A stretch of DNA of 56,820 nt, counting the filler, from Sluysia triapertura (Eukaryota): the NCBI GenBank assembly GCA_046118255.1. It is 3 parts of 3 records of this genome, joined end to end, with 100 filler letters (N's around TTAATTAATTAA, not from the genome) between each part and the next. Parts side by side here need not be neighbours in the genome. Positions count along the whole stretch, not along the records: positions 1 to 24,386 come from JBJNIA010194046.1; 2 more parts are not named here. One strand, given 5' to 3'. Positions 1-56,820 of the stretch are shown one piece after another. The notes below the pieces were generated by a model. That model saw only the letters and a program-made list of their open reading frames with translations, was not told the origin of the DNA and ran no database searches. A program made the translations under genes and the position numbers. Position 1 is the stretch's first letter. Each line of letters begins with the position of its first letter.

Positions 1-1828
1 GTTTCTTATTTCAGAGGTCATTTGTCAAATAAATACGGAGTTCCGTAATGATATTCCAATATTTTCTCTTTTTCAACTCACCCTATTACGCATCATACGA
101 ATTTTATCTTCCAACATACTGATGCTTATTATAATGATGATGGATAGTTTTAATAATCATAGTAGCATTAATTTTAGATTAATTCGTTTAATAATACCTA
201 CGTGAAATTCTGATTATTACATGTTACTATAATTTAGTAACGAATATCAATTGGCAGTTTTTCAATATCTTTCTGAGACGATATTGTGTAGTCTGTTATT
301 CACAAGTATTTCTACAAGGTGCTACAGTTTGTTATTTTATAACTGAACTAGAATTTAGAGACATTAAGTATGTTATTAATGTTAAATTTAAATTAGCAAG
401 TTCATTAACAAATGCGTGACATAAAATAATAATGAACCTGATCGTAATAAAGAAACATCTGATTGCTACAAACCAAATGATGTAATTCTATCCCTTGTAA
501 TTCGTGCTAAACTAGCCAGTTTTTACATTACCCATGATTCACGTAACCTTAATTTATGTTTATAAGATTATAATTTTTATTCGTTTCACAAATATTTTCC
601 ATTTTTCAACTTGTATAATTAAACTAAAATTAATTTATTATTTGTTGCTATATTTTAAGCGTAAAATAAATTTATTATGGATACTTCATTTGTTAACAGA
701 TAAAACTAATGTAATAACTGTAATAGATTTTGGGTTTTTAATGAAAAGTATTGAAAGTCTTAAATAAAACCTTTGTAAATATTCATACTCAATGTAATAG
801 TAAAATCAGGTAGTAATATTCATACATCTTTTAATAAAAATTCTTGATAAAGTTTACACAATTTTAAACTCCAATTCAGTATAGACTATCCAACACAACA
901 ACTTGAAAAAACGTTATTATTAATCATTTCATTACTAGAGATTCAAAACTTCTTACACATGTATGTTTACCTACGATATGAGTCAGCATCATGCTGGTAT
1001 TTTCTTATATTTTGCAAATTGATTATTTAATTCTAATGGTTGGCTTACGATGTACGCTTTAATCCTAATTCGTAAGTAACAGCACATACACTTAAAAAGA
1101 TTTTCTTGTAATTGAAGTATATGCGTATATGTACTCTTTTCTTGTAATTAATAACAAAAACTATGAATCTATGGTTTATTATACTTCTGAGGGATTTTTC
1201 TGATAATTAACTTATGTTCTAACTTTCTTATATTACTTATCTATAAACCTTATTCTCTTCAAAGGTTAATCTTAGTGTAGGTGCCTAATTCGAGAAAGAA
1301 CTCTCTTGTATGTAATTCCTAAAAGATTCACCTCCTTACTTTTTAATTTATTTAAGAATATAAAACTTTATATTTATGCTTCTTTTTATCTAAGTATTTG
1401 TTATTACTTTATATTTTAAAAATCAATAATATATTATATTCAACTCGGTTAAAATTGCCTTATTTAGTTTAACGACTGCTTGTAAATTCTAAATATCAAT
1501 CAAAATTTTATGTTTAATTCAATGGAACTTGACTTCGTCAACTTAATAATTACTTTAAAAAATCAACGAAATCAGACAAAACTACAAAATATATTACGAA
1601 AAACGAGAAATATGTTACAATTTATTTCAAATAATAATTAAAATAAATTAAAATTATTATTAGAAAAGACTTCTAAAAATGATAAGATTTTAAAAATGGT
1701 TTTATGTCTAGCCGAAACTAAACGTGATGATTAAAATTTTTAGTTGTAATTTTATTTCTTCTAACAGATATTAAACTTAACATAAAAAGCTTACTGATAC
1801 TTCCTTGAAAAACTTTTGATAAATTTAA

Positions 1829-2326
1829 ATGAGATTTTTGTATCCGCTCAGGAAATCGATTGTATGTTGATTACTCAATAGCTCCAATTATCGCCGACGA
1901 AATTGCGTTACCAAATTAAACTACAAAATCTGCTAAGTAAGTTCTTTTTATTTTTCAGACAATGAATTGTGATTATCTTGTGACCTCAATGGTCTACTTA
2001 TATAATTAGTAAGAAATGATTACTAATATTATTAATATTTATTTATATTTTTAGATCACCAATGAATGAAGAAGAATATATCCAGTAAGTTTGTTATTAA
2101 TATTTCTTTTTAGAAATAATGATATATTTTAAGGTTAAATAAGGTGAGTTTTCTTTTTATTATTAATATTATTTATCATTATTTCCTATTTTTAATATTA
2201 TTATTTTCAGATCAGGTTTCTCTACCTCGACAATCGTATATGCAACTTCTTGATAATCAACAAATTATGGTCATCTTTAGACCCCTTCATAACTTTCAAA
2301 CTGATTTAATTCCATTCGGTAACTGA
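1829..2326 (+). pseudogene. Probable decayed multi-exon gene with very short introns; product unknown
   Basis: Four GTRAG...YAG intron-like segments at 1937-1958 (22 nt), 2009-2054, 2085-2113 and 2144-2210. No single open spliced frame could be reconstructed. Confidence 0.3.
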
Positions 2327-4910
2327 TACTCACTAAATTATCATATCGATCCCGACTATCATCCAAAACTCATATCTTTAAATTTTCAAAAGCTAAAATC
2401 TAATGACATGCTTTCTCAACAATAAATACTAACGTAAAATTAAATTTATTTCACGCTAGATCCACATCAAAAAGAACTTTGAAGGTTTTAGTTTTATTAG
2501 TATAAGTAATTATATCAATATATCACTATTTTTTTAATAAGCTTGTGCATTACTGTAGCTTTGGAATTATTTCAGTTACAAATATAAGAAATTATATTTC
2601 AAAGGAAAAAATTAATTTAGTTAAATAAGGATAACAGAAAATTTAAATACAGTCATTAGACTTTGGGCTATTTCTTGAAACAGACATTTTTAATAGAATA
2701 ATCGATTAACTAAAATTAAATAACAAGTTTACATTATTAAGTTCGTAATTATTTACCAATCATTAAATTGGTAAGTGAAAAACACAAATTACGTAAGCAA
2801 AGAGGTACCCCCTCATCGAAAAAATTCTATAGGTACACCACTCAGAGTATAAATCGTGTACTATAGACGAACCCTTATTTTAAGATTATTTTCTAAGTTA
2901 ATTTTCAAATAAAAGAGCTTCCAAGATTTGGCGTTCGAATTGGAATCACAAGATTAAGGTTCTAATATATTTTTATAAGTTTTTAGGAAATCTTAAGTAA
3001 ATAAATTATAAATTGCTGAATTTTAAGAAGTTGTATTAAGATTAATTTTACGTAAGTTGTTACTTTTAAAATAAATTAAAAGTTTTTATTGCTAGATTTA
3101 AATAGGTGTGATATTATACGTTGATAGGTATTTGATAGGTTAAGTCTTATTGATTCATGCGTAGTATAAGAAGTTTATTATTATTAAAACTATCGTATTT
3201 ACATTAGTATAAGAAGTTTATATTTAAGTGTTATTTGATAAGTTGGAATAAGTGTTAACATATTGTAATTAAGTTTTTATACTATGTTATAAATTTTACT
3301 ATTTTGGAATATTTAGATATTATATTAGATAAATTATATTTTAAATATTAAATATAATTTATGGACGTCGAATGAATTTCATAGTGATTCTTCCTAAGTC
3401 AAATTTTTAGGTAGATTAGGTAAACATTTAGGTAAATTTTGTAATATTTTAATGCTGATAAGATACTTGTTTGCTGATAAGTGATTGGGTTTCCGCTTTC
3501 AAAGTGAGATTGAAATGATTTGATTTTATGTTCGATCTTCTTTAATAGGATCTACAGAAAAATGTATTTTATAATCCTATATTAAAAAGCGGTAAAGAAT
3601 ATAGACGTTTTAAAATTGTTTGAAGTTATGTAATTTGATAGATTAGAGTTCCGAAATGTCGCGAGATTATATAATGTGGTTTATTGTAGGATCCCCTTTT
3701 AAATATGATCAAAAATGATAAAGTTAATACCGTTATAATAATTAATAATTAATACCGTTATGTAAAAAATAACTCTGTAAAAATAATTTACAAAAAGGAA
3801 ACAATCGCTAAAAATACAATAGGTAATTTTAAAAATAGGATTATTCTGGTTGTAAATGTTAAGATTTTAAAAGAATATTAATAATAATATATTAATATAT
3901 TAGTTGGTTATCCTAATATAATAATCGAGTTTAAATATGATTTTAAAACTACCTTTACACTAATTATAACGTTTGTATGAATTTAAGTAGTATTTTAAGA
4001 AGACAAAATAAAACCTTTATAAAAGCTTACTATCATTCTCCGCAAGTTTAGAAGAATAGTCCTGAGCTCCAACGAAAATTGTTTCATTATTAGAATCGGG
4101 ATTATTTTTATTCTCGTTCTCGTTGTAATGTAATTATGTTATTAAAGCCTTGCTAATTTGAGCGATCTTATATAGTGACAAATATTATTCATAATTAGGT
4201 TATTTAATTACACAGATAAAATATTTTGGCAATATAGATAATTTATATATATTTTTAATTATATATTTTTCTAATTATATTTTTAATTTAATTACATAAA
4301 CAATTATTTTCATAATATTAATAATTTGACATTATTATTGTTAATGTTACTGTTAGATGACCATTTATCCTGATAATAATAATAATAATGATAATAATAA
4401 GTAAAAAATAATAAAAAAATGCGAAAACATAAATGAATATTTTAAAGACATAATAATTCATTCTTAATATAGTGATTAAAAGATAAAATGGTGATTAAAA
4501 GATAAGTGATTGGTCATACATCACTGGTTTCAAAATTCTGCAATTGACTACTAGAAAATTAAAATATTATATATATGTAACAATACGTAACAATAATATT
4601 TATAGCTATTCAATTGTGACTATCATATTTATAACTGTTACTACTCAATTTGATATAATAATCACATTTATATTTATTTGACTATCTGTTTAAATTTTAT
4701 TGATTTATTTTTTTAATTACATTTATTTTATCTCAATTATAATTATCTTGAAATTTTGTAAAGAATTTTAAAGGTATGTTTAATTTTTGTAATTTTTAAA
4801 TCTTATTTTCATTAAACTTATCATTTTTAAATTATTTTAAACAAATTATTATTAAATTAATGTGATCCAATTATTTTTGATTATTTTTAAATTTTAAAAT
4901 ATGTTATTTT

Positions 4911-4942
4911 GTTTTAATCTGACCTCAAGGTCAGATTAAAAC
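4911..4942. repeat. Near-perfect palindrome with 15-bp arms
   Basis: GTTTTAATCTGACCT-CA-AGGTCAGATTAAAAC. Confidence 0.9.
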
Positions 4943-5429
4943 TACTATGTATACCACAGAGAAAAATCACAAAAAACACAAGAGCAAAATTTGTTTAAAA
5001 AATCTATTTCTTGATTTTGATTTTTCGGAGCAGCTATTTTAAATTACTTGGAAAAAACAGTTTTTCGATTTATTGGATCACGTTAGATTGATTTTTTTAA
5101 GGTAGGATATTCTCCGAATACACTCAAAATCACTATTTTAAATTCTGGATCTTATAAAGATCTATAGCAAAATCATTTCTAAACTTTTAGCTTGTAAATA
5201 AACTAATTATATTTAGTTTAGTGTAAATTTTTGATATATTATAACTATCTTGTAGTTTATCTTACATTTTGTTAATAAATCGTTTAATCTTTGTTTAATA
5301 TTTATTTTCATAGTTTTAAAATCCCTAAATCAGTAAATTAAAAAGTTTTCGCACACTAGAAGTTAAGTCTAGTTGGTAACGGAATTCTCGTAACATTACT
5401 ATTTAAAATTACTGAATTTAACATATAAT

Positions 5430-5612
5430 TAAATTTTTCTAAAACATTTGCCTCCAGAGCTAAGGTGTTAGGTAAAACTTCTATAGTCTAAGTCGAACAT
5501 CTTTTCTTACTATTAAAATCCAACGGCTGGCCCTCGCTGGTAAGCCCAGTACGTTGGTGAACTCAGGTTGACTTTAATTTTAATTTATTCTCAATTAAGT
5601 AAATTTCTTGCA
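5430..5612 (+). mobile_element. 3' (U5) part of Gypsy-type LTR, family A
   Basis: AAAATCCAACGGCTGGCCCTCGCTGGTAAGCCCAGTACGTTGGTGAACTCA matches the reverse complement of ~6977-7027 and ~52314-52364. The latter copy abuts a PBS and gag. This copy ends ...TTCTTGCA. The left boundary is approximate. Confidence 0.6.
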
Positions 5613-5755
5613 ATTTATAAATGTTAAGATTGTTCAAATTCCACGAATTTGCAAGCTAGCTTAATCTTATTGTAATCTTATTTATATACATCTGTGACCA
5701 AATTATTAGACTAAAACAGGAAAAATATATTTTTCTTTGGTTTTCTTAATATTTT

Positions 5756-6034
5756 CTACCGTGGCCTGGAAACTCTCAAATATGAATCCCGTGGAAAATC
5801 TGTGGGAGATTGTCAAAAGAAGAGTTTTGACCACAAACCTATTGTAACCCTGGCCTCACGATTACGAGATCAAAGACTTTTACTACAAATCAAATTTGTA
5901 CATATTTGATTTGTAGTAAATTGTGTTATCATTCTACATGAATAAAATTTCTGCATGTTTGAATTTTTATTATTTTACTTTCACCAGAATTTTTTTGAAA
6001 AATTAGTTATTTTCCAACATTTTCAGTGACACTG
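5756..6034 (+). mobile_element. Tc1/mariner transposon remnant: transposase C-terminal motif plus probable right TIR
   Basis: Frameshifted LPWPGNSQ/NMNPVENLWEIVKRRV matches the Tc1 WPxxSPDLNPIENLW motif. The end ...CCAACATTTTCAGTGACACTG resembles a Tc1 CAGTG terminus. Confidence 0.7.
5879..5920. repeat. Near-perfect 42-bp palindrome inside the Tc1 remnant
   Basis: TTTACTACAAATCAAAT-TTGTACAT-ATTTGATTTGTAGTAAA. Confidence 0.9.
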
Positions 6035-6938
6035 TTTTTATACACTTTTGATTAATAGTTTCATAATATCTTTGAAAGATGTTGAATTTTATCACTAAAA
6101 TGGTTTAACATTTTGTATTATAATTGTACATAATTTTTTCGTCATGATTGTTAGTTAATGTATTTTCATTATTTGCTTCTTTTCTTTTAATAATAAACAT
6201 AAAGTTAACATAATAGAATTATAAAGCGCTAATAATATAATTTATTAAAAAGACAGTTAATTTGTTAACTAAAGAATTTCGAAGCAAATCTTTTGAAGAT
6301 CGTTCTTCCGTTGAATACGTCTTTTAAAATATAAACTGTATAACGTAGGTGGACTCAATATAATAAAATTATTTTATTTTGCTTCAATTTTATACAAAAA
6401 ACAGCATTATTATTATTATTAGAATTAGAATTATTTTTAATTATATTTATGTTTAATAATAAGAATATCACTAATCCATTTATATACAAGAAGAGTGCGA
6501 CTTATCATATAAGTTATCTATTTTATAAACAATAATATTATTTGTCTCAATATTTATAATCATTATTAATGAAAATTATTATTATTTGAATAGAGTTTAT
6601 ATTGAATTATAATTAATTTTTATTCTACAATGATAGTTTTCAATTTCTTTAATATTTATCTAATCATCTAGTCTATTTTTTCATAAAGTACATTTATTAT
6701 TATATTTAATTGTTAAATAGTTATGTAATTTATATGTAAAAAAATGAAATTAAAACAAGATAATAAACTTAACTATCAAACTTTGTTGTATACCCTTGAA
6801 TGAAAAGTTTGAAATTGTAGCAAATTAGTTCAAAAAAGTATCTAGTTTATAAATTGAGATTGTATTAAATATAGACTAATATGACTCAGTAATAACGCAT
6901 GATACAAAAATTACACATAAATCACATTTTATGAGAAA

Positions 6939-7493
6939 TGTAATGTAAAAGTAATAGAATAAAATAATTATCAAGGTGAGTTCACCAACGTACTGGGCTT
7001 ACCAATTAGGGCCAGCCATTGGATTTTATAAATCAAAGTAAAGTCTATGCTTTAAAGCTTAAACCTACCTGGAGGTAAATTTGTGTGCTCTGTAGTGGCT
7101 AACACTCATAATTCAAAATTATTCAAAATTTCTTGATCAATATTTATAAATTAAATTCCACTAAAATTCAAATTTTAAAATAATCACACGTTTTTACTTT
7201 CGAATTACATCAATACCCTATAAAATGGTATCGTACGTTAAAGACGAATACCAAATTTACGAATTCATTTTTAAAATTTAGCTTAAAATACTATTCAAAA
7301 TTAACTTCTATAACCACATACTCTATAAAGAGAATTACAGTTTTGTTTGGCCGTGTTGCAGGAATTAAAGACTTCTGCTTAAGGCACTTTTTAATAAAAT
7401 ACTTAACAAAATTAAACACTAAGGTAAAAAATATATTCATTAAAATTCATAATATTAATATGTTCGTTTATAAGAACTTTCTTTTTCATTACA
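6939..7493 (-). mobile_element. Solo LTR, family A (~555 bp)
   Basis: Termini TGTAATGTAAAAG...CTTTTTCATTACA form a 12/13 inverted match with TG..CA ends. It contains the family A GC-rich hairpin shared with the gag-linked LTR at 52280. No TSD is recognisable. Confidence 0.6.
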
Positions 7494-7599
7494 ATAATTA
7501 TTGTTGTACCGCGTGTTGACCTTCAAAGACCTTTACTTGAATAGCCCTTAAGAATGTTAATATAATAAAACAATTGCACAATGTTACTGTAACATCGAT

Positions 7600-8990
7600 C
7601 AATTCTAGCCGGATTCTGAGCCCTGGTGACACCGAGTCGACGACTTCGAGAGATTTTGAGTTGCCATAGTTAATTTTAAATTTTGTACCCGTATTTTGGT
7701 GCGCGGATTTCTATTTCTTTTATCACTCACTATTGTAAACCGATAATCTTTAGAATCCGATAGTAAAGCTGATTTATCAATACTGTTATTTTCATTATTT
7801 ATCTGTTTTATGGAACATATATATCGGTCAATAATTTTAACGATTTCGTTCTTGAATAACAGTCTCTACATTTTGCTCCAATGCAGTGGAAGGGCTAAAT
7901 AAAACATGAAAAACATCATGAGCTAAATGCACTTCGACAAACTCCACGCCCAATTTGAGAGAAACAATATCAGCTTGTTCTTATAATAGACGATGCTTAA
8001 TTTCATTATTTTCAACAATATCCAAATCCATGCGACTTATGTGGGATAGAGTAGCAAAACCAGAATCAAAAGAAATAATTGAAAGCGTCAATTTATTTCG
8101 TTCTACATTTTTGGCTGAATAATCAATTGGAATAGGTTTATTAAATTGACACTAATATATTAAATGTGCGTCAATAAAATACCCAAAATTCTTATTTAAA
8201 TCATCAAAATCTTTAAAAATTTGAACTTCAAAATTTTGAAATGATTTTATTTCATTTCATATTTCCAACAAACTAGCCAACAAATTCAGAAACTTTTGCA
8301 GTTTTGATCAATTTGTAGTTTCAGTGATCAATAGTAACTGGACTTCATTAGAACTTAAATATACTTTATATTCTTTAATATTTAAACTATTTTCGCTTGA
8401 AAATGGTAGTTCAAATAATTCAAATATCGAATTTTTCATGCATTCATTCTATATTACAGCACTAAATTTAGTATAAATGGAACATTTATTTTCATAAATT
8501 TCTAAATCTTTGGCATCTTTTAGCCAATGACTCGATTTTAATTTTCCAATTTCAATTTACTAAGAGGTTTAGCACTAAAATAAGTACCAAGTTCTTCGTC
8601 TGTCATGTATCTTGGCCATTGGTCAGTATCTATAAAAATGGGGTTCTCGGGAATATTTAAATTCCTTTAGACATGGATCAATGGACGACTTTCTTGCACT
8701 GTCATTTTGTCACTGTTATCTACGTCTTTAAACTTGCAGCTATTGTACAATGTCACTTCTTCATAAGATGAGATTGTTAAAGATGATTCCTACGTGTTCC
8801 CATACGTGTTCATATAAAATTTCGAAAATAATGATTTCAAATTTATTTCATAAAAATTTATAAAACCATCAATTTTGCTCATAACAATTATCCTATATGT
8901 AGGAGAATCAGCTAAACAGGTCAAACCTGGTATTTTTGCCACAGTTTTAACAAGTAATAGATCTTTAATGTTCAAACAAAACAATAATAG
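7600..8990 (-). pseudogene. Decayed protein-coding sequence of unknown family
   Basis: Long protein-like frames (e.g. NIPENPIFIDTDQWPRYMTDEELGTYFSAKP; FDSGFATLSHISRMDLDIVENNEIKHRLL*EQADIVSLKLGVEFVEVHLAHDVFHVLFSPS) broken by scattered TGA/TAG/TAA codons and frameshifts. Confidence 0.55.
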
Positions 8991-9454
8991 TAATAAAAAC
9001 ATAAAATAATATAATGATAATAAGAAAAAAATAAAAATAAAAATAATATATTGAAAATTGTTTATTTTTACAAAAATAGTAAAATGCAGACATTATAAAT
9101 AAATTACAGTGAATTAGGAAAACCCAGTTTAAAACCAATAGAATATATTAATAAAGTAAGGCAATAATTCACTAGATGATATATTTAATTCGTTTAATTC
9201 CAGATGTGTCATCAAAATTTGGAATTTTATAACCACCTTGACAACAAAAGAAATCATTTGCTGGCCGAATTTTCAAAGAATCAAACAATTATAAAATGTC
9301 ATTTAAAAATTAACGATAATAACACTAATATTAACAATAATAACAATAGTAATAATAAATCACGAAAAATCAGAACTGGACCATACCAAAATCGCGACTC
9401 CGGCAAAAGCAATCATGAAAATTCACAACTATATAGTACAATCTTACAACTAAA

Positions 9455-9779
9455 TGTAATACCGGAGTAGCGATGTATCCTCTAGATGCGGCAACAAAAG
9501 TAGAACAACGACTGTGACGAAGTTTCACTACTTACTTCCTAGTATGTACTACTGATTCTACATAGCGTTAAAATTTTAGCTGTGGTTTATTATTTCAAGC
9601 CTATGAATTTCGGTTGGAAATGTTTATGTAATAAACTGAATTTAAGTTTATGTTTGAGTATGTATGTGTATCTAAGCGATGAGAAAGTGAGAAGTCTGAT
9701 AAGTGTTGAACACCACAGTTGGGTATCTAATGTGGCCGCCACAGGTACTCAAAGTTTTACGTTTTTTATGTCTTATGCA
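9455..9779 (+). mobile_element. Possible LTR followed by a degenerate PBS
   Basis: TGTAAT...TTATGCA with an internal AATAAA and a GC-rich hairpin TGTGG-CCG-CCACA plus ACTCA near the 3' end. TGGTAG follows at 9789 after a 9-nt spacer. Confidence 0.3.
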
Positions 9780-10616
9780 GTTTGATATTGGTAGTTCAAA
9801 AATGAAAGTAGATATGATTGAAATGATTATCAATGATTTAAAATTCAAACTGAAGGAACGAATAGATATAAAATTCATAGAAATGTTTTGGCTAGTAGAA
9901 TCCAAACGATTTCTAAGATTAGGTTTTCAGGCACATTCATGCTTGACTCTCTTTATAAAACTCTTGCAAATACTTAATGTAAATACATACTATTTTTGAA
10001 TTGTATAATTTCGGAAATATTAAAGTTTTTCATATCACATATGTTACAAAAATTCTAAGATCGATTTTAACTTGACCATTGTTAATAACTGTCTTTTTTA
10101 ATTTTTTATTTTTAATGCTAATAACCAATCATTTTTTATTTAAGATCTTTAGTAAATTTTTAAAAATTAATGAAATTAATGAAAATAATAATAATGCAAA
10201 ATTAATGAAAAATAATTTAAATTTCTAAAATATAATTTTATGTTTCGATAAAAAAATAGTAATTAAAAATATATTTTAAAATTATTTCAAAATTATTAAT
10301 GATTTTGACATTAGTTAATTAATAAAATAAACAAATAATAACAAAATGTTTACACTTAACTATGAACATGTTAAAAGTTTTATTTTCTTTTTTGTATATT
10401 TTATAATTTAAAAAGAGGAAATATATAAATTTTTATTAATGAGGACACTGTTTAAATATTATCAAACAAATCCTTTGATGTGCATAATTTAAAAGATTTC
10501 AAATAATAACTGTAAATATAATGAAAAAAATATTTTTAAAATAATGATAAGGTAAATATCATAATTTTCAGTTTAAGTTTATAGCTTTATTTTATACTGT
10601 TTTATTTTAAAATACT

Positions 10617-12008
10617 TTATTTATTTGGGGTGGTATAAATGATTGGGATCATGTACTGATTTAGTGGTGTGGTCAGTTGGTCGAGCTTTGAAATACATCT
10701 ATTGACAACTTTTAGGTTTGTAGTTCTATTAAAAGTCGTGAGCTTGTTCAGAGTAAAATCCATTTTTAATGTTGCAGGGATTAAGTTACTTATTACAAGA
10801 AAGTTACAGTAAATGTTGCTGTTTAATAGTTTAAAATACATCATTTGACTGTTAACATTAAATTTTCTTATGTCAATTTTAGATTTTGCTATTAGCGTTT
10901 TACTTATCTTGTTGTAAATAAATAAGATCTTGCAACACAATGAACAGAAAGTTTTATTAATTATATAATAATATTTATCAATAAATTTCAAATCGCGATA
11001 CAGTTTCAACTTGATCACCAGGTTATTCTTTACTGCACCGAGCGCTGCTCCGTGATACCAGACCTCGCATCTGTATTCTAAAAAATATAGTGTGATAAAA
11101 TTAGGAATTAAATATAAAAGATCAAAATTTACTAAAACTGTTTCAGCAGAAGATCTGTCAGTAGAATTCGAAAGTAGCCAAAGTGTAGTAAGACATTCCT
11201 TGTCCATACTGGTAACACTACCGAATGAATTTAGTAAGTCCAATAAAGTTCCGTCCATAGTCATGCCTGATACAAGTAAATATCGATCGATCACTAAAAG
11301 ACATGACACAATATCCTGACGATCATTCAACTTTAATCCGCTACGAAACTTTAGTCTTGGTAATTCTTGACTACCTGCTTTTTCTATCATTCTGTTACTC
11401 ATAGTAATGATGTTCAAGAACGCTGAAGTACATGTATGTTCCAATTTTGGACATTCATCAACTTGTGGATTTTCTGTCGATTGTCGTGAACTACTTTCAA
11501 TATACTCAAATAGTTCAATGGCAACGATCTTTTCCTGGGACTCGTTAGTCAGTCTTGCATATTGACTCCGCAATCTGATGATCAAACCCTTTAATTTAGT
11601 CGCTTGAAAAAAGTAAGGATAAGTAATTTGAATAAACAAAATTGATTCTTGGGATAACGGTTTGTATGAGTTACTACCGATAGACATATGTAGTTTAGCA
11701 ATTATATCGTGCACGATTATTCGAATAATGAAATTAAAATCGATAAATTTTACTTGATAGCGTTCGCAAATTAATTTACAAAGTTTTTGCATAAGAAATT
11801 GATCGGTGGATGATTTATATTGTCTCATATTACGCAGTAATTGCGACATTTTATGGTGTGTAGAACCAGAGAATTCCGAGTGAGAGAGTACTAGAGCAAC
11901 TCGAGGTGCATGTTGTTGACTTGATAAAACTAATTTCGATGACACTAACTGAAGTTTTTGAAAACAAATATTAAAATTGAATTGATTACGGAATAGATGA
12001 GTCTGCAT
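10617..12008 (-). CDS. 463-aa orphan protein, probably the surviving part of a longer frameshifted ORF starting near 12200
   Basis: 1.39-kb stop-free frame in very AT-rich DNA with locally higher GC. No recognisable domain. The upstream 12065-12248 region is homologous to 31392-31590. Confidence 0.7.
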   Translation of the reverse strand: MQTHLFRNQFNFNICFQKLQLVSSKLVLSSQQHAPRVALVLSHSEFSGSTHHKMSQLLRNMRQYKSSTDQFLMQKLCKLICERYQVKFIDFNFIIRIIVHDIIAKLHMSIGSNSYKPLSQESILFIQITYPYFFQATKLKGLIIRLRSQYARLTNESQEKIVAIELFEYIESSSRQSTENPQVDECPKLEHTCTSAFLNIITMSNRMIEKAGSQELPRLKFRSGLKLNDRQDIVSCLLVIDRYLLVSGMTMDGTLLDLLNSFGSVTSMDKECLTTLWLLSNSTDRSSAETVLVNFDLLYLIPNFITLYFLEYRCEVWYHGAALGAVKNNLVIKLKLYRDLKFIDKYYYIINKTFCSLCCKILFIYNKISKTLIAKSKIDIRKFNVNSQMMYFKLLNSNIYCNFLVISNLIPATLKMDFTLNKLTTFNRTTNLKVVNRCISKLDQLTTPLNQYMIPIIYTTPNK

Positions 12009-12064
12009 CGTAAAATCATATAATATGAATGTTGTTTCTTGTGCAATATGTTGAATTAAATTTA

Positions 12065-12248
12065 AGGTGTTTTAAATTAATTTTTTTAAGTAAATGTTTG
12101 ATGACTTTCGATATCGAATATGACTTTGATGCTATGAAATTTTATGTTTAGAGTGTTTGAAAGTATTAAGAATTGTGAAATGTTGTGAAGAGTGATTTTG
12201 TTGTATGTTATTAAAATAAAATTTTAAAATGTTGGTTTGGTCATCACA
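12065..12248 (-). repeat. Dispersed repeat family D copy (TGTG(G/A)TG terminus plus KIT(F/L)HNIS-coding segment)
   Basis: Clear nucleotide homology to 31392-31590 and 20150-20252. Confidence 0.75.
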
Positions 12249-14189
12249 AAAGTTACTACTGATTAATATACTCGATGTTTAAAAATTGATCCATAGTTTT
12301 TAAATCACTTTAAAACTGTGAAAATTAGGTTTGACGAAATGAATACGAATTTATTTCTTTAATAACAAATGAATAATAAACTATTCGAATATATTTCATT
12401 AATGTCATCACAAATAAAAATGCACTGGATAAATAATACAAAACGATACAAATATGAAACTATGTTTTATTCAATGTTATGATAAAACACATTATATAAA
12501 AGTTATTAACAATAATTAATGTGGTTATAAATAATTAACTAAATGTTTCAAGGAATTATATTTCAACAATGTGGTTTATTAAATTACCGATTAATTTATG
12601 GTTTTAGTAATTATGCTTAATATTCAATCGAAGAAAAGTAATAGAATTCTTGAATGTATTTAACAAATTATATAACTATTGAATGAATTGACCAAATTAT
12701 CAATTTGATTTGATAATTTGTCTTTTCAGATACTTTTTAAAATTTATTTTAATCTCAATCGCTATAAAAGATTGAAAACACTTTAAAAAATTTTGAGCAT
12801 AGTTTAATATACAATTTTAAAATGTAAATCAACTTATTAATATGTCGAACTAACAAGATCAATCCGCGAGTGAATTGTTGTTTTTTGAAGTTATTAGTAA
12901 CAATAAATCAATATCAATAATTTCAATACTCATTAGATCAAGTATAAATCTGAAATTCTATTTTTAATAATATTTATGGGAGACAGACCTAAAGTGCCAT
13001 TTGGTATAATAGACTTATAAAAAATGGAATGCACGTTTTAATATTATAAATAATTATTAACAAACACCGAATACTATATTCAAACTATGCTAATTGTGAA
13101 GGACTTTAGATATAAAAATATGGTTTTAATTGTAAATTACGTTAATAGACTTTAGAAGTATATAACAAAACGGTATGTATTATAATGCGTAATGTAGAGA
13201 AATCAACTTCAATATAAAAATTATTAATTCGCTTATAATTCCTTTTACAATTCGAGTCTACTTTATAAAACTATAAATTTTGAATGCTCGTTTTTAGTAG
13301 AAATAGAAATTTATCGAATATTAGATTTTAATGGTTATATAATACGTCGAATACAATAATGAAAAATTAATAATATCAATCGCATCAATTAATATTTAGT
13401 TACTTCAGATTTTTGAGAATTGATTTTATATAGTGCAAAAAATCACGAAAATGATTTAATCAGAAAATTAAGTAGACTTTGTGTTCAATTGAAATTTATT
13501 CTTAAAAATATAAATTTATCAAATGTGCAATTTTAACAGTGATATAATATGTCAAATATAATAATTGATAATATTAATCTCCTCAATTAATATTTAATAC
13601 TTCGAAAACTTTTCCAACAATTTTCCCAAATAAATTATAATTTTCACAAATAAAATATTTATCTTCTTGAAATAATTCAAAATTACTATTGTTAATCTTC
13701 TCTCTATTTTTTTTGTGTGATCAATATAAAATTCTGCTATATATATAAACGATTTTGAATAATTTTTTTATATTTTATAATAATAATTTTAACTATTTAT
13801 ATATTTATTTTATTTATAATAATTATTTTATTCCTTTTAATATATAATATTATTTTATAATATTTATTTAATGATAATTTAAATAATTTTATATATTAAG
13901 GATAATTTCAATTTTATAATTTTAAATTCTAAACTTTACATTATAAAAATTAATTATAATATTGTTAAGATATATTTTTACTGTTTTATTTATTTTTATT
14001 GTATTATTTATGTTATTTACATTTTATTTTAATATTATTAATTTTATGATAACAAACATCAAAAAACGTATTATAATTAAAACTCGAATTAAATAAAATT
14101 ATTAAAAATTAATAAAATATTTAGTAATAATAATTAAAATAAAATAGTAATTAAATATTTAGAAATAATAACATTTAGAATAAAGAATT

Positions 14190-14290
14190 TGTTTGAAATA
14201 ATAAAATTAATTAATAATAATAATTAATAATAAAATTAATTAATAATAATAATAATTAATAATAAAATAATAATAATTAAAATAATATTT
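14190..14290. repeat. AT-only low-complexity, AAT-rich tandem array
   Basis: Repeats of AATAATAATTAATAATAAAATT. Confidence 0.7.
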
Positions 14291-14702
14291 TAAATGGACG
14301 CCGATAGAAGAAAATTGGTATAAATATAAGTAAGGAAAATATTAAATTCATAACAAATTTTTAGAGCAATTTGGAAAAATAATCAAGGTTCGTGCACTCC
14401 ATTATATAAAATGAATCAAAATTTTTCCATGATATCAAAGTAATTTTTTATTTATAAGTTTCTGACGTATTCATCCTAAGTGAGAATACAAAAATCTGAC
14501 TTAAACTTTCATTTATTTTTTGTACCAAGACCTTAAAGAGGGTTGGGTGATTTGTACCTAAAATTATAATAATCAATTTCGCTATTGTTATTATATCTAT
14601 TTTGCACGTTGTACTATAGTTTTTTTTGACATAATATATATAAATAATATATCACGTTGAATTCACTTTAGTTATTTCTTAAATATTAGACTGTTTTCCA
14701 AC

Positions 14703-14775
14703 AACACTTTAATAAAAGGGTTGTGTAATTTGTTGATTTTTCTAATAACACCTTAATAAAAGGGTTGCGTAATTT
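14703..14775 (+). repeat. Direct repeat, 2 x 29 bp, with a weaker third copy near 14528
   Basis: AACACTTTAATAAAAGGGTTGTGTAATTT and AACACCTTAATAAAAGGGTTGCGTAATTT; AAGACCTTAAAGAGGGTTGGGTGATTT. Confidence 0.8.
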
Positions 14776-15762
14776 AGTAAAATCCTAAAACTAAAGTCTA
14801 ATTCTAGTTGAGCTTATTAAGTTGCATTCTCCTCTGGCTTAAGATATTATAAATTTAAGTTATAAAATCCTAATAATACGTATTCAACAGTGGTATAAAG
14901 CGTATATATTAGGTGGACCGATCCCTCAGGTAATTTGCAATTAAGTTTAAGATATTAGAAACACTACCAATATTTTATTTACTGTTTTTAGAAATATAAA
15001 AATTTATCATAAAAATATGTTACTGTTTTATTATACTCAAAATCAACACAATCATAAAAATACAACCATCACATTATTTTTATTAAATTGTTAATATTAT
15101 TTTATTAATTATATTATTTTTAATTATTATTTTTACTTTTATTATATTATTTAATATTTTATTCTTATTATTTGTTATTTATTATTTTACAATTATTTAT
15201 TATTATTATTTCTGAATGAGGCTATAAGCATGTAACAAATATAATAAAATACCTTTTCAAAATATTGTCGATAATAAGCATTTAAATGAGATAAGTGTTT
15301 ATTTTACACATTACTAAACTTATATCTTCATTTTGTCGAATTTTTGTCCGTTAAGATTTCATTTTATTTCAGTAAACAAAGAGTATCAGGATAGTAAAAT
15401 TAACGTTACAGTAAAACTAATCACAACTTCAAGAATGGAGGATAATACTACTTACCTTATCACATTTTTCTTCTCTGTTTAGCTAATTTATTATAAAACT
15501 ATAATAATAATTTGTGTCCTCTGAAACATTTTGCATACTTATGAATGTAATTGCTTTTTAAACCTAAAAATGATTAAGTTTTTTAATTTAAAAGACTATA
15601 AATGTAGATTATTTCATAAATGTGTGTAATTCAAGTAAGAAAAATTACAACTTGGTTTGAAGTTTCATAAATATTTTTTTATGATACTGTTTGTTTTAAT
15701 ATATTAAAATGTTAAAAGTCGTGATATATTTTTTGTATTAATTAATAAAAAATTGTTTTTAG

Positions 15763-17450
15763 AAACTATTTGATTATACTTTAATGGAAAATATTAAGTC
15801 TATTTATCAGGCATTAGATAAATCGTTATTGCTAGATTCAGAATGTAAAACAATTTTAGGATCTGTAATTAAATATTATATTTCGAAGTTTTTCTCTGTG
15901 GTTCGTTATCCTGAAGTTATTCAGCTTAATAAATTCTATGATTTTCTCTATAAGGTTCCAAAAGATTATCGAAATTCATCTAAAGTTATTTTGAACCCAA
16001 ATGATTTCCCAGTTTCACTGGTGCCAGAAATTTATTCGAAAATAAGGTTGTGTAACAAATCTGTAATGTTCAAGTTTGATAGTGAAAGTCATAGTATTTT
16101 AAATCTGAGTTATATTGAAATAATATTTGACAATCTATTAGCCATTTTCACGGTTTCAGATAGAGAGGATGATTTTAATTATTTAAAATTAAATAAACTT
16201 TCCAAAAGTGTTAAGTCATTCATAAAGAATTCTTTATTTTGTATAGCTTTAACAGAATTTTTGGAAAACAAAGTTAAAAGTAAGTAAAGCTTTTACTATT
16301 TATTATTGTATAGATATTTCAAAAAAAGAAGCCGTTGATACATCAATTTTAATAACATTATCGTTATTAATGGAGTTGTCAGAAAACACAGTCAATAAGA
16401 TATTGAACAATTATCATAAATATTGTTCTGGATTATTAGATTACTTTATAAAAATGTTAATTCCTCCCAATTACCAATACAGTGATGAGCCAGCGTTGAT
16501 ATTGAAAGAAGTGAAGGATTTCAAGTTCGATTCAAATAAGTATGTTGATATATTTGTCATTTATATAAAAGGTATCTCATTAAAATCTTTTGAATTTAGG
16601 AAATTTTGAGAAACAAATTTTTATTTAAAATCCAGTTAATTAACTATTATAAAATCTCACTCAGTTTAATACAAATTAATCTTAAGTTTTATCTAAAAAG
16701 GGTTAATTCAATGTATGTTTAGCATATTGAAAATTAAATGGATGAAATTGCGCAGATCTTGTAATTTATTGAGTAATTTCGCTACATACAATGTAAACGA
16801 ATTTCACACAAAATATGCTACTAAAATACATGAGGATTATTCAACATTATTAAAATCCTCAAGTAATAAATGTAAATTTCTGTTTATCTGTCTATCGGAC
16901 CCTTACATCAGCAGTAATTAGTGCAGCAGTAATTTTTCCAGAGTTGGAAATGATAACAATATTTTTATACTTATATCGAATGATAAAATCTGGAATGTTT
17001 ATTTTGTTAATTTAGGATGATAAAATGTATTCTCAAAATGTTATATTCTGTGTTAGATATGTGAGATGTGCGTTACCATTAAATACTTTAGTTTTATGTC
17101 CAATTAAATCTTAGTGTCTTTTCAATTACAATAAACTAAATTTAAAATAATATTTAGATGTCTGAAATCACTGTTGGAAATTCAATTTAGTTTCGTTGAT
17201 GATAGTACCTTGTTTGAATCAATTATTGAAATTCTTATTAATAATCAGGCGTTAATTAAAGGGGGACAGAATTCAATTGTCACTGCAACTATATCTAAAT
17301 TAAATTGGATCAACAATTTTCAACATAATTATCAAACTCCCAAACAATTTGTAATACAGTTAGAAAATGGAACAGATGTTTCAGTGGAAGTTTGTTTGGA
17401 TTTTTCATTGAACTTTAATTTATAAGTAAAACATTATGATAACTTGCCAG
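15763..17450 (+). pseudogene. Multi-exon gene of unknown function, apparently disrupted in its 3' half
   Basis: Collinear ORFs 15784-16287, 16370-16609, 16715-16921 and 17174-17425. A 34-nt GT-AG intron (16280-16313) joins the first two in frame. Later joins need frameshifts or stop read-through. Confidence 0.55.
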
Positions 17451-17508
17451 GTTTGTTATCTATTATTAGTTTGTAGAATATTTTTATTTTTAAAGAATGT
17501 TTCATTAA

Positions 17509-17687
17509 CACATTAACGAGTCAACACGTTCTGCACATAGTATCGCTAGTGCGTGAGAGCCAACAAAACTCGGATTATAATAAATAATCATAAGATAAAA
17601 AATTGAAAGGTTTATTTTTTGCCAAAATGTACAAAAATTGTCCGCTTTTGAGCTTGGATATGGGTAAAATAACTCGCATAGAATGTG
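17509..17687. mobile_element. piggyBac-like non-autonomous element (MITE, 179 bp)
   Basis: TTAA on both sides (17505-17508 and 17688-17691). Imperfect TIRs CACATT..CGAGT and ACTCG...AATGTG. Confidence 0.65.
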
Positions 17688-18365
17688 TTAATTGTGAAGT
17701 GAATTATTTTTATACAACTTTTTATTTCTGTAAGATATTTAATAATTTTTAGTTTATTTAAAAGTTTCAGTGTTTGTCGTTAGTCAAAGATTGAATTTAT
17801 AGTTCTATATAATGGAATTACACATAATGCTAAATTTTGGTAACTGAAGTTCTCGGTTATTTCTTATCGGACAATCCTTAATATCGTATATACAATACAA
17901 TTAAAAAAGCATATCTATCTATACAATTACATTCTTTCTATAGTATCAACTTTATTTGGGAGATTTCTTTATTTTTATTAGAAATAGTTTATTATTAATT
18001 TCATTAACTTTCATAAAAATAAGATTTGAATTATTCAAATCATCTTTTATAAATTTAAGAAACAATTTTTTATTAAATTTAATTTTAAATCTTTTATAAA
18101 AATTATAAAATATAATTCTAAAGGTATATTATTTATAACACAAATTAGACAAACATTAATGATCAAATAATTATAAAAAGTCAGGTATAAAAACACAATG
18201 GTTGTGAAGTTTATGTTCCGGATAGCTACGATTTTCTTGAAATGGATCATGCTAAAATTACAACGATAATATCTGTTATTATTATAAATAAGAATTATTA
18301 CTTTGAGTTCCGTATAGATAATAAGATCGTTTGAATTAACTTTGTCTTCAGAATTGGTCCGGCAT

Positions 18366-18700
18366 TTATTCAGTTTGATGAATCCGTATGGAATTTAATA
18401 AATTGTTCATGCGTTTTCTGTGATTATTGAAGATGTCTTTTTTCGAGGAATTGGAAAATAATTCTATAGTGTTGTGACTGTAACGACATGAAGTCCCGAA
18501 TTTCAAACATATACAAAAATTATCCACATGGAATGGGCACATTGTCGTAGTTTGGTGATTTCCGTAAAGACCATGTTTTTGTTGAATCTCAAAAGTCGTA
18601 GCTGAGGATGTAATCATAGAATGTTTACAATCATCTGTGGGACCAAAATTATCTGTGTGGATAGAATTATCTATAGGACTAGAATCATCTTTAGCTAATA
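18366..18700 (-). pseudogene. CCCH-type zinc finger-containing gene fragment, probably decayed
   Basis: CPFHVDNFCICLKFGTSCRYSH resembles C-x7/8-C-x5-C-x3-H. The frame is open upstream of the listed ATG to ~18700. Flanking frames carry stops. Confidence 0.45.
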
Positions 18701-19514
18701 ATATTAGAACACATTTAAAAACATATCATAACTATATTCTAAAAATTTAAATATCTTAGAAAATTGATAAGAAACATTAACAAGAATGTTTAATAAATCA
18801 TCAACTTTATCTTTATAATAATAATTAATCACATTATTTTTACATGTTGAACATTGGATAAGATTACTTAGTTCTTGTTTTACTTGAACATTGGGTGACT
18901 TTCTTTACTTTTATGTACATAGATTTTGAATTGCAAAATAATATTAAATTCTCTTACATCAAGAGTGTTTAATAAAATTACATTTATCAATCCTTTTTTG
19001 AAGAAATTTAATAACTGAGTTGATGACATGAAATCTCTTTGGTTAAAACATTTATTGTCATATTTTACTTTTGAATTGGACATAATTCTTTTTTGATTTA
19101 TCAGACAATCGTTATTGTCGTGTCTTATTTACTTTGATAAATTATATTATGAAGATGGATTTGTCTACCTTGTTTATATAAACTGTCATCCCTTTTACAC
19201 GCGCTTCGATTTGATGTTAAAAATGTTCTTTTAGTTATGTTGCTGTTTAACAAGGAGATGTCAAACATTTTAATGTTCGTTTGCGTAATAAGAGTAACAT
19301 TACAATTTTGATTATCTTTAATAAAATTATTGAAGTTTTTATTCAGTTATCTAATGAATTAATTATCGAAATGATTATATTGATTTTATACAATGATTTA
19401 TGCGTCATTTACCACATTTTACAATTGGTTATTAGCTTGATTGATATAGTCTAACTTTAGTATGTCGAGAATTATATTGTAATATGATTTGTTAACATTA
19501 TTGATTTGATGAAG

Positions 19515-19540
19515 AGTAACTGTCACTGATGACAGTTACT
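19515..19540. repeat. Hairpin with 11-bp perfect arms
   Basis: AGTAACTGTCA-CTGA-TGACAGTTACT. Confidence 0.85.
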
Positions 19541-19999
19541 ATATTGCTATGATGTAAAGCAACCTTACTGACAACCGCTAAATTTGGTCGAAATAAACGT
19601 ATTAAAAATGCTGTTTTATTTGATACTTTAAGTAGTTAGCTACTAAAATTAGTAATGATTGATAATGATAATAATAATAATATTAATATTAATAATAATG
19701 GAAGTAATAATAATAATCATAATACAAATGAAAATAAAATACATGCATACATAAATTCTTTTAAATTGGGCTTATTTTCTAAGCATATAAATGTCTTGAA
19801 ATTTAAATTCTTTTCTTTAGGTAAAATAACTGAAATTGTCCGAAATAAATCTTATTATAATTATTTCTTTAAACATTAATTATTTCTGAACATTCTTCTA
19901 AACATAATCTCTCATTCTTTCTTGAAATTATTTCTTTAATTAAAATTTATTCTTTTTAGATATTCTTCTTCTTCAATGCATTTGTCCTTATTTTATATC

Positions 20000-20252
20000 T
20001 AAATTCTTGATATTATTTTGGAAATAAAATTATAAAATTGTAAAAATTGGAGAAGTTGAAAAAGATTCCATTTTACTTAAGACTTTGAAGTTGTTTTGAA
20101 AGACAATTTTAATGATTTTTGATGTTGTTAAAGATTTTACATGTTATCAAATTTTAATGAATCTGAATGCGTAGGCCATGAAATATTATGAAATGTGATT
20201 TTTCGAGTGTAATATTGAATAAAAATTTTGAATAAAAAGGTTGGCCACCACA
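20000..20252 (-). repeat. Family D copy
   Basis: The minus strand starts TGTGGTGGCCAACC (20252-20239) and encodes KITFHNIS at 20202-20179. The lower boundary is approximate. Confidence 0.7.
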
Positions 20253-22074
20253 CTTTATTGCTGTAGGGAACTCATCGCATAATATTCATCATAATTCATC
20301 ACATATAGTTCATCACAATTCATCGCTTAAAAACGCTCCACATATACACAAACTATTAAACGAACTACTAAACTCATTTAAAAGTAAACACGACCATCCC
20401 ATCTAACTATCATGAACTATTGTTATTATTATTACGATTCATATCACATTAAAACTTGTGTTAAAAATTATAATCTTTATTGTTATGTAATATAATTGCC
20501 AAATAATAACTTCTGTAATAACCTTTGTAATAATTTTCACGATAAAATTTCATAATAAATTTCAACAATTCCGTATTAATAAACATAATCACCACATAAT
20601 TGTTATCATTATTATTATTATTTTTCCTTTTTTCCATTTAATTGTATTTATACAGTATTGACAGAATTAGTTTTATCTTGTAAGCATCAAAAACAAATTA
20701 GAAGACTTGGAAACCTTTTCCGAACCTTCTCCAATAATATCTTAAAATCCTCGAAATCTTTTTAAATTTGGAAACCTATAAGAATATTTAAATACCTGCC
20801 AGATATGTAACCATTTATCAAAATACCGTCTGAATATGTAAAATAATCGAGTGGCATTACAATACAATTAATTATTAATGTCAATAGAAACATTTCATTC
20901 GTAAGTTACGAAGAGAACAGAGTTGCGAAAATGAAAACTCGTAAAATAATGCCCCGAAGTACTTGGGAAATGTTGAACAATTCGAACGACCGTTTGAAAT
21001 AAATGCGAAGAAGCAACTAAAAATAGAAAACGGAAACTGTACTTAATTAAGAAAAATAATTCGTGAATGATTTATCGAATAGTAAAATCTTTTTCTAATA
21101 ATTTGATTTAATTGGATTAAGACCGTAAACATTCCGCATTTATTAAAAATATTTCTCTTTGTATTGCTTGCTTTGTGTTGACGACTGATTCATAACTATT
21201 AATTGAGAAACTAATTTCGAATGCTGTTATAATTTATTTTCCATGTATTATAATTTTTAATTTTAACAAAATCGATAGTAGCATCAGTTTTTATTCCGTG
21301 ACAGCCAATATATTTTTATCTTGATTATCATAATTATTTTGATTAATGTTTTATTTCCTTTTCAATGTTCTTTAAATAAATATAATGCAACGTTCATTAA
21401 CGGTGGCGTCATTGTTTCTTCGTGGAAAAGCACTCATTTCAGCTACTGTTTAATTTATTCGCAATATATCATTATAATTTGTAGTTGTTACACTATTTAA
21501 TTAATAAATAATATTACTGCGATACTAGTAGTAGTAGCATAAACACATTTTTATTATATTGATTCATGTTTCACCTTATTTGCGATGTGTAACTGTATTT
21601 GTACGTTCAATACAATTAATACGAAATAAGAATGTTGCTTCATTATAGCAGCATCCTTATTTTATATATATACATAGTAATTGTTATTATTTTATTGCTG
21701 TATTAATTTATTTGCGATACAGAATTGTAATTTGTAATTTCTTTGATGATAAAGTGTATTTGTTTTCGTTAATACATTACAGAAAAATTACTTCTTTTAA
21801 TTACGAGCTTTACATTTCTTAATTTATGTGATGAAATACTTTTAGACATTAAAAATTGTCCTTTACATTTAAGTAAGTTTAATTTACTATAAATATTATA
21901 TTAACACAATAAACATATAATTTATTTACAATATTAGAGATTTTATTTTTTATTTCGGTTTTGTTTTTTCTGAACATATTTCTAACTAATAATCTTGATA
22001 CTTCTAAAAAAATTAAAAATAGATATCAGAGGTAATAAGGATGATCACATGAAAATAATTAAAAAGCACTATCA

Positions 22075-22790
22075 CCTGAAAGTCACCATCGCTGGCATCT
22101 TGAACCGGAACCACAATAGGAAAATGCCTCACACGACTTGTGTCCACGATTCCAAACATCTGTTGTCGACAGTTAGCACCAGTTAAAAGAACGATTGGTA
22201 GGTGATGCTCGATTAATTGTTGTCGACTGGATGTACAAGTTATAACTTATATAGTTGTTGTGCATGATGTATCTGTTTAACTTCATTTACATGATTGATT
22301 TAGGAATTAATATGCCTTTATTGAATAGAGGTGAAATTTTCTTTTCCACAGATATTAACATTAAGACATGGAATTAATTGCTTATTTAACTTATCCTTAT
22401 GTGATATCAAACACAAATTGACAATATCGAGGGGTTATGTTGTCGTTTTCATAAATATTTTGGATTCTTTTATCAACCTACTTTTAATCGTCGTAGTTAC
22501 GTGAAGAGAATTAATTTCAACAATTGCTGTCATATCTAGTAATGTAAGGATAGTAAGTTAATAACGCGTCTGGTTATTAACTATAAACATATATGATACC
22601 TTATAAATATAACTATAATTACGAATATTACGAAGATTAAAACTTGGTGAAATAAGACCTAAATATACACATTTAATGGGAATAGATATTGTGGCCGGTG
22701 GATCATATATGATTGAAAATATTGGATGATACCATTGCAAAGTAATATCATTGGGTACATTCACATTTTATCAATTTCGCGAAGATACCT
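22075..22790 (+). pseudogene. Decayed coding sequence, possibly a paralog of the 463-aa orphan's C-terminal half
   Basis: Stop-interrupted frames contain, in order, ARLIVVDWMYKL, LNRGEIFF, EGLCCRFH and GEIRPKY. These parallel CLLVIDRYLL, EYRCEVWY, CSLCCKIL and SNLIPAT in the 10617-12008 protein (weak, by eye). Confidence 0.3.
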
Positions 22791-22797
22791 ATTTTTT

Positions 22798-23200
22798 TGT
22801 GGTGGTCAACTTTCACTATTATTAAATTTTTCTTAAAAAAATAATCCTTTAACACTTTAATTTTCACATATTTATCTTCTCTACACTCACCAAAACAGTT
22901 CATCTGCCAAATCATGTCATATCCACAATCTCATAACATACAAACCACACTTACATCTAATACCATCAATTTACATCAACAGATCCATCAAAAATATGTT
23001 ACTCGACATTCGTAACAATCAAGCTACAACCGCATTCGTAATTAGCTACCTGACACCTTCGAATCAATTTCAACATTTTAAATTCATCATTTGTTATCAT
23101 ATAATCCCTAACAGCACAAAAAACAATACCTCTTAAAATTACCAAGAGAACAAATCATATTATCAACATTGCACAATAACCTTCCGAATAGATAATAAGA
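22798..23200 (+). repeat. Family D copy (diverged)
   Basis: Starts TGTGGTGGTCAACT and is followed by the same C/A-rich strand bias as 31392 onward. Confidence 0.5.
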
Positions 23201-24386
23201 GCTGTATTATAATTTATCTCTTTCACATTCACTTAAACTAATCTTTACTTAAAGATTTTAGCTTCAAACATATTTAAATGTATTGCAATATGTTTAGAAA
23301 TCTAAAGAATTCAAAGTATGATTATGTTCAGTTTTTAAACAATTCAAGAGTTTCTGCCGTTTAATAACAATAATAACTATAACATCGTTTCTCTTATTAT
23401 TATTGTTATTACACTCAATTCAATTATTTTTTAGTTTAAATTCAAAATATGTAAGAAATATAAAGAAAAATAATAGAAAGATCATGTGGAATTTACAAGG
23501 AATTCATGTATTTTTAAATATTTTGTATTTAATTAATGTTAATAATAATAGCAACATTAGTGTTATTATTATTAACATTAAACTTTATAATTTTATGTAA
23601 CATTAAAATTTGTATCTACCATCACCATTACTGACATTGTTAATTACTGCATATAGATTTGTGTCAGTACTGATGGTGGCTAATCATTCAATTATTTTAT
23701 TTTAATTTTAGTATTAGTTGTCCAATCAGTGTTACACTGATTATCAGAATAAAATTGTGTGCATAAGTTTTTAAAAGTAATTTTGATAATTACAAAATTA
23801 CAAATAACCAATTCATTTCAAATACATATTGATTTAGAAAACTACTATTATTTTAATCACTACTCTTATTTTTAATAAAATAATGACTGATAAATTTGGA
23901 CTAAATCAATTTACAAAAAACAGAATAGTACTCGTAAAAATTGTTAAAGAATCAAATTATTTAAAGTCAAGCTATTTGCGTAAAAAATTACAGTATAATT
24001 TTAAATTTAATTCTGAGATCGGATCAATCACATCATTTCGCCGATTAGTAAATGAAACCACAATGTGATTCTATTTGTCAGCAATTTCATATCCTATTGA
24101 AGATTTCTTTAGTATCAACTAAGAATAGTAGCAAATTATTTAGTTTGATAATCAGTAATTCATATGTAAAATTTAAATGTGTAATGGTTGAGCATATAGA
24201 ACCATGTTATTCGAGTTTCTTACGCAATTCAGGATACATAATTCCAGTTTCAGAATGGATTAAAAATGTAAAGGTGTATAAAATTTTTGTTTTTGTATTT
24301 TATGTTTCAGAATTTTTGTATTTATGTAATTTTAAAAAATATTATAAAAATTATTAAAATTTATATATTTTAAAAAATTATTAATT

Positions 24387-24486
24387 NNNNNNNNNNNNNN
24401 NNNNNNNNNNNNNNNNNNNNNNNNNNNNNNTTAATTAATTAANNNNNNNNNNNNNNNNNNNNNNNNNNNNNNNNNNNNNNNNNNNN
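24387..24486. other. Artificial assembly linker / gap
   Basis: 44 N + TTAATTAATTAA (stops in all six frames) + 44 N. Confidence 0.97.
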
Positions 24487-24909
24487 TTGAACCTGTTGAA
24501 CCTTTACACGTCCATTATGTACCAACCTGTATATCAGTCATATTTGTCTTTTTTCATACCATTAAATCTGTCACTAATAAAGTCATATTTCTTATTGTTC
24601 TTGAGGAATTCATAACATTGATTTTTCAATTTAATCATAGATAAGGATGTTCGAGAGTTATATTTTGCACATTGAATTTCTTTAGTATTTCATTTAGTTT
24701 TGAAACATCCTTACTTATTTCTAATAAGGGTATGGTGGATTTGAATTTATAAATTTATATCCTTTTTTTAAAAACATCTCATTTGAAACAATCTGGGTTT
24801 CTGAAATAATTAATATATTTGTTTCGTCTTCCACAAATGAATTGATTATGTTATTTAATTTTATATCGAACACATCCCACGAACGAAAAATTCGAGTACT
24901 CAACTTCAT
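24487..24909 (-). pseudogene. Degenerate APE/EEP-type endonuclease N-terminus, likely a LINE remnant cut by the gap
   Basis: IFRSWDV...NILIISETQ...KGYKFI resembles the APE SWNV...DIIxLQET...GY pattern. A shifted frame gives YDFISDRFNG and WTCKGSTGS, resembling the GDFN and T..S pre-IDY regions. Confidence 0.45.
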
Positions 24910-25995
24910 GAAACTAATTTGTCAATTCATTTATAAGATAAAATTGCTTTTTATTTATTAGATTTTTTAAAATAATTTTCATTTCATTAATATATTATTA
25001 GCTATCATATAATTCATTTAATATAATTTATTACTTATATTTTATGGTTTTAAATTTATTTTTTAAATATTTCTTTTAAAATGAAGTAGAATATCTTATC
25101 GAATAGTAGTTACTAAACTAAGTCAGTTGAAATAAATTGTATAGTGTCTTAAAATTTTGTCAACAATTTTAAGTATTCGCAAATGTTTTGGGGTTTCATA
25201 TTAAATCTATTCTATGCTCGATTAGTTTAATTTCATACTCGAAGACCAATTTAAATTCATATCTTAATAATTTTTGTACACATAAATGTAACCATAGTAA
25301 GTCATTTTGTTCATTATTCTACTTCCATTATACTTATTATTGCTTTGTATTGGTAACACTATTAATTTTCTAAATTTATATAAAACTAGATTTTTGTCAT
25401 TATATTTAAGATGTAAGCTTTAAACAGATTTCGAAAGACATGTACTATATTTGTTGTTGTGCCTATTGCTACCGAATTGGATAATAATGATTGTAAATTT
25501 AAATAAATTATTTGACTATTAACTCATTTGTGTTCATTAAATTTCAAAATTTTAATTTATATATTTATTGAATATTTCAGCAAATTTCGAATATAAATCG
25601 AAATTTTAATATTATAACATTACTATGAAAACTTTATATCTTGGAAGAAATAAAAATATTCAGAAACCAAAATAAATATGCACAAGTTATAATTAATTAT
25701 ATAACTATCTACATAAGAATATCAAATTTCCGAAATGTTATGAAATATATAAGAAAAAGTTTTTCTACCTTAGAGATGATATTAACACTACATGAATTAA
25801 TATTATTATTATTATTATTTAGAAATATTGTTGGAATGAAATAAAACGTCTCCAAACCATCTAAAGGTTATATCCATTAAGTAGTTGTTTTATTAAATAT
25901 TAAAATATAAAACGAAAAATAATACTACATTTTATATATTTTTTATATATTTTAGATTAATAACAAACAAGTAAATATTATTTATATATATGTAT

Positions 25996-26639
25996 TTAAT
26001 TTTTTTTCAAATATTCCAAACTTTTCTGCATTATTAACGAATGATCACTGTACTTTTTCAATACTTCAATTGCTTCATTAACATCAAACCATTTTGATAA
26101 TCTACCTGTAATATAAATATTAAATTAATGTATTGTTAAAATTCAAATTATATTATTGGGTAAATTTTCTAAACTTCGATTAAAAAATTTGATAATACAC
26201 ATTATGTAGAATATAAATAATTAACTTTTATTAGTTAATAAAACAATAAGAAATAATATAAATTTTACAAAATCTAATCAATAAATAAATTAAAATTTTT
26301 TATACCTAAATCTTTTTCTTCAAAATCGTTAACTTCATTTTCGTAAATTGCATTTACTACATAATTACGACACTTTTTATTTTCATTAACAGTAACCAGA
26401 ATCAGATCTAGAACGTTTTCAATAATACCAGTTTCTTCAAACATTTCTCTCTTAGCGGCTTCATCATATATCTCATCTTTTTCTAAATGTCCACCAGGCA
26501 GCTTCCATACAGTTTCATTTGTATTACCTCGGTTGCTAGAAATTAAATACACTTGCACAAAACTGTCGTCTTTATAACATACACTTATAGCACGATTACG
26601 ATATCCAGATTCATCGTAAAATCGAATACTATCTTTCAT
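25996..26639 (-). CDS. Diphosphoinositol polyphosphate phosphohydrolase (DIPP, NUDT3/NUDT4-like Nudix hydrolase); exons 26639-26306 and 26105-25996
   Basis: N-terminal RFYDESGYRNRA is DIPP-like. Nudix box WKLPGGHLEKDEIYDEAAKREMFEETGI. A 200-nt GT-AG intron gives the C-terminus GRLSKWFDVNEAIEVL...KKN*. Confidence 0.9.
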
Positions 26640-38972: not shown

Positions 38973-39740
38973 TGTTGTGGTTTTGCTAACACTTAATCTC
39001 TGGATCCGGTTACATCTTATATCGTGAAGAGGCCGTTTATCGAAAAGAAATACTCCTTGGTCAGGGTCTTTAACAAAGTGTACACTAGGCTCAACAAGTG
39101 TACAATAAATTAGCTTTTTAAACCTTTTAATAATAACTTTCAATAATTAAATAGAAACAAAAATAATAACTTTATTAAACAAAATACTAAAATTTTATAG
39201 CAAGAATGAGACTAAAGATGATAAAATATTTTAAAATTTAAAGCTCCAACAGTGTTATTTAATCTAATTGTGTACATTATTACCTCTCAATATATCGTGG
39301 ACTTAATAATTACATTTAATTTGAGTAAGATTTAATAATTTCTATTTCAAAATTTACAGAGATCTTAAAAATACATCTAATTTACAAATGCATGGAACTG
39401 AATAATGGTTGTTCGAAGAATGCTGCCGAATATGTTGATAATTTACCAGAAATATACAAATAATTCCACAGTAGTAATACATCAAAAAATAGAATATATT
39501 TTCAAAATGGACATTTAAAAATGGCGATTCACTAAACTGATACTAGTTTATATACTAGTCATCAGCCAATGGAATTTTCTAGAACATTCTAGGAGCTTTG
39601 ATTCTACTTTTAGAAGCTAATTTTCTTTTCTCGAAAAATAATTTCTTTTTTGGAAATAAGATTTCACTTTTCGAAAATAATTTTTAATGATTTTTAAATA
39701 ATTTCAAAATGTTAAATGATCTTAAAAGGTTGTGATGACA
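38973..39740 (-). mobile_element. Solo LTR-like repeat, family B
   Basis: TGTCATCAC...AACCACAACA. HSE at 39571-39590, ATTGG, CTAGTATATAAACTAG, CGCCATTTT and CGATATATTGAG are shared with 46740-47619. Confidence 0.75.
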
Positions 39741-40076
39741 ACTAAAGATTATTATTATTTATTATTCTGATTATTTTTTACATTTATTATTTTTATCATT
39801 CTGATTATTTCATTATTATTATTATCATTATTATTTTGTAAAATCAAATGCAATCTGACATTTTTTAGATCTAACTTTTCATCATTGAAAATACCCAAAC
39901 CTAAATCCTGTTTGGTCGATGTTGTCGAATTTAAATGGAATAACAAGTACTAACTCAAGAACGAGAAATAATTGTTTCAATACGATAAGTCTTAATATGA
40001 TCGAAAATAAATGAGTCAGCAAAGAATCATTCTATACAAATAAAAAAACGTTGATTTTATTTATAAAATACAAAAC

Positions 40077-40828
40077 TGTGACAATGATATAAGTAAGACA
40101 AAAAAATAAATATATAAAAAGATTATTATTTTATTGATTAAAGCTCCGAGAGCGTTACTCAAATATTTTAAGTTGATATTAACCCTCAATATATCGGGGA
40201 CTTAGAAAAAGATTTACAAAATAATATAAAATTTAAGTGTATTTTATAATTTTAACTTCTAAAGTTAAAACTGACCCTACAAATATATAAATTACTAATA
40301 AATGGATTTGCTGTTGTCCGATAGATATTTTCCAAATTTTTGAATGACTGCGAATTGTGAAAAATTTCAAACAAAGACGCTGCAAAATGAATGAACTGAT
40401 TTTTCAAAATGGCTATTTTCATTAATAAGATGCTATTTTATATTCTAGTCATCATCCAATGAAAATCGATGGAATTATCTAGAACAGCGTTTCTCAACCT
40501 TTTTACCCCGAGACCTAATTTTTTATTACATAAAGGAATGCTAAGAAATAAAAAAGACATTTACTATTGGCGCCAATTAGCGTTATGATTGCATAAATTA
40601 ATTTTTTTGTATGTAGTTTATATTTATATCTATATATTATGTTATTTATACTAAGCCGCGAGTTTGCGACCCAACGGTTGAGAGAACTTTCTCGAAGCTT
40701 CTACACTTTTTTAGAAGCGAATATTCTTTTTTGGAAAATAAACATTTTTCAAGTGATTTTAAAGCTTTTTATATGATTTTAATTGATTTTTACATGATTT
40801 TAAATAATTTTAACGTATTATTATGACA
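40077..40828 (-). mobile_element. Family B LTR-like copy interrupted by a hAT MITE
   Basis: Starts TGTCATAAT (40828) as at 46740. Shares the promoter block and CCCGATATATTGAGGG. Lacks the last ~250 nt seen in other copies. Confidence 0.7.
40485..40683 (+). mobile_element. hAT (Buster/Charlie-like) MITE, right TIR partly deleted
   Basis: Left TIR CAGCGTTTCTCAACC, right end GGTTGAGA, subterminal CGACCCA. Inserted after ATCTAGAA, an nnnTAnnn target typical of Buster hATs. A second copy is at 44075. Confidence 0.8.
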
Positions 40829-41098
40829 TTTTAAATTATTTTATAGAGTGCTTATATTCTGGTATATTAAAATATTTATATTTTATTCGATTAAATTATT
40901 ATTCGAATATTAATATAATACCATTATTATTATCATTTCATTTTCGGATTAAATCGATTTTTCTTTTTTAATATCTCTGAAGTTATCCAGAACAATAGCA
41001 CTTTTAAGTTATTTTCTAAAACTTTTCGTTTAATTAAATTAATTCTAATATTACATCAAACAATACAAAATGAAAATAACAACGAATAAGTTATATAT

Positions 41099-41779
41099 TT
41101 AATTGCTATGACAATATTTGTTCTTTAAGTGTTCATAATTAAGTTTAACATTACTTATTAAAATTCGCAAATCAAATCCAACCTTATCTTCATATTTACC
41201 AATCAATTCCCATAATGACAACAAACAATGTTTGGCTTGACCGTAATCCAAAACCACATCGCCCAGGTTAGAATAGTAACACCATTCATTATAAAATCGA
41301 TTATAAACCAAATTTCTCAATAATCTATTAATTTGTTTTGTTAATTCCTTTTTATTATTAAATTTATGTGATAAAATCGATTTAATATTTAGTTCGGTTA
41401 AATTATCAATAGATTTATTTAATAAATTTTCGAATTTCGAATTAAACTCATCGATAATTGGCTCAATTTTCAGTAGAAAATCTTTAATTTCATTTTCTAA
41501 TTGCTCAGTAACAAAATGTGTGCTGAATTCAAACAAATTATTCGATATCGTTGTTTGACCTTTATAAAAGTACTCGAATGATATTATTGGTGATTTATCA
41601 TAGGTGCATTCGGTTTTATCTATATTAAATTTACTGTTTGTACAATCTTTGCAGTAACAATGTTTACAAGCCAATTTAACGTAATTGTTTTCACACAAAT
41701 TATTGGTGCAGATTAAACATTTATTATCACTGTTGTACACAATGTTCTCGTCAGTAGACATTTCAATCCGGCCATACAT
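41099..41779 (-). CDS. RING finger protein (C3HC3D variant), putative E3 ligase, intronless
   Basis: CLIC-x12-CKH-x-YCKDC-x11-CTYD near the N-terminus of an intact 226-aa ORF, followed by a helical region. Confidence 0.8.
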   Translation of the reverse strand: MYGRIEMSTDENIVYNSDNKCLICTNNLCENNYVKLACKHCYCKDCTNSKFNIDKTECTYDKSPIISFEYFYKGQTTISNNLFEFSTHFVTEQLENEIKDFLLKIEPIIDEFNSKFENLLNKSIDNLTELNIKSILSHKFNNKKELTKQINRLLRNLVYNRFYNEWCYYSNLGDVVLDYGQAKHCLLSLWELIGKYEDKVGFDLRILISNVKLNYEHLKNKYCHSN

Positions 41780-42093
41780 TAAATGATGCTTTATAATATT
41801 TTTTATATTACTTAAATAATGCGGAAACGAAAATATGGCTAGATTTTTTTTGTCGAAAATATAATTTATTTTGTAACTATTTAATTAAATAACATTATAT
41901 TTGTTACTGGAGTAGATAGATAAATTAACAAAGCAAATTTATGGATCGTTTTTAACATTTTGGATAATAATATATTAATTTATATTGCGCTCATATCTAA
42001 TGCAAAGTAAGTACTCAAAAGCGCGTAAAATAAATCATTCACTATGATATTTTCGAAAGAGAAATAACTTTGCCTTTTTCTTAAATATTTCAT

Positions 42094-42193
42094 NNNNNNN
42101 NNNNNNNNNNNNNNNNNNNNNNNNNNNNNNNNNNNNNTTAATTAATTAANNNNNNNNNNNNNNNNNNNNNNNNNNNNNNNNNNNNNNNNNNNN
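42094..42193. other. Artificial assembly linker / gap
   Basis: 44 N + TTAATTAATTAA + 44 N. Confidence 0.97.
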
Positions 42194-42203
42194 TAATAAT
42201 AAT

Positions 42204-42270
<67 letters not shown>
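42194..42270. repeat. (AAT)n microsatellite at contig end
   Basis: About 25 units with one interruption. Confidence 0.95.
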
Positions 42271-42271
<1 letters not shown>

Positions 42272-42759
42272 GTATAAGAAATAATAACAAAACCAGTCTT
42301 TAAATTGTTATTGCTTGCATTATTGTTGTTTCCAGAATGAAAAGAAAATATCGTATTTATTGAATTAAAAAGAAAAATCGATTGTAATGAAATAAAATGG
42401 TTGTAAAACATTAAATTTAAATGATGTTAAATTAGTATAAAAATGATTAGTTATCGGATTTGGATGGATTTATTTCAATCTGAGTGCTTATTGTTTCGAA
42501 TTGCCCTAAAATTAATCATTTTTGGAGCCCTAAGCAATTTTAACTTCAAGAGACAGAATTACATTGAAAAATTAACGAATAATATCTCCTTGTAGAATAG
42601 AAACATTGAAACAACATATATAAAAATGAATTTTAAAAGTTACGAAGTAAATAAAGTTCAGAGCCTCAAATACCCCGCGACTCTTCGACGTTGAATTTTG
42701 ACCATCTTAGCCCTTGATAATGTTTCTACGAATTATTATATCTTCGCCTATTTCTGTCA

Positions 42760-43620
42760 TTTACATTAATATTTACATTTAAATATTTCTTTGTATTATC
42801 AAACCTCGACACAGACGGCTTTTCACGTTCTATAACACCAAGATAATTGTCGATAATTGGCATAATTACATCAACAATCTAGTGTTAATTCGATACTAAT
42901 ACGAAGAGCACAATCGCACGGTTGTGGTAAATGAGTCGAATAACAAAAGTTTTCTTTAAATATCCTTGAAATAAAGTTACAAAAAGCACCAAATCGCATA
43001 ATTCACGTAATGCTATATATTCGTCTCTAAATACCTCTTTCATAATTGTTTCATAACTTACCATATCATTTTGATAAGCATTGTGACAGTCGAATACTAA
43101 ATAAGAACGTATACTCAGTCATTCATACATCGTATTACCGACATCGTCTAATTCGTCGTTAATACCATGAAATTTTACTTCCCATATAATATAATATTTA
43201 ACTTTTCAGAAAAAGGAATACTTGACTCTGAGTTTGATATTGATAGTATTTTAGCAATGTTTAAGTAAAGCAACTTGAATAAATTATTAGATAATTCAAA
43301 AATAATTTCGGCAACAAATAAAAAAGGACGCAAAGATTCAATATACACGGTTTGACTTCGACTTGAAATCCATGGAACTTCTACAAATCCTATTGTATCT
43401 GGATCCCTTCTCAAAACCCAAGCAGGTTCGCAAAACTTATTCATATATTTATCAGTGACATCGGAAGTATAAACTTTTCATCATCTAGTAATATACGTGA
43501 AACCTTTAAAGCACTCTATCCCGCAAATACAACAATGTCTAATACTTTTTTTGCACAAATCATTTGACAGATCATTTGTGAGAAGTGACGTCATCGTATG
43601 TTTTGCTTTTTCTTTTTGCC
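42760..43620 (-). pseudogene. Decayed protein-coding sequence of unknown family
   Basis: Frames RHCCICGIECFKGF..., ORF 43175-43444 and FHGINDELDDVGNTMYE*LSIRSYLVFDCH...ELCDLVLFVTLFQGY with scattered stops and frameshifts. Confidence 0.5.
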
Positions 43621-44074
43621 TGCTAACAATGATTCTGCTTTAGAATAACGCACAACATATTTCGTCAAATAATCAACGAATAATCATGATTTTCGTAACA
43701 TTTTTTTGATGGTAAAGCATAATTTATAAATTAATGTCTTACAATTGTATATTTCCAAACAAAGACTGGTTTTTATCAGCTTCATAACTTTTATTACATT
43801 TCTTAACTTCTTTAATAATTTGTTGAATTTGTCGTATTTCTTAATTCAATAATAATTCTTAATAATTACTTTTAATATCCTAATTCATAATCTTCAAAAC
43901 AAAATTGATGCTTGTTAAAACTGGCATTTCTGCTTCGTATTGAATATATCTTCAATTTCACTCAGGATACAATTTTTAGGGGACTTTATCTTCAATAGTG
44001 CTTACGTGTGCGAGAAAATGGTAAATTTAAATGACACTCTTATACGTTTGTTATTGGTTTTATTTTTGTTATTG

Positions 44075-44266
44075 ACCTTTCTACCTCGCGACCCAATTTT
44101 TTATTACATAAAGGAATACTGAGAAATAGAAAAGACATTATTGCCGCTAATTAGCGTTTTGATTTTATAAATTAATTTTTTTGTATGTAGTTTATATTTA
44201 TATTATAATATATTATATTATTTATACTAAGCCGCGAGTCCGCGACCCAACGGTTGAGAAACTGTG
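44075..44266 (+). mobile_element. hAT MITE, second copy, left TIR missing
   Basis: Collinear with 40497-40683. Right end GGTTGAGAAACTGTG; CGCGACCCA at both ends. Confidence 0.8.
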
Positions 44267-46199
44267 ACCTAAATTATGGATGTATGTTTTGTTATACTAA
44301 TGAAATGATGTTCATCATGCCAGATCAGTCGCAGATTTCAGTATTTCTACAAGGATACCTCGAAGAAATTAAATCTGACGTATGAATATATTAGATATTT
44401 AAAATCGAGTTATACCGGTATCCAATACAAACGTGTCCAAATCTGCAACGTTGGTAATGACACTATGGATTGTTTTAGCAAGAAGTTATCCTCGATTTGT
44501 AGTAGCGTTAACAATGTTGTTATTCGAGGTCCAGTAGACCAAAACCATATGTTATCTCATACCATATTATTAATCGACAACAATTTTCGCTAAAATTGCA
44601 TCTAGAATACAAAATCCAAATTCACTTGAAATTGTTTCGGATTTAAACAATCGAATCAAACTTACAATATTGTATTAATATCAATAATTATAATAATAAT
44701 TTGTAATTTATGAATTATTTATTCACGAGGACACTTATTACGTAAATGTCGAATTAATATTTATTAAGGAAATATTGAACATAATTATGTATTTAAATTT
44801 GTGAAATATGTATAGGGTCGCTCGAAAAATTAAAAAAACACAGACAAAAATGGAAATAATATATCATTTCGACAAAAAATATTATGGAGAAAGAATAGTT
44901 AAATTTCATCGTAATTCATGGATATCCAGATAAATTCAATTTGCAATAAGCTTTATTTTGGAGGTGTTCTGTTTTATTGTCACACCTAGTTTAAAATTAT
45001 TTATTTCATTATACCTTGCGCCTAATATATTAATATCTTTATACATATTAATTAAGTTTAAACTTAGTACTGTTGTTTATTTTGTTATAGAAAAGTAAAA
45101 TGAAAAAAGCATCGCTATAAATAAACTTTGTAAGACATTGTTGATAATAAAGACTCGTTTTAGTTGAAGAATATATTTCAGAAAAAGCACTATGTTACGT
45201 TTTTCGCAAGAACATAAACCCTACACTATAGGTGAGCCAGTATATTACGTATTTTGTAGATAGAGGATAAAATACCTAGCCATAGTACAAAAACATGCTT
45301 AATCTAAATTCGATATTATTATCCACACAAACAATAGACAATTTAATTTTACAATAATTAACATCTTATGATACAGACCGAACGTGTGCGTTTCTCTTTT
45401 TATGTATAATTATAAAATTATAATTATATAAATAATGTGATTCGGTACTTTATAATATTTTCAATTACATCGAAAAAGGTTTAATTTAAAAGAATTCTTA
45501 ACAGATAATTCGTGATAAAAAACTAAATACAGAAGTGAAAATATGAAAACGAAAACATTTTTAACTTGTATTGAAAAAAGACGGTTATATTGTTATTATC
45601 TATATTATTAACACTACCGTAGCCATTGCGGCCGAAAACGACGGCATTCAGAAAATCAATAATCCTGCTACCTTCCTATGTCAGAGTTTCCGACTTAAAT
45701 ATCATAATTTATGTAGGAGGCGTATAGAAAAACAAAGACGACAAACTATTGTACAAATGTTGTAAATATGTCTGCTGAAACTGCTTCGAGAGATATCATA
45801 CACGCTCAGATATCAAGTGAACAGGGTATATTATAGCAGTTAAATTTTTGTGGTTGTTTTACTGTGTGTTTATCTCTAATTTGTATATTTTTTGACTGTG
45901 TAAATATTTTGTATATCTGTTAAAGTTAAAATGTTGAAAAATAATTCTATGTTTTTGTGTTATTTTTTAACTTTTGTGTCGTGTATGACTGAATTGTGTC
46001 TTTTGCACGCCTTTGTGTATGTTCTTCTCGAAGAGATGAACAAATTGGTGTATCACATGCCAGGTGCTGCTTAATATTTTAGCCATTAGTAATCTATAAA
46101 CTTGTTCACCGAATGTGACAAAAACAATCTGGCTGCCATAGAGTCAATTTAATTTCATATTATAAAGGATTTTAGTTAAAAATATGCAAATTATACTAA

Positions 46200-46650
46200 C
46201 ATATACTGGTGTAGCGTGGAATTGTAAATAGACAATATTTTACTTATAAATTATAAATTAAACTCTGCATGTTTGTGTTTCAATTGATAATAAAGCATTC
46301 TTAGCATGACTTGAATTTTTTACAAATACACTTGCTGCAAATATAATAATAATTGACGGAAAATTGTATACTCCGCTGTATTTACTTCTTAGTCTGGAAA
46401 ATCATAATGTTTGAAAACTTCAATTGCTTTTTCTGCAAACTTGAATAAATACTTGAAAAGAAAAGTAAACTTATCCACTTAATAAAATTTATCCATAATT
46501 TCCGAACATGCTTTGGAATGCATTTTCTTGGAATAACTTCTGCCAGGCCATTTGATTTGGATTTATTGTTTAAAATCTTTGTTAAAAACATCAGTTTAAG
46601 CAATTATGGCAGAAAAAATCTCAGAAGAAAACACAAATATTCCAATTTGA
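46200..46650 (-). pseudogene. Decayed coding sequence, unknown family
   Basis: Frame QIKWPGRSYSKKMHSKACSEIMDKFY*VDKFTFLFKYLFKFAEKAIEVFKHYDFPD*EV...YICSKCICKKFKSC*EC, truncated upstream by the LTR at 46740. Confidence 0.3.
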
Positions 46651-46739
46651 ACATTAACTTAAACGATGTTATTAAACTATCGTGTTATTAAATTACTTGT
46701 GTTAGGTTGTGATCACAATCCTACAAAATAATTTTAGGA

Positions 46740-47619
46740 TGTCATAATGACACCTTAAAATTATTTAAAACTATTTAAAATTACAAAAAAATCATTTAAA
46801 ATCATAGAACATGTTTCAAAATCATTTATTAATCCTTAAAATTACTTAAAAAACTGTCCAAAAAAGAAAATAAAATTTCTAAAAATAGTACAGAAGCTTC
46901 TAGAATGTTCTAGAATATTCCATCGATTTTCATTGGATGATGACTAGTATATAAACTAGCATCAATACAATGAAAATAGCAATTTGTACAGCGCCATTTT
47001 GAAATTGATATCCTTTTTTAAATCTTTGGGAAAAATTTTTTGGAGAATCATTGTTTACAATCTCTTAATCGTCACCACAATTCGATTTGGAAAATTCATT
47101 GGAAATGTTAGACAACAATCAACATTTAATGATCATGCATAAAGTAATTTGTTTTTCGTAAGATTTGATATTGACTTTATTTAAGAAAGTTAATATCCTA
47201 AAATTTACTTAAAATATTATTACTTTTTCCCGATATATTGAGGGGTAAAATACAGTGTAAAATCACAATTAAATAAGTTAGACTCGAGAGAATTTTAACA
47301 TTAAAATAAACTATTGATATTTATGTTCTTTCCGTCTCATTGTATTTTTATTCTATAAACAATTTTAGTTATTTGATTTTTGTAATTTTTCAACTAAAAA
47401 GTCATTAGACATTGGAGATTTAATTTAATAATTGAACCTTAAATCATTATAATTTGACCCTCATATTTAAATTGTCAGTTTAGGTTATCACGTTTTACTT
47501 AACTTATATTGTTACAGAAGTGCCCTCTTTACGACGTAAGACGCTTACTGTAACCGAACCCTGTTCAATTTTCTATTTTGCCGTAGATTTAGATATAAGC
47601 ATCAATAAAAACCACCGCA
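46740..47619 (+). mobile_element. Solo LTR-like repeat, family B (best preserved, ~880 bp)
   Basis: TGTCATAAT...AACCACCGCA. Has an HSE array, ATTGG, TATATAAA, CGCCATTTT, a 3' hairpin and AATAAA. Homologous to five other copies in the window. No TSD seen. Confidence 0.75.
46892..47000 (+). promoter_or_regulatory. Heat-shock element array (6 perfect nGAAn units), inverted CCAAT, TATA box and YY1-like site
   Basis: aGAAg cTTCt aGAAt gTTCt aGAAt aTTCc (46892-46921), ATTGG (46932), TATATAAA (46948-46955), CGCCATTTT (46992-47000). Confidence 0.75.
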
Positions 47620-48569
47620 CTTGTACTTATGATTAGAAAATCATTGGTGTATCAAAATGGCGTCAAATATTTATTAATAAATTTATTAAAATTTAGTTAT
47701 TCAATAAGTGATGTAGACGTATTGTGCGGTTTTGCTATATTTCTTTATTTTTCGAAAAACAAAAGCAACTACAGTTGATGTTCGAATAAAATTAGCAATT
47801 AATTTCATATTTAATAGATGATAATTATTCAATTTTAATTATATTTTACACTATATAATGCATAGCTTATACTATTAAATATTGTTTATAATTATTTCAC
47901 TGATTGTTTAATCTGATTACCATTATTGTAAATTTTCATATTCCCATTCATGTAATTATAAAAATTCAATTACTAAATAATTGAATTAATATTTTTGAAA
48001 TACTTTTTTTAGGAACAATAATCAATGTCAAAACTATTTATTTGAGTATAAAATGTTCATTTTTACTCGATATTAAGTGTGCTAGAAGAAGATGATGAAA
48101 TTATATTGTGTTTACATTGTGTTAAGATTTGTCAACGGTGTAGTCATGGTCAGAATGGCGTTCATGTAAGACAGTTAAGAGTTGACGGGAAGCAGGATTA
48201 TGACTAATATGTAATTTTAATTTTATGTTAATTATCTTATAATCAAGATGATAGTTAATGTAAAATTTATGGAAGTTACAAGATTCATGATAAAAGAAAT
48301 AATAGAAATAATAGTTTGTATCTAATTATGTTGGTAAGTTTGAAACGTGAATTTAAATAAATCTTGACAATAAAATCAAAGTTTTGCTTTAGATTAGGAT
48401 TAAACCTTTTATTACAAAAATTTTTAAACTTACAAATGAAGCAAATATCAGTGTGACTTATTAATTAAAAAATTATGCTGTTCGGTTGAACTAACTTAAA
48501 ATAAAATAAGACATGATCAAGACAACATTTATCAAGAATCAAAAAATCATATTAAAGAATGATAACGAA

Positions 48570-49170
48570 TACTTCGGATTACCGTAAGGTTTATCTCCAG
48601 TATTTGTTAATTCGATTTGTTTATCGCCAACAGGATTAGTAAGAGTATTTCATGATAGTTGGCTTCGATATTTTATGTTCGAAATCATCCGTTTTTACGT
48701 TATATAGCTGAGTTATGGTATTCATCTGTTTCGCTTCTCCATAATAGACACAGTTGCTTTCATTTCAGTTATGCAAGTTGATCATGACAGCTAGCTGCTT
48801 CCATTATTCATCTTTGGAATCGTTGACGTACACATTATGTAGATTATTTATGGCACCTATGTGCTGGAATTCTACATTGTTCGAAATATTGAATCTTTTT
48901 ACTACATCTGACGGCTTCAAATTTTCATCTTTAATATGGTTAATATCTCTAATTTCTTGGATCTTGAGATAGATAAACTTTTTTCGGTTGGGAATAGTTT
49001 ATACTGAATTGATTCTTGATTTCCTTTGCTTTAAGTTTTAATTTCTCTGATTTAATTTGTGTAATCTGGTTCGATTCTTTAGTTTTATTTCTGATCAATC
49101 TTCTAAGTGGAATCTGAAGTGTTGAGTAGTTTCATTTACATTGTTATTAGTCATATTAAACTTTGACATA
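48570..49170 (-). pseudogene. Degenerate coding remnant, possibly gag-like
   Basis: Stop- and frameshift-ridden frame from ATG ~49169, including DE*WKQLAVMINLHN*NESNCVYY. Confidence 0.25.
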
Positions 49171-49640
49171 ATTGTCTATGAAATCTTCGCAATTTTTACA
49201 ACATGAGAATTAGAATGTTAAAATTGTTCGTCTATTTATTCCTTTGTCAAAACTTGTCTTCATTTCTATTCATTTTTGATTTTTTTAACTGTTTCGTGAT
49301 ATTTCCGAGTAATATAATCTTTTTCTTTTTTTTGTCACTTTTAACTAAATTTCTATGCTCTTTTTAGCCGATTAAGCACCAGTAATGTAGAAAGCTTATG
49401 TATTGCTGACATTGTTTAACATTGTAAATATTTCCCGCTTGATATCAACAAAAGTTGACTGAAGCTCGGAATGAAGAAAAATCCGACTTATTGAATGAAA
49501 TTGAAAATAGAAATAATATGCAGCTTGTTATGCTTGTAATACTAATAGAAAAGAAAACCAACATACAAGTCGTTTGTTTTTATTTGATAGTAAATTCTAT
49601 ACATGTAACAGTAAAGAGTTGTCTATCAAGAAATATTTAG

Positions 49641-50265
49641 TTTTCCAAAAAAGAAAATTAGCTTCTAAAAATGGAATAGAAGCTTCTAGAATGTTCTATT
49701 GGCTGATGACTAGTATATAAACTAGCATCAGTTCAATTTGGTTAACACAATTTTATTTTTACGTAATTTTATACACCATTTTATTTGCTGACTCCAAATT
49801 TAGATTTAAGTGCTATTTAATTGATGCAAATCTAGTCAACGACCGCGGATATTGTTCTAGGATTATTTATTTGGTTTTGGTAAGCTTTATTATTATAAAG
49901 GGATTAATACACTTAAAATACAATTGAATTAATTAAGAAATTTTCAACACCCCGATCTAATAAGGTTAACTTTTATAATATAAAACAATCGTACTAAAAT
50001 TAATCAAAAATCAAGATTTTGATTATAAATTTATTAATTCTGTCAATGTTATTACTTTGTTTTATATCTCATTGATAATTTTAACTCAGTGGCTCGATTA
50101 GTAATAGAAAGCCCCTCTAATTTAGTTAACGAGTTTTATTTTAAGTTTATACATAAATTTTCATATTAAGATTAACTTAGTGTTAGTTACAGAAACGCCA
50201 TCTTTACGACATAAGACGTTTACTATAACCGAACCCGTAGATTTAGATTAAATAAAACCACAGCA
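49641..50265 (+). mobile_element. Family B LTR-like copy, 5' truncated
   Basis: 4-unit HSE at 49678-49697, ATTGGCTGATGACTAGTATATAAACTAGCATCAG, terminal hairpin and AATAAAACCACAGCA. Confidence 0.75.
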
Positions 50266-51304
50266 TTATAATTGATCAAGTTGTCTATTGTTCTTTTGAT
50301 TTATTTAATGTATATCACAATATCATTAAATGTTAAAAATTCTGATTTTATGACTAGTATAAATCAAACAATTTTACTGTAAATTATAAATGGAAAATAA
50401 TTGTGCTCTCCACAGAATTAAAGTTTACGTTGGAAGTTGAAATAAAGTTTTCCCAAGTTTCACTATTCGGCTTTGAAATTGAAATAAATCTTAATCGAAT
50501 TTCGAAACTAATTTATATTAAAATGAAATTATTAAATGATAATTCAAATAACAATCTACTGCCTGGTAATTATCAAAAAAGTTATAAAACTTAAATTAAA
50601 GTCAGTTAAAAAACAATAATCGATGTACATACGATGTACACTCATATTAAACAAACTATAAAATTTTGCTTTAATTCATACCAAGAATATTTTCACGACT
50701 TTACTTCATAATTCATAATAATATTAGTCTTCTTTCGAAAATTTAAGTAACATAAATGAGACTTTCAAATTTAACTTCATTTCCTTCCTAACATCTACAA
50801 CAATGTATATCTCTAATGCATAAAGCGTAATTTCAATTACGTCCCATTAGGAAACATCATTAGAAAGAGTTTCTTACTAATTTTCAGAAAAATTTCAGCA
50901 TGTCCAACGGAACTGATAATGAAATTCCATCTTCATCAAATTAATAAATGTTCATTTCATTATCTTTTGTAGTGACTTATTCTATGTCGCTCTATGTTAA
51001 ATTCTGAAACTTATTTGACTTCTGGAAATGTTTTGTGCAATGTTATCCAATAATATTGTTGTGTTGTATTATTATTAAGCTGTGTATTCCAAAATTATTC
51101 ATAGATTAATATTGTAAGTTATGTTGTATGTATAGATTGACATTGTGAAATATTATTAATCAATATTTGAATAATATTGTGAATTCATTTAATGTGTTTC
51201 AATTTAATGTGTTTTCATAAATCGATTAAATTTATAAATTATTGTACAAATCTTTAGGATTAATACTTTAAGTAAGATTTTATTCTTTAAATAAATTTTA
51301 ATTT

Positions 51305-51868
51305 TTAAAATACCAAATTTTTTTGCATAATTGAACGTTCAATGCTCCTTAATATTTTAATTACTTCCTTAAAGGGTTTTCCATCTATTAAATTGACATA
51401 AGTTATTAATTCAGGTTGCAATCCAGTTTTTAATTTATCTTTTAATGTTAATTCTCTATTAACTTCTGGAATTTTAGCTCTAGCAACAATGCTTTTGAGA
51501 GCGCAAGCATATTTATATACGGATTCATTAGGTCTCTGTATTCTAATATTGAGCTTTTTTGCATAATATTTACCCATATCATCAAGGGCTATTTCTTCTG
51601 TAAATGCATTAACAAATTCATTCCAAGTTTGCTTATTATTATCACTTATTTCTTTATATGTCTGGATAGCTACTCCAGTAAAGTAATTTTGGATCCGTTT
51701 TATTTTATAGCAGCCGTTAGCTTCTGCTATACTTTCATATTCAAATAAGAAATCACAGAGATCTTCCTCTGCTCCGTCAAATTTTTTCATTTCAGGTAAA
51801 GGCATTATTGGACGCCTTTCTCTGGCTAATTGCGCCATATAATCTTTAAATTCATTAGATAAAGCCAT
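51305..51868 (-). CDS. gag: Ty3/Gypsy retrotransposon Gag (capsid-like), 3' truncated, no pol
   Basis: KFDGAEEDLCDFLFEYESIAEANG...YFTGVAIQTY...TWNEFVNAF...IQRPNESVYKYACALK...GLQPEL is the retrotransposon Gag pattern. A PBS lies upstream. Confidence 0.85.
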   Translation of the reverse strand: MALSNEFKDYMAQLARERRPIMPLPEMKKFDGAEEDLCDFLFEYESIAEANGCYKIKRIQNYFTGVAIQTYKEISDNNKQTWNEFVNAFTEEIALDDMGKYYAKKLNIRIQRPNESVYKYACALKSIVARAKIPEVNRELTLKDKLKTGLQPELITYVNLIDGKPFKEVIKILRSIERSIMQKNLVF

Positions 51869-52251
51869 ATAATTCCTTAATTTTGATCTGTAATCTTCCG
51901 AAAGTACTAATTGCTTGTTATTAAATTGCTTTTATTAAATCTATCAATAATCAACTTAGGGAGTAATTATTTTGCTTAACTTTATCTAATTCTTAATGAA
52001 ATCTTAATACAATTATTCCAAAAATGCTTGATTCTTAATATTGATTCTTTAATTCAATAATAATCCTTATATTCTTCTTGAATACTTAATTATTATATCA
52101 AAAATCTTCTAAATATGTTAATTCTTCTTAAATTCTTCTTCATTCCTCTAAAAATCATATTAAATGCTTCAAAGTCTTGTCAAATTCTTAAAAATTTTAT
52201 ACGCTTTATATTATTGTGTCAAATTTCTTATCTATATTATTTTGATACTGG

Positions 52252-52269
52252 TCTTCACTCTGGGCACCA
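52252..52269 (-). promoter_or_regulatory. Primer binding site (tRNA-Met elongator-like)
   Basis: TGGTGCCCAGAGTGAAGA, nearly identical to 29239-29256. Confidence 0.75.
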
Positions 52270-52279
52270 GTTTATTCTA

Positions 52280-52430
52280 TGTAAGAAAAGTAGAATAAAG
52301 ATTAAGGTGAAAGTGAGTCCACCAACGTACTGGTCTTACCAGCTGGGGCCAGCCGTTGGATTTTTGCAAAAGATTTCTTAAAAAGTAACTTGGTTAAGCG
52401 TTTTCTTTTTCCTACAAAGGCGTTTGAATA
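52280..52430 (-). mobile_element. U5 part of 5' LTR, family A (truncated)
   Basis: Ends ...TTCTTACA 10 nt before the PBS and contains the family A hairpin seen at 5520 and 6980. Confidence 0.65.
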
Positions 52431-52474
52431 AAAAAAGAAAAATGAGGAAAATGCCCAAAGACAAAAATTTTTCC

Positions 52475-52498
52475 GCCCGGCTAGCTCAGTCCGTAGAG
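52475..52498 (+). tRNA. 5' fragment of tRNA-Lys(CUU)-like gene (acceptor 5' strand plus D arm only; non-functional)
   Basis: GCCCGGCTAGCTCAGTCCGTAGAG is 23/24 to the conserved animal tRNA-Lys(CUU) 5' end. No anticodon or T arm follows. Confidence 0.7.
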
Positions 52499-52649
52499 AG
52501 AGTAATTGAGATAAGTGGATGCTGTACGGAAATGGAATTCCGGAGATTGAATAATATAAATTCAATATTAAAAAATATAAAAATAGATTAGAAATATTAA
52601 ATATTTAATATTAGATATAATGATGATAAAGAAGATAAAATATAAAATT

Positions 52650-52745
52650 TAATTAAAAATATTAAATAAAAATATTTAAAAATATTAAATAAAAATATTT
52701 ATTTAATATTTAAAAATATTAAATAAAAATATTTATTTAATATTT
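52650..52745. repeat. Tandem duplicated AT-only palindromic unit
   Basis: AAATATTAAATAAAAATATTTATTTAATATTT occurs twice, plus a partial copy. Confidence 0.75.
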
Positions 52746-52889
52746 AATAATTTGATCTATTTAGTACCTCAATCATCTGACCTAAGGCTAATATTACGAT
52801 CTATGCTACACTGATTCATTACAGGAATCACTTCTCACTATTCGTGATAAATATTGATCACGAATATTGAACATAAATATTGACCCATT

Positions 52890-53870
52890 AACAAAATCTA
52901 CATCACCCAATACACTAGATTAAAAGTCTCGGATTGCTTCTGTGATACATTCTGTAGCCAGTTCTCTTATCTGCTTATAAGAAAAACGCAGCTACCTGAG
53001 AAGACTGGTATTTTCAGGATGCCAGGACCCAAGGCTAGCTACTCTGAGTTCCTGTAGTGTAACCTGGGTTTTGTTTTTCTCCCCTAGAGATTTCACCAAG
53101 TCCTGATACTTCTCCTGGTTTAACACTCGTGATTTTTCAAAGTACTCTTCCATATCGTAGGGTACTTTGATGTCCACGAGCGTCAGTTTACCAGAGGAAG
53201 GGCACCAGATTTGTAGATCTGGTCGTCGGAGATCGTCTGGTGATACTGGATTGTCGGCCTTAACAAGGTAGCCATTTAGTTCCAGGAAATCCTTCACCTT
53301 CCTCAGTATGCAGTTATGTCTATTTGTTCTGCGCAGTTCATTACGTGGACAGAGACTCGACAGGGAATGTGCACCAGCGGCATGTAGTTGGCAATTGTCT
53401 TCTGATATTTTTCGGCTATAGTTCAACTGTAGTATGTTGTTTCTGGCCTTGAGGAGGAATTTCCAACTGTGGTTGCCAATCGGTAAATTGTACAACCTGT
53501 TGGAATACAGTGATAACGATGTCATGTGAACTGTCCTTCCTTGTGTTTTCAGGTTCTTCCATTGTTCTGTTTGAGCAATATTGAGGAGCTCATGCAGGTG
53601 TTTCCCAGCTTTTGATTTGTTCTTGTAGTTGAATACACGTGGCGTTGGTCCCATGTATGGCGCCTCCATTTGTAGTGTTACCAAGGGATCCTCGAATATG
53701 AATCGTATTTTGATGTGGTACTTGCGGTTTAGGTTTTCCACACCTTTTCGTATTTTGTAGTTTCGCTGGATGATGCACTGAGAACCAATAAGCCAGTTCA
53801 GAGCATCCTGTAGACTTGCCACTGTTGGGATTCGATCTTTCGCTACTCGAATTAGTTCCATTCTGGCCAT
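52890..53870 (-). pseudogene. Linker plus restriction-like endonuclease domain of the non-LTR element
   Basis: Degenerate CCHC, RHNCIL, LRRPDLQI, LVDIKVPYD, EKYQDL, VASLGSW. Read-through past the TAG at 52992 gives LATECITEAIRD. Confidence 0.9.
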
Positions 53871-53924
53871 AGATTTCGTGTCGGGATTTGCTGCTGTTAG
53901 AAGGCGAAATGCACATATGATGCT

Positions 53925-55604
53925 CTAGCAGATATAATCATCATATGCGGATACCAAGCCAAGTCCACCATGCTTTTTATGAGCGTACAGGAAGTGGTTG
54001 TTGAGAGGGTACTTTTCCAAGTCAAGTACCTTTTTCAGAAGTTTCTGAATTTTTTCATTGTATCCTACTTCTTGTGTTAATGATGACGATTGTTGCGCAT
54101 GGGAACTGCTGAGGATTTGCGTATTGATGTTCAGGTTCCTGAAGTGGAAGGGCAATCTTGATTGAATGTATACATTGTATAGTTTATATTTGTATTTGGC
54201 GTCCAAGTTGCACTTTACCACTTTCTCTAGGTCGGCCAGGTTTTTGTTGATTATCCTACTGATATCTTGTCTCCTCTGGGTTTCACCAAATGGAACACCA
54301 AGATATAGTATTTGATCTTTTTGCTCCCGGAGGACATTATTGATTGGTATGTCCTGTATATTGATTCCGTATTGCTGATGATGTTGTTGTTTACAGTTAT
54401 GATAATAGTAGCATTTCATTGGTCGAAAGAGTAGGTTTGCAATCTTGGCATCATTAGTAATTTTCTCAATTTTCTTGATTTGTTATTCCAATTAAGGCGA
54501 TGTCATCAGCGTATGCTAAGTACTGTGGGATAAATGTTGCCTTCTATACATAAATGTTGCTCTAGGTCCTGGAACAAGTAATCAATTGCTACACAGAACA
54601 GGGTCATTGATAGTGGGCATCCCTGTTTTACTCCATATTTTATTGTCACAGGTTGTGTCAGCAATTCATTACACATGTATCTGGTGGAACTGTTGTCATA
54701 AAGCTTTTTGATGATATCTTTTGATGCCCATTTTTTCTAGTGTGTACCATAGCAGTTGATGAGGAACGGAACCGAATGCATTGGCTGATTACAAAGTTAT
54801 TCTCAATGCATCCATCTGATCTATTGATTGCTCTTTGATGTGGATGGAGAAGTTTTCCAACTTTGATCCAATACAAGAGTCGTCCGTTTAGAAGTTTGGC
54901 GATATTCTATAACACATACCAACTACATCAATTGGTCGCCAGTTAGAAGAATCCTCAGCGTGTTGGATTTTACCCGGTTTGATAATGAGTAATGTATTAA
55001 ATTGTTTCCATGACAGTGGTATTTGTTGGTATTCTAAGATTTTGTTGAAAAGTGTTGCCATAAATTCTCCTTTTGGGTCCATTCTCCGGATATCATTAAG
55101 GGTGATTTTGTTTTGTCCCGGTGCAGTATTTTGGCATTGGTTCATGATGTGACATACTTCCTGTAGTATGACCATTTCTCCTGTGTATGTGTCTGGGAAG
55201 TATGGAAGATTGGGCATTAAGTGTGACTTGAATTCCTTATTATAATGTTTCAGGATTTGATCTTCAGTGGGTCGATTGACAGGAATTCCATCGTTCGTTA
55301 TTAATTGGAACGCTCTAGTCATGTCAGATTGAGAGATTTTGTTCAGGTTGACATCTTCTAGAGACTTGTTGCATTTACCAGAACGAGCGTTATTGTATTT
55401 CTTTAGGATATTATATGTGTCCTGATCCTTGACTTGGTATATTAAGTCACAGAACATATTAAATTCTTCGTTTGGTTGAATCTGATTTTCATACAATTGT
55501 TCAATGATGCAGTAAACTGTCGGATGTGGTTGCTTGGGTCGATGTATCATACTATTGGCGAGTTTCCCATTAATTAATTTGTACAGTGTGGTTCTAGTAT
55601 TCAT
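53925..55604 (-). pseudogene. Reverse transcriptase domain of the non-LTR element (fragmented)
   Basis: TAPGQNKI, NWRPI, DGCIEN, NAFGSVPH, GVKQGCPLS, LAYADDIALI (YADD at 54513-54502), YLGVPFG, HGGLGL. Confidence 0.92.
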
Positions 55605-55659
55605 AATATCAGGTTCCTGGAAGATATATTGTTGTAGAGGTTCTAACGATGACGAATTT

Positions 55660-56330
55660 TGTTGCTATCGATACTGCAGGGCTATGTTGCAAATGAAGGG
55701 TCCACGATCAGTTGGTCCTTGTTGCATGGGGTACGTTATTGATCGGCTTTAGTGGTTCTTCTTCCGGGAATATGGGAATCGCCATAAATCTTTGGATTAT
55801 ATTTGCGAGGGAATTTGGCAGTACTTCCGTTTGTTGGTGTATTGGGTCAATAAACATGTATTTTTTATTGACATTGTGTACAATCAACATCATCCAGTGA
55901 TTGTTGATGTTAATTATCCAATACAGATGTTGGAAATTTGCTAACTTGTGCAGCGGGAAATTGTTCAGTAGTGCTTGCGAGTCGCCTGTCATTGCATAAT
56001 TGAATATTTCCGCATCTAGCACTATATTGTTAATATCGGCAATGTAGGCTTGGAAGTACGCCAGTAGCGCTTTCATAGTTAGTCAATCCAATGGATTGAC
56101 TGAATCCAAGTCCCCGTTATCAAGGGTGATTTCTTCAGTCTGTTGAGATACCTTGGGTGTGATATGTCTTGTCAAGTGACCATTGAGTATACTGGGTTTA
56201 TTGTATACAAGCCCACAGAGGCATTTAGCCAGGAACGGTTTAGCAAACTCGTGCACTCTTCAGATGTCTCCGGATGACGTCACTACCTTTAACAGAGTAT
56301 TTAAAGGTTTTGCAGCATTGATTGTATTCG
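55660..56330 (-). pseudogene. Zn fingers plus Ulp1/C48 cysteine protease domain of the non-LTR element
   Basis: NQCCKTF...IRRHLK; CLCGLVYNKPSILNGHLTRH; PLD*LTMKALLAYF (WL motif); ININNHWMML (His); FIDP (Asp); shifted frame MQQGPTDRGPF (Q..DCG with Cys replaced by Arg, codon 55706-55704). Confidence 0.8.
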
Positions 56331-56491
56331 GTTTTCTTTTACCTAAACAATTATGTTAATGTCAAAAATGTTGGGTCCGCCTATGCTAAACGGTTTATCT
56401 ATGTCAATAGGACGTCTGCGTAGGAAATTTTAAAATAAGAATTGAAATAAGATTACTGAGAGTCCTTTTTTAACCTTTTTTAACGCACTTG

Positions 56492-56610
56492 TTTATCTTA
56501 GGTTAAATTTATTAACTTTACTATTACTCTGTTTTAAATAAAGGGTGCTTGTTTATCAATTTATCTTAGGTTAAGTTGATTAACTTTACTATTACTCTGT
56601 TTTAAATAAA
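56492..56610 (+). repeat. Direct repeat, 2 x ~52 bp
   Basis: TTTATCTTAGGTTAA(A/G)TT(T/G)ATTAACTTTACTATTACTCTGTTTTAAATAAA occurs twice. Confidence 0.85.
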
Positions 56611-56820
56611 AGAAGGAAGAAACTTTATACAGTTCTGGAAATTTTATTCAATATAACAAAATATGTAAAATAACATAAAATTAAATAATAGAGTTTATAT
56701 AATATACAAACGGTTTCAAATAATATATAATATAATTTTAAAATTTAATTAATAAATTGTCAATTTGAGTAGAGTTTAACCCAGAGGTTATCTTTGGGTT
56801 TTTTCTAATGATGTGAAGTA

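Follow-up and report, generated by a model that had tools for sequence, protein, structure and literature searches.

The 12-kb locus of Sluysia triapertura belongs to a real, unclassified element that captures host genes, of which it is a rearranged member. Its open reading frame (ORF), described in a first-pass annotation as an orphan protein, is not one: residues ~1-285 come from the host gene CCDC142 and the rest is a tail belonging to the element. On balance we favour, with moderate confidence, a likely non-autonomous element present in many copies, of which the locus is a rearranged one. Its ORF joins a CCDC142 exon to the element tail; host exons are likely taken up by splicing onto a reusable acceptor, and movement likely involves copying of RNA. 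The window, i.e. the whole stretch of 56,820 nucleotides analysed, is made of three stretches with a GC content of 24-30% (joints at 24387-24486 and 42094-42193); the element studied sits in the first (JBJNIA010194046.1). Genome searches covered the 619-Mb assembly, fragmented into 263,945 contigs.

The TGTG-type terminus proposed at 12248(-), 20252(-), 22798(+) and 31392(+) is borne out, with unrelated flanks; the motif is additionally found at 7091(+) and 9717(-), whose flanks are unrelated too. Genome-wide, exact TGTRGTGGCCAACC has 6,927 matches (3,294 + 3,633), against 1 for the reversed control, and constitutes the start of dispersed units of ~3 kb. The composition of 90 distinct left flanks equals the background, and the base preceding the left end is T in 33, A in 25, C in 17 and G in 15 of them. 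Units with both ends (n = 12) measure 1.9-3.4 kb. Units of the family have in common a sharp left end, a C/A-rich arm of 1-1.5 kb and a chimeric ORF; the right end, CCCCAAA, is sharp in subfamilies B and E. Full-length relatives of the window ORF (family B) begin with TGTAGTGGCCAACC, followed by ~1-1.4 kb of C/A-rich arm and a longer ORF, and end with a C-run and AAA ~3.0-3.4 kb from the start. This shared opening supports the earlier proposal that the unit is mobile, of no recognised class and bounded by a TG terminus. A twin inverted palindrome, which we take to be CCAAT-like, lies just 5' of the cargo in a host-like CCDC142 copy (L207:152-230) and in many arms; the pattern used did not find it in the window.

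Features of the 12-kb copy and of related units in the window (positions along the whole window)
Feature	Position	Strand	Basis or remark
Degenerate copy of TGTRGTGGCCAACC, left terminus	12235..12248	-	family-A homology begins at 12248
First 220 bp of C/A-rich non-coding arm, subfamily A; contains KITLHNIS look-alike	12030..12248	-	82-89% identity
Chimeric junction between arm A and ORF B, with 3-nt TTC microhomology	12027..12029	-	
463-aa chimeric ORF	10617..12008	-	stop codon 10617-10619 beyond element end
N-terminal region captured from host CCDC142 (its first large exon); ~44 codons deleted relative to host-like copy	11166..12019	-	
Site of ~65-codon deletion; exon/tail splice junction lost in window subfamily	11143..11166	-	alignment A1
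Element tail (~170 aa), common to units with other cargo	10624..11143	-	alignment A3
Sharp right end (CCCCAAA)	10624..10630	-	
Short arm with terminus, cargo ORF not seen; additional to the first-pass list	7091..7216	+	
Short arm with terminus, cargo ORF not seen	20105..20252	-	
Arm with terminus, cargo ORF not seen	22798..23709	+	
Sister unit of family C with the same terminus; arm extends to ~32200, followed by a broken ORF containing a KDM1B/LSD2 CW-SWIRM piece (~32320-33080) and own tail	31392..34087	+	

The window copy is a chimera: its 220-bp arm comes from one subfamily and its ORF from another, and the two meet at 12029. Other copies of arm A (40 scored of 1,736 candidates for the identity given in the table) run on differently, into ORFs with an UNK-type CCCH finger. 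The close copies of the ORF (88-92%) match it from 12029 to 10617-10624: their homology stops exactly at 12029, and among themselves they have an upstream arm different from that of the window copy. The terminal block had been read as leading into the 463-aa ORF; the ORF is real, but arm and ORF are not one ancestral unit, since homology breaks between them. Similarly, KIT(F/L)HNIS is readable at 12248, 20252 and 31392 but is not coding. At 12248 the block lies in a frame different from that of the ORF, and the ORF frame has two stops between arm and ORF. We rejected the 220-bp arm as a solo LTR, as family-A copies extend past 220 bp. Stop to stop, the ORF spans 10617-12071(-) and 484 aa, of which 463 follow the ATG at 12008; it crosses the right end of the element, and its stop codon is supplied by flanking DNA. 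A contig of the close sequencing run X1 crosses this right end and shows no difference; runs X2 and X3, with their small shares, do not enter the evidence. Just beyond the left end of the copy lies a further high-copy repeat (12850-13500). A tRNA-like stretch, possibly a tRNA-derived element, recurs in the flanks of other loci (L055:2155-2245, L011, L048, L049).

No decayed copies of the ORF protein were found at 22.1-22.8, 23.9-24.3 and 33.0-34.1 kb, where they had been suggested by eye. With tblastn of the protein against the window, the best other match has an E-value of 0.022; profiles A1, A2 and A3, run over all six window frames, recover the ORF itself only, the next rows being at E 0.009 (another frame within the ORF) and E 0.042. 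The other termini of the window carry other cargo or arms only.

The origin of the protein emerges from profiles. Searches with its single sequence gave no Pfam family, no significant hit among 5,389 candidates and no usable match in the Atlas, and the PDB search with alignment A1 stayed at E 0.076 at best. A 9-row profile, in turn, retrieves 26 proteins at E<=0.001 among 1.84 billion. The Pfam CCDC142 domain lies in the C-terminal half of four of them, and those looked up by name (10 of 26) belong to Macrostomum, trematodes and cestodes; as the closest homologues are flatworm proteins, the genome is probably that of a flatworm. The genome's best match to two of the 26 homologues, L030, scores E 3e-69 against a profile of CCDC142 homologues; L030 and the window ORF share 35% of their residues along positions 13-306 of the latter, counted stop to stop (E 7e-52); the CCDC142 region of the window is 67-68% identical in DNA to L207. 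On its own, the window ORF did not reach E 0.01 on the CCDC142-homologue profile, so that its assignment goes via L030 and A1. A Pfam CCDC142 search of the genome contigs gave no hit, as did its control sets, and is uninformative. Compared with host CCDC142 (Pfam family PF14923), the N-terminal half is homologous and the exon end identical, but the element ORF lacks the C-terminal Pfam domain, has lost internal stretches, continues into a foreign tail and has more than 100 matches. Apparent orphan ORFs can be diverged host fragments that are seen by profile alone.

The exon end is where the cargo meets the element tail. The ORF of L030 ends in CAG|GTATGT, followed by AT-rich sequence found in no other copy; the contig of this intron-bearing copy stops 1.6 kb into the intron. 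All 42 informative copies (44 distinct rows minus L030 itself and one ending at a contig end) depart from L030 at its GT donor and continue into one shared tail, three of them offset by nearby indels. Several predicted CCDC142 homologues of other animals terminate at the identical position, which suggests a conserved intron. The window copy itself is without this exon/tail junction, deleted in its subfamily.

The same tail start serves other host sequences. A tail-start pattern occurs at 35 places; most of the 30 read follow the CCDC142 exon, while three follow a GPCR, two a WAVE and one a ZSWIM piece. A wider pattern gave 55 places, and the 14 more that were read all come after CCDC142. Among the fetched loci, 69 loose matches to the tail start comprise 51 at the CCDC142 exon end, 7 at ZSWIM, WAVE or GPCR pieces, 1 at CCDC142 with an indel, 3 unassigned and 7 due to chance. 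Three more upstream sequences joined at the tail start occur in L301, L154 and L165. The ZSWIM parent (L263/L308; contig C190849) has an intact 118-codon ORF related to ZSWIM8 (E 4e-10), a G|GTAAGT donor and no arm upstream, and two copies, L251 and L265, enter the tail exactly at its donor base. In both genes with a visible parent, CCDC142 and ZSWIM, the joint is hence donor-exact, and the two agree in tail nucleotide and phase. The class A GPCR piece (3 loci; E 9e-5) and the WAVE piece (2 loci; E 0.005) precede the same tail start; their parent genes were not found in the genome, which leaves their donors putative.

As the exons of two host genes abut one tail start precisely at their ends, exon pick-up by splicing is likely. 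The foremost alternative is template switching at a fixed site: G|GT is common to donor and tail, so that a switch at this microhomology might look like splicing, and an acceptor was not found. Reverse transcriptase alone, changing template at one preferred place along the element RNA, would then connect the tail to host RNA, or to a free first exon, with no acceptor involved. We consider this rather unlikely. It has a precedent in BLASTOPIA, whose LTR-mediated retrocopies switch back at one site near an exon junction, according to the accessible part of PMC5131818; that mechanism needs flanking LTRs, which the present units do not have. It would also suit the plain microhomology of other joints, as at 12029, and other ZSWIM captures that stop short of the donor. 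No unspliced intron-type acceptor precedes the tail start among the places read, and the intron-bearing contig ends early. Against a switch alone stands the donor-exact joint in two genes out of two, at one tail base and in one phase.

The intron-bearing copy L030/L207 is frameshifted near its 5' end and lies behind the twin palindrome of an arm, so it is not clearly a working host gene; it may be an unspliced capture instead of a working CCDC142 gene. This association of arm palindrome, exon and intron in a single copy is what one would expect if a DNA element, Pack-TIR or Helitron/Helentron-like, took up intron-bearing fragments, with one later retro-event dropping the intron and DNA transposition amplifying the product. 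We find such a route improbable: independent intron-exact joints in different genes need repeated RNA steps, and the ends of the units also argue against it. Inverted-end scores of 14-20 in 10 full units are no better than those of body windows, which leaves no TIR. The TC and CTRR ends of Helitrons are absent, the element ending in TGT and CCCCAAA, and the 90 left flanks show no T-rich or A|T target. The marks of Helentrons and HINEs (subTIRs of 12-15 bp, a 3' palindrome and T at both flanks) were not found either, a T-run being present at one end only. The absence of a target-site duplication (TSD) does agree with DNA capture, as does L059, where an inverted arm, 77% alike, abuts the right end (one copy). 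Inner arm pieces at 20269-20625 and 34081-34304 of the window are inverted against a terminus or ORF end, arranged as in L059.

The TSD test for lengths of 4-6 bp covered 12 units, of which 3 had right ends called ~20-35 nt early, and the copies are 10-30% diverged. It gave one perfect 5-mer and 20 matching positions of 60, against 18.3 after shuffling (p 0.33), with no p below 0.09 at any offset or length. No TSD of 8-11 bp is visible by eye in the printed flanks, and a variable TSD as in L1 target-primed reverse transcription does not appear in the same 12 units. There is no long poly(A); A-runs of 3-4 occur in 28 of 32 right ends. Penelope-like elements and Terminons are marked by a hammerhead ribozyme in a pseudo-LTR and by partial copies in tandem or inverted; here, no ribozyme family was detected at E<=1 in 6 loci, nor any tandem excess. 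DIRS and Ngaro elements carry inverted terminal repeats with an internal complementary region, or split direct repeats, and absence of a TSD would fit them; more generally, the lack of both a TSD and terminal repeats would suit a tyrosine-recombinase or an endonuclease-independent route.

The full units show no direct self-match at their ends, only a weak and inconsistent echo of ~23 nt of the left end near the right end; situated ~35 nt from it, the echo is in the top three windows for only 4 of 10 units. No gag or pol, whose linkage to full-length copies the first-pass annotation had proposed to check, was found in the 94 ORFs (93 of at least 110 aa and one added) that lie no more than 4.5 kb from a terminus in this assembly of 263,945 contigs. 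A solo-LTR nature of the units, or an origin as remains of a giant Burro- or Ogre-like gypsy element, is hardly conceivable: they have no TSD, no internal sequence is common beyond either end, bases are conserved past ACA and the 94 downstream ORFs contain no gag/pol family. Their TGT start, the ACTACA or ACCACA just before the C-run at some right ends and, as described in part of PMC6431247, the planarian giant LTR elements with captured domains would speak for it. The terminus is not the start of an ordinary LTR beside the ORF either: the gypsy LTR and primer site of the window are unrelated to it. They accompany a gypsy-like gag at 27800-29300(-), with an LTR end near 29250 followed by a primer-site-like TGG stretch. 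Two other elements in the window are a Ty3/gypsy-like gag copy at 51305-51931(-) (Retrotrans_gag, E 3e-5) and, by eye, a broken non-LTR retrotransposon at 52992-55664(-). The latter has three ORFs with no Pfam match below E 0.1, and its motifs presumably represent an RT-like start and a restriction-like endonuclease.

Scoring 92 of 550 candidates in the genome yielded 113 matches to the ORF; most copies are broken. The ORF is a coding frame under weak constraint. Across 19 copies, 7,972 aligned codons of its frame include 33 stops, whereas each of the other five frames has 463-803; alignments of the copies and these frame-by-frame counts led us to reject the ORF as an antisense shadow of another gene. 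Between subfamilies dN/dS is 0.64, a value that one control frame matches (0.74-0.88 in the others), so selection on amino acids is weak; indel lengths are a multiple of three in 51 of 119 cases. The AlphaFold model of the protein (pLDDT 27.9) is useless. In the youngest subfamily (TGTAGTGGCCAACCCC; L140, L141, L143 and L136) intact ORFs of 447-546 aa persist; their mosaics differ from one ORF to the next, and some contain modules that are repeated internally. Such open frames would be expected of an immobile, lineage-specific gene family, duplicated with its promoter and gaining ordinary retrocopies in a jingwei-like manner. We hold this to be very improbable in view of the base-sharp ends, the unrelated flanks, the thousands of termini and the predominance of broken copies. 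Nor is there any excess of head-to-tail or circle junctions, with 13 matches where a rough composition estimate gives ~9.

Other units carry pieces of many host genes, mostly 5' parts. Relatives of the family C unit of the window match zf-CW (E 0.002) and KDM1B (E 2e-5); the C-terminus of its ORF at 33-34 kb gives an hhalign probability of 0.4% against the tail profile, and its best single segment E 0.008 among 13. Sister units contain a LysRS piece (E 7.5e-10), and RNMT (E 5e-26), a DEAD helicase (E 7e-16), which we take to be eIF4A-like, RUN and UNK finger pieces also occur as cargo. Factors acting on RNA and chromatin abound in the cargo, namely LysRS, KDM1B, ZSWIM, the cap methyltransferase and the eIF4A-like helicase. 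Of the 94 ORFs downstream of termini, 11 match Pfam at E<=0.001, and none belongs to a reverse transcriptase, integrase, transposase, recombinase or Rep family; an autonomous partner or mobilising enzyme was not found. An intact 261-aa ORF at 41099-41884(-), with a weak RING finger (E 0.002), adjoins a repeat at 41964-42093 and may be the cargo of another unit.

The captures are layered. In a larger family (40 scored of 213 candidates) the ORF starts with PIP4K2, represented by its N-terminal half (E 7e-37), and closes with the ~170 aa that also end the window ORF; PIP4K2 came from the PDB search, though alignment A2 gave nothing in a word search. Copies with GPCR, WAVE and ZSWIM cargo have additional tail sequence in common with the PIP4K2 family, a remnant of an older capture. 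This remnant and the common ~170 aa make family B a later layer on an older capture. No homologue of the tail was found outside the genome (PDB best E 1.3; none among 7,989 longer candidates).

Altogether, we propose that splicing and RNA copying act in sequence. The arm with its twin palindrome would be the promoter, and an intron-bearing source copy would provide the acceptor, to which a host first exon could be spliced in cis or in trans. A reverse transcriptase supplied in trans might then copy the RNA, switching template at short microhomologies and thereby adding or swapping arms, as at 12029, before integration without a fixed TSD. We predict that the chimeric protein is a passenger, not a mobilising enzyme, and that its frame stays open because translatable RNA is weakly selected for. 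Beyond this, we tentatively raise the possibility of an undescribed class of high-copy animal retroelements, devoid of LTRs, TIRs, TSDs and poly(A), that act as a standing exon trap, in which one reusable acceptor takes up host first exons repeatedly and new ORFs are layered. If so, thousands of promoter-bearing copies would make the genome a chimeric-gene factory. Exon capture by splicing appears here in an invertebrate, from several genes at one nucleotide and with the frame kept, in an element whose exact termini number ~7,000 and which matches none of the classes tested; it offers a testable route to lineage-specific "orphan" ORFs.

The literature searches found no description of the family, which may have an entry in a repeat library (Repbase, Dfam). 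One literature match to the motif was rejected, being, to judge from the part available, an unrelated cancer paper. Among known systems, planarian Burro elements, giant LTR elements with captured domains, differ by having LTRs and gag-pol, as far as the accessible part of PMC6431247 describes them. Pack-TIR and Pack-MULE elements (PMC8277862, in part; Pack-MULEs of myxozoans are the topic of bioRxiv 10.64898/2026.02.11.705288, going by its visible part) resemble the present units in being multi-copy, with captured host fragments and young chimeric ORFs; unlike them, the units have neither TIRs nor TSD, and their intron-exact joints point to RNA. With Helitrons and Helentron/HINE/DINE-1 elements, as covered by part of PMC4067079, they share the lack of a TSD, asymmetric ends, internal microsatellites and gene capture, but not the TC/CTRR ends, a subTIR pair or a T-rich or A|T left-end target.

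Partial, 5'-biased, intron-less cargo, microhomology joints, multi-gene chimeras, non-autonomous re-amplification and one recurrent joint near an exon junction all have counterparts in LTR-mediated retrocopies, as described in the accessible part of PMC5131818; by contrast, no LTR pair, primer-binding site or gag-pol remnant was found around the present cargo. A mark of SVA-like passengers, fusion of the element to a host exon at the splice donor of that exon, is seen here for CCDC142 and ZSWIM. In SVA_F1 and pt_SVA_D6, the first exon of MAST2 or STK40 is spliced to an SVA acceptor; splice-mediated exon capture of this kind gave two primate SVA subfamilies of fewer than 100 copies each, according to the portion of PMC6139936 at hand. 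There too, a first exon ending exactly at its donor on a non-autonomous 3' part founds a subfamily, and in one instance described in the same portion the acceptor cannot be reconstructed either. Unlike SVA, the present element has no VNTR, long poly(A) or TSD; it keeps or regains an arm 5' of the exon, yields an in-frame ORF product and has captured many genes in successive layers.
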